A stretch of 64,000 nucleotides of DNA from Cetorhinus maximus (taxonomy: Eukaryota). Positions 1-64,000 of the stretch are shown in pieces. Below the pieces are notes generated by a model. That model worked only from the letters and a program-made list of their open reading frames with translations, ran no database searches and was not told where the DNA came from. How positions within the stretch are numbered: position 1 is the stretch's first letter; each line of letters begins with the position of its first letter. The translations under genes were made by a program, and so were the position numbers. The DNA is taken from positions 20,460,001 to 20,524,000 of the forward strand of contig NC_135910.1 in the NCBI RefSeq assembly GCF_964194155.1, given 5' to 3'.

Positions 1-995
1 TGCTGAGGGAGTGCTGCACTGTTAGAGGGTCAGTACTGAGGGAATGTTGCACTGCCAGAGCGACAGTATTAGGTAGTCCTGTACTGTTTGATGGGCAGTG
101 TTGAGGGAGCACTGCACTGGCAGAGGGACTGTCCTAAAGGAGTGCGGCACTGTTAAGCAGCATGAATCAGTTGGGTTGTCAGTACCGAGGGGTGCAGCAC
201 TTTCTAAAGCAGCACTAATGGGGGACTGTATTGTCAGAGAGGCAGTACTGAGGGCATGCTGCACTGTTGGAAGGTCGATACTTAAGGAATCCTGTATTGT
301 GGGAGGGACCAGTGCTGAGGGAGCACTGGACTATTGGATGGGCCTGCGTTGAGGAAGTGCTGCACAGTTGCAGGCTCAATACTAAGGGAATGCTGCATTG
401 TTGGAGGGCCAGTCCTGAAAGAAGCCTGCAATATTGGAGGGGCAATACTGAGCAAAGGCTGCACTGTTGGAGGGGCCATGCTGAGGGAGGGCTGCACTGT
501 TGGAGGGGCCACGCTGAGGGAGGGCTGCACTGTTGGAGGGGCCATGCCGAGGGAGGGCTGCACTGTTGGAGGGGCCATGCTGAGGGAGGGCTGCACTGTT
601 GGAGGGGCCATGCTGAGGGAGGGCTGCACTGTTGGAGGGGCCACGCTGAGGGAGGGCTGCACTGTTGGAGGGGCCACGCTGAGGAAGGGCTGCACTGTTG
701 GAGGGGCCATGCTGAGGGAGGGCTGCACTGTTGGAGGAGCCATGCTGAGGGAGGGCTGCACTGTTGGAGGGGCCATGCTGGGGGAGGGCTGCACTGTTGG
801 AGGGGCCATGCTGAGGGAGGGCTGCACTGTTGGAGGGGCCGTGCTGAGGGAGGGCTGCACTGTTGGAGGGGCCATGCTGAGGGAGGGCTGCACTGTTGGA
901 GGGGCCATGCTGTGGAAGGGCTGCATTGTTGGAGGGGCCATGCTGAGGGAGGGCTGCACTGTTGGAGGGGCCATGCTGTGGGAGGGCTGCATTGT
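1..995. repeat. 33-bp G-rich minisatellite (unit GCTGAGGGAGGGCTGCACTGTTGGAGGGGCCAT), about 30 units, runs off the window start
   Basis: Units 455-995 (~16) are nearly identical; units 1-455 are degenerate. The 11-aa periodicity (AEGGLHCWRGH / MAPPTVQPSLS) in the overlapping ORFs matches the 33-bp period. Confidence 0.97.
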
Positions 996-1180
996 CGGGT
1001 GTACTACTGTCCGATGTGATGTAAAGTCAAGGTCCTTTCTCCCTCTCAGCTGGATGCAGAAGAGGCCATGACAGAGCAGGAGAGTTCGAGCAACTTCATC
1101 AACATTCCTCCCTCAATCACCATCAAAAAAAAGAACAGATTAGTTCATCATTTTTTTTTTTCCCTGTGAGTCCTGTGACA
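996..1180 (+). mobile_element. Degenerate Deu-domain SINE body continuing from the minisatellite
   Basis: ...ccctctcagctggatgcagaagaggccatg...aacattcctccctcaatcaccatc resembles the SINE copies at 28855-29125, 34560-34865 and 52600-52990. Confidence 0.6.
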
Positions 1181-1290
1181 AAAGAGCAGAACAGATTTGG
1201 GCCACTAAAAATGTGGCTCCACCACACACAACCAGATTGTCAGTCTTCCTCACCTAGTGCCACATTCCAGTCTATTCATTGAAGTGTCAG

Positions 1291-1966
1291 GGGCCAGGAT
1301 TTTCCTGTCGGTGTGCGTGGGCGGGCCCGACACACCGGAGTGTAAAATGGCGGGTGATGATGTTAGGCGTGCTTCCCGACGTCATCACGCTGCTTCGCAA
1401 TATTCCATTCGGGGGGCACGTGCCAGAGTCTGTGCGCACCCGCTGATAATTGAAAGGCCCATTAAGGCCGCTAACGTACTAATTAACTCCAAATTTACGC
1501 TGCCCGTCCAATCTTACGGCTGGCGGGCAGGCAACAAGACCAAGCAGACCACGGGCGGGATGAGGTTTCCTAAAATTATTACAAATTGAATAAAAACTTT
1601 TACTGCAAAGTAAAAACATGTCCCATCTCATCTCACACAGTCACATGAGGGGACACATTAAGTTAAATTATTCATTCTTTTAATAATTTCTTTAAAAAGC
1701 ACTTCAGTCTTTCTGAGGCAGCTCCATGCCTCAGGGAGATTGATGCGTTCTTCCACACGCATGTGCAAAGAGCGCTGGGCCTGGCTCTCCCCCCTCCTCC
1801 TCCTCCTGCCCGCTCAGCGCTACCGCTCGCAATCCACGCTGGCCGGGTCTTCATTGGCACGCCTGGGTGAAATCGCGGTGCCGAGCTGATCGCGGGCGGG
1901 GGTTCACTCAGTGACAGCCGCTGCCCGCTCCTATCGAGCCCGCCCGACGTGGGAAATATTCAGGCC
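1291..1966 (-). mobile_element. ~0.68-kb non-autonomous DNA transposon (MITE, Harbinger-like), opposite orientation to the copies at 5630, 12227 and 50469
   Basis: Imperfect TIR ggccaggattttcc...gggaaatattcaggcc. CpG-rich arms, AT-rich centre and internal hairpins are shared with four other copies. Confidence 0.8.
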
Positions 1967-2392
1967 ATGATGCACGGAACAGGGCTGGGTGCGTTTCTAG
2001 ATGGCATTGCTGAGTGACTCATTGTTCCGTCTGGAATGGGCCTTTGCAAAGCTCTATGAGAGATGTAGCTTTTAAAGGACCCAAGGTGGTTGCAGCATTT
2101 ATTTTTCAGCACACTTTTTTATTATTCATTTCTGTTGGCATTTTTCTGGAAAAACTCCCTCCATTATTTAAAACAGATTGGGAGGCTTTTCACTTTCTGC
2201 TATTGTTTCCATGCAACTCAAACCAACCCAATATTTTAATTGTCAAGCATTTACAAGCATTCAACCAAAGTGGAAGAACTGACACAAAGAGACAGCATGA
2301 AAAGGAATCCTTACAAAAATATCTTTATCAAAAGCTCAAAGAGTGACAAGGCATCAAATTAAAGGACCTGCTGTTCAGCAACTCAGGTTAAA

Positions 2393-2810
2393 AGAACTTA
2401 CTACAACGTCTTTTATGTCCTCACAACGTCCCAGAGCACCTCAAGCTCTGAAGTGTTTCTGAAGTCTAGTTACTGTTGCAATGTAAGGAATGCAGCAGAA
2501 ATTTTGCAAGGTCCCAAAAACAGCAGTGAGATACATTATCAGATAATTGTTTTAGTTTTGTTAGCTGAGGAATCAATGTTCACCAGAACACTAGGGAGAG
2601 CATGAGTTACTCTTCAAATACAGCCATGAGATCTTTCATATCTGCCTGAGACCAGGCAAAGCCATAGTCCAAGGTCTCATCCAAAAGATGTTCAGAACCT
2701 TGGGCAATACCGAACTCCCTCATCAGTGCATTGAATTGTCAGTTTAGACTCTATGCTTGGGAGTAGGGATTGAACCCATAACCTTCTGCTCAGAGGCAAG
2801 AATGCTGTTT
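2393..2810 (-). mobile_element. Deu-domain tRNA-type SINE (SacSINE1/AmnSINE-like) with L2-type tail
   Basis: Collinear similarity to 52600-52990 (aatgtaaggaatgcagcag..., caccag...tcttcaaata..gccatgagatcttt); B-box-like gggattgaaccc at the head. Confidence 0.7.
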
Positions 2811-2899
2811 GAAGTACTCCACCCACAGTGTTACATTGTTGAAGTGGAATATGTTGAAAGAAGGCTAGAAAGAAATGTAACTGCACCACAGTAAATCTT

Positions 2900-3081
2900 A
2901 AGATAAAAGCAAAAATCTGCGGATGCTGGAAATCCAAAACAAAAACAAAAATAAAAATACCTGGAAAAACTCAGCAGGTTCTGTTGATGTCATATGGACT
3001 TGAAACGTTAACTGTGTTCCACTCCGCAGATGCTGTCAGACCTGCTGAGTTTTTCCAGGTATTTTTATTTTTGTTTTTGTT
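2900..3081. mobile_element. Fold-back mini-insertion of Penelope-like element (PLE) 3' ends with central hammerhead-like motif
   Basis: Perfect 14-bp TSD ccacagtaaatctt (2886-2899, 3082-3095). Arms aaaaatacctggaaaaactcagcagg / cctgctgagtttttccaggtattttt are inverted. The sequence matches the PLE ends at 58690-58832 and 62950-63073. Confidence 0.88.
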
Positions 3082-3419
3082 CCACAGTAAATCTTCCCAG
3101 GCTCTTCATTATGTCACCATCGTGGGACAAACCTGGGCAAACATAAGGAATTGTTTGTCCAGGTACTGAGCCAACACAGGCGCATTTGCAGGTCTGTCCT
3201 TCTGACAAAGACATCTGGAACCAACCTACACTGTGCAGGTGGCACTGCCAGTGACAAAGGCATCTTCTCCCTTAACTTTTTATTGCCACCATCCGTAAAG
3301 CATGTGGCACTAATGCCCCGCAGAGAAGATGGCTCTCAAGAAACAAACTAGGGAATCCTTCTTACACTCACCTCATACAGGAGCACTTACCAGCCACAAC
3401 ATGGGTCATGTATGGTATC

Positions 3420-3850
3420 ATGAAGAAGATGGGACTGTTCTCCTTGAACAGGAGAAGGCTGAGAGGAGATTTGATGGAGGTGTTCAAAATCAGGAGGGGG
3501 CTGCAAAGGGTAGACAGGGAGAAACTGTTCCTGCTCATAAAAAAGGTCAAGAACAAGGGGGCACAGGTTTAAAGCGATTTGCAAAAGCAGTAAATGTGAC
3601 ATGAGAAAAACATTTTCACTCAGCAAGTGGTTCGGGTCTGGAATGCACAGCCTGGACGTGTGGTGGAGGCAGGTTCAATTGAGGCATTCAAGAGGGCATT
3701 AGATAACTACTTGAATAGAAGCAATGTGCAAAGATACAGGAAAAAGGCAGGAGAATGGCACTAGGTCATAATGCTCATTCGGAGAGCCGGTGCAGACACG
3801 ATGGGCTGAATGGCCTCCATCTGTGCTGTAACATTCTGTGACTCTATGAT
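3420..3850 (+). mobile_element. CR1/HER1-type LINE 3' fragment
   Basis: Degenerate LFSLEQ-RLRGDL...FTQ-VV-VWN coding remnant; 3' end gatgggctgaatggcctcc..ctgtgctgtaa. Confidence 0.85.
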
Positions 3851-4555
3851 GTCCCAGAGCTGCTGTATTGTGCCCCCCACAATGTGTTTTCTCACGTTCA
3901 ATGGGAAGTCCTTGAATATAGGAGGGGGATAAAAGTGGAGGGATTCCGGGAGGTAGCTGGCCTGATTCCCTAGTCCATCCTCTGACATTCCCACACTATT
4001 GGTAGCTGGGCCTATTGGCGCACCGACAGGGGATGAAGCATATTCTTACTGGAAACTCCTGCCTTCAATAAACTGCAAAGGAATCGTTCCAAATTCATCC
4101 AGCTTCTGATAGCCTTCTTGAAATATTAAATCTGTTCCTCTCCACAGATGCTGTCAAATCTGCTCAGTATTTCCAACACTTTCTGTTTTTATTTCATTTA
4201 ACTTTGGACTGTTGTCATAAGTTTTGTGGGAGACCTTTATCCCACCTGTGGTTATGCTTACCTTGTCAGTATAACTGCCAACTGATGAGCACTAACTGCA
4301 CTTAACAGATTGTGAACTGACGAATTGCTATTTCAAACCAAACCACCCTTAATTAAGATGAATTAGATCTCTGAGAGTGTATCACAAATACTGCTTTATT
4401 ATAGGATCTACAACAAAAATTCGCTGTGGTTTTCACAACTAAACAACCTTGATTCTTGGAGAAGGAATATTTTCCCCTCACCTAAATACTCTTTCCATTT
4501 TCTTTGTGTGGTGGGGATGCTTGATTTAGTGTAAATCAAGTTGAAGGATATCAGT

Positions 4556-4779
4556 AAGATAAATGCAAAATATTGCAGATTTTGGAAATCTGAAACAAAA
4601 ACAGAAAATGCTGGAAAAACTCAGCAGGTCTGGCAGCATCTGTGGAGAGAGAAACAGAGTTAACGTTTTCAAATCCATATGACCTTTCTTCAGATAGACT
4701 CAAAACATTAACTCTGTTTCTCTCTTCACAGATGCTGCCAGACCTGCTGAGTTCTTCCAGCATTTTCTATTTTTGTTGG
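4556..4779. mobile_element. Second fold-back PLE mini-insertion with hammerhead motif on the minus strand
   Basis: Perfect 14-bp TSD tgaaggatatcagt (4542-4555, 4780-4793) and ~75-bp inverted arms. The minus strand at 4658-4694 reads CTGAAGA-aaggtc-atatg-gattt-GAAAAC-GTT. Confidence 0.88.
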
Positions 4780-5427
4780 TGAAGGATATCAGTGTCAGTG
4801 GAGTGCGTTCCCACTTTGAGAAAGTCATGTGAGCGTTTAACATCCCCTTCGTCAGGTCTCCAAACAGACAAACAGTCTTTCCCTTTTCATCCTGACATGT
4901 CCTTCATTATTTTGAAAAGCTGTCTTAACTTTCATCTGCTCCAGTGGGAACTTTTACAATATTTCCTCTTCTCAGAACTCTAGTTCCCCCATTCCTGTCA
5001 TCATGGTGAATCTACACTGTTCATTTCTTCCTGCTTTATTTCTTTCTCTGTGCTCGGTACTGTCACTGTGGCCTCGCTCTTTGCTCTTGCTCTTCCATTG
5101 ATAAAACCCAAAATGTTGCTGGAATTTTATAACTTGATTTGCAGCATTTGCACATGTAAAATGATGTAGTTTACCCGGTGCCTCCCTGCTCTTTCACCAC
5201 CTTTCAGTTGAGCTGATATTCCTATTTTTTCATTTTGCCTCCCACAACTGTGTTGCTTACTTCATTATTTAATAATGTGCAATTAGTGGATCATTGCTTG
5301 TTCTACTAACTTGTCTGGTTTCTCCTGAGGTATTTTGCAGTTCTCACTGTTTAAATCTCCTAACTTTTGTGCCTCAACTAAATTCAATATTGTGCACAAG
5401 CCCAATTCAGCCTCACATTGAGAGGAA

Positions 5428-5556
5428 GGCTGGAATTTTCCAGCTGGCCCTGCACTGGGCTCCCCCACGGCGGGGCCAGTGAGCCAGTGAAACCTCTGTT
5501 CACATCGGCGGGACCAGAGGATCCTGCTGGCATGAGGGGCTGGAAAATTCCAGCCC
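5428..5556. mobile_element. ~130-bp short MITE
   Basis: Perfect 17-bp TIR ggctggaattttccagc / gctggaaaattccagcc, with possible aag TSD. Termini resemble those of the 0.7-kb MITEs. Confidence 0.75.
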
Positions 5557-5629
5557 AAGACTGACCCCAGTGCTGTTACCTGGGGTACATCATTTCCAAC
5601 ACTTCTCCAATTTGTGCAACACACACCCT

Positions 5630-6286
5630 GGGCTGAATTTTCCGTTCGTCGGGCGGGCAGAGCTGACCCAATCGTGGGCCGCGGCGACATTTTACGTGGG
5701 CGGGCCAATTAAGGCCCGCCCAGCGTGACCATCTGCAGGGAAGCTCCCTGTGCGGGCGGGGAGGAAACCCCTAAGATCGAGAGTGCGTTCTTTCACGCCT
5801 GTGCACGAAAGAGCGCACTCAACTCCCTGAGGCTAAGTGCAGCCTCAGGGAGATTGCCTCTACTTTTAAAAATATTAAAAATAGAGAAAAAAAAATTCCC
5901 TTACATGTCCCCTCATGTGACAATGTCACATGAGTTGGGACATGTTCATAATTTACATAACAACTTTATTAAAATTTTTAAAATCCTACATGAAACCTCA
6001 GCCTGCCGGTGGATGAGGTTTCATATTTTTTCTACTTCCCGCTGGGGCTCCAACCCCTTAAGGTTGGACGGGCAGGTCCACTAATTACTTTAATTGATCC
6101 TTTCAATGGCCTCAATTGGCCTTTGACAGGTCGGCGGGCGGACAGCTGATTTTGCTGCACCCTCGCCTTCCTGAAAATTTAAATGGGACGCGGTGACATC
6201 GGGAATTTCGTCCGACGTCATCCCGCGTCACTTTATGTGTCGGCAAGCGGGCCCCGCCCCCACTCGCCGATGGTAAAATCCTGTCC
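5630..6286 (+). mobile_element. ~0.66-kb Harbinger-like MITE
   Basis: Termini gggctgaattttcc...ggtaaaatcctgtcc. Internal hairpins ctccctgaggc/gcctcagggag, ctcatgtgaca/tgtcacatgag and atgaaacctca/tgaggtttcat. Confidence 0.85.
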
Positions 6287-9200
6287 TATCCATCAATCCA
6301 CGTCTGAAAATCCACATTCGCAACATCTACTACACTCACTTCATCTAATCACTTCAAAACAATTCTATCAAATTAGTCAAACATAGCTTATCTCTAACAA
6401 GTCCCTGCTGGCTCACCTTAATTGTCCATTTCTAAAAGGTCACTAAATTGATCTTGAATTGTGGATTCTAAAAATTGCTCACAACAGATAGTTAATCCCA
6501 TGCTCTAACAGATAGGGTGGTCATTACTGGACAAATAGGGTAAACGTCAGCAGTAACCTTTCGCCCACTAGGGGTCTGTAAGCCTTGCCTCTGTTAGAGC
6601 TCTCTGGGCTAATTAAGTGTTATATGCTTCTCCCCCACCCATCCTTAGGCAGTGAGTCACCTCCAGCCCCCATTTGTGCTCCTCCTTCTTGATCATTTTA
6701 GCTAAGCTGGGCTATGGTTCTATCATGTTGGAGGCCAGGCAGTCAATTGGTTTTCCCAAGTGGGTCCATCAGAGACTGACACAATCCTGTCTACTCCTGG
6801 GGTAGGAGTCATTGCCATCAGAACAGGAACACCACTTTATTATTTTTGTGCTCCCCTTAGCCCAAGGATACCAAAGCTGAGTTACAATGCTGTAACCACC
6901 AACACAGCTCAGACCAGCTAAGCCGATGTCTGGTTTAACTCTGCACTGAGAACAATTATAAATTAAGGCAAATTGGGATATCTCAGTCTCATCTTACCTA
7001 CAATCACTAGCCCATAAATCACGTCCCTTACCAAGTTAAGTAAGGTCAACCTCAAACATTTGGTACAACAAGAATTGCAACACAAATCATGCAGTCCTGA
7101 GGCAGAAATTAGCATAAAATCCTCCACATGAATGATGATTGAAAATTTCTGTCCTTTCATAAATAATATCTTGAGCACAAAATGGGACCAATAAAGATTT
7201 AAAATGGTTAAAGGCAATTCAAAATAAAACAACATTTTCCCTTTTTTTTTTAAAAAGCTTCCAATTTACCCTGGAGCACACAAGGCAGTCATACCAAGAA
7301 ACTGATCGCATGATAAAACCCCTAGATATAATTCATTATCTTGCAAAGCAGTTTAATACTCATTTTACCTGTCATTTCTTCAATCACAAAAAAATGATCT
7401 ATTCAATATTAAAATTATTTGATGATCTGCAAACCTTTCTTCCCTCATTCTCTTTTTCCATCTGTCTTCCCTTCTCTCCAAATGACTTCAGGGGTTCCCA
7501 TTCATCTCATAGTGAATTCCAGTGCAAATCTAGTCTCTGTTCTATTTCAGAATTTATCTCACTCATAGTTCAACATTACTCTGGTAAAAAGTGGCTGTCG
7601 ACAGTTTGATTTGCCTTCTGAGAATCAAGAAACTATTACATTTAAGCTTTGAGAGATTGTGGGATGAGAGAAAGGCCATTTGGACAATAGAGCCTCACCT
7701 TTCAATGGAATAACTGTGATTGAGTGAGTGACTGACTTGAGTTTGTTCATGAACATCCTTGGATCAAACTGTGTTGCAAAACCTCCATAGGTTCCTTGAA
7801 GAATGCCTGGATTCAGGGATGAAGAGTTGCCAATTGTGCCAAGGGACCAGAGGGCTGTAACCCTGTGCGAATCTTTAGGAGAGGAGAAGGCCGAGGATGG
7901 ACGGTGTGGAGCAGTGAATGGAAGGCCGGTAGCTGACTTCCTCACAAGTCAGGGGAGCTGAAGCTACAACATCTGCATTATTGGGAACTAGCAGTTTATT
8001 AGAAGAGTATCAGGAAAGTGCACCAGAGCTGAGGGCCTGATTGGATAAGCTTATTGGTTATCAGTTGATGAAGAAGAATTGGAGCTGAGGTCAACTCTCA
8101 AGGAAACAGAGTGATTGATTGGGCCTGATGGGCTTTTCTGTTTTTTCCAAATTCCTTGCCTAACCCTTCGGATTTGAGGGCTCTCTGCCACAGCCCAATT
8201 GATTGATCTTCCCTCCATTCAAATAGAATGAACGGAAGTGTGTCAGAAACATAAAAAAAATCACATGATTATAACAAAAAGTGAAACCATTTCTCAGTGA
8301 GTTGATGAGGCAACAGCGTAACTTCCAAGGGGCAGTGGTTTCAATTGATCTGCTACAGTGAAATGGTGACATGGAGAAATCAGACAATGGCTGTCTCATC
8401 AAATAATGTCAAAATCTCAGTATGAAATTCTATCTGTTCCATAATAAATCCCATTCTATTTTCTAGCAAAGCAATTAGCCCAGTGAGAAGGAATTGCCTT
8501 TCAATCTAAACTACTTTTCATTCCAAACAAATTGGATAACCACCACACTTTCTTAAAATAGACGAAACCATAGATATTTGTGAAGAAATAGACACACACA
8601 AGAGTTTGTGTTATTCAAAGAATCTGCTCTACTCACTGATTGACAATCTGACAACCTTGTCAACTTTAGATAAAGCCGTTAAAGTGTCCCAGTGGGATTT
8701 GTGCAGATTCTTAGTGAGGATAAGGTTCCTGGTGGGGAGGCAATTGTGGGGGGTAGCCAGCAGTGGCCCACAGGTTTAATGTGAAACCAGAGAGAGCATT
8801 CCTGCTCTTCCCAGCTTCATCATAAAGCAGTTCAAAAGACTAAACATGTGCCTCCTTGGAGGGAGCCTCCAGTGGTCTCTTCAAGATTGGCTGGTTTTGT
8901 TGCCATGCATTTGAGGATCCGTATGGGGCATTCTGCAATCAATCACTCACAAATAATTTGGTAATAGGGTTTCAAATGGGTTTGAAACCCTATTTTAGAT
9001 GTGGCCTATGGACATCTATACAGGAACCATTACCAAAATGGTGGATAGTGCACTTCCATCTTCCAACTTAATATACACAGAACCAGCTCTATTGGTTGCT
9101 TAGGCACCTGTTCTATGTCTGTAAAAAGACAACATAATCCTAAACTGCTGAGTCTTGCTAGGGTAAGTCCCACAAGTGGTAACTGTGTTCAACATCTGAG

Positions 9201-9831
9201 TTTGAGGAACGATGGAGGAAACTTTGGACTTTAAAGAGTATATCTGAGAAATGTTCATAGTAAAGTACTTGAGACAAAAAGTCAAACAAACAAAATTCAA
9301 ATTTTGGACTGGTTTCAGAAGTTTTTCACACAAAAGATCAAAACTCAAATGGGTTCCAGGAACACTAAGACAGCTAAACCCTGGAAGTATTTAAATCACA
9401 ACTGACTTTCTCAGTGGGGGACCTTTCGATCTTTTTGGCTGGATGAACGGATGAGAAACAGAACAGCCATGATATAATTTGACAGTGGACCAGAGTTGAG
9501 GGGTTGAATGGCCTCTTCTTGTTCCAATGTTCCTAACTCAGGTGGACCAAATGGCATTGTTACTTTGTGACATAGGCTGAAGGGTCTACTTCATCCAAAC
9601 CACGCACCACCCAATAATCACCACCCCCCCAACAACCACAGCCCCTCACTTCAAACTCAAATAGTGGGGAGGGAGGGGAATGAAAGAATATTTAATACAA
9701 AAATGGCTCATTGCATGTTGATTCATATTTTCAAAGGAATTAATCCCATTTTATGGCGATACAGTTGAGCAGAATATTTCCAAAGGCAAGATCAGACAAT
9801 AACCACTTCACTTTAAGAGGCAAATATTTAC

Positions 9832-9892
9832 GTGACCTCCACATTGATGATGTTCAAGGTGAAAGGGACATGTTGCCTGAAAGTTCCTGAGC
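9832..9892 (-). other. Candidate 61-bp internal exon of the minus-strand gene
   Basis: Minus strand: pyrimidine tract ttttcttttgctatactgttcag|GCTCAGG...GAGGTCAC|gtaaat, in non-repetitive sequence. No homology evidence. Confidence 0.3.
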
Positions 9893-10067
9893 CTGAACAG
9901 TATAGCAAAAGAAAATCTGCGTTTGTTTAAATAAACTTTTTGCCTCTTATAGTTGTGATCCTATTCAGACTGGCCCAATGCAGGAAATGAATCTCTCTAC
10001 ATGAAACAACCTTGCTTAGCTTCAATCCAGACCCTCAGGAGTGAAGCAACCAACTAAGCTACAAACT

Positions 10068-10780
10068 GGTGCTGAGATTTTGGGCTCGATTTTAACATAG
10101 GCTCAGGACCCCAACATTGGGACCAAATGGGGGTCTCGAGCCCATACTTGCCGGCAGTGGGACTGCCTTGGCTAATTTATCAGTCTGTCTTTGGGCTTGA
10201 CATCTAGTTAGAGACAAGGAGAGGGCTCTTGATTCTGCTGGCCCAATCAGAGGGCCAGCAATTCTGAAGCCTCAAGAGCCCCGGTTAGAGACCTCAGGGG
10301 CATCTTGTAATATAGGCACGCCAGGGAGCTAATGAAAGATTAAAATTTAGGGAGCTGAGAGTGGTGGCCCTCTGAGACGGAGGGTAAACCATTCTAAATT
10401 GCCCATTGGGACCATGGGGTCTGCCTTCACCGCCTGTGGTCCCTTCTTTGAGCCAAGGAACTTCAGGCTTCGATAGCCCTGTGGACTGCTGTAGACAGGC
10501 TGCCTCCATGAAGCTGGTGTTGTCCTGTTGTGTTGGGAGGTGGGAGATGGGGGTAGCTGCTCCAGGATTGGCAAAATGCTGGTGGCCATGTAATATGGCC
10601 CTTCATGGGGCCTTTAGTTATGCAAGCTGACTGCTAGCCTTCTGTGGGGAAGCAGCCATTGGGAAAGCTCCCGGGTGGAAGAATTGCATCAGAGAGATGC
10701 CCTGACACAGTTCCTCACTAATGTACTGCCCCCCACCTGCCTCCAAGCCTGCCACCCCAGGAGCCAGGAAAGCTCTGCCC
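10068..10780. mobile_element. Old, degenerate GC-rich MITE
   Basis: Decayed termini of the ggg..gattt / aaa..ctgccc type and a ggcccaatcagagg motif shared with 16807-17503. Confidence 0.5.
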
Positions 10781-10799
10781 ACAATGTATCTCATGTTTA

Positions 10800-11240
10800 G
10801 TATTAAACAGCATATCCCTTCCACTGTTCACAGCTGGCAAAGGTACAGACTGTACCCAACCAGCCTGTGCTTGTAAAACTCAAAACACAGTCTCCAACAA
10901 TAGATGTGATTCCATGATTGGACAACATTTGCTAAATAATCCTTGGTGTGCTAAGAATTACGCTGACAACCAATTTAAGATTGTCAGTCGGGCTCAGTGT
11001 GGCACATTTGCGTGTACTGGAAGCTACATATATTAATACACGGGGCCCTATTCTTTACAGACAGAAAAAACATGTACACACATTGCACCCGTTTCAGCTA
11101 AACAAAATAAGTGACAGCCATTCACTGGTTCATTCCTCAGGGCAATGCATTGTCCAATCAGAGTCAAGCTGCCTAGTTTCAATTTTTTTTAAAAAAATGC
11201 TTGGCAGTTAACTGTCAGTCACCATCAACTGATGCATGCT
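10800..11240 (+). mobile_element. Penelope-like element 3' part, decayed GIY-YIG endonuclease C-terminus (second PLE family)
   Basis: Frameshifted translation IKQHIPS...DS-IGQHLLNNPWCAKNYADNQFKIVSRA..VAHLRVLEATYINTRGPILYRQK is typical of the PLE GIY-YIG end. Confidence 0.8.
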
Positions 11241-11244
11241 TAGT

Positions 11245-12140
11245 TTCGCAGTATCTTTACAGTGCAGAAAGAGGCCATTTGGCCCAACGAGTCTGCACTG
11301 ATTCTCTGAAAGAGCACTCCACCTAGTCCAACTCCTCTGCCTTATCTTAGTAACCTTGCACATTTTCTCTTTTCAGGGAGCAATCCAATTCCCTTTTGAA
11401 TGCCTCGATTGAACTTTCCTCTATCACCCTTTCAGGAAGTTTGTTCCAGACTCCAACCGCCCTCTGGGTGAAAATGTTTTTCCTCACATCCCACTTACTC
11501 CTTTTGCCAATTATTTTGAATCTGCACCCTCTAGCTCTTAATATTCTCTTGAGTGGGAACAGTTTCTCACTATTTACCCTGTCCATAACCCTCAGGATCT
11601 TGAATTCCTCTACAAAATCTCCTTTTAACCTTCTTTTCTCCAAGGAAAACAGTCCCAACCTCTCCAATCTATCCTCATAGCTACAGTTCTTCATCCCGGA
11701 AATCATTCTTCTGAATCTCCTTGGTACTCTCTCCAATGCCTTCACATCCTTCCACAAGTATGGCGCCCAGAACTGGATGCAGTTCTCCAGATGAGGCCTA
11801 ACTGTTGTCTTATACAAGTTCAACATGATTTCCTTACTCTTGTACTCAATACCTCTATTAATAAAGCCTAAGATACTATATGCTTTATTAACTGCTCTCT
11901 CAACATGCCCTGCCATCTTCAATGACCTATGTACTTTTACACCAAGGGCCCTCTGTTCCTGCACCTCCTTTAGAGGCTCTCCCTTTATTTTCTACTGTCT
12001 TACCATATCTTTCCTGCCAAAACAGATCACTTCACACTTCTCTGCATTGAACTTCATCTGCTACTTGTCTGCCCAATCCACCAACATATCTATGACCTTT
12101 TGAAGTTCAAGACTATCCCCATCACAGTTGACAACATTGG
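11245..12140 (-). mobile_element. CR1 LINE 3' fragment (RT C-terminus), inserted in the PLE
   Basis: ORF 11347-11964: KAYSILGFINRGIEYKSKEIMLNLYKTTVRPHLENCIQFWAP..LFSLEKRRLKGD..FTQRAVGVWNKLP. Confidence 0.95.
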
Positions 12141-12226
12141 CAATGCCTCTACCAATCAGAGTCCACTTATCAACCAATCAGCACTCTCCTCTCATACAGT
12201 ATAAATTGTTGTTCCCTTTACATTTG
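12141..12226 (+). mobile_element. Continuation of the PLE 3' UTR (resumes again at 12914-12980)
   Basis: ggcaatgcctctaccaatcagagtc repeats the motif ggcaatgcattgtccaatcagagtc at 11141-11165. The part after the MITE has a decayed hammerhead-like ccgatggg-ggcaaga-tgaaa. Confidence 0.55.
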
Positions 12227-12913
12227 GGGGATAATTTTCTCCCTGTTGAGGGGGGGAGGGGGGGTTGGGCGGGAGCGGGCACAGGTGGGTACGCAGCTGA
12301 TTGTTGCCCGTGATTGGCTGCGCGCCACCATTTTAAATGGGCTGGGCAATTAAGTTCTGCCCAGCGTGACGTGCACCCAGAAGCACTGAGCGCTCCCTGT
12401 GCGGGTGGGGGGAGTAGGCTGAGTCAGGGCCTGTGCTCTTTCGTGTGTGCGTGCGAAAGAGCGCAGAAATCTCCCTGAGACACAGAGCTGCCTCAGGGAG
12501 ATTAGTGCGATTTTCTAAAATTTGAATAAAGTCAGTATCACATGAGCTGGGGACATGTCTATGAATTTTATTAAAAATTTCTATTAAACTTTAAAAACCT
12601 TCATGAAATCTCATCCCGCCCGTGGATGAGGTTTCATGATAAATGTGAAGGCCGCCTGGGCTCTTCGCCTGCCCCCCCGCCAACCTTAAGGTTGGATGGG
12701 TGGCTCCATTAATTATTTTAATTGGTATTTAAATGGCCTTAATAGGCCTTTTACAGTTTGGCGGGTGTGCAGCCGACTCCACTGTGCACCCGCTGAACTG
12801 AGGATTGGAATGACGCGCGGTGACATCAGGACACACGCCCAACGTCACCGCGCGTCATTTTACATGTCAGCGAGTGGGGCCCATCCCCACTCGCCAACCC
12901 GAAGATTCTGACC
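12227..12913 (+). mobile_element. ~0.69-kb Harbinger-like MITE
   Basis: Collinear with 5630-6286 and 50469-51159; palindromes ccaaccttaaggttgg and catgaaatctcatcc/ggatgaggtttcatg. Confidence 0.85.
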
Positions 12914-14229
12914 CCGATATTCTTGTCCCGATGGGGGCAAGATGAAAATCTTCAACATAAAAATCTCTTTTTTCAGCGATGATCTGGAATTAATCGATAC
13001 AGTGACTGGGTGCCTCAAATGGGAAAATGTTCCATTCCCAGCAATAAATCCTTCACCTTTATGAGCACAAGAAACTAAGGGAGGCCCCTGTGCCATTGCC
13101 CTACAGCCTGTTCAGTGCTGAGTGGCAGCCAGGCCCTTTTAAGAATTTTCTACCTCTCTAACCTAAATTCTTGATGATGGTGCAGCTTGAAGCTACCGTT
13201 GATACAGAAGCTGTTTTTAAGTTGCAGAAGTCTATTTTTCATTATACTGACAGTGAGAGTAGAATTCTCCAATGTATTTTGTCATCTTCCAAAGCTGTAT
13301 CCTTGACCTATTTAGAAGCTTTGAAGTGATGTGCTCTGCAAATGCATAGAAGAATTTTAACTGGGCGAGAATTGAAAGTGATTTTTTTGTGCCTGTTGCA
13401 AAACAAGAGTCCTCTCAGGCAGCCAAAGCAAAATGCATTTTAAACGGTTAATGAATAGAATAAATGTTGTGTACATCAAACAGTTAGACTCAACACAAAA
13501 ATCTTTGCTCCACTCCCTTAAAGGTGAAGTGTACTCTTCTGATCAACATTAAAGAAACTAGTACCAACAGCTGTTTATCCGTATAATTGGATATAAACAT
13601 TGCATCCAATACAAAATGCCTTATGGAGATCAATCTCTGCGTAATTGCAATCTCCATTTCTCTCTCTCTATGCCCGCCTCTCTCCCTGCCTCACACTCTG
13701 CTTCACTCTCTCTTCCTCTTTCTGTTTAATACGCTTTGTCTAACCCTCTACGTTTTTTTCTTTCCTCCCCTCTATTTGCATCACACAACCTCCAGTCCCC
13801 TACACAAATTAATTTAGAACAATCTTAATCTCAGAGACTCTGGGACCTGCCCCTTCCCATGTCTGACTGTGGAAAGTATTCTATCACAGGGAGGGGAACA
13901 AAGAGTCAATTTGTGCTGAGAGAGGCTATTTGGTTCATCATGCTTTTGCACTCTTTGAAAGAGTGATCCAATAAAGCCATTCCCTTGCTTTTTCCCCAAT
14001 GGTAATTTTGGTAGTTAGCCATAGTCTACAAGGGACTGTAGACATCTCACTCCATTAGAGAGAGAGAGACACACACAATTGGTTATATATAACTTGAGGG
14101 GTACCACTCAGCAAACATAGGGCAATGTGAGGAAGTAGGCCTCCATGAACTACCACAGACAGTACAGGGATTGAACCTGCACCATTAGTGTCATTCTGTA
14201 TCACACTCTAGCCATCTAGCTAACCAGCT

Positions 14230-14700
14230 TTCCCTATCACTCTGCAAATTAATTGCAGTTTATGCCAAGGGATATAAAATCAAGGGATTTATCAATTTCC
14301 CTTAGGAAGTTATTACTGAATCTGCTTTTACAACTCACTACATCAAAAAAATCTTCTCATCTCCCCCCTGGATTTTTTTCTACCAATTATCTTCAAACTG
14401 TGTACTCTGGTTGCCAACTCTCCTGCCACTGGAAACAGGCCTATCCAATGTATCAAAACTTTATCATTTTGAGCGTCTGTAATAATTCTCTGCTTAGAGA
14501 AGAACAATCCCAACTCATCCAGTCTCTCCACGTAATGAATTCCCTCAATGCTGATACCATCTCCCCTGATCCCTCTCCCAGACCTTACATCCCTCATAAA
14601 CTGTGGCGCCTCGAATCAGATGCAATGCTTCAGCTGAGGTGTGGGCAGTTTTGTGCTGTGGCTTTGAACCTGCTGAGAAGCAAACTGAGAAAACCCTCCA
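14230..14700 (-). mobile_element. Highly decayed CR1 3' fragment
   Basis: Minus-strand translation ERLDELGLFFSKQR..LFP..LKIIGRKSRGEMRRFF. Confidence 0.7.
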
Positions 14701-16806
14701 AATATATTTCACTTCTGAGCCTCAGGGCTGAGTGCAGACAGACGGTTGCTTCTCACTTCTGGCTGCATTTAGCCTCAGTCCCCAGATAGCCATAATTTTA
14801 ATGTGTTATCAACATCAGCAAGAGTCAAGTGGCCATTGAAGTACACAGCTCAGGAGTTAACCATAACTGGAACCCAAGGTAAAGCTATGAATAAATGAAG
14901 GAATAAAGCAAGGCAAAAGCCAGAAACAAATGCTGAGCAAACAGAAAACAGCTCTGAAGGTCAAACCATTCTAAATGAGTTAATATTATTTATTTATATG
15001 AAGGCAAAATGCATGCTGGGTAGCTGTGTGTCTATTAGTGAAGTCAGAATAATTTCAATCTTTCTTGGAAAACACCAGGAGAGAGAAAATGCCACTTCAA
15101 AATGGCAGTGATCCTCTATTAAAGGAACAATGTTTATTAAAAAGGGACAATTTTGCTACAGCCAGTTCAGAGCAAGGTCCAGCCTGCTCTAAAAATTCCA
15201 ATCTCACACCATCATGTAGCATCAACATCGCTTTGCATTGTTCTCCACAGTCAGTGCTAGACTGGCATGTGATGGTGTGGAGGTCTGTAATTATTCATAG
15301 CATCCTGGTCACATTTGGTGGCTACATTTTTGGATGTAAACCAGGGTCAGACTTGACTGAAGTGTCCCCTACATGGTCAAATGACCTGCTGGCAATCTGC
15401 AGTCTACGAAATCACACGTGAATGATGACTATTTGACAGCTATTTGTCACTGGAGCCATTTCGCAGTTTGGGTTCTGCTTTGATTAAAAGCTCTACTCGT
15501 TCTATATTGGAAGATTGTAAATTGTTCCAAAAATACTGAATCTGGAATCTTTTGAAGTGTGATTCCTTGTTGGAGGGCATTGTGATATTAGGGCTCAAGA
15601 CTGCAAGGTTCCTTTGCTAATGTCAGCCATTAAATATAACAATTCAGGGTGACTCCCCACACCCAGCCAGTGAGAAGGATTATTCCAGATTCAGGTGACT
15701 CCAGACTGGCTCTCAGTCTACTTTCAATCAATAATTGTTTCAGACTCTGCCTTACTGATATCATCAAACCAGACCACCAGTCAGGAGGATCAACTTGGCA
15801 GTCCAATCCACGAGGTACAAATTTGACCTTTTTTTTGTGCAAAAGACTTAGAAATGGTTTCTAGTTTATTTTTATTAGGCAAAAACCAATCCCTGGATCC
15901 ATTTTGTGAGAATATTTGGTATTTAGAAAGCAGTTTAATGACACAATTAATTAAGTTGGTAGTTCAGGTTAGTTCAAGTTAAACTTTAGGGTTCAGGGTG
16001 ATTTGGTTGCTATGTCAGCGGAGTCACGGAGATTTCAGACATCTTGCCTATTTCAGAGAACTGACAGATTACATAATGGCCCCAGTGTGAGTCTTTCCCA
16101 ATCCAGTCCAACAAGGGGGAATGCTTGTTAGCTTCTGATCAGATCTCAAATTGATGGATTTAAATCTTCCTATATCTGGGCAAGTGGGTAGACCCAACAT
16201 TTCTGAAAGAATCCCTGTCAATAAATATTTTTGCAACATAAAGAAAGGGAAGGACTTTGAATAGCTTTTATTTTAGGGGTAGAGAGTTTGAGCCACACAC
16301 CAAACTGAGCAGGTGCTGCACTGTCAAAGGTACTGTGTTGAAAAGTCCTGCCTACAGTTCCAGTAGCTCAGGCGAACGTTAAGGGTCTTTAAAAATGAAC
16401 AAGGAAATTCCCCAGTGTCGCAACCAGCGACTCCCCTGTCAACCATCAACAACACAAGCAAAACACGTCATCACTCATTGCAATATTTGTGGGTTCTTTC
16501 TGTGTGCAAAGTAATTTCTGTATTGGCCTACAGTCATTCCAAAGAGCAAATCACTAAGCAAAACACTCTGAGGTTCTATTTCAAAGTGGTTATGAGTTAC
16601 TTTTTGAATTAGCTCTTCCTTCGATCAGTGAGCTAAACTGTATCTACCGGGGACTCTATCTTGCCTTTATGTATAACATTCCGCTCTTCCATCTGAAATT
16701 CTATTATTATAACAAAGACACTAACCCACACATTTTAGAGGCCCTAGCTCAAAGAGCAGTGAATTTTCTGATAAAAGCATTAATGTCTGACAGGGACCAG
16801 GAGCCA

Positions 16807-17503
16807 GGGCTGGAATTTAGTGCTGGTGGTTAACGGCACCATCAAAGGGAGATGGCAGATGGGCCCAGAAGTGATTGGGGTGACTCTGCCTCAGTGGTTA
16901 ATGGGACCTGGGGCTGCCCCCCCTTGGATGGTGGCCACTGGGGCTGCTGTCCCCATTAAGGATGCCCCCCTAGACCTGCAGGCCAATCAGAATGCTGGAC
17001 ACTCAGCAACCTCACTGGGAGCCGTGGCCACTGAGGGAGCTGCACCTAGAGGAGGAGGGTGTAATGATGGCCCATATGCCCTTATAACCAGATAGGTGGG
17101 TCTGGTGGCGCTGGAGCCGGTTAGAGAGGCCTGGCGAGGGGGGAGGTCGGGTGATGGATTGGTGAGGGCAGGCAGTGTCGAAGTCACTGGGACTCCTCTG
17201 TTGGCCAAAGATTGCCCGCACCAAACCCACTGGGAGTCCAGCAGGGTCTAACAAGCCTTTTCACCATGTAGCCCCACACCCACCACTGGTAAAATTTCAG
17301 CAGGAGGTGGGAAGAAGCCCTTAATTGGTCACTTTGGTGTTTCAGTTGAGCTGTGGGAGGGAGGGCTGTGTGCCACCTTCACCACCTCTGGCAAGATGGC
17401 ACAGTGGCAGGGAGACAGCATACACACTGCCCCCACCTTCCTTTTCCTTTTTACAGGCTGCCCTGCCTCCCAGCCATCCCCAGGGGGCTAGTGGAATCCA
17501 GCC
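16807..17503. mobile_element. Old GC-rich MITE
   Basis: TIR-like gggctggaattt...ggaatccagcc, ~0.7 kb. Confidence 0.6.
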
Positions 17504-18459
17504 TCTGATCTCAACAGAAATGCTCACAAAACAAGACTGGAAAATTATACAGGGTAGTAAAAATGTAGATTATATATTTTGATTCAACATCAGAACACAG
17601 AAATTATTTCAAATAAAAATTATGCAAAACAATTTAAGAATTAATGAGAGCAGTGAGGTGATAATTTCTCATTACATCAATAGTGAAAATATTTTTAAAA
17701 AATTAATATCTGACCTACAAATCCTTCCTTAGCATGTACATAAGTGGAATGTTCCAAGATAATCTCCTACAATGACTTTATTCTCAATATATTAAACTCC
17801 ATGCAAATTTTAATATCCTAGATTAAAAATTATTAAGGAATAATCTCACTGAGTTTCCAAAGGCTCTGTGGGTTTATCCTGTCAGTGTCTGGATCAGAAA
17901 GACCTGAAGGATCCCAAATTTGATCCCCTGTCTTGAGTGAGGTGACCAAATCAATTTAGGACGTGGGAGTTGCTCTAATTGGCCTCAGTGCCCTGGTTAA
18001 TGAGGAAAAGAATGTCCAGGTTCCACACTCCTGATAGTTAATCAGTGAATCAAGAAGGAAAGTGCAAGGATGTTAGAGAGAAGGAAAGCAGAGAGTGCTG
18101 GTGGCTCAATCGGTATCTAAACATAATCGGTGAAAACCATTGAACCTCATCTGCCAAACATTAACAAGCCAGTCTCAGGTTCTGACTGACCTACTGTGCA
18201 ATGTTCCTGTTGTATCTTGGAGAAGGATCCTGAGAGGGAAAAATAAAAACCCATGAGTGTTAAATTTAGAAACAAAAACAGGAAATGTTGAGAATTCACA
18301 GCAGTACTGAGAATCAGAAAGTGAAGCAATGGATGATTACAGTAGAAATATTAACCTTTTTGCTCCTTCAAGTGTTAGTATCCAAACTCCTGTAGTTTGC
18401 AACACTTCCCTGTCGGTTGCACCACAGAAAGGCTCATATTCATGCAATAACAACTTGCA

Positions 18460-19020
18460 TTTTTTTATTTGTCTTGGGATATAAGCATCGATGCCACGGC
18501 AGCATTTATTGCCCATCCCTAATTGCCCTTGAGAAGGTGGTGGTGAGCTGCCTTCTTGAACCGCTGCAGTCCCTGTGGCGTAGATACACCCACAGTGCTG
18601 TTAGGGAGGGAGCTCCGGGATTTTAACCCATCAAAGAAATGGCAATATGATCCCAAGTCAGGATGGTGTGTAACTTGCAGGGGAACTTGCAGGTGGTGGT
18701 GTTTCCCTGCGTCTGCTGTCTTTGTCCTTCTAGGTGATAGAGGAAAGTTTGGAAAGTGCTGTCTAAGGAGCCTTGGTGAGCTGCTGCAGTGCATCTTGTA
18801 GACGGTGCACACAGCTGCCATTGTGCATTGGTGGTGGAGGGAGTGAACATTTATAGTGGTGAATGTTGTGCCAGTTGGGCTGCTTTGTCCTGGATGGTGT
18901 CAAGCTTCTTGAGCATTGTTGGAGCTGCACTCATCCAGGCAAATGAAGAGTATTCCATCACACTCCTGGCTTGTGCCTTATAGATGGTGGGCAGGCTTTG
19001 GGGAGTCAGGAGGTGACTTG
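18460..19020 (-). mobile_element. 3' fragment of a second CR1-superfamily LINE family
   Basis: TPQSLPTIYKAQARSVMEYSSFAWMSAAPTMLKKLDTIQDKAA; same family as 20450-23200. Confidence 0.9.
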
Positions 19021-20449
19021 ATGTGAGATACAGCACACTCCAGACTCTTTCCACTCCACTGTGCAATCGTATAGCGCCTTTAATATCAAAACATGTTTCA
19101 AGGCATTTCACAAAGCTGAAGCTCAAAAAATGGATCTTCCTAAAGAGGAGATATAATTCCTTTCACATCTTCCTGCTGTCCTAGAGCACTTTACAGTTAA
19201 TGTATTACTCATAACATGTAGTCACTGTTGTTAAGTGGGGAAGCATTGCAGCCAGTTTGCACACAGTGAGCTACAACAAACAGTGTTGATTTACAGATTA
19301 ACGTTGGCCTGGACACTAGGAAAATTTCCTTGGTTGTCTGATAGGATAGGAATAACTGCGCATAAAAGATCATGAGGACATGGAATCCATTAGCACAATG
19401 AGTTGTTGAAGCTGAGCCATAGTGATTCAGAGTGTGTAATATGACAACCTGAACAAAAATATTGGGGGGTACAGAAGAAGAGTAGAAGAGTGAATCAGAT
19501 GTAGCAATACCAGAAACATAAGCATGATGGGCTGAATGGTCTCTTTCTGTTCCATGATTCCATATTTTTCTAAATGGGGAAACAAATTACAGTTTGGCAA
19601 GTAAAATGCTTCCAAGGCTTGGGTTTTTTTATATGTTCACAGAATTATTCAATGTCCAATTACATTTCTCAAAAAGGAAAAATGAATTAAGAAAAAATAT
19701 TTAACAGGTAATACATTTAAACTTCAATGTGAACAGTATGTAACCTACATTGTCCTGTGGATAGATTTTCCCCTATGTGTTCAGTCATTTAGTTTTTCCT
19801 CTGAATTTATCTTTCTCATTTTCCTTCTTTTTAAACCCATTTTCCCCGTAAGATGCTCAAATTTCGAGAGATATGAGAGAGCTGTTTGGTCAAAAATGCT
19901 TCTTGCCTTCCTTTACAATAATTTGCATCCATTTCACCTGAATCAAATCTGTCAGCTGACTTGGAGCAGAAAACATTACATTTTGCAGACATGAAATGGA
20001 TATGAATTACCATCTTTTAATGGAAATGGTGATTGAATATTAAAATCCTACATTATAGCCTAGTGATTCACTGCCTAACATCAAGGCATAAACTGCACAG
20101 GAGCAAAGATATCTAACCATTCTTCCTGCTAGATGTAATTGAATGTTGCTTCGTGGCATCTCCTAGTTTTAGGTGGAGTTTCTTGTCCATTTTAGGTAGA
20201 ATATGAGCACGAGAATCTTTGCCACAGAATTACTTTAACTATTGCTAGGAAGATATCTTATGACCTAGTTTAAAAAGCGTATTGAGCTTCCCTCGATCTG
20301 CTGTAGCCTTTTTCATGGTTAATTTCCTCCCCTTCTCTCCATAAATCTCCTTTAGATGGAACACCAGCTCTGTTCTGCCACCTCACCCAAGTGACCATCC
20401 TTCCTGTGTGATCCTGGACTATAAATGCCATCAGGTCACTAAACCTTAT

Positions 20450-23200
20450 TTACAGGATGTGGGTCAGCATTTATTGTCCATCCCTAATTATCCTTGAGCA
20501 GGTGATGGTGAGCTGTCTTCTTGAACCGCTGCAGTCCATGTGGTGTAGGTACACCCACAGTGCTGTTAGGGAGGGAGTTCCAGGATTTTGACCCAGCGAC
20601 AGTGAAGGAATGGCGATATATTTCCAAGTCAGGATGATGAGTGACTTGGAAGGGAACTTCCAGGTGGTGGTGTTCCCATCTATCTGCTGCCCTTGTCCTT
20701 CTAGATGGTGGTGGTTGTGAGTTTGGAAGGTGCTGTCTAAGGAGCCTTGGTGAGTTCCTGCAGTGCATCTTATAGAAGGTACACATCTTATAGAAGGTGC
20801 TGCTACTGTGCGTCGGTGGTGGTGGGAGTGAATGTTGTGGATGGGGTGCCCTTTGTCCTGGATGGTGTCAAGCTTCTTTAGTGTTGTGGGAGCTGCACTC
20901 ATCCAGGCAAATGGGGAGGATTCCATCACATCCTGACTAGTGCCTTATAGCTGGTGGACAGGCTTTGGGGAATCAGGAGGTGAGTTACTTACCACAGGAT
21001 TCCTAGCCTCTGACCTGTTCTTGTAGCCACAGTATTTATATGCCTAGTCCAGTTCAGTTTCTGGTCAGTGGAAACCCCCCCAAGATGTTGATAATGGGGA
21101 ATTTAGTGATGGTAATGTCAATGAATATCAAGGGGCAATGGTTAGATTCTCCTTTGTTGGAGATGGTCATTGCCTGGCACTTGTGTGGTGCGAATGTTAC
21201 TTGTCAGCCCCGAGCCTGGATATTGTCCAGGTCTTGCTGCATTTGGACATGGGCTGCTTCAGCATCTGAGGAGTCGCAAATTGTGCTGAACATTGTGCAA
21301 TCATCAGTGAACATCCCCACTTCTGACCTTATGACGGAAGAGAGGTTATTGATGAAGCAGCTGAAGATGGTTGGGCCGAGGACACTACCCTGATGAACTC
21401 CTGAAGTGATGTCCTGGAGCTATGATTGACCTCTAACAACCACAACCATCTTCCTTTGTGCTAGGTATGACTCCAACCAGTGGAGAGTTTTCCCCCTGAT
21501 TCCCATTGACTCCAGTTTTGCTAGGGCTCATTGATGCCACACTCAGTCAAAAGCGGCCTTGATGTCAAGAGCAGTCACTCTCACCTCACCTCTGGAGTTC
21601 AGCTCTTTTGTCCATGTTTGAACCAAGGCTGTTATGAAGTCAGGGGCTGAGTGGCCCTGGCGGAACCCAAGTAGATGTCAGTGAGCTGGTTATTGCTAAG
21701 CAACTGCCGCTTGATAGCACTGTTGATGACCCTTTACATCACTTTACTGATGATCGAGAGTAGACTGATGGGGTTGTAATTGGCCGGGTTGGATTTGTCC
21801 TGCTTTTTGTGTACAGGACATACCTGGGCAATTTTCCACATAGCCGGGTAGATGCCAGTGTTGTAGCCGTACTGGAACAGCTTGGCTAGGGGCACGGCAA
21901 GTTCTGGAGCACAAGTCTTCAGAACAATTGCCAGGATGTTGTCAGGGCCCATAGCCATTGCAGTTTCCTGTGCCTTCAGTCGTTTCTTGATATCACGAGG
22001 AGTGAATCGAATTGGCTGAAGACTGGCATCTGTGATTCAGGGGACCTCCGGAGGAGGCCGAGATGGATCATCCACTCGGCACTTCTGGCTAAAGATTGTA
22101 GCAAATGCTTCAGCCTTATCTTTCGCACTGATGTACTGGGCTCCCCCATCATTGAGGATGGGGTTATTTGTGGAGCCTCCTCCTCCAGTGAATTGTTTAA
22201 TTGTCCACCACCATTCCCGACTGGATGTGGCAGGTCTGCAGGGCTTAGATCTGATCCATTGGTTGTGAAATTGCTTAGCTCTGTCTATCACTTGCTGCTT
22301 ATGCTGTTTAGCATAAAGTAATCCTGTGTTGTAGCTTCACCAGGTTGACGCCTCATTTTTAGGTATACCTCATGCTGCTTCTGGCATGCCCTCCTGCACC
22401 CTTCATTGAACGAGGGTTGATCCCCTAGGGTGATAGTAATGGTAGTGTGGGGGATATGCCAGGCCATGAGGTTACAGGTTGTGCTTGAGTACAATTCTGC
22501 TGCTGCTGATGGCCCACAGCGCCTCATGGTTGCCCAGTCTTGAGTTGCTAGATCTGTTCGAAAGCTATCCCATTTAGCACAGTGGTAGTGTCACACAACA
22601 CGATGGAGGGTATCCTCAGTGTGAAGGCGGGACTTCGTCTCCACAAGTACAGTGCAGTGGTCACGCCTACCGATACTGTTATGGAGAGATGCACCTGAGG
22701 ATGAGGTCAAGTATGCTTTTCCCTCTTGTTGGTTCCTTCACCATCTGCTGCAGACCCAGTCTAGCAGCTATGTCATTTAGGACTTAGTCAGATCAGTCAG
22801 TAGTGGTACTACCAAGCCACTCTTGGTGATGGACATTGAAGTCCCACACTCAGAATACATTCTGTGCCCTAGCCACCTGCAGTACTTCCTCCAAGTGGTG
22901 CTCAACATGGGGAAGTACTAATTCATCAGCTGAGGGGGTGGACGGGCACGGTACATGTTAATCAGTGGGAGGTTTCCTTGCCCTTGTTTGACCTGATGCC
23001 ATGAGACTTTATGGGGTCCAGAGTCGATGTTGAGGACTCCCAAGGCAGTTCCCTCCCGACCCCATACCACTGTGCCGTACTGGTGGTCTGGGAAATTGTC
23101 TGTAAGGTATGTTACTGTGAGTATGGCTATCAGGCTGTTGCTTGACTAGTCTGTGAAACAGCTCTCCCAATTTTGGCACTAACCCCCAGATGTTAGTAAG
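20450..23200 (-). mobile_element. ~2.75-kb 5'-truncated CR1-superfamily LINE (decayed APE-RT ORF2)
   Basis: GPDNILAIVLKTCAPELAVPLAKLFQ..WKIAQVCPVHKKQDKSNPANY-PISLLSIISKVM and KDKAEAFATIFSQK; 3' tail aattagggatggacaataaatgctg. Confidence 0.95.
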
Positions 23201-23650
23201 GAGTGACTCAATTATCCCCTTTTTAACACAAAGGCACTGAACACACTTGTATGTCTATTACATGGATCATACAACATAGAAAGCGGAAATCCCATGGTCC
23301 GCGTTTATACTCTACACATCTCCTCTCACCCTATCAGTATATCCTTCTATTCATTTCTCCCTTATGTATTTTCTGGTTTCTCCTTAAATATGTGGTAGCA
23401 AATTCTACGTTCTAACCAGACCCAAGGTAAAGAAGTTTCTTGTAAATTCCTTACTAGGTTTATTAGTGACCATCTTATATTTATGGCCTCAGTGTTCCTG
23501 TACATGTGGGAAAGGGAAATCATCCAGGGATTCTGCTTCCAATCAGGACCTAGTGACTCATGCTGTGAAGTATTCACATGTGGAAAAAAGCAGGCTTGGT
23601 TCTTATGCTCTCTAGAGTGAAATGTCCTGCAGACTCTCAGACTCACATCA

Positions 23651-24063
23651 AGTGGTATACAGTCGGGAGGGAGTTGCCCTGGGAGTCCTCAACATTGACT
23701 CCGGACCCCATGAAGTCTCATGGCATCAGGTCAAACATGGGCAAGGAAACCTCCCACTGATTACTACATACTGTGCCCCTCCACCCCCTCAGCTGATGAA
23801 TCAGTGCTCCTCCATATTGAACATCACTTGGAGGAAGCACTGCGGTTGGCTAGAGCACAGAATGGGGTGAGGACTTCAATGTCCATCACCAAGAGTGGCT
23901 CGGTAGCACCACTACTGACCGAGCTGATCAAGTCCTAAATGACATAGCTGCTAGTCTGGGTCTGCGGCAGGTGGTGAGGGAACCAACAAAAGGGAAAAAC
24001 ATACTTGTCCTCATCCTCACCAATCTGCCTGCCGCAGATGTATCGGTCCATGACAGTGTCGGT
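23651..24063 (+). mobile_element. Endonuclease-region fragment of the same LINE family, inverted relative to 22670-23072
   Basis: gggagtcctcaacattgactccggaccccatgaagtctcatggcatcaggtcaaac is the reverse complement of ~22985-23045 with few mismatches. Confidence 0.9.
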
Positions 24064-25921
24064 GTGAGTCTGGGCGTCAGCAGGACATTTCACTGTGGAG
24101 AGCATACACAGTATCAGTATCACATCAGACTTGGGTGAGGCACTGGAGATCCAATCGAGGCATAACACAGTCTCATTCGGATGAGGAGGGAAGAAAATGG
24201 GATAAATATTTGAAAATAATTTTAAAAGGTCTGGGAAAGAGCAGAGGAATTGCATTAAATGGAAAGATCTTTCAGAGAGCCAGCACAGCACAATGGGTTG
24301 TGTGCTATCGTGCTGTGCTGTAAATTCTATAAAAGAAGAAACTTAAAATTTGCCAAGGAGATATAAATCTAGACATGGCCATTACCAGTACTAGTGGAGG
24401 GATATAATGCTGTCATTTTTTCTTGTATTTTAAGATAGGAATTGACCTTTATTTGAAACAAATGGATGGGTGCTGAAAAATAGTGCAGATGAAAAAAGTC
24501 ACATAAATATATTAAATGTTCACCTTGTAATATGTTCAATAGTAATTCCTAGGTTGTAAAACATAGCATGCTAGTTATCTGCTAACCACACATAGCAGGT
24601 TTCATATCTCCACCTCTGTGCCACAATCATCAATAACATACTTTTGCCTTTGCCATGCTCAGCATTCTTGGGAACACAATTTTAAAATTAAATAAATCAC
24701 AGTTTTTAGAATATAAGTATGCTATGTATAATGTATGTGTAGAAATCTATATATTACAATGAGGAACCAACACTCTGCAGTGAATGTAAAGTAATAATTC
24801 TCGGGGTACTCAAACATATTGATTTTATTCACTTTTGGTCTATAATTTTGTTAGAAGTGCATGACTGTATGTTTCAGAAAGACCATCACATAATGCATAG
24901 AATTCTCTTCCTCCAACAATCTACAGCCTTTTAAAACCCAAGCTTTGTTCCATCTGATCATTGTTTTTATAGTTTACCTGATTTTCTCTTCTGTTCTCTT
25001 CAACCCTGGTGGATTCAAATGACTGAGCCTTGGCCTTTCAGATAGTGTACCAGCAAACCATCAGCAGACCAACCCATACACACACATATACATAAACTGG
25101 TACAATACTACCCATTGTTTAGCTAAGAAGAGAAATTGTACAAAAGCTGATGAAGATGATGACTCAAATTTGACTTGGCTCAGTCCATCTCTCTCAATTT
25201 TACAATCCATAATGTAATCCAAATCCATTGTAGAAATAAAACTAAGATAGTCTAGGTTACTAGAACTAGTAATTTAACTCCAAATAAAAATTGCTAAAAT
25301 AGAGTGACCCTCTTTATATGTAATCCCAATCTCTCCCTCAAAGCCATTCATACAGCGTGAGAAATATTGGAAACACACACATATAATAAAAAGATGTATC
25401 ACAAGTCAAAAGAAGATGTTAAATTCACCATAGATTGCAATTTTAAAATAACATATTCCCAAGAAATGGCACTCTAATTCCTTTGTCTCACAATATTTCA
25501 ATCCAACTGCAGTTTGCAAAGGGTTAATCTGTCAGCTTCTCTCAGGTGTACTCTAAATACTAAATAAATATTTCAATACTCAATGACAACTTAGTGGGAG
25601 GGAGTCTTAGAAATATTTGACTGCAGCTCTTCATCCAAATTAAGAGACCTGACAGAATTCAAATAAAACGAGACTTGCGCCACAAAAAGTGCTTTGTTAT
25701 TGATTATTAATGTTATCTGACATGTCTATTATTTAAGCTGCTATATTTTAAAGGTTTTGTGAAGGTTTGAAGCCTCTGGAAGAAACTGTATACTTGTAAT
25801 GGAGGGTTAGCGTCTGCCACATTCGCAATCCCCGAGTATAAATTATCTTTTATTATTTAATAGACTTAAAGCAAACATTGAAATTTGACGGAGAAAGAGG
25901 ACAATTTGGAGCTTGTGTTAC

Positions 25922-26880
25922 CTTTGCAAAGAAACATTAATTGGGTTCAGTCAGCAGAGCTTTCAGCGAAAGGAGGCGGCTGCTCTGCACCAGCTTCGAT
26001 TAATCTTTAACACCTCTCTCCTTTCCCCACTCCTTTCTCCTTCTCTCTCTCTCTCCCGCCTCTCCGCTTCAACTGATGTTGAAGAGATCACCAGATCCGC
26101 AGTCTTCGATCATGGCAGGGAAAAAGAAAACGAAATAAATAAGAATCATTCAGACCTAGGAGGAAAGTGATCCTCCCGTGCGCCAATTTTTTGTAAAGAA
26201 TCCCATCCTCAGTGGAGAGAAAGGTCCAGTTCCTCGGTCTGAGTTGGCAACATTGAGGGTTTCAGCACCAGGGACAGCGCCACAGAGCCGCACAGCCACT
26301 CGCCCCAACAGCTCCTCCAGTGGGAAGCACTGGCTCCTGTGGGAAGGGCTAAAAACACAAGGAAGCCCAAGGATTCCGATCCTCAACAGTGCCCAACTCT
26401 AGAAGGAGCAGGGTCCATGAACCGCCAGGAGAAATCTCTCGCTCAGGAAGGATGCAGTCAGCTGCAGCAAAGAGAGGAACATCCTTATTTCACTCTGGCC
26501 CCCAGCACTGAGATCCTCATCAAAAGCCCCGGTAGCGATCACTACAGACAGACTCCACAGTCTCTCACTCCTGCCAGTACACAGACCGCTCCTAGCAGGG
26601 CTACACTGGCAGAGATGGGTGACCATCCAGATGTGCGCGTTTCACAGAAGCAGGTCGCAAACTCTCGGGATCCTACAGCTGCAGCAACATCTGCTAGAGC
26701 AGGTCTCCCCTCGGTGATCGCCTCCCCTCCAACAAATCCTGGCTACTTCAGCTCCGAGCTGAGAAGTGGTTTCTCCACATCATGTGCCCAAGTGGGACAG
26801 TGAAAAGCACAAACAGATTGGTGAAGATGCTCTATCCCGCTCCCTCTCTCTCTCTTCCTCACGTTCTGGCAATTACTGTT
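25922..26880 (-). other. Probable first exon (long, mostly or wholly 5'UTR) of an unidentified neuronal gene; 5' boundary uncertain
   Basis: Splice donor TTTGCAAAG|GTAACA at 25922/25921. The region is TE-free, CpG-retaining and GA-rich, with an internal RE1 and several short uORFs. Confidence 0.6.
26261..26281 (+). promoter_or_regulatory. RE1/NRSE (REST/NRSF binding site)
   Basis: TTCAGCACCAGGGACAGCGCC against the canonical TTCAGCACCACGGACAGCGCC: 20/21, with the one difference in the variable 2-nt spacer. Confidence 0.92.
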
Positions 26881-26919
26881 AGTCAACTGTGAAACCATCC
26901 GATAGTTGCACACACACCC

Positions 26920-27319
26920 NNNNNNNNNNNNNNNNNNNNNNNNNNNNNNNNNNNNNNNNNNNNNNNNNNNNNNNNNNNNNNNNNNNNNNNNNNNNNNNNN
27001 NNNNNNNNNNNNNNNNNNNNNNNNNNNNNNNNNNNNNNNNNNNNNNNNNNNNNNNNNNNNNNNNNNNNNNNNNNNNNNNNNNNNNNNNNNNNNNNNNNNN
27101 NNNNNNNNNNNNNNNNNNNNNNNNNNNNNNNNNNNNNNNNNNNNNNNNNNNNNNNNNNNNNNNNNNNNNNNNNNNNNNNNNNNNNNNNNNNNNNNNNNNN
27201 NNNNNNNNNNNNNNNNNNNNNNNNNNNNNNNNNNNNNNNNNNNNNNNNNNNNNNNNNNNNNNNNNNNNNNNNNNNNNNNNNNNNNNNNNNNNNNNNNNNN
27301 NNNNNNNNNNNNNNNNNNN
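26920..27319. other. Assembly gap (400 N) flanked by CA/C-rich simple sequence
   Basis: Run of N between cacacaccc and ccccccaccccccc. Confidence 1.
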
Positions 27320-27452
27320 CCCCCCACCCCCCCCACACACAGATATAGAAAAAAAGAGCAAGCTTGCCTGGTAGAAACACTGAAGGAAAGGGGTTTTAAT
27401 CTGCAGCAGCAAATCACACAGGCAACGCACAGTGGGAGTGACTGAGCGTCTC

Positions 27453-27476
27453 ATGCATATGAATCAGGGACACGTG
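27453..27476. promoter_or_regulatory. POU MORE-like site plus E-box in the putative promoter
   Basis: ATGCATATGAAT (27453-27464; 11/12 to ATGCATATGCAT) and CACGTG (27471-27476). Confidence 0.45.
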
Positions 27477-27639
27477 CCACAGCCCAGTAAAAGTCAAAGG
27501 GCAAACTCCCCACTGCCTGTTACAAGCATATTCTGATAAGCTTTGTTTTTAAAAGGTGGGAAGCAATGCAGACTTGTGTATCATGTGCTGGGGGTGAGTT
27601 TGGCTACTTATCTCACTGAAGTATCTTCACTCCCTTCTT

Positions 27640-28225
27640 CTCTCAGCCTCTGCACCAAATTACTTTCCTCAGTGATTGCAAACTCCACTTGGACTCAGAA
27701 TGTCCTGGCTCCTCTGAGTTTACTGAATCCCCCCCTTAATCTCTCCTCCATTTAAACAAACTGACTCATATTCATGGCCACCCCTTCATTCTTGCCATCT
27801 CGCATGGTTTCATTCCTCTAATGAAATCAATTAGAGATAAGGCAATCTCTGATTACTTCCTTGTATTACTCTCCACCCATTTCCTACTTCATCCCAATCC
27901 TACTTCCTTTTATGCTCACCCTGGAAAAGCACTCTCTCCAATTTACTGATAACCGCACTTTCAAAATCCCAACTAGCCTTTGGCCCCCTATTCACCACAA
28001 TATTTCCATAGCCACTGCTCGACCACACCCTCACTTCCACCTTTGATGCCCTCGTCATCATTAAAACCATTACTCTCTCTCTCACCCCAACTGTTCATCC
28101 TGGTACAACTCTCATCACTGTTTCCTTAAGTCTAAGGAACGCAGGCTTGAATGGGTATGGTAGAGCCGTTCACAACCAGGTCTGGCTGAGCCACATAAAG
28201 CACTATTGGGTCCTGTTCTCACCTA
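27640..28225 (+). mobile_element. Old L2-type LINE remnant
   Basis: Pyrimidine-rich decayed coding sequence ending ...cctggtacaactctcat..ccttaagtctaaggaacgcaggcttgaa (PWYN..LKSKERRLE), an L2 linker-like motif. Confidence 0.55.
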
Positions 28226-28854
28226 ACATGTATTTAGAATGGCTCTTGCCAGTACTTCCTTAGGTAGCCCAGTCTTTAATCCATGCTCATTGTGGAATCC
28301 ACCTAGCCAAGGTTTGGTCGCTGACATGTATTATACTGATCAAAACTCTGTTTCTATCTTTGGTCTTCTAGCCAGGTTGTTGGGTGAGGATAGCATTGAG
28401 TGCAGCTGTAATTTCCAATGATTGAAAAGCTTGTCAATCCTCATTGGGTTCAAAGAGCAGCCACAGATTGCCAGTCCTTCAGGAGCAGGAGGAAGAAAAT
28501 TGAAACTAAAAAAGCTTCTGTTCAGTTCAACTCTCAATAAGCCTGGAGGAGAAGGTTGGCAGTAGAGAGGGAGGTTGTGTTTTCACCTGATCTATACAGG
28601 CCAGCAATGCAGTTTTCCCACTGCATCATGTGAATATTAAAGACATATGCTATTTTTGAAGAGCTCTCCAAGTCAAAATTGCTCCCAAAAACCATTGGAT
28701 GTCAAGTACTTCGAGAGGTGGTAAAACACTAAATCAATACATGTCCCTTTCTTTCTACTTTTCAAAGGCTGGCAAGATTAGTGCAGTGGCATCCCTAGAG
28801 AGGAACTTGAATCCACAAACTTCTGATTCAGTGACTTCAGCACACACACTCTAG

Positions 28855-29125
28855 CCCAGTATTCAGGAGTGCAACACTGTTTGAGGTGTTGTCTTTCAGC
28901 TGATGTTAAACCAAGGCCATATCTGCTTTCTTGGTCTAAAAGATCCCGTGGCATTATTTGAAGATTAGGGCAGTTCTGGTGTCCTGGTCAACATCATCTC
29001 TCAATCAACATCACTAAAATCGATTATCCCGCTATGTACAAATTGTAACAGTGATTACAATACAGCCAATAAAGTACATTTGAAAAGTGACTTGGAACTT
29101 ATGAAAGATGCTTTTGCAATCCAAA
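28855..29125 (+). mobile_element. Deu-domain SINE fragment
   Basis: gtctttcagctgatgttaaaccaagg..aaagatcccgtggcattatttgaaga..gtgtcctggtcaacat. Confidence 0.7.
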
Positions 29126-29710
29126 TCCTATTTGTCCTTTTTATATTTTTCAAGAACTTCTTGACTGAAAAGGTGAGCAGTGGGGATTTTCATACTTAAA
29201 AATGAGCACTTCTGATGAGAAAAGCTGTAAAGAAACAATAACGGCAGGCAGTTTAGGATGAAAAAAAGACAAGCAGATTGTTTAAAAACAGAAGGAAACT
29301 CACAGCAAGCTAAGAATGTCTTTGGTCTTGGAATGAGTCTAACTGAGGTTCTACTTTCTTGGTAGTTAAACATTTTGGTTCATATTGGGAGGATCTATCT
29401 ACTGAACCCTGTAAAACAGGGAGACTTTAAGATGGGTTAGTAGATCAAGGTGTTGCAGAGTATAATGCAGAGCCATAGAAGCCATAAGGTGGCAGTTAAC
29501 TGATCTCACCTGGGGCAGTGGAAGGAGCAATATAATTGACCTCAATAGCTGTGGGCTATGGAGTGGGAAGATTGGCCAGAGATCCTGTTCCTAATGGATA
29601 TCCAGCCACTTTTACTGGAAAGTTTGTCTGTTTGGCTATCAGTTTATTTCAGGATCAGATGTGGGTGGCTGTGATGCCTGCCATGGTTAGATAGTTTGCT
29701 GACGATCCCT

Positions 29711-31528
29711 TTAAGACCATAAGACCATAAGACATAGGAACAGAAATTAGGCCATTCGGCCCTCGAGTCTGCTCCGCCATTCAATCATGGCTGATAAGTT
29801 TCTCAACCCCATTCTCCCGCCTTCTCCCCGTAACCTTTGATCACCTTACCAATCAAGAACCTATCTATCTCGGTCTTAAATACACTCAATGACCTGGCCT
29901 CCACAGCCTTCTGTGGCAATGAATTCCATAGATTCACCACTCTCTGGCTAAAGAAGTTTCTCCTCATCTCTGTTCTAAAAGGTCATCCCTTTACTCTGAG
30001 GCTGTGCCCTTGGGTCCTAGTCTCTCCTACTAATGGAAACATCTTCCCCACATCCACTCTATCCAGGCCTTTCAGTATTCTGTAAGTTTCAATCAGATCC
30101 CCCCTCATCTTTCTAAACTCCATCGAGTATAGACCCAGAGTCCTCAAACATTCCTCATATGTTAAGCCTTTCATTCCCGGGATCATTCTCGTGAACCTCC
30201 TCTGGACCCTCTCCAAGCCAGCACATCCTTCCTGAGATACGGAGCCCAAAATTGCTCACAATATTCTAAATGTGGTCTGACTAGAGCCTTATAAAGCCTC
30301 AGCAGCACATCCCTGCTTTTATATTCTAGTCCTCTTGAAATAAATGCCAACATTGCATTTGCCTTCCTAACTACCGACTCAACCTGCAAGTTAACCTTAA
30401 GAGAATCCTGGACTAGGACTCCCAAGTCCCTTTGCACTCCATATTTCTGAATTCTCTCCCCATTTAGAATATAGTCTATGCCTCTATTCTTCCTACCAAA
30501 GTGCATGACCTCACACTTCCCCATGTTGTATTCCATCTGCCACTTCTTTGCCCATTCTCCTAACCTGTCCAAATTCTTCTGCAGCCTCCCCACCTCCTCA
30601 ATACTACCTGTCCCACCACCTATCTTTGTATCATCTGCAAACTTAGCCAGAATGCCCTCAATTCCTTCATCTAGATCATTAATGTATAAAGTGAAAAGTT
30701 GTGGTCCCAACACTGACCCCTGCGGAACTCTCCACTAGTCACCAGCTGCCATCCTGAGAAGGACCCCCTTATCCCCACTCTCTGCCTCCTGCCAGACAGC
30801 CAATCTTCTATCCATGCTAGTACCTTGCCTCTAACGCCATGGGCTCTTATCTTACTGAGCAGCCTTCTGTGCAGCACCTTGTCAAAGACCTTCTGGAAGT
30901 CCAAGTAGATAACATCCATTGGCTCTCCTTTGTCTAACCTACTTGTTACCTTCTCAAAGAATTCTAACAGATTTGTCAGACATGACCTCCCTTTGATGAA
31001 ACCATGCTGACTTTGCCCTATTTTACCATGCACTTCCAAGTATTCTGAAATCTCATCCTTAATAATGGACTCTAAAATCTTACCAACGACCGAGGTCAGG
31101 CTAATTGGCCTGTAATTTCCCGTCTTTTGCCTCACTCCCTTCTTAAACACCATACTCACCTCTGCCCCCCGACTCTATTGAACTTTGGGGATGTTATCGT
31201 GTCTTCCACCGTGAAGACTGACACAAAGTACCTATTCAGTTCCTCCGCCATTTCTTTGTTCCCCACTACTACTTATCCAGCGTCATTTTCCAGCGGCCCA
31301 ATGTCCACCTTTGCCTCTTTCTTACCCTTTATATATCTAAAAAAAACTCTTGCAATCTTCTTTTATATTACTGGCTAGTTTACCCTCATATTTAATCTTC
31401 TCCCTCCTTATTTCTTTTTTAGTTGTCCTTTGTTGGTCTTTATAGTCTTCCCAATCCCCTGGTTTCCCACTGCTCTTCGCCGCATTGTATGCTTTCCCTT
31501 TAGCTTTTATGCTGTCCCTGACTTCCCT
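29711..31528 (-). mobile_element. Relatively young 1.8-kb CR1/HER1-type LINE, 5'-truncated, frameshifted, internal deletion near 31150
   Basis: NYRPISLTSVVGKILE..QHGFIKGRSCLTNLLEFFE..YLDFQKVFDKV..LGPQLFTLYINDL..KFADDTK; 3' tail (TTATGGTC)n read as taagacca repeats at 29712-29732. Confidence 0.97.
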
Positions 31529-34500
31529 TGTAGGCTGAGATAAGGAAAATGCTAATAAATAGCCCATTCAGGAGGAGGGTGAAAAGAGAAAGAGAGGGAG
31601 TTTTTTTTAAAAGAAGTAGGGCAACTGGAAGATACTGGTTCTCAGATATATATCTATCCTTCGGGGAGGACCGAGTAATGCTACATGTATTCAACCTCCA
31701 ATGCATTCATTTTTTAAATTGTATATAAACAGAGTTTATGTAGAGTGAAGGAAGAGTGACTATTGACCACACCTTCTGTTTTTCAACAGTTTCATTTGTA
31801 TAAATTGTTTATATCCAGTGTATCGTGGTTTTCTGTACTGTCCTATTCCTCAGTGCTCCCACAGCCAGGTAGCAGCAACCTTCCATTGCTATCCACTGGG
31901 TTAATGCAGCTGACAAGCACTGCGGCTCAGACTATGGTAAAACAAAACGTTTCTAGTCTTTATGGCCTGAAAGTGCTGAGTTTTGCTGGGATGCAGGTAG
32001 ATAGACATAGGCAACTCTCTGCTGCCTTATCCATATGTCCTTCTTGTGAGTGTTGATGATGATTGCCCAAGCTTTTTTAATCATGGAGGGTATCAGAGCT
32101 GAACCTAAGGCCATTCTTATCAACATGCACACCCAGTTGTTTCCAGCAGGAGACACTAGAGAGCGCACAGAATCTCTAGTTGATTTAGTTCCCCCTCCTT
32201 AACGCAATGTCATTCAGGTCAATTATAATACCCCTGTTGTTTCCCCAGCTGAGAAAAGTAACTCAGAAATAGACCAGGTCTTTGTGGTCTATTGTGGCTT
32301 AATTCGCATGGCATAATGCCTTTATCAAATAGGTCAGTAATAGCTAGCTATATCAAAGGCTGTTGCCGTGGTTGTGGTTCTAGTGTAAGGTTGGAAACAT
32401 TGGTCATAAATTCAAAATCCCATCATGGCAAATTGTGATATTAAAAGTAATTTGTGGGTCGGAGAGAATGTCTGAAAAAGCTGCTGGATTATTGTCCAAA
32501 CCCAACTGGTGAACTAATGGAGCCTGTCATCACACGTGATTTTAAACTTTACCCTTATTGTCCTCTGAAGTGGCCTTACTCAATTGTAAAAACCAATTGT
32601 TTTGCAAGGTTCCACATACCTTTTTTAAAGGGGTACATAGGGATGGATCATAAATACAGTCTTGCTAGGATCAATCACGACCTAAGAACATTTTTTCAAA
32701 AGAATTAAAGCCAAGAGAAATGATAATTGATTGGTAAATGGTTCTGCTAGGTGTTAAAGATCACGTTCTAACACTCAAAGAATGGCAAGAGATTCTCTTT
32801 ATCAGTTCAGTAGGAAGGAAGGTTTTTAACTTTGAGATCACATGTTGGTGGGGCCTCATTTCTGCTCCCCACTTTATTTAAATTCATAGAGATTGATCCC
32901 TGGTTTATTTGCATGTGATTCACAGCCGCAATGCTCTTGTTTTTTTGAATGGCTATTTTAAGTAAGTTCTGGGGAGGCCTCAAAACAACACATTGAAGAT
33001 CAGTCCTCTAAGCTGAGCCTGTTTGATCTTCCAATGTTGTATTATTGCTGCCTTTCCAGACCAGCCCCCCTCCTGTTCTTGTATTATCGATGATGCGATG
33101 TTTCCTCACTGCAGCTTGCTGCTTTCTCTGGCATCACTTTTGCCTGCTGCAGTATTCCTGCAGTCAACAGTTACCCCATCAATTACAGCTGCACTACTCA
33201 ATTTGGGCATTGCATTGGAACTGTCCTGAAATTGGAGGACAAAGTGGGGTTGCAACAGATAGGAACAACAGGCTCACTTGCCTGTCAAGTGTCTGGCACG
33301 CACCCACAATTGGCCCAGGAACTACCCTCTCCCACCCAAGCACAACAACATGTCACGTTTGATACACTCCTGGTTGTGATACCTGCTGTAGCCTGACCTG
33401 CAGAGAGGCCAAGATAACTTTCAACTTCTCTTTCACTGGGTCATTCCGATCCATCACTGGTGATATTTTCAGATGATGCTTTGGCAACAAAAGTCACTGA
33501 ACTTCAAAGTTTATTTTATGTGAATCCGGTTTGAGATGCCCATTAGGGAGATGATGTAATGCTGTATAAACGTGTGTAACACTTATTCACTTACATTTTT
33601 TCATACATAGAAACCTGAAGATATTAGATTACTTATTCAAAAAGCTTCTGAAATGCACACAATAAGTCTTCCCAGTATTTTATCAGTCGTGTACATTTCT
33701 GTACCATATGGAAGATTCTCTGCCTTAATCTTTCTAAACAGTTATCTTGTTGATTTCCTGAGCTCCTGGTCTCAGTCCAATGGTTACTAGCTGAATCAAT
33801 TAAGGAGCCACTCATTAAAGAGGGAAAAATGCTTCAGAGCAATTTCACAGAATTTTGTAAAGTGGAAAAATTGCTAACTTATTTTTATCTTTTGCTTTGA
33901 ACTACACTATTCTTGTGACCTAAAGTTAAAAGAAAGCCTAGATAAATATAATTAGGCTTGGAATCCCAATGGATCAAACCCCTTTCCCATTCACTCGCAT
34001 TGTGCAGTGTCCTAATGGTTAAGGTTCTTGGCAGCTGTAACTGGATTGTGGCCACCATCAGTTCTTTAGCATTTTGTGCGGTCTCATTAGAAGCTCATCC
34101 CTTACTCCTAGTTATTCATCATTCATTGCAGGCAGCAATCCAAACAAAGCTATTTTAAAATCTCTTTTAAGAGTTTGTTTATAATTGATTATAAATAACA
34201 ATTAAATGATTCACTCATTTTGACATTGCAACATTAAAAATGACCCCAGCTAAGTTTATCTCAAATTTTATTTCTTGAATGATACAAATTAGTTCTGCTT
34301 TAAATGACAATATTTCTAATCCTACCTTCAATTAAATGTTATTTTGTGTGACTAACTTGCGTATGGTTATTTTGTATAACGGGAACCTGTTGAAGTCGTG
34401 GCAGAAACTATTTTTGCCATGAAACATATAATTGGGACATAAAAATGATACCTCTTTGTGCCTCTCCCTGACACTGAACAGAGCCACAAGGAACAGAAGG

Positions 34501-34559
34501 AGCCCAGGTTCCATACCCGCTTTGTGGTGACACAATGTTTAGATGGAGCAGCAATCGAA

Positions 34560-34865
34560 CCCCTCAGTGCTTTGTGCTAGACTGTCAAAAATCAGTCAAT
34601 GCTTCTTCTGGTGGCAGGCACTCTCTGTCCACTCAAGTGGATTTATGGCATTATTCTTAAAGCATGAAATTCTCCCGGTATCCTGATTAACATTCCTCCC
34701 TCGACCACCACCAATCATAGATTATCTGTTCATTTGTTCGTGGGACCTTGCTGCACACAAACTGACTGCCATGTTTGCCTACATAATTGCACTTTAAAAA
34801 TTATCCATTGGCTGTAAGGCATTGTGAGGACATGATGGAGTGATACATGATGCAGATTATTTCTT
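34560..34865 (+). mobile_element. Deu-domain SINE, degenerate
   Basis: tctcccggtatcctgattaacattcctccctc..tgggaccttgctgcacacaaactgactgcc..ttggctgtaaggca. Confidence 0.7.
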
Positions 34866-35930
34866 ATTCAAATGGAAAATCTTCTTAATGGTGGAAAACA
34901 CTAAAAAAGAAAGCCAGTTTTCTCCAGTTTTTTTTTGATCTGACCAAGAATCCAGTTAGCCTCCAACTGACCTTATGATGCCCAAGTTTATAACATTTGA
35001 AACCTTGTAGCCTAAAGTGAAATAGATCAAGCGTAAAGACGGACTAATGCACGGTGTGTTACTCAGCATAACATTTCTGTCCTTAAAAAAGTGCATCCTC
35101 TGACTTAATGCAAGTTAAAACATGTGTTCCATTAGTATTTATGTATAATATATTTTTTAAAATTCATGCACTTCCTGTCGGCTTTTATGTTATAAATTCT
35201 CATGTTCGCATTTATAATGGAAATACACCATGTAAACTTCTCATGCTGTAATTACATCCTCCCACCAATGGAGACATTGCAGCATCACCATAAGTGTGAG
35301 ACTAATTGTACACTCCTCAATGTATATTTAGCTTAGGAATATGTAATGAGAAAATAAGGACATAATGTATGACTCGAATATGAGGATAGTTTGCACCCTG
35401 GTCCAATAATCCCCTCATCTCACCTAAAGCTACATTGGTCTTTGCTCCCAACTGTAATTTCATGAGATTAACTAGTGCCTCTGTAGGTAAATTATTAAAA
35501 TACATTTATCTGGGAGTGGAACATTTAAATTATTAAAACTCTATTACCTTACATATTCATTTATTTTAATGTAAAATATCTTACATTTGAAGAATCACAT
35601 TCTTCATGTTTATTTTAAAGTAATTAATGTTTTTCTAAGTTTTAATGGCTTGCTCTTTGAGCATTTAAGAGTGGATCTTGACGTCCAAAGTGAGAAGGAT
35701 TCCATTCTTAGCATGACATCCCATCTAGCTAAACTGAAAAATGTTCAAGAGTAAACTTCAAGAGATACTTCAACATTAATGAAGCAAATACAGTCCAGCA
35801 TTATATCACACTCTGTACAAAGTGAAATATGAGCTATAATATTTAAAACACCAAATCCCTGGTTAGAAAGTAGCCTAATTATATGTCCAGTTCCAGTCAC
35901 CAAGAAATAAGGAGATAGATTTCGACATGG

Positions 35931-37728
35931 CTAAAAGATTAGTTAAGGAAAAAGTGGGACCTATCAGAGATGAAGATGGAAACTTATGTGTAGGTGCAGA
36001 GGCTGTGGGAAGGGTTTTGAATGAATATTTTGTCTCTGTGTTTACAAAGGAAAGGGAGGATGTAGATATAGTAGTCCAGGAGGAACACTGCGAGATATTG
36101 GATGGGATAGTCATAAAGAGAGAGGAAGTACTCGAAGGGTTGAAATCCTTGAAAGTTGATAAGTCGCCAGGGCCAGATGGATTGTTCCCGAGGCTGCTGA
36201 AGGAAGTCAGGGAGGAGGTAGCAGATGCTCTGAGGATGATTTTCCAATCTTCACTAGATACAGGGGAGGTACCGGAGGACTGGAGAAATGCAAACGTAGT
36301 TCCATTGTTTAAAAAGGGATCAAAGGAAATGCCAAACAATTATGGGCCAGTTAGTCTTACATCGGTGGTAAGCAAATTAGTAGAATCAATCCTGAGAAAT
36401 AGGATTAACTGTCATGTGGAAAGGCATGGACTAGTCAGGGATGGTCAGCATGGATTTGTTAAAGAAAGGTCTTGCCTCACAAATTTGATTGAATTCTTTG
36501 AGGAAGTGACAAGAAGGGTTGATGAAGGTAGTGCAGTGGATGTTGTGTACATGGATTTTAGCAAGGCATTTGACAAGGTCCCACATGGCAGATTGGTCAG
36601 GAAAGTAAAAGCCCATGGGATTCAGGGTAATGCGGCAAACTGGATAAAGGGTTGGCTTTGTAAAAAGGAAACAAAGGGTAATGGTCAATGAATGCCCTTG
36701 TGAATGAAAAATTGTCTCAAGTGGTGTTCCACAGGGCTCGGTGTTGGGACCCTTGCTGTTTGTGTTATATATTAACAATTTGGATGTGAACGTGGGGGAC
36801 ACAATTGGGAAATTTGCAGATGACACAAAGATTGGCCAAGTAGTGGATAGTGTAGAGGATAGCCATAATCTCCAAAACGATATAGATGGGTTGGTGGAGT
36901 GGGCGGTAAAGTGGCAGATGGGTTTTAACATAGAGAAGTGTGAGGTCATACATTTAGGGAGGTCAAACAGTTACAGGGATTACACAATGTACTAAGAGGG
37001 GTAGATGAAGTGAGAAATCTGGGCGTACAAGTACACAGGTCCCTGAAGGCAGCAGTTCAAGTAGACAAGGTTGTAAAGAAGGCATATGGAATGCTCTTCT
37101 TCATTGGCAGAGGTTTAGAATATAAAAGTAAGGATATAATGTTGGAATTGTATAAAACACTGGTGAGGCCACAACTGGAGTATTGTGTGCAATTCTGGTC
37201 ACCACATTACAGGAAGGACGTAATAGCTCTCGAGAGAGTGCAGAGGAGGTTTACAAGAATGTTGCCAAGGTTAGAAAACTGTAGCTACGAGGAGAGGTCG
37301 GATAGGTTGGGGTTATTTTCCTTAGAACAAAGAAGGCTGAGAGTGACTTGATTGAGGTGTACAAAATTATGAGGGGAATAGATAGAGTGGACAGGATAAA
37401 ATTGTTTCCCTTGGTGAAGAATTCTAGAACCAGGGGACATAGATTCAAGGTAAGTGGCAGAAGGTGTAGGGGGGACATGAGGAAGAACTTTTTTATGCAG
37501 GGGGTAGTGGCAGTCTGGAATTCGCTGCCCAAGTTGGTGGTAGAGGCAGAAACGCTAAACTCTTTTAAAAAGTACATGGATCTGCACCTTAAGTGCTGTA
37601 AACTGCAGGGCTATGGGCCGGGTGCAGGAAGGTGGGATTAGAAAGGGCATCTGGGTGTCCTCGGGCTGGCATGGACAAGATGGGCTGAATGGCCTCCTTC
37701 TGTGCTGTAACTTTTCTATGGTTCTATG
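35931..37728 (+). mobile_element. 1.8-kb CR1/HER1-type LINE, 5'-truncated RT pseudo-ORF
   Basis: KSPGPDG..WRNANVVPLFKKG..QHGFVKERSCLTNLIEFFE..YMDFSKAFDKVPH..LGPLLFVLYIN..KFADDTK..YKTLVRPQLEYCVQFWSP; tail ttctatggttctatgg. Confidence 0.97.
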
Positions 37729-38689
37729 GCGTGATAGCGCAAGATGGGCAATAGGATTCAAAAGCCTGTTTTACAGGCTTTCATTTCCATTGACAGAATG
37801 TTAGCAGCATTTGTGGGAGCTTTAAGCGTGAAAAATGGCTGTGACATTTTCCTACCTAAGAGTAGTCATTGCTCTTCAAAGCAACTGATTGAATCTGAAT
37901 CTTTTTGTAATACTTCTGGGGATGGGCTTGCTTTCCATTTTACTCATACAGTAGTAGGTTAGACGCTGAGGTTGAACATCCACAGTGGATGACTGAAGAA
38001 AATGACAAGGGTTTTCTATGATGACTAAATCACCATACCAGGACAGCTTGATGACAATGTTGGATGTTGATAACTTAAAATTATAATGCCGGTTACAAAT
38101 GTCATGTCTGCTTTCAATATTCTCATTGGTGCTGGTCACTCCTGCAAATGGTCAGGTGTGTTTCTAAACTCCCTAATATCTAATTTTAGAGCAGTTTAAT
38201 TACAAAGTGTAACAATAGACTCCTTTACATAATTTGAGAATCTTTTGCATTTCTCAAACCTTTCCAAAGGCAGCTGAAACTCTTTAGTGAATTGTTAATC
38301 TGCTTCATTCTATCAGCAGTAGATGAACATCCAGAGTAAAAGTGGGTTTGTTTAACTCCCAAATCAGATGGATTAGGGTCAGGTCAGATGTTAAAATTTT
38401 AAAAATCTGAATGCCAATCCCAACCCACCCACTTCTGATGTAACGGAGACAGAATGGGATTGTGTGGAGGAGTGGAAGCAGCAAACCCATTCCCAGGAGG
38501 TGGGATAGCCATCTAAATATTTTAATGAAGCCAGCTGCATCTGATTTAACTCTCTTAATGCCCTCCCATTGAAAGACCACCCCCTACTCCCATACTTGAT
38601 CATGAACCAGATCTTTCCGCCTCCACCACTCACCCACCAGCAGCTGCAGTCACTTTTCCTGAACCTGAAGCCAGAACCCAAAGACAGAT

Positions 38690-38872
38690 GCAAAAATAAA
38701 ACCTGAAAACGCTAGAAATATTCAGCAGGTCTGGCAGCATCAGTGGTGAGAGAAACAGAGTTACAGGCCGATGATCGATCTGATGAAGGGTAACTGACCT
38801 GAAACATTAACTCTCTCTCTAGAGGCTGCCTGGCCTGCTGAGAATTTTAGACATGCAGTATTTTGATTTTGC
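38690..38872. mobile_element. Degenerate fold-back PLE end
   Basis: Inverted arms cagcaggtctggcagc / gctgcctggcctgctg around a hammerhead core. Confidence 0.7.
38780..38812 (+). ncRNA. Minimal type I hammerhead ribozyme core (PLE-associated)
   Basis: CTGATGA-AGG-gtaactga-CCT-GAAAC-ATT-aact: canonical core and 3-bp stem II. Stem I appears disrupted. Confidence 0.6.
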
Positions 38873-40125
38873 ATTGTTGTAGCCAGATTTCCAAGTTTGC
38901 CTTCTGAAAATCCTCAGCCGCATCTGTCCATCAATATCGGGGCAATGGATTTCACCAATTGATTCAAATCACTACAGAACTAGCCTCAAGAGCAAGAAAT
39001 TCCTACTCACAGGTTCACTTAAGGTTCCCTGGTCAGCTTTCTGGGGAGTTTCTCTTTACTGACCCAGTTAGTCTCCACACCCTGTGTCTCTTTCTCTCTG
39101 TGTTCCCTGGTTAATGGGTCATCTCTCTGACCACTTCCCCATTCAGGGATTTCACCAAAACAAATCCCCACTCTCCGGAGAGCAAATCCTCAGCAGACAC
39201 CTCCTGCTGCACTCACAGGAACACAATGGTGGCAACCTGGGTAGTTGGGATTATTCATTGCTTTAAACTAACCTTGATTCTCCCAAACACACTTGTTCAG
39301 ACTCACTGCCTGAATCTTGAACCCTGTGCTTACTCCCGATGCCCTGCTGTGATTTTTGCAGAAGGTGAATGAAACACCAGAGGAACAGTTGTTCTGATCG
39401 CTCTATCATTTTTCTGAGACTTCAACTTAGTGCCCTGCAAAGATATGGAAGAGATATGAAATCCTGTGGCTGAAATTCACAATCCAGACTGACATTACCC
39501 AATTCTGCTGTTCTACAAATTCCAACCCACTTGAGACCCCTATTTACCTCAATGAAACCTTTCACAAATGAAACCAATATGGTGGGCCGAATGGCCTTTT
39601 CTGTGTGATACTGACCCTATATCCTGACATTGTCAGAAAAACTGATATGTGCTGTTTCAGATTAATAATCTTCACCTGCTTACATCAAATAGAAACATAA
39701 AATGCTGCTTGATGAACACAGATTGAAGTGAGCAAACAGAACCTTATCGTGAAAATGCTTTTGTTGTGATATAACAGCTGCAGGTCTTCGTTTTGATGTT
39801 CCCTCAGTGACATTTCACACCAGCGATTTACACAATTAAAGGTGGCAGCTGTCCACTGGACCAGAACAGGTGGTAGCTTTGGATTAAACCTCTCTCTGCC
39901 ACCACCAGTGACCTTGGGTTCAAATGGTTAATGGGATGGATGATGATCTTTGTTATTCATGTTGCAGTTTCAGTTAAAATTGATTGAGATGATCTGATTT
40001 ATGCCCGAATTGCCAATTAGTTCTGGGGTGTGCACCAGATGTATTTCCAGAATCCAGGTGAAGTTGAATTAGTTGTATTGACTCTAACAATATGTCGGCA
40101 CAAAAATATTTTAAATCCATCCCTG

Positions 40126-41003
40126 TGTTGTGATCCCAGCTGATGTTAATACTGGACAAGTCAGATCCCAGAGTGAAACCTGGCTTGGTAGATCCTAACT
40201 TTGTTTTTTTTAGAAAACCGTGGAGGTCAGTTACTGAACACATTCACAAGAGTCCGCCAGCATACTGTCAACATAAAGAATAAAACGTTTATTAAAGAAG
40301 AAAAAATGAACTATATTACATTAGACTGAAAAGGTTGGAAAGTTTTCAATACAGATACCAGAAAATGTTTCAAACTCACACTACTTCTTCTATCCCAACA
40401 ACCCTTACGGACACAAAACCCCAGTGAAGAATTACCACCGTCTCAACACCAAAGTTGCTTGCTTGGGTTAGCTCAGTTTCAAACAGTTTTCCTCCAGCAG
40501 TCTGCTAAACATTCACTAGGTGCTTTTCTTCAGCTGGTATCTCTCCCTGAGACACCCAAAAACCACAATCTCAACGCACTATTAATTCAACTTCAAAGCA
40601 AACACATGAGTTCCCTAAACTCAGTTCCCCAGCAGGATTGCAGGATATCTTAGTAGAGAGCTTAGACCTTCTGCCTGCACTCTCTGGTATACACACACAA
40701 ACTGACCGCCCTTCTGTGTTTCCCTGTCCCCCTGTGTCTCCAGACCCCAGTTGCAAGGCAACAGTACAGTTTTTTTCTATTTTGTGTTTTTTAACTTCAC
40801 TAACCCCTTGGTAACCCATCTCTTCACTTCAAGAATTGTAAAACCTTATTAAAAATGTTATTCAAACAGGGCCCCAGACTTCTCAACACCTAGCTAACAA
40901 AAACCTCTAAATGAAACGAAAACCAGGTTTCACCTTTCTCAACACCCAAATACAAAATATAAATTAAACCTAAGGCTATACATTGTTCCTAACACTTATA
41001 ACA
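40126..41003 (-). mobile_element. Possible solo LTR
   Basis: TGTTGTGA...TTATAACA termini, ~880 bp, minus-strand AATAAA (tttatt ~40288). No TSD seen. Confidence 0.3.
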
Positions 41004-41069
41004 TGTTACTAGAAAGAAATCCTGGTCTTTCTAAGTTAACTGGTCTCAACAAGGTAGCACTATTGCTGC

Positions 41070-41610
41070 AGTTCTTACCTGGCCTGGCCTACTAGTAGTT
41101 GACTCTTAGCTGCCCTCTGAGATGGCCTGGCCTTGTTGTATCAAGCTGCTAAAAAATGGGTTTTTGACCACAATCAACAATGGTTTCATAGTCATTATTA
41201 GACTTTTAATTCCATATTTTTATTTAATTCAAATTCCACCATCTGGCATGATGGGGATTTGAACCCAGGTCCCCAGGATGTTACTCTAGGTTTCTGGATT
41301 ACTAGTCCAGCAACAATACCACTACACAATTGCCTCCCCTATTGTGTTATCATAAAAACCCAACTAGTTCACTGATATCCTTTAGAGAAGGCCACTTGCC
41401 ATTTGTACCTGTTCTAAATGGGACTCCAGTCCCAGACCTTTAATTGGCCTCTGAAGTGGCCCAGCAAGACACTCAGTTGTAGCAAGCTGCTATAAAGAAT
41501 AGGACTGCAGCCGCTCAAGAATGCGGCCCACCACCACCTTCTCAGGGTAATTAGGGATGGGAAATAAATGTCAGCCTTGCCACTGGTGCCTACATCACAA
41601 GAATGAACTT
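41070..41610. mobile_element. Rearranged tRNA-derived SINE pieces (head inverted at ~41155-41340, body and tail forward at ~41345-41610)
   Basis: Reverse-strand head (ggattactagtccag, tttgaacccagg) abuts forward aaaaacccaactagttcactga...agggtaattagggatgggaaataaatg; compare the intact copy at 49985-50368. Confidence 0.7.
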
Positions 41611-41836
41611 TTAAAATCTGGAACTGTACCCCATCTGCATTAGTCCAAAAAACAGAAAACATGTCACAAGGGAGACCATTCAGCCCACTGTGTCTGTGCC
41701 AGCCAAAAGGATTTGCCCAGTCTAATCTCACTGTCCAGCTCTTGGTCTGTAGCCCTGGAGGTTGCAGCATTTCAAGTGTATGTTTCTCAAAATGTGATGA
41801 GGGTTTCTGCCCCTACCACCCTTTCAAGCAATAAGT

Positions 41837-42069
41837 ACATCTGGACCTGTACTCTATACTGGATCCACACATCTGGACCTGTACTCTATACTGGATCCAC
41901 ACACCTGGACCTGTACTCTATACTGGATCCACACATCTGGACCTGTACTCTATACTGGATCCATACATCTGGACCTGTACTCTTTACTGGATCCACACAT
42001 CTGGACCTGTACTCTATACTGGATCCACACATCTGGATCTGTATTCTATACTGGATCCACACATCTGGA
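41837..42069. repeat. 32-bp tandem repeat, 7.3 copies (ACATCTGGACCTGTACTCTATACTGGATCCAC)
   Basis: Seven full units (41837-42060) plus 9 bp, with only scattered substitutions. Confidence 0.97.
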
Positions 42070-42177
42070 AGGGAGGAAAGGGGATGGTTCCAAGGACAAT
42101 TTATGTCATTTGAGAGTAACTGGTCAAATTAGCCCAGAACTTGCTGGCACCTTACAGTATGAGGGCAGTGTAGTGAT

Positions 42178-42378
42178 CATTGCCACAGAAAGCTATGGAG
42201 GCCAGGTCATTGAGTGTATTTAAGACTGAGATAGATAGGTTCTTGATTGGTAAGGGGATCAAAGGTTACGGGGAGAAGGCGGGAGAATGGGGTTGAGAAA
42301 CTTATCAGCCATGATTGAATGGCGGAGCAGACTCGGTGGGCCGAATGGCCTAATTTCTGCTCCTATGTCTTATGGTCT
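42178..42378 (+). mobile_element. Young CR1 3'-end (~200 bp), same family as 29711-31528
   Basis: Near-identical to the reverse complement of ~29715-29920; tail cctatgtcttatggtc. Confidence 0.95.
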
Positions 42379-43480
42379 AAGGAAATTTTCCTAAAAGCAG
42401 CCTAAACGGACAATAACTAACCTGTATGTAGTGGGCTTGCCTTGTTTTTGTTGGTGCTGTTGAAGAGTCTGTAATGCTAACACTACAAACCACTGAGTGA
42501 GTTCACTATGCTATGAGTCAGGTGTAGGAATGGACTAATTTCTGCAGAATGGTCTTTGATCTGAAACATTAACTGTTTCTCTCTCCACAGATGCTGCCAG
42601 ACCTGCTGAGTGTTTCCAGCATTTTCCATTTTATTTCAGATTTCCAGCATCCGCAGTATTTTGCTTTTTCATTTTGCTGTTGAAAACAGTCAATATTTTC
42701 ATTACTGTTCTGGATATTCCCACTGCCCATCCTGTAAGATATGGAGAACCCCAATCCAAATGGTAGGTGGCACACTTGAGAAGAAGAGACAGCAGCTGAC
42801 AAAGAAAGGGCTGGAGCCTGAGAGAGATGTGAGGTGAAGGGAGAATCAGATACAGGTGAAGGTTCTAGTCAGCTTTCACTGTTTTTGGTAACTTGTGACT
42901 AGGCTGGGTGCTACAATGCCGCCAAGGGCTTTGGCTCAATCCTTGCCCCCTCCCCCACCGCCCCCACCCCTACTGAGGTAGCATGCTTCACTGACACAAA
43001 GTGCTTAACTTTAGTTTAAAAATAAATGTTTATCTTAGTAAAGTGGAAATGGAAATTAAACATCTGTGCCAATGGCTCTTTAACATTGCCATACTTAATG
43101 TCTGTGATGAATGTTTCTGAAACACTGTAAATGTTTTACTATTTACATCTCTAAACAGTTGACAACTCATAGACACATCTCTCTAGATTCCAGGCAGAGT
43201 TCCCTATGCCATAGAAAATGCTAATCACCCAACATTATGCTGTTCCTCATGAGTCACACTTACGTGTCTAAAGCCACTTCCCCGATCCTCAGTGTCGTAA
43301 ATGTGGGGGCCCAACCAACAGACATCCCTGCCCAGATATGGAGCTAAAGACGCAGTAAGTATAAAGGTTTTCATATTGTAGAAGTGAAGCTTAAGGGTGA
43401 GGTAGGTCCCCCCCTCCATGGGCTGCACTCTATGCTGTAAATGCTCAGGGAACAGATGGCAGATTAAACCCTGGAAAATG

Positions 43481-43640
43481 TAAAACAAAAACAAAAATAC
43501 CTGGAAAAACTCAGCAGGTCTGGCAGCATCTGCGGAGAGGAACACAGTTAATGTTTCGAGTCCGAATGACTCTTCAACAGAACTAAGTAAAAATAGAAGA
43601 GAGGTGAAATGTAAGCTGGTTTAAGGGGAGGGTGTAGGTT
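43481..43640 (-). mobile_element. PLE 3' end with hammerhead motif (43546-43584)
   Basis: Minus strand: agtt-CTGTTGA-a-gagtc-attcg-gactc-GAAAC-ATT-aact. Confidence 0.85.
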
Positions 43641-43824
43641 GGTGATGAGCTGTTTGTTTAAGGGAGTCAGTTTTGGTGAATTAAACGCTATGAGCCAGTC
43701 ACTACATTGATGAATGAACCTTATTCTCTGTAGAGCCCAGGGACAACCAGTATCCACTAGGCAGAAAAAGGAGCAGAGCAGCATGATGAGGTCATTCTCA
43801 CTGTCCAAGTCCCCAAACATTCCT

Positions 43825-44552
43825 TCCAAGTGAAACAGCCACTTATTTGTACTTCTTTCTATTTATTATACTGTATTCGCTTTTCACAATGTGGTCTCCT
43901 CTACATGGGGAGGAGGGTGGGGGGAGGGAACCAAACGCAGACTGGGTGACAGCTTTGTGGAACATCTCCACTCAGTCTGTAAACAGGAACTGGGGCTTCC
44001 TGTTGCTTGTCATTTTAATTCTCCACTTGCTCCCACTCTGTCCTTGGCCTGCGACAATGTTCCAATGAAGTTCAACACTAGCTTGAGGACAGCACCTCAT
44101 CTCTTGGCTTGGCACTCTACAGCCTTCTGGACTTATCATTGTGTCACCAGTTTTAGATCATAATCTCTGCCTCCATTTTGTTTCTTTTTTTTTTCTGGTT
44201 TGGTTTTTTCTTGTTTCTTTCTCTGTTCCTCCACTTTGCATTTGGACAGCGGCTATGCAGCCATTCACACTTCATCTGGACACATCTTTACCAAACCCAT
44301 TCTCACTCCCTATGGCTTTTCTACCATAAAAGCTTTTGGCATTTGATCGCTCCTGTCCTTCATCCTATCACAGACCTTCCCTTTTGTTCTTCACTTGTTC
44401 AAAGTCTATGATATTTCTATCTATTCTCAATTCGGACAAAGGATCATCAATATGAAACATTGCCCCTGTTTTCTCACAGATGCTGCCTGACCTGCTGAAT
44501 ATTTCCAGCATTTTCTGTTTTTATTTCAGATTTCCAGCATCTGCACTATTTC
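43825..44552 (+). mobile_element. Decayed PLE 3' portion with GIY-YIG remnant
   Basis: YCIRFSQCGLLYMG..TKRRLGDSFVEHLHSVCKQELGLPVACHFNS; ends in cagatgctgcctgacctgctg..gatttccagcatctgca. Confidence 0.85.
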
Positions 44553-47164
44553 ACTTTTGTCTAACCTTTGCCTGTTGGCCTTTGACACTACAGGTCAGAT
44601 GTGTTAATGGTCCCCAGTGTCTCAGAGTCAATATCTCAGCTTTATAATAACAATTTGCATTTACGCACCATGAGATCCACAAGTTAGCTGATCTAAGCCC
44701 AGGGTATAATTGGAACGCAACAAATGAGCTCAATGATCCTGGGTGAGAAGGGCAGGTAATCAGCCGGGTTTCCTGCTGATGGCCCCTCTCCAGGAATTCC
44801 AGCTGGCAATGATGCTGTGCAGAGGTCATATATGATAAGATGATGGTGACCAAAGAGCTTTGGGACCCACACCGAGTGAACACTTGCCAGTTCATAAGTA
44901 AGAAGGAGGGGGGTGGGGGAGAATAAAAAAGGCCTATGAACTTTTATCATTGGCAAGTCCTCTCCAATTGACTACAAACATGGATACATTTTATTGTTTG
45001 AGTTAAGCCAATAACTAACTGACCTTAATCCTGGAATCTCCACTTTCATGGCTCCAGGTTGGATTCACACCTTCATCTGTTGTTGATCTTGTAATTGCCT
45101 TGTTCATTCCAATTAGGAGCTCAGACTGATTCTGATTAGTCCTCACATTTCTGGTGACAAGAAACCATTTGATGTAAATAGGCATTGGACTTAAAAGTGT
45201 GTATGAGCAGTGTGGACTTCCTGCCAAGCCTCACAAACCTCTTCAAAATTCATCAATTTGTTAACTTCTCTCCCATTTCACTGCAGCTGTAAAGCACCCT
45301 GGGATAGTCTTGTCTCAAAGCCAAATGGAAATTTGGTGGGATTGGACTAGACAGATGATCCAGAAACCAAATAGAAATGGGATTGCCTGGCAGTAGATTT
45401 CAGCCAGTTCTGTTTGGGTCCCCAATTCAATAAACTGCTCCATTAACACGCCTGTGGCCAAAAGGTTTTGGGTGAACAGGTATGAGTTAGTATACAGGCA
45501 GCAGAGTTTTGGATAAACTCAAGTTTATGGAAGATGGGAGGTCTGTCAGGATAACATTGGAATAATCGAGTCTAGAATTAATCAAATCATGGATGAGTGT
45601 TTCAGCAGCAGATGGGCTGAGTCAGGTGATGTTCTGGGGGTGGAAATCGGTGGTCTGGGTGTGGAGTCAGAAGCTCGTCTAAAATGCAACTTCTTGTCAA
45701 GGTTGATTTAGGACATAACATCAAAAGTGAAATATCTCGACATTGCAATTGTGTATGTGGACATTTGCCCCCATTAACACATTCCAGTTGGGGTCACTGG
45801 GCAGTGACCAGGAGCAGGAATGCTGGCTGATTTTTTCACCCCTGCAGCTCAGGAACATGGAGTCCAAATGTACCCCAAGGACAATAATATCACTTGTAGG
45901 AACTCAACTGCTTCCCCAGACTGAAATCAGCCATCTAAATGCAGGACGCAGGTCAAACCTGGGCTCAATATTATAGTTAACTTGCCCATGAACCCATGGG
46001 CGTCACTGCATCATTTATATAACACGATTGCTGTGTTAACAATGTCATCAACCCATCCCATTGCCTCAGTAATGACTGGTATGCAATTTATTGGCAATTT
46101 CAACCTTTGTCTGAATAGCAAATGCAAATCTCTTTCCTGCTGCACTTTATATGATGATCTACACTTCATTTTGTAATCATGTTCGCTGTTTGTAGTGTTT
46201 ATACGCATTAACTAACATTTCTCAACATTAAATGATAATTGTCATTCATCTGCCCAGTTGCTAGGTGACTGCAGGTCTCTCTGAATGATGTCCTTCAGCA
46301 TGGAAAAATGCAAAGGGTTTACTGGGATGCTAATGCAGAAATTAGAAACGGAAATCATTGTATAACAGTGATGTTGGGAACATCTGCAATTCATTCTCGA
46401 ACATCAGTCTAGCCATTCTCAAATTCTTATTTAATGCTCATAATTCACTTGGGAAATTTAAGACTGGTTTCCTTTCAGTTTTAGTTTCAAAGATGGATCA
46501 TGAGAATTATATATTAAAAAAATCATGTACAAGTCACGGAGCCGCAGTGTCTGTAACGCTTCTACTATGCTTCTAGTCCATGAGCAGAGAGAGAGAGGGG
46601 AGGTAATTCTGCGCCTGGAGTGGTGAAAGTGCATCAGAGTTGCAATGGGATCTTGCCCTTCAAAATGCTTTCTTGGTGAGGTCATAGGTCACTATGTTGC
46701 AATTAAAAAATCAAACGAGAAAAGAGTCAGGTCCAACTTGTCCTGTTAATTGGTTATAAATAAGGTTGCAGTTTAAGAGCTGTTGTTATGTAATAGTCTT
46801 AATATGAATAATTAATGCTGCTGGGAAAACTCTATTATAAATATGTTAATTAGACATATTGTCAGTGTTCCTCCACCATGATTAGACTCTTAGAATGCAT
46901 TTATATTCACAACTCTGATGCTGACAATAAACTGTGAATATAAACAAAGTGGCTGTCACAGACAATGTTCAATGCCAAATTGATGGTTTCAAAATCTCTT
47001 CACGCAACAGGTCTGCTACCAACCCCAGTGTCAACTTGGTTCTCGGTAGAATTCTCCTCCTGCAGCAGAAGATTGAGTGCTCAAGACGTAAGCACAGAAT
47101 CTAAGCTAACATTGCAGTGCTGTGCTAAGGGAGGGCTGTTTTATTTTCTCAATGATGAGAGGGT

Positions 47165-47490
47165 GGGAGAAATGGGGATTTAGGAGTCCAGGCGCACAAG
47201 TCACAAAAGGCTGGTGCACAGACACAAAGATTAATCAAGAAGGATGGTGGAATGTTGTCCCTTGTCCCAAAGGAGGCTGGAATACAAAAATGAAGAAATG
47301 ATGCTCCAGTTTTACCAAGCCTCAGTCAGACCCCATCTGGAGTAACTGTTCAGTGTTAGGCACCGTAGACCAGGAAAGCTAATATTAGCCTTGGAAGGAT
47401 ATGGTGCAGATTCACCAGAATGAAACTGGAGATTAAATGGTTAAGTTATTAGGGCAGGTTGGATAAATATGGTTTCTATTTCGCTGAGAT
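47165..47490 (+). mobile_element. Old CR1 RT fragment
   Basis: Decayed ..LEYKNEEMMLQFYQASVRPHLE..RFTRM. Confidence 0.75.
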
Positions 47491-49269
47491 GTAAAACTGA
47501 CGCCATTCCATTTACTCAGGCTTAGGAAGGCAACAAATGTTCCCTGCTTGTAATGTAGCTATTTCCTGACATTAGGTCAGGTGACCAGTGAGCCCAATAA
47601 TGATGGCCCCTAAAGTTGAATAGCCTGTCGACATTAACTGCCAGGATTGAGACACAAAACCTATTCATGTGAAGTACTGAAGTTGAAAACATCAAGGCTT
47701 CATGGAAAGGAGAGGAGAAATCAGAAAGAAGAATCTTTACATAGATGTTTTGTCTAATTAACTTCAGGACTCACAATTAAAAGATAGTCTGAAAAAGACA
47801 GGCTGCCCTCTCAACTGCTGAAAGGTACAGCTATTACCTTGTGGCCTGAAAGGGAAACAGCCATGTTTCACAAACCGGATAATATACTGAGTATTACACT
47901 ATAACCCTTCTACCTTCATAGAGCAGCTCACCTCAGGAAACTGGGAGCAGTGCCATTGAAGATCTGCTTGTAAATTCCCTTTATAACAACAACTTACATT
48001 TATATAGCACCTTTAAATTAGTGCAAAGTCCCAAAGGGCTTCAGAGGAACGTTGTCAAATAGATTGCTGTCGGTTTGGTTTAATTCTCTGGGACTTGTTT
48101 TTGGGAATGGCTGTTACCAAAGATGATTCGAGGGTTTTGAAGCTTCCAATTTGTGGGTTTCCCCCTGAGACACCTTCTGCCAGCCTTCCTGTAAGTGATT
48201 CTGTCTTCTCCTTCCTGTCACCTATTCCATTGACCCCGTCTATTTTTACTGTAGTTTGTTGGTTTCTCTCTCCCTGTCATCCTTGTGTATATTCAGGCCT
48301 CCTCTCACGCTAACACAGCTTTCTCCCTCTCAGCTTCATCACAGGCAAAGGGAGGGTGGGGGAGTCCCTGCTTCCCAATCCCACAGTAACCCCCAAACCA
48401 GCCATTGTGACTTTATATCTAGTTTCTGGGAGTCATCACTCTTGTCAAAATCTGACAGAGGGAATTAGCCCTGACTCCGAGCAAACTTCCCCAGAGGTGT
48501 GAACCAATCGCATGCTTCACCACATGTTTACCACTGACCTTTGGCAGTGGGAAAGGGGAGGGGGGTGGTGGGTGAGAGTTGGTGGAAGGAGAGGAATGCA
48601 ATGAATTACTTTTAAACATCAGTCGTCAAATGTTTCCAACTATTGACTTTTTAATTTACGAATGACATGAATCCTCTTGTAGTCGTTTCAACAGGAACTT
48701 GTAATGTTGTGTGTCAGTTAAGTAACCAGCATTGTGATCTTTAAGCACAACATATACTTAACCAGACAGCTAATGACCCAATATTTCACCCTGAACATCT
48801 AACCTATGTTCTGCATCCATCTAAATGTGTCAGGAATGCCTCATTGTGCCTGTGTCAAGTTACAGAATGAGCAAAGTTAAATAATTGTAATAATATGAGT
48901 CAAATTCAGGGAAGCAGACTGTCAAATAGCTTAAAAAGCAGTCATATGTTATACTCCAAAACCATAGATCAACAAACAGGGGAAAAAGGTTCACAAACAA
49001 ACTGAACACAAGCTGAAAGGAAAGGTCTGTTAGATGCTGATGTAGACAGGGAAGGAGGTGATGCAGGGACCAAAAGAGGAAGGCCCAGAGAGTTGGGTCA
49101 TTTTGGCTGAAATATTGGAAAGGAAGTTGGTGACAAGTAGTAGGGTCAAGAGTCGGGGCTCTTGTTCCTCATTGCTATCCACATTTCAATACTCCTGAGA
49201 TGTAATTGGCTGCTGATACCTCCATTGAGGATCCCACATAAAGAAGAGATGAGGAAGCAGGAGGCAATC

Positions 49270-49965
49270 AATATTACACCATAGACGGACAGAAGCTGAC
49301 CAGCTTGCCCATCGAGTCTGTCCCGTTTGACCAAGTTGAACACAGCAGCACAACCCCCAGTTTTCCCAGTCAGAAACACACCGTCAGCTGTAAAAATCTC
49401 CTTACCCTGGGAGAGGCAAGAAAAACAGACCTTAAAAACCATAGGTCCGTTCAGAAAAAAATCAATAAAGTTCCTCCCCATTGTCCCGAAGGTGACGAAA
49501 TACAAGATACTGTGACTATGAGATACAGAACTCAACATCTCACTGCTGCTGTGCTTATATTAAAGACAATATATAAGTACAAATTGTTGTTGTTCTATAT
49601 GCATCAATATTGGCTCCTCCAGGAATATGTCCAGTGTCCTGACAATTAGCTTAAATTCGAATATATCGCCTTGTTCTTAACTTCATCAAATAACCTGTCT
49701 ATTATTTATCCACTTTAGTCCCCGTCGTCATTTTAAGTATTTCAGTCAAACCTCCACAAAGTTGATGCTTTTCCAGAGTAAACAAGACAGCTTTCGAGCC
49801 TGTTGTGATAACTAAAAGTCATTAAAGCATTAGTCTAATGGTTCTTCCCTGAACTATTTTCAGGGTGTATCTTTTCACATCACAGAAGCAGAGCTGGGCA
49901 CAGTATTTAAGTGGGGCCTAAGCAAGATTGAGTGTAAGACACAATGGAACTCCTTGTTTTCTACG
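49270..49965 (-). mobile_element. Old CR1 3' fragment with long 3'UTR
   Basis: Reverse-strand RPHLNTVPSS-like remnant (ctgggcacagtatttaagtggggcct) and terminal gcccatcgagtctg hairpin region. Confidence 0.55.
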
Positions 49966-49984
49966 GGATCATACTAAAAGCAAG

Positions 49985-50368
49985 TATGTTACTGGACCAG
50001 TAATCCAGAGATCTGAGCCAACGATCCAGAGACACAAATTCAAATTCCACCATGGCAACAGTTGGGGGAATTTAAATTCAGCTAATAAATGAATTGGAAT
50101 ATAAAGCTAGTCTCAGTAATGGTGACCATGAAACTGTTCCCGATTGTCATAAAGGCCCATCTGGTTCACTGAAGAAATCTGCCATCCTTACCCAGTCTGG
50201 CCTACATGTAATTCCAGACCCACAGCAATGTGCTGCCTTTTAATTGCCCTTTGAAATGGCCTAGCAAGTATTCAAGAAGGTGGCTCTCTGCTACTTTCTC
50301 AAGGGCAATTAGATGTGGGCAATAAATAATGGCATTGCCAGTGACGCCCACATCCTGTACATGAATAT
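49985..50368 (+). mobile_element. tRNA-derived SINE sharing its 3' tail with the LINE family at 20450-23200
   Basis: Head actggaccagtaatccagag..ttcaaattccacca; tail ttctcaagggcaattagatgtgggcaataaat..gacgcccacatcc. Confidence 0.8.
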
Positions 50369-50468
50369 TATAAAATTAGCTAAACGTCCTAATGCTCAAT
50401 TTCCTTTTGCCACAGCTTCTCAACACTGAGCATTGACATTTTTGAGACTCCTGCACTATAGCACCCAG

Positions 50469-51159
50469 GAGAAGAACTATCCCCACGTCGGGGGGGAAGT
50501 GCAGGAGTGGGCGCGGGCAGGCGCGCTTCCGATTGGCGCCCCTGATTGGGGGCACGCCGCCATTTTACGTGGGTGGGCCAATTAAGGCCCGTCCAGCGTG
50601 ACGTCCACCAGGAAGTGCTATGCGCTCCCTGTGCGGGCTGGGGGGGGATGGATTCCCTCGGCCGGGAGTGTACTCTTTTGCGCATGCACACGACAGAGCA
50701 CACTCATCTCCCTGAGGCTAAGTGCAGCCTCAGGGAGATCGGCTCGGAATTGAAACTTTGAAAGTAAATGTTGAAAAAATTTCCCTGACATGTCTCCTTA
50801 TGTGACACTGTCACATGAGTTGGAACATGTCCATCACTTTAATTCAAACATTTATTACATTTTTAAAAACCCTCATGAAACCTCATCCCGCCCGTTTTCT
50901 AAAGCCCACCAGGGCTCCCGACCTGCCCGCCAACCCTAAGTTTGGACGGGCAGGTCTATTAATTAAGTTAACAGCTTTTTAAATGGCCTCAATAGGCCGT
51001 TGACAGGTCGGCGGGCGCACAGCTGACTCAGCCCCCGCCAACCTGAAAATGGAGATGACGCGGGGTGACGTTGGGAATTCCGTCCAACATCATCCCGAGT
51101 CATTTTACGTGTCGGCAAGCGAGCCCTGCCTCCCGCTCGCTGACCTAAATATCCTGCCC
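50469..51159 (+). mobile_element. ~0.69-kb Harbinger-like MITE with CAG TSD
   Basis: CAG at 50466-50468 and 51160-51162; collinear with the other copies. Confidence 0.87.
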
Positions 51160-51162
51160 CAG

Positions 51163-51430
51163 GTCTCCATCCATCAGGATGTCACAGCATTGGGGAGAGT
51201 GCAGAGGAGATTTAGTAAAATGAGAAAATTCAGTTATGTGGGGAGACTGGACAAGCTGGGATTGTCCTCCTTAGAGCAGAGAAGATTAACGGAGATTTAA
51301 TGGGGGTGTTCAAAATCATGAAGGGTTTTGATAGGGTAAGTAAGAAGAAACTGTTTCCAAAACAGGTCAGTAACCAGCGAACACAGATTTAACAGAGGAC
51401 ACAGATTTAAGGTAATTGGTAAAAAGGCAA
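51163..51430 (+). mobile_element. Older CR1 fragment (resumes at ~52350-52600)
   Basis: QDVTALGRVQRRFSKM..RLDKLGLSSLEQRRL; the 3' part tttttatgcactgagttg..aggccgaatggtc lies after the nested inserts. Confidence 0.8.
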
Positions 51431-51451
51431 CCATTGTCCAGAATGCTGTTT

Positions 51452-51741
51452 GGGTACAGCCTCAGAGTAAAGGGATGACCTTTTAGAACAGAGATGAGGA
51501 GAAACTTCTTTACCCAGAGAGTGGTGAATCTATGGAATTCATTGCCACAGAAGGCTGTGGAGGCCAGGTCATTGAGTGTATTTAAGACCGAGATAGATAG
51601 GTTCTTGATTGGTAAGGGGATCAAAGGTTACGGGGAGAAGGCGGGAGAATGGGGTTGAGAAACTTATCAGCCATGATTGAATGGCAGAGCAGAATCGATG
51701 GGCCGAATGGCCTAATGTCTGCTCCTATGTCTTATGGTCTT
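51452..51741 (+). mobile_element. Young CR1 3'-end (~290 bp)
   Basis: Near-identical to the reverse complement of 29715-30005; tail ctcctatgtcttatggtctta. Confidence 0.95.
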
Positions 51742-52109
51742 AAATAAGATGGCAGGGCTCCTCATCTTTCCATCTTGTAGTGAGGAAGCCGTTCTCCAGT
51801 TGGACCAAACATCTGCCTTCCTGTTACCACAGGTTGTCCGTTGCCACTTTAACTGTGGTCATCCACCCGGCCAGCGGCTAGGAGAATCCGCTGCTGCCCA
51901 AGTTTGCACCGGGACGTTAGCCAGCTATTTTCAGAGTTCTTTGTTGAACCTGTCCACCTCACGCAACGTCCTAAGTGGTACTTCAGTCAAGACTTTTACC
52001 ACCAATAGCAAACCCTCAACAAGCAATCCCTACTTCTAGTTGTTCACCTCTCACCATGTTGAGGCATGGGTCGGATTTTGATAAGAGAAACTTGGTTGAG
52101 GCAGTGATA

Positions 52110-52349
52110 TCAGAGCTCGCATATTTTGGACACATGATGCGAACAGTGGGGGAGAGTTTGGAAAAAGAGGTAATGCAAGGTAAAACACCTGGAAAACATG
52201 CACAAGGAAGACCCAAGATGGCATGGATGGATAACATCAGAACATGGACTGGCATCTCTGTGGGAGAGGCAGTGAGGGCAGCGGAGAATAGAAATCAGCG
52301 GAGAAAGATTGTTCACAGTGTGACCAACCCTCAGAATGGGTATGGATGA
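52110..52349 (+). mobile_element. RTE-clade (BovB-like) LINE ORF C-terminus
   Basis: LAYFGHMMRTVGESLEKEVMQGKTPGKHAQGRPKMAWMDNIRTWTG matches the RTE signature L-YFGH-MR..LEK..M-G...GRP..W-D. Confidence 0.85.
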
Positions 52350-52599
52350 AAGATAAGTCAAGACAAAAAAATTAGATGGGGGGTGAGGGTTTTTTTTATG
52401 CACTGAGTTGTGATCTAGAAGGCACTGATTTAATAGTAACTTTCAAAAGGGAATTGGATAAATACTTGAAGGGGATACATTTACAGTGTTAAGGGGAAAG
52501 AGTAGTGGAGCGGGACTAATTGACTCGCTCTTTCAAAGAGCCAGCACAGGTATGATAGGCCGAATGGTCTTTCTTTGTGCTGTATAATTCTATGATTCT

Positions 52600-52990
52600 T
52601 TTATTTCTGTAGCGCCTTTCATGACATCACTATGTCCTGAAGCCAATGAATGATTTTTGAAGTGCAGTCACTATTGTAACGTAGGAAATGCAGCAGCTAA
52701 TTTGTGCACAGTGAGCTCCCACAAACAGCAATACGATAATGAACAGTTGTCTATTTTTTAGTGATTTTGGTTGAGGGATAAATATTGGCCAGGACACCAG
52801 AAACAAATCCCCTGCTCTTCTTTGAAATAGTGCCATTGAGATATTTTATTTCCACTTAAAAGGGCAAATGGGGCCTCGGTTCAAGCTCCCACCTGAAAAG
52901 TAATACTTCTGACAGTGCAGCACTCCCCTGGAGTGTCACTTGGGTAATGTGCTCAAGTATGCTACCTTAGAGGCAATGAGCCGAGGCTAA
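52600..52990 (-). mobile_element. Deu-domain SINE, best-preserved copy
   Basis: tagcgcctttcatgac..gtaggaaatgcagcagctaatttgtgcacag..ggttgagggataaatattggccaggacacc..tgacagtgcagcactccc. Confidence 0.85.
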
Positions 52991-55184
52991 CACTGGTGTC
53001 AATTCATATCTGAAAGAGGGGAGGAGAGAAAAGAAACACAATCTGATCTTAAGCTAGATAGATAAAGATTCTCCTCCTATTCCTGTATCATTTAAAACTT
53101 TCATCAAATTGCAAAGGAGCATCAAGAGATTCCAAGGTCAACTGCATTTCAAAAATGTATTTTTAATCTCCAGATGGGTCAAAAGACTCTTGAGTTTAAT
53201 CATATAATCTTCAGCTAGAATTATTTATGTGATCCCTGCAATAATTATTTATTAATAACTTATATTTGATTTATAAATTTCATCCATCTTTTATGATTTT
53301 CAGAATCGTAAGTTATTTTTATGAATTGAATTCAGCATTTTTGATTCTTTATTAAAATTGTAATTTGATTAGAAATCTGCAAGTCTCTCCCCAAAAGGCT
53401 TTGTCTGCTGCAGGGTTAATTGGAGCTTTCAACTCTGAGATTGATAAATTTTTGTTGGGCTAAGGGTATCAAAGGATAAGGAGCAAATGTGGGTAAATAC
53501 TGTTGAAGTACTAATCAGCCATGATCTCAGGCTCAGGGGGCGGAATGGTCTCATCCTGTTCCTAATGTTCATTCAATTTCACGTCACGTTACCCCTTAAG
53601 AAGCTGGAATTTCCCTTGTGTATAGTACTTTGCTGGTCAATGGTTGGAAGTTCCTATATGGATCCCAGCGACTTCAGTCCCAAGAAAGAAAACAATCAGC
53701 CATTGGTTGACATTGAGTGACCCCTTGTTAAAAGTCTTCATGGGATCAGGCAATGCTGTGATGACCATTTGTGTGAGATACTGGAGAGATGATGGGGTGG
53801 GGGTCACTCCCCCATTTTCTCCCACCATCTCCTGAGGGCTCTGACCTTTCCTGAAATACAGTTTTCCAACACTCGCCTGGAAGAAGGAGTGGGAAAGGGA
53901 AATTCCCAGCCTAACTCAAAGCTGATGCCCAAGTGCATCTACCCCTCCAGCGAGGGGTCACTACTGGAGCTGATCTGCTTTTCTCTCTTCCTAATCCTGG
54001 GAACACGGAGGTAGTTTCAGCTTCCCACTTTCCATCCTATTTGAAAAAGGCTAACTCAGCAGATCAGGGCTGAAACACTGGCTTTGATAGGATGGCTAAA
54101 CTGCAGTGAAGGACCACCAAACCCCCCATTGCTCCCCCACACCCCCACCCCCTCCCACATCCTGAGGGAACAGCTTTGAACTGGGAATGAAAAGACAAGT
54201 AACGCTGGTGGGGTCCAGTTGGTGTGACTGTCTGTCTGACTGGCTACATCCATGGCTCACGTTAAGTGCAATTACAGCCATGTTTCTGAGTGAGATTTAA
54301 ACTCCATCTCTGTGATCAAGGAGTGTTTCTAGATGTTGATGACTTTCTGAATTGTTCAGGCTGATGGGAGTGGGGGTTTTATTAGAATGTTTTCACATAG
54401 CCCAGTGTCTGCACTCACACCCTCCAGTGAGATGATCTACCATTCAGATATCATTTGTTAGTCTGTCCTGCCGCATTCAAAAGTGTGCGCATAAAAAATA
54501 ACCAGGTTCTCTTCTTACACCTCTTTTAAAATGATTTCTCTCCATTCTTCCTACCACAATGCACACTTTTCTGTTTGGTATTTCATCTGCACATTCCACC
54601 AGTTTGTTTATGACATCATTAAATCTATTATTATCTTTCTCTGTTTAATACATTTCCAGGTTTCATATCACCTGCAGTTTTTGAAGTTATGTACTGTACT
54701 CCCCAAGTCTAGGTCACAGGTCTGCTGCTCTACAAGATATTTTGTAATGAATGAACTTGACACCCCAGCTTTAAAATGCCCTCCCTATATGGAATCTGGA
54801 GTCTCCAGGATTCAAGCATGTTCTAATCTTCATATATTGAGATAGAATAAATAAAGTAACAGACAGAAAATTGAAGTTATTAAAAAACACACATTACAAA
54901 AGTGAAAGAAATGAATGAATATGGAATAATATATCAGTGAACAACAGAGAAGGTGATTAATGGCTGCAGGGACATGTGTTAGAATTATGTAGATCTTAGC
55001 TCCAGTGTGGAGCCAATTGTTTTGCTGGTAAATGTGTCAGACATGGGATCACAAATGGAGCAAAAACGAATGGCTAGGTATCCGCTGATGCTGGTTGAGG
55101 GAGGATTGACGCTGTCCATCTTTTTGTTACTTCCAGGCTTAGCTGTGCCAATGCTCTCCTGGCTGGCCTCTCATCTCTCATTCT

Positions 55185-55645
55185 CCATAAAATTGAGCTG
55201 ATCAAAAGCTCCTTTGCATATATCCTAACATGCACCAAGTCGCGTCCCATCACCCCTGTGCTCACTGACTTACATTGGCTCCCAGTCCAGCAAGGTTTTG
55301 ATTTAAAATTCTCATCCTTTTTTTCAAATGCATCAATGACCTTGACTCCTCTTTCTCTGTAATCTTCTCCAGAACCTGTCAGAATCTCTGCACTCCTCCA
55401 ATTCTGGCCTCTTGCACATCCTCATTGAACGTCTCCACCATTGGCAGCCTTGGCCGCAATTGCTGGAATTCCCTTTCGAAACCTCTCCAGCTCTCTCCTC
55501 CTTAGGGCATTCTTTTTTAAAACCTACCTCTTTGACAACTGTTCTAATATCTCCTTTGGCTTGGTGTCGTTTGAGTTTTCTAACAGTCCCAAGAAACACC
55601 CTGGGACATTTTCCTATATTGCAGATGCTACATGAATCTTGTTGC
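55185..55645 (+). mobile_element. L2-type LINE 3' end
   Basis: cccatcacccctgtgctcactgacttacattggctcccagt..tttaaaattctc (ITPVLTDLHWLPV..FKIL). Confidence 0.8.
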
Positions 55646-58214
55646 TGTGAGAGCTCTCTGCTCTTATTCAAATAATATCATTGGATGGAAGCTTTTCAGG
55701 AAAATGGGGCATCAGTTTAATGTTTATTCTCAAGGACAACACCTGTAAGAGAATAACATTATCTCAGTTCTCCTTTGAAGTGGCCTCAATTATATACAAT
55801 ATCTTGAGCCTGTACCTTGGAGGGTGCTACCACTGGGCCAAGCCAATATTTTGATGTTCATTCACTGTGATGTTTAGAATCTGTTAGTATTTGCCCTCTT
55901 TGCTGAGGCATTGAGCTAAACAGACCAGATTCATTCCAGTTTTCATCTCCGGTATTCATCTCAACAAGAACCCCCAGGAAGGTCTAATGATTGGCTCTTT
56001 GCTTGCCCTGCTTTTTGAAGATTTCGATTCTGATTATTACTCATCTAACCCCGTTCCAAAATGGTCAAGTGCAGAATAGACTGGACTGGATTGAATCCCA
56101 GGCCAGAAACTGGACCAGACTGGAATTGACTGGACCAGCCGGAATGGGCTTGACTGGACTGCAGTGGAATGAATTGGATTGGGCCCAACTGTGAGACTTG
56201 AACTGGGTGCTGATGTTCTCGGTCTAGTGTTAAATCATGACCATGTGTTAAAAATCTATTTGAGGAAGGATATGACACTCTTTTGCTGTGCTGGTCAACA
56301 TTCCTCCCTTGTCCAGACACAGGATAAACTGGTCATTCAACTCATTGCTGTTTGTGGAATCTCCCTGCGCTTGGTTAACTCTTGTACTTGCCTACATGGC
56401 ACTTTAAAGTTGTACTTCACTTGTGCAGTACTCGGAGAAGTTTCTGAGGGATGGAATTGTGTGCAGTGCAAAAGCAAGTTATTCCTTCTCACCCTTGGCT
56501 GAGCTAAGGAAACCTGTTTGTGCCAATGGGACTGGGCCCAACTAGAAATTGCTTTGTAAATACTGTGACTTTGCAATTATTTGGTGTGATGTAATGATAC
56601 CACATATTGAGCTGCCTTTTAGACACAAAGTCTGACTACAGCTATAAACATGAGAAAAGGTGCCCCTTGGAAAGAATGTTCATTTAGCAAGAAATTTATT
56701 GTGAAAGTGATACAGTTAACAGGAGAGATGTCAAATGTTTTGAGGTTTGAGACTAGTTTTGACCATTCAGCATAGATTTATTCTCATGTGGGGGCAGAAA
56801 AACATAGAAAAGAAGAGCAAGTCGCTAATTAGCTGGTCTGCCTTTTTCTGCATTTCTATTTTCCCAGGGCATGCATCATTTCCAACCCGATTGTGGATGA
56901 ACAGCCTCCTCTGTTAGCTCGCTCTGCACTGTGCCAAGCTGCACATCGTAAAGAAACATCTTTAAGATTCTCTCCCCTCTCTTTGTGGAGAGGCATCTGG
57001 TGAATAAACTCTGGAACCTGACAGAACGAAGAGAATCACAATCAAAGGAAGAAGGACAAGCCATAAAAAGCCTTTAAAATCTTGCCCTTCTTGACTAATC
57101 GCAACTCCAAACACCTGCCTTCATAACATCCCCGCTTTGCGGTTTCCCATGCTAGACAGCAAGATGTGTCTCTAACGATACAACTCCCTGTTACCTATAT
57201 TTAAATGAGATGAGCCTCTGCTGACCCTAAGTACCTTAATGGTAGAGGTCACGATCCTGCCTTAATTTCTGGGATCGTGGCCCACAGATTTGAAGGTGGG
57301 TCCTTTCCTCGGTGAAACCATTCCCTCCTTGATGGGCAACACCACTTACAAAAGGGGTTTTCACAACCTGGGGGAAGAAGGGAGGCTTTGCAAGACAAAT
57401 GACTGAAAAGTATAAAACAGATTTTGATTTCATCGTTACAGGATAGGAATTTAAGAAATTGGGGATTTGAGCAGTGGGTTCAGGGTGGTGCTAATTATAA
57501 ACATTGTCCATTAGTGTTTCACTATAAGAGCATGAGACAAGACCTATCATTCTTAGGTTGTATGAGCAGCTTCATAACAACCACAACAAAACATCATTTT
57601 GTTTTTCCTTGTCCCTCCTTCTCAGCCCCTGCACCGATGCCTGTGGGGAGTTTCTCTGCAAGGCTGATTTACAGGGTTGAGGTTAAACTGATTGGAAATG
57701 AAAAATGGCCTTTGGAACAGAGAGAAAAAAAACACATCAAAGAGCTGCACATCTTGATAGAGTTGCAATTCTCAGTCCTGAAGGCAAATTTATTAGTGGA
57801 AGCAAATCACATTATATAAAAAATCTAATCTCTTGTTCTTTGTTTTTTCCCTCCTTTCCTGAAGGCACTGCTTTCTCATTGGGCAGGAGTTCCAGCAGCC
57901 CACTGATCATTTTGGCAGCAAATAAAATCATACTCACCAAAATGAAGCACTTCCTGATTTGAATATTTGAAAAGGTGTGAATGTTTTGAAGGCAAAGGTG
58001 CAAACGATTATTTCGCTATCTGTAATTCAAATTAGCAGAAGATTTTTTATAAACTGAAGCTGATTAGCATGTCTGACTTAAATAAAATGTGAAGTTTCCT
58101 GAAAGTCTGTTTCTTTCTTGACATTTGAAAGCTATGGTTTAATTCCCTCACATTTTCTCCTTTCCTCCCTTGAAGACATTGACTGAATGGGTTCATGATC
58201 TAAAATTGTTGAGC

Positions 58215-58832
58215 TCAATATTCAGCCCGGAAGGCTGTAAAGTGCCTAGTCAGAAGATGAGGTGCTGTTCCTCCTCTCTCTCTCTGAACTCTCTCCTGCA
58301 TCCCCACTCCCTTTCCGATCCCCCTTTTTTCCAATAATTTATATAGCTTTTTCTTTTCCCACCTATTTCCATTATTTTTAAATGTATTTCCATCCATTGT
58401 TTTATCTCTGCCCTCTGCCTTTTAGCCTATTTTGATCCCTTCCCCCCAGCCAACCCCCACTAGGGCTATCTGTACCTTGCTCGTCCTGCTTTCTACCCTT
58501 AATGTCACCTATTAGCACATATCTTAGCTAATGTCACCACCGTCAACACCTCTTTGTCCTTTTGTCTATGACATCTTTGGCAATCTCTTCTTTGCCTCCA
58601 CCAATCACTGGCCCTCTATCCAGCTCCACTTGTTCCACCCCCTCCCCCCCTTAAACCAGCTTATATTTCACCTCTCTTCTATTTTTCCTTAGTTCTGTTG
58701 AAGAGTCATACGGACTTGAAACGTTAACTGTGTTCTCCTCTCCGCAGATGCAGTCAGACCTGCTGAGTTTTTCCAGGTATTTTTATTTTTGTTTTTATTT
58801 TGGATTTCCGGCATCCGCAGTTTTTTGCTTTT
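58215..58832 (+). mobile_element. PLE 3' UTR/pLTR with hammerhead motif (58691-58729)
   Basis: Homologous to the reverse complement of 61390-61850; agtt-CTGTTGA-a-gagtc-atacg-gactt-GAAAC-GTT-aact. Confidence 0.88.
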
Positions 58833-59559
58833 ACCTCAGAAATGAGTATGTATCTGGCTCACATTGCTACCTGGGCTCTGCTGTGTGTTGTGACTCCAGT
58901 TGGAGTGATTCATCTCCAGGGTTTGCTCACCAGTGTCTGGGAGATTCATCTACAATTCCAGGAGACTCCAGGAGGGTTGGCAACACCACTTCCAACAGCA
59001 GTAATGTTCTGAATATAAATCAAGGTGCAAATGGCATTGTGCACTCTTCACTCTTTTACTACATTTGTAAAAGTCTGAATGAAAGGTTCCACCTGAAAAC
59101 GTAACCCATATTTCCTTTACATTTGTTGACTTGTTCTGCACACTAAATATGTCCGGTTTCAGATTGCCAGTGCCTGTGATTTTGCCTGCTAGTTCTAAGT
59201 GTTGTTTTATCTTCTTGCTCTGCAGGCTGAATCAAGGAAGTTGAGGAAGAATAATAGCCTGCCATGCCTGAGTTGACGTGCTAGACTCATTAACGCTCAT
59301 CCTATACCTAGCTCAAGGTGTGGAAGTCTGAAATGAGATGCGAATTGCTGCTTTTTCAGCTAAGACCTGCTGTTGATTTGGGACATAGTGTAATGCTGCT
59401 TTCATGTCAGCTCCTGTTTTAGTTAAATCACCTGATTTATGCCCTGAAGCTGGTTCACAACCGAGATGTTGCGCATTATGCAGGCGGACGTGCATTGTGC
59501 ATGTGCACTTTGTTCAAAGTCACATGCACGGCTTCATAAGCCTGGGCATAGGACCTTCT

Positions 59560-59840
59560 CCTCCAGCAACATAACACTCCCAGATATCTGAGCTCCTCCA
59601 ATTCTGGCTTCTTGTATATCCCCAATATTAAATTCTCCATCGGTGGCTGAGCCTTCAGCTGCCTGGGCCTTAAGCTCTGGAATTATCTCCCAAAACCTCT
59701 CCATCTCTCTCTCCTCCTTTAAGACACTCTTTAAAAACCTACATTCACCCATTTGTTGTTCAGTGCCAAATTTTGCCTGATCATGAAGCACCTTTGGGCA
59801 TTAAGACACTAAAGGTGCTATATAAATGCAAGTTGTTGTT
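59560..59840 (+). mobile_element. L2-type 3' end
   Basis: gccttcagctgcctgggccttaagctctggaat..cctttaagacactctttaaaaaccta..aaaggtgctatataaatgcaagttgttgtt. Confidence 0.8.
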
Positions 59841-60877
59841 ACTTCGAAGATGGCCTGAACTGCTTTGGTTTACATGATGACTGCTCCCAATAAGAGTGGT
59901 TTTGTTACGGAGCTAGGTTATTCTATCAGGGACACTGAGAAGGGTCACGGAGCTGCTGCTAGTTTCACAGGGAGGCAGCCCACTGATGTTAAATGATGCT
60001 ACAGCTACACAACTCACTGTTGTGTCCTCTGTGTTCGGTCCAAGCCCTTTACTGCACGGTTGGCCTTTTGAAGTAAGCAAGACTGATTTGCCAGTAGCTG
60101 CTGCCAGGACAGAGACTTGCCCGTTGGCCGCACATAATGACAAATGGCAGAGGGCCCAAGCAACAGCCAACATTCAGAGAATCTCTCCCTATATTCTTAA
60201 GTCTCAGCTGGTAACATTCATGCTTCTGAGCCAAAGGCTATGGATTCAATCCTACTGCATGGCTTGAGTAACAGTTGCTATATAAATGCAACTCCTTTGT
60301 TTCTTTATCTTATCGCTGTTCATGCAATATTACTTACATAGGGTTACATAGGAAATACAGAACAGAAACAGGCCATTCAGCCCAACCAGTCCATGCTGGT
60401 GTTTATGTTCCACTCGAGCTTCCTCCCAACTTTCCTCATCTGAATCTACCATCGTAACCCTCTATTCCCTTCTTCCCTGCCTAACTTCCCTTAAATGTAT
60501 CTATAGTATTTGCTTCAACCGCTTTCTGTGGTAGTGAGTTCCACAGCCTCCAACAGCTCTGCCTCATTTGCTTACATGGAGTGAACGGGCATCAATAGCT
60601 TTGGGAAAATTCTTTAAAAACACAAGTTCTTTCTTTATTCTGTTTCCTTTTCAAGATTTTATTCCAAACCTCCACAACATTGATCGTGATTGGCCTGGGA
60701 ACAATGGGAACATGGCCAATTGAAAAGTGGCTCTGTTTCCAAAGGGGACTCATTGATTTAGACTTGTTTCTCACTCAGGGGAATGTTCAAATCCTGGGTA
60801 ACACATGGTAAAAATGAGGAAGTTAGGAATAAGAGTTAGGGAGGAGTAAGAACCTAGTTACTCAAAGGGTACTTAGA

Positions 60878-61350
60878 GACTCATAGACGTCTACAGCACA
60901 GAAAGAGGCCATTTGGCCCATTGTGTCTGCGCCGGTCAACAAAGATCTGACGACACTAATCCCATTTTCCAGCGCTTGGCTCATAGCCCTGGAGGCTATG
61001 GAAACGCAAGTGAATATCTAAATACTTCTTAAATGTTACAAGAGTTTCTGACTCAACCACCCTTTCAGGCAGTGAGTTCCAGACTCCCACCACCCTCTGG
61101 GTGAAAAAATTTCTCCTCGACTCCCCTCTTAGCCTTCTACCTCTTACCTTAAATCTATGCCCCCTGGTTATTGACCCCTCCACTAATAGAAAAAGTGCCT
61201 TCCTCTTCACCCTATCTATGCCTCTCATAATCTTATACACCTCTATCAGGTCACCTCTCAACCTTCGCAGCTCCAAGGAAAACAACCCCAGCCTATCCAA
61301 TCTTTCCTCATAGCTCAGACCCTCCAGCCCAGGCAGCATCCTGGTAAATC
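60878..61350 (-). mobile_element. CR1 3' part (5' part continues at 63074-63880)
   Basis: MLPGLEGLSYEERLDRLGLFSLELRRLRGDLIEVYKIMRG..FFTQRVVGVWNSLP. Confidence 0.95.
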
Positions 61351-63073
61351 TGTGGAGAGAAAGACAGAGTTAACGTTTTGACTCTTCTTCAGAGCTAAAG
61401 GGAAGTAGAAATGTGGTGAAATTTATACTGTTTAAGGGAGGTGCAACAGGTGAAGCTGGATAGAAGGCCAGCGATAGCTGGAGGCAAAGGAGAGATTGCA
61501 AAAGATGTCATAAACAAAAGGCCATAGTGGTGGTACTGGCTAAAGGAGGTGCTAATGGTGACATTAAGAGTGGAATGCAGAATGTGATAATGGCAGGACC
61601 AGGGTAAGCACTCTGGAAAGTGACAGATGGCCCGAGTGAGGGTGGGGTGAGAGGAGGGGATGGTGGTGGGAAAAAATATTGAAAAGGCTAAAAGCTGGGG
61701 ATAAAACAATGAATAAAAATGGAAATAAATTTTTAAAAATAACAATAATAAAAATAAGTGGGTAAAAAATAGATAAATAAATAAAGTTTACAAATAAAAA
61801 TGAATGTAGAGAAAAGGGGGGATCAAAAAGGGGTGGGGATGGAGGAGAGAGTTCATGGTCTGAAGTTGTTAAGTCTGGAAGGTTGTAAAGAGCCTAATTG
61901 GAAGATGAGGGGCTCGTTGCTGTTCCTCCAGTTTGCGTTGAGCTTCACTGGAACATTGCAGCAGGCCAAGGATGGACATGTGGGCATGAGAGCAGGGTGG
62001 AGTGTTGAAATGGCAAGTGACAGGGAGGTCTGGGTAATGCTTGTAGACAGACCGAAGGTGTTCCGCAAAGCGGTCACCCAGTCTGCGTTTGGTCTCCCCA
62101 ATGTAGAGGAGACCACATTGGGAGCAGCGAATGCGATAGACCACACCCACTGTCGGCATTCCGTCGGGACCATTCCCTCTGGGTCACTCCTCCATCACCC
62201 CCAACCCCTCTCACAGCACCTTCCCATGCAATCGCAGAAGGTGCAACACCTGCCCCTTTACCTCCTCCCTCTTCACCATCCAAAGGCCCAAACACTCCTT
62301 TCAGGTGCAGCAGTGCTTCACTTGCACTTCCCTCAATTTGGTCTACTGCATTCGCTGCTCCCAATGCGGTCTCCATCGCCGAGGCGTAAAATGACATAGG
62401 GTGATGTCGGGCATGTGCACCCCCTGAACTGTCAAAAGCCTATTAAGGCCATTTAAAAAGGCAATTAAGCAATTACCTGAGCTGCCCGTCCAACCTTAAG
62501 GTTGGCGGCAGGCGAAGAGCCCAGGCGACCTTCACATTTTTCATGGAACCTCATCCACGGGCGGGATGAGATTTCATGAATAATTTTAAATTTTCACACA
62601 AATTTTTATTAAAATTAATGCACATTTCCCAGCTCATGTGGCAGTTTCACATGAGGGGACATGTCATAAAAATTATTTCTCCACTTTATTAACCTTTTAA
62701 AACTTTTCTCCCTGAGGCACCAAAAGAGCACACTCCCGACTCAGGCAGCCTCCCCCCTCCCCCTGCCCGCACAGGGAGCACCTAGTGCTTCCGGGTGTGC
62801 ATCACACTGGGTGGGCCTTAATTGGCCCGCCCACATAAAATGGCGGCGTGGACCCAATCGGGAGCGCTGATCGGGTCTGTGCCCGCCCCCGCACAATCCC
62901 GACAGGGGGAAATTCTACCCTATATATTTCACCACATTTTTACTTCCCTTTAGCTCTGAAGAGCCATACAGACTCGAAACGTTAACTCTGTCTTTCTCTC
63001 CACAGATGCTGTCAGTCTTTCCAGCATTTTTTGTTTTTGTTTCAGATTTCCAGCATCCGCAGTATTTTGCCTT
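61351..63073. mobile_element. Penelope-like element with inverted arrangement and GIY-YIG remnant, inserted in CR1
   Basis: Minus arm: VVYRIRCSQCGLLYIGETKRRLGDRFAEH..HFN. Plus arm: AFRRDHSL..FPCNRRRCNTCP..FTCTSLNLVYCIRCSQCG (Cys-rich linker). TSD catcct(g/a)gtaaatc at 61337-61350 and 63074-63087. Confidence 0.92.
62376..62920 (-). mobile_element. Harbinger-like MITE, one end truncated, nested in the PLE
   Basis: Contains ccaaccttaaggttgg and catggaacctcatcc/ggatgagatttcatg; intact end ggggaaattctaccc. Confidence 0.85.
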
Positions 63074-63880
63074 CATCCTAGTAAATCTCCCCTGCACCCT
63101 CTCCAGTGCAATCCCATCTTTCCTATAATGTGACCAGAACTGCACACAGTACTCCAGTTGTGGCCTAACCAGCGTTTTGTACAGTTCCAGCATAACCTCC
63201 CTGCTCTTGTATTATGCCTCGGCTAATAAAGGCAAGTATCCCATATGCCTTCTTCACCACCTTATCTACCTGCCCTGCTACCTTCAGGGATCTATGGAAA
63301 TGCACACCATATCCCTCTGGTCCCTCTGATCTTCAGTACTTCCCAGGGTCCTACTATTCATAGTGTAATCCCTTTCCTTGTTAGCCCTCCCCAAGTGCAT
63401 TACCTCACACTTTTCCATTTGCCACTGCTCTGCCCACCTGACCAGTCCATTGGTATCCTCCTGAAGTTTTTGGTTATCCTCCTCACTATTTACCACTCTA
63501 CCAACTTTCGTGTCATCCGCGAACTTCTTGATCGTACCTCCTACATTTATGTTCAAATCATTTATGTACACCACAAACAGCAAGGGTCCCAGCACCGAGC
63601 CCTGCGGAACCCCACTGGAAACAGACTTCCAGTCACAGAAACACCCCTCTACCATCATCCTCTGCTTCCTGCCTCTCAGCTAATTTTGGATCCAATGTGC
63701 CACTTTGCCTTGGATCCCATGGGCTCTTACTTTTTTGACCAGTCTGCCATGAGGGACCTTATCAAAAGCCTTATAGACCACATCAAATGCATTACCCTCC
63801 TGGCTATCTCCTCAAAACATTTGTTCAAATTTGTCAAACATGACCTTATCAAATCTATGCTGACTATCTCCAAGTGCAGA
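63074..63880 (-). mobile_element. CR1 RT fragment (upstream part of the 60878 element)
   Basis: SGVPQGSVLGPLLFVVYINDL..KKFADDTK..LYKTLVRPQLEYCVQFWS. Confidence 0.95.
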
Positions 63881-64000
63881 TATATTCTGTCCCTTGTAGA
63901 ATGAAGCATTTTTTTTATTCATTCATGGAATGTGGGTGTCACTGGCTGGGCCAACATTTATTACCCATCCCTAATTGCCCTAGGGCATTTAAGAGTCAAC

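What the first reader, a model, noticed from the sequence alone, without database searches (positions are those of the whole stretch)
2886..4793. Fold-back ~200-bp hammerhead-bearing mini-elements, each with a perfect 14-bp TSD
Seen: two independent inserts (2900-3081 and 4556-4779) both start aagataaa-gcaaaa. Each consists only of two inverted PLE 3' ends with a hammerhead-like motif in the loop and is flanked by an exact 14-bp direct repeat. The large PLE at 61351-63073 also has a 14-15-bp TSD, and a decayed third hairpin lies at 38690-38872. Established: PLEs carry minimal hammerheads and often insert with inverted ends. Inference: these are either a stereotyped abortive PLE integration product whose junction falls at the ribozyme, or a non-autonomous, retrozyme-like hairpin family in sharks.
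Basis: partly seen in the sequence, partly recalled or inferred. Interest (0 to 1): 0.7.

Follow-up and report, generated by a model that had tools for sequence, protein, structure and literature searches.

The report
Double-primed Penelope stubs ending at promoter
These 200-base mirror-image insertions are real and very common in this genome, but they are the shortest products of a known kind of jumping gene (Penelope-like), each likely built afresh when both cut DNA strands copy the element's RNA up to its predicted start, so they hint at how this poorly understood class inserts rather than being a new self-spreading ribozyme element.

Summary
In detail: inserts 2900-3081 and 4556-4779 are head-to-head pairs of Penelope-like element (PLE) ends with exact 14-bp TSDs. 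They are not a hairpin family. Such fold-backs occur at about 16 per Mb (19 in 1.18 Mb of random tiles). All 33 short ones examined have different junctions, arm length runs from 20 nt to kilobases, and the two arms of one element resemble each other more than other elements (92% vs 86%). TSDs span 9-21 bp, mode 14-15. One arm carries the PLE tail and the other lacks it (20 of 22; 0 of 49 partners tailed), and either arm can be longer, which fits priming from both target nicks. Junctions avoid the hammerhead cleavage site (1 of 90 tail arms) and pile up 5-37 nt upstream, with a sharp genome-wide edge at the first bases of stem I, about 30 nt behind a TATA-like word: a predicted transcription start. 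The hammerheads in both inserts are broken. The layout is published; I did not find the end statistics in print. This scan noted the same pattern in this and other genomes.

The parts
2886..2899 (.). Insert 1, left copy of 14-bp target-site duplication
   Evidence: Exact repeat of 3082-3095
2900..2979 (-). Insert 1, tail-bearing PLE arm; covers +102 back to about +30 relative to the hammerhead cleavage site, so no hammerhead
   Evidence: 95% to the window copy at 58758-58836
2978..3081 (+). Insert 1, tail-less PLE arm; begins at -33 (2-nt overlap with the left arm), the commonest genome-wide 5' end
2978..3013 (+). Insert 1, damaged minimal hammerhead: core CUGUUGA, 2 nt of stem II lost; cleavage position would be 3009/3010
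   Evidence: alignment; fold does not give the hammerhead stems
3082..3095 (.). Insert 1, right TSD copy
4542..4555 (.). Insert 2, left copy of 14-bp TSD
   Evidence: Exact repeat of 4780-4793
4556..4694 (-). Insert 2, tail-bearing PLE arm, +102 back to about -31; holds hammerhead core and stem II but not the 5' strand of stem I; cleavage position would be 4662/4661
4694..4779 (+). Insert 2, tail-less PLE arm, about -16 to +67; only the 3' half of the hammerhead, decayed
4780..4793 (.). Insert 2, right TSD copy
38690..38872 (.). Older decayed fold-back of the same design: tail-less arm on the left (38694-38763, minus), arm from about -33 with tail remnant on the right; no TSD above chance
61351..63073 (.). 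Long member of the same class: inverted tail-less arm 61351-62143 (minus), sense arm 62150-62373 and 62928-63073 with tail, unrelated repeat in between; 15-bp TSD with one mismatch
58299..58836 (+). Longer PLE 3' end of insert 1's subfamily; shows the full hammerhead frame and the TATA-like and initiator-like words upstream

Best explanation
Each insert is a pair of short, head-to-head copies of the end of an abundant Penelope-like retroelement, likely made in one integration event in which both nicked target strands prime reverse transcription, and likely short because copying runs off at the predicted 5' end of the element's RNA. [quoted passage not shown] Inferred: (1) the endonuclease nicks both strands about 14-15 nt apart; (2) one nick primes at the tail start site, the other at the upstream site, helped by 1-5 nt of target-RNA pairing; (3) both cDNAs use the same or a sister uncleaved RNA; (4) the RNA starts at the first base or two of hammerhead stem I, so cDNAs started at the cap-proximal copy of the start sites cannot exceed about 100 and 136 nt; (5) the two cDNA ends are joined by end joining or a short snap-back, often with templated filler. 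The products lack the promoter and an intact ribozyme and are likely dead on arrival.
For: Tail asymmetry: 20 of 22 inverted pairs in random tiles have one tailed and one tail-less arm (hand classification; p=6e-5 against independent choice); 0 of 49 partners of tail-anchored arms are tailed; 15 of 15 perfect-palindrome loci likewise. The tail-less arm reaches further 5' in 38 of 69, the tailed arm in 10, within 5 nt in 21; in those 38 neither arm is contained in the other, which one folded-back strand cannot give. Arm 5' ends are correlated (rho 0.67, n=69; 0.72 for the 19 with both ends upstream of the ribozyme), median offset 29 nt, close to the distance between start sites. Arms of one element are 92% alike against 86% between elements (n=37, p=9e-9). 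End rate 0.018 per nt at 0..-37 against 0.0012-0.0027 elsewhere (90 loci). Genome-wide exact counts of a non-templated-type base just 5' of each position, one subfamily: -31: 396, -32: 483, -33: 873, -34: 508, -35: 104; second subfamily -34: 1923, -35: 275. TATA-like word 27-32 nt upstream in 27 of 40 long copies. Element end overlaps the TSD by 3 nt or more in 23 of 52 against 6% expected. Published in vitro data on an anole PLE: both strands cut and extended, two RT start sites bounding the tail, predicted dimer, ribozyme cleavage not needed (PMC11167929).
Against: No RNA data: the transcription start is read from DNA ends and motif spacing only. The extra-G signal expected from a cap is present (61 of 100 at -35 against 30 and 29 of 100 at control positions, hand counts, p about 2e-5) but 3 of 4 G loci inspected can be explained by templated re-priming, and in the second subfamily a palindrome confounds it. 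Short copies do not show more read-through into the ORF leader than long ones (14 of 50 vs 14 of 37 with 3 nt or more, p=0.36), so use of the cap-proximal start sites is not confirmed. The peak is at -33 rather than at the A of the initiator-like word (-34). Most 5' ends lie inside the zone, not at its edge, so trimming or stalling must be added. The TSD finder tolerates mismatches and may inflate the overlap figure. The motif conservation is among related copies. The anole study reports initiation without target homology.
Confidence: 0.7

Rival explanations
1. Same double-primed PLE products, but copying stops in this zone because RT stalls at the folded or protein-bound hammerhead, not because the RNA starts there.
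For: 44 of 90 tail arms end across the whole core (-37..-5), not only at the edge. The anole protein binds the region that holds the ribozyme and assists its cleavage (PMC11167929). The test for use of the cap-proximal start sites was negative.
Against: A five- to seven-fold drop within one base at -34/-35 in two subfamilies; TATA-like word at promoter spacing; the RNA fold here is no more stable than shuffles (z 0.09).
Confidence: 0.17
2. Self-priming or fold-back of a single strand (the published reading of inverted PLE junctions) makes the second arm as a copy of the first.
For: 21 of 69 junctions are near-symmetric and arm ends are correlated; 97 exact 30-bp palindromic junctions exist genome-wide; snap-back filler is seen at junctions. 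PMC3846280 proposes self-priming (passages).
Against: In 38 of 69 elements the tail-less arm reaches further 5' while the other arm alone has the tail, so neither can be a copy of the other. A snap-back may still serve as the joining step after double priming.
Confidence: 0.07
3. A non-autonomous, retrozyme-like or MITE-like hairpin family that copies itself as a unit.
For: Tens of thousands of similar-sized fold-backs with TSDs; one junction recurs exactly in 97 loci.
Against: 33 of 33 short elements have distinct junction signatures; sizes are continuous with kilobase elements; arms match within elements, also in the recurrent-junction class (0.896 within vs 0.85-0.86 between, n=10 of 15 loci with both arms long, p 0.03-0.05), whose tail-less ends vary; no head-to-tail array; ribozymes in both inserts are broken.
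Confidence: 0.04
4. The 5' edge marks a splice acceptor (pyrimidine tract plus AG at -34/-33), as the D. virilis Penelope intron ends at hammerhead helix I; short copies come from spliced RNA.
For: The sequence looks like an acceptor; the D. virilis coincidence is published (PMC4209133).
Against: The acceptor predicts ends at -32 followed by a shared first exon. Counts peak at -33/-34, and the 15 junction loci among 30 inspected show TSD, inverted arm or private filler upstream, no shared exon.
Confidence: 0.02

Closest known systems
Insertion units of endonuclease-positive PLEs: inverted 5'-truncated copy, 30-40-bp tail at one end, TSD (Craig 2021 PMC8557442, passages; Arkhipova 2013 PMC3846280, passages)
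   Same: Head-to-head inverted ends, tail on one end only, TSD around the whole unit, hammerhead in the pLTR, RT plus GIY-YIG parent.
   Different: Here both arms are usually cut to under 140 nt, so the whole unit is about 200 bp; TSD 14-15 bp against 8-10 bp in Adineta; the published explanation is self-priming, which the arm containment data contradict as sole mechanism.
Anole Poseidon PLE in vitro (Frangieh 2024 PMC11167929, parts 1-3 of 4 read)
   Same: Two RT start sites bounding the tail, both target strands cut and extended, uncleaved RNA as template.
   Different: That study does not link the two sites to the two arms of inverted copies, does not map a transcription start, and reports no target homology; the element here has a Neptune-type linker and 1-5 nt overlaps at the start sites.
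Minimal hammerheads of metazoan PLEs (Cervera and de la Pena 2014 PMC4209133, parts 1-2 of 4 read)
   Same: Short helix I, extra base between positions 9 and 10.1, palindromic 15.2-16.2, mostly scattered short copies; opposite-strand pairs 100-700 bp apart noted in Schistosoma.
   Different: No explanation there for why short copies start at the ribozyme; the inserts here carry broken motifs.
LINE-1 twin priming, 5' inversions (recalled, no call read the original paper)
   Same: Second target nick primes a second cDNA, giving an inverted segment inside one TSD.
   Different: In L1 the second priming site is internal and variable and the two segments barely overlap; here it is mostly fixed about 36 nt from the first and the arms overlap almost fully.
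Non-LTR retrozymes (Li, Clavereau, Pollet 2026 bioRxiv 10.64898/2026.07.22.740005, parts 1-2 of 5 and passages; PMC7229834 search listing only)
   Same: Non-coding, PLE-derived, type I hammerhead.
   Different: Retrozymes are head-to-tail arrays with an intact ribozyme per unit; these are single inverted pairs with broken ribozymes.

Membership tests
Endonuclease-positive PLE insertion | Parent element with RT and C-terminal GIY-YIG endonuclease colinear with this 3' end | tested here: met
   Long copies L217, L225, L229 carry RT then endonuclease upstream of the same end. Pfam RVT_1 E 5.8e-5 and GIY-YIG E 0.011, both below curated cut-offs on decayed pieces.
Endonuclease-positive PLE insertion | pLTR sequence repeated at both ends of the ORF | tested here: met
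   L229 has inverted arm, partial pLTR with tail, ORF, pLTR; L199, L215, L222 read on past the tail into the same leader.
Endonuclease-positive PLE insertion | 30-40-bp tail, often at one end only | tested here: met
   Two 3' ends at about +67 and +102; 20 of 22 pairs asymmetric.
Endonuclease-positive PLE insertion | Inverted 5'-truncated copy and TSD | tested here: met
   49 of 90 tail-anchored copies inverted; TSD above control score in 63 of 109 elements.
Neptune clade | CX2-5CxxC linker between RT and endonuclease | tested here: met
   C-X4-C-X2-C in L217; definition from PMC8557442 passages. The motif is shared with Nematis.
Neptune clade | RT phylogeny groups with Neptune | not tested
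   No reference PLE proteins were fetched and no tree was built.
Minimal hammerhead of PLEs | Core, helix II with G10.1-C11.1, extra base 9/10.1, 4-5 bp helix I, palindromic 15.2-16.2 | tested here: met
   Met in longer family copies; not met in the two inserts, which lack part of stem II or the 5' strand of stem I. Rfam finds no hammerhead in the window.
Minimal hammerhead of PLEs | Self-cleavage | not testable with these tools
   Needs an RNA assay; genomic 5' ends show no peak at the cleavage site.
Non-LTR retrozyme | Head-to-tail tandem units each with a complete type I hammerhead | tested here: not met
   Inserts are single inverted pairs with broken motifs.
Non-LTR retrozyme | Circular RNA product | not testable with these tools
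   No raw RNA reads were offered.
Self-propagating non-autonomous family (MITE-like) | Copies share one internal junction, size and arm-specific variants | tested here: not met
   33 of 33 distinct junctions; arms group within elements.

The most novel reading that the evidence does not exclude
PLEs integrate by concerted double target-primed reverse transcription: a dimer nicks both strands 14-15 nt apart and copies one RNA from two fixed start sites at once. The transcript begins exactly at the hammerhead, so the tens of thousands of stubs are integrated strong-stop-like cDNAs, and a jump from this 5' end to the 3' pLTR would be how the element regains its promoter. That would explain the inverted pLTR, the one-sided tail and the flood of solo minimal hammerheads in animal genomes with one mechanism.
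Probability: 0.35. Interest if true: 0.68.

Novelty: new member of a known kind. Interest (0 to 1): 0.42.

Why it matters
How PLEs integrate, why their ends are inverted, and what the hammerhead does are open questions in the papers read. A genome with tens of thousands of short two-armed insertions turns these into countable predictions: one arm per start site, nick spacing of 14-15 nt, an uncleaved template, and a transcript starting at the ribozyme's first bases. Each is testable with the existing in vitro PLE system and with 5'-end RNA data. The object itself is an ordinary dead retroelement product, and any RNA-family or microRNA-like hits on these hairpins are artefacts.

Tried and rejected
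Rfam scan of the window: only sub-threshold microRNA-like hairpin hits on the inserts, no hammerhead family. The search with insert 2 as query (30 loci) is biased to look-alikes and was kept out of all statistics. Empty sites: none found. Contigs of a related organism, about 7% diverged in the flank, run from unique flank into insert 2 (32 nt left, 41-46 nt right) and 28-29 nt into insert 1, just under the tool's 31-nt bridging rule, so both insertions appear to predate that split. Expression: no RNA holder listed; one guessed RNA run gave only contigs, uninformative on start sites or circles. Cap-derived G: suggestive only. Test for use of the cap-proximal start sites by read-through: no difference. 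First within/between distance for the palindromic class was spoiled by flank sequence in truncated arms and redone on 10 of 15 loci. Stem-annealing as the joining rule: of 33 short junctions 9 show overlap, 3 are blunt, 9 have 1-3 extra bases and 12 have 9 or more, often matching nearby element sequence; no single rule. PDB search with the endonuclease piece gave nothing relevant; the Atlas gave no result. Rows dropped: L105, L113, L204 from the arm correlation (ambiguous chaining); L199, L215, L222 from TSD and read-through counts (tail not terminal); four tandem near-duplicate sites and the last listed sites were not fetched. Literature searches for twin priming, dimer structure, shark PLEs, start sites or strong-stop, and self-priming found no paper that ties the two start sites to the two arms or maps a start at the hammerhead; the library lacks most subscription papers and Repbase, and no supplements were read (those of PMC11167929 show genomic ends and may bear on this).

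Full report
Observation. Both inserts are present as described, each inside an exact 14-bp direct repeat. Control searches with mismatched flanks never scored above 8 in 109 trials. The long element at 61351-63073 has a 15-bp repeat with one mismatch; the hairpin at 38690-38872 has none above chance. Positions below are counted from the predicted hammerhead cleavage site (GUU/AAC; +1 is the first base after it). Insert 1 has a tailed arm from +102 to about +30 and a tail-less arm from -33 to +68. Insert 2 has a tailed arm from +102 to about -31 and a tail-less arm from about -16 to +67. Neither holds an intact hammerhead.

Parent element. A 33-nt tail word occurs 6,021 times exactly. I fetched 90 of the first 100 listed sites, chosen without regard to what lies upstream. 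Long copies among them carry RT followed by a GIY-YIG-like domain with a C-X4-C-X2-C linker (Pfam RVT_1 E 5.8e-5, GIY-YIG E 0.011, both under cut-off), the Neptune-type arrangement described in PMC8557442 (passages). L229 shows the published layout: inverted arm, partial pLTR, ORF, pLTR, all within a 15-bp TSD. Longer copies show a minimal hammerhead with the features listed in PMC4209133.

Abundance. In 118 random 10-kb tiles there are 104 arms and 22 head-to-head pairs, 19 of them 350 bp or shorter. That is 16 per Mb, or about 64,000 in the genome (Poisson range 39,000-100,000, if tiles from the large contigs are typical).

Not a family. All 33 short inverted elements in the tail-anchored set have different junction signatures, and total lengths run from about 120 bp to 4 kb. 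The two arms of one element are 92% alike, against 86% for arms of different elements (37 elements, p 9e-9). The best candidate for a family is a perfect 30-bp palindromic junction found at 97 loci. In the 15 inspected, the tail-less ends vary widely, and arms still match within elements (10 loci with two long arms, 0.896 vs 0.85-0.86). TSDs above the control score were found in 63 of 109 elements, 9-21 bp, mean 14.0, with the same centre in short inverted, long inverted and solo copies.

Two start sites, one per arm. Arms end at about +67 or +102. In the tiles 20 of 22 pairs have one tailed and one tail-less arm, one has two tails, one has none (hand reading; p 6e-5). No partner of 49 tail-anchored arms has a tail; 36 end at +55..+80 and 13 are shorter. 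The tail-less arm reaches further 5' in 38 of 69 elements, the tailed arm in 10. In those 38 neither arm is contained in the other, so one strand folding back on itself, the reading offered in PMC3846280 (passages), cannot be the whole story; two primings are needed. This matches the anole PLE, which cuts and extends both strands and starts at two sites that bound the tail (PMC11167929). The arms' 5' ends are correlated (rho 0.67; 0.72 in the 19 long cases) with a median offset of 29 nt, as if both cDNAs grew together. Element ends overlap the TSD by 3 nt or more in 23 of 52 cases against 6% by chance, with the caveat that the TSD finder tolerates mismatches.

Where copying ends. Only 1 of 90 tail arms and 1 of 49 partner arms end within 3 nt of the cleavage site; 44 of 90 end between -37 and -5. 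The end rate there is 0.018 per nt against 0.0012-0.0027 on either side, in solo and inverted copies alike (19 of 39, 26 of 49). The template was therefore uncleaved, as in the anole study. Genome-wide counts of a transversion-type base just 5' of each position show a sharp edge: 396, 483, 873, 508 and 104 for ends at -31 to -35 in one subfamily (508 of 7,724 against 104 of 5,864) and 1,923 against 275 for -34 and -35 in another. Denominators were measured only for the -34 and -35 counts of the first subfamily. The edge is the start of hammerhead stem I, inside an initiator-like word, with a TATA-like word 27-32 nt upstream in 27 of 40 long copies (motif definitions recalled). Insert 1's right arm starts at -33. 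I read the edge as the transcription start. Against this: the G excess expected from a cap (61 vs 30 and 29 per 100) is often explainable by templated filler; short copies show no extra read-through into the leader; no RNA data were available. A splice-acceptor reading fails because no shared exon lies upstream. Stalling at the protein-bound ribozyme remains the main rival.

Joining. Among 33 short junctions, 9 overlap, 3 are blunt, 9 have 1-3 extra bases and 12 have longer filler, often matching nearby element sequence. This fits end joining or short snap-backs; it does not single out one.

Age. Contigs of a related organism enter both inserts from unique flank, so they appear fixed and older than a split of about 7% flank divergence. 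No empty site was seen.

Comparison and verdict. The object is a member of a known kind, the complex insertion unit of endonuclease-positive PLEs, at its short extreme. It is not a retrozyme. Eight literature searches found the layout and the two start sites in print but not the one-arm-per-site rule or the start-site edge; the library is incomplete. After forming this reading I looked at the scan's earlier notes: 156 findings in at least 21 genomes hold the search words and several reach the same reading; they are unchecked and not independent support. Interest 0.42: ordinary as an object, useful as a quantitative handle on an open mechanism.

Noticed in passing
window 58692-58836, 43471-43631, 2978-3013; L055, L066, L074, L085: One PLE subfamily carries CUGUUGA and another CUGCCGA in place of the hammerhead core CUGANGA, with the rest of the motif kept.
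   Followed up: no
window 22696-24019: Inverted pair of about 370-bp arms (87-91% complementary); the right arm translates to an endonuclease-reverse-transcriptase-like piece (Pfam Exo_endo_phos_2, E 2e-4), so probably an inverted LINE fragment pair; no TSD found.
   Followed up: partly
window 62374-62927; similar at 5676-6144, 12270-12767, 50504-51021: An unrelated dispersed repeat sits inside the long PLE and replaces about 800 nt of it.
   Followed up: no
window 43471-44565 and 58191-58836: Two further long PLE copies with inverted 5' arms, older, no TSD detected.
   Followed up: partly
window 4117-4199 and 42541-42668: Solo PLE stubs, one tail-less and one tailed, the second starting near -33.
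   Followed up: partly
window 29760-30009, 42177-42335, 51452-51701: A young 250-bp repeat, 97-98% alike between copies.
   Followed up: no
L105, L205, L209: Junctions with 46-99 nt of filler made of repeated back-and-forth copies of element sequence, suggesting several re-priming rounds.
   Followed up: partly
L199: A copy that begins exactly at the upstream start site (+68) and reads on through the tail into the ORF leader.
   Followed up: no
L020-L022: Three loci with identical insert and flanks, two on one contig and one on a small contig: segmental duplication or assembly duplicate.
   Followed up: no
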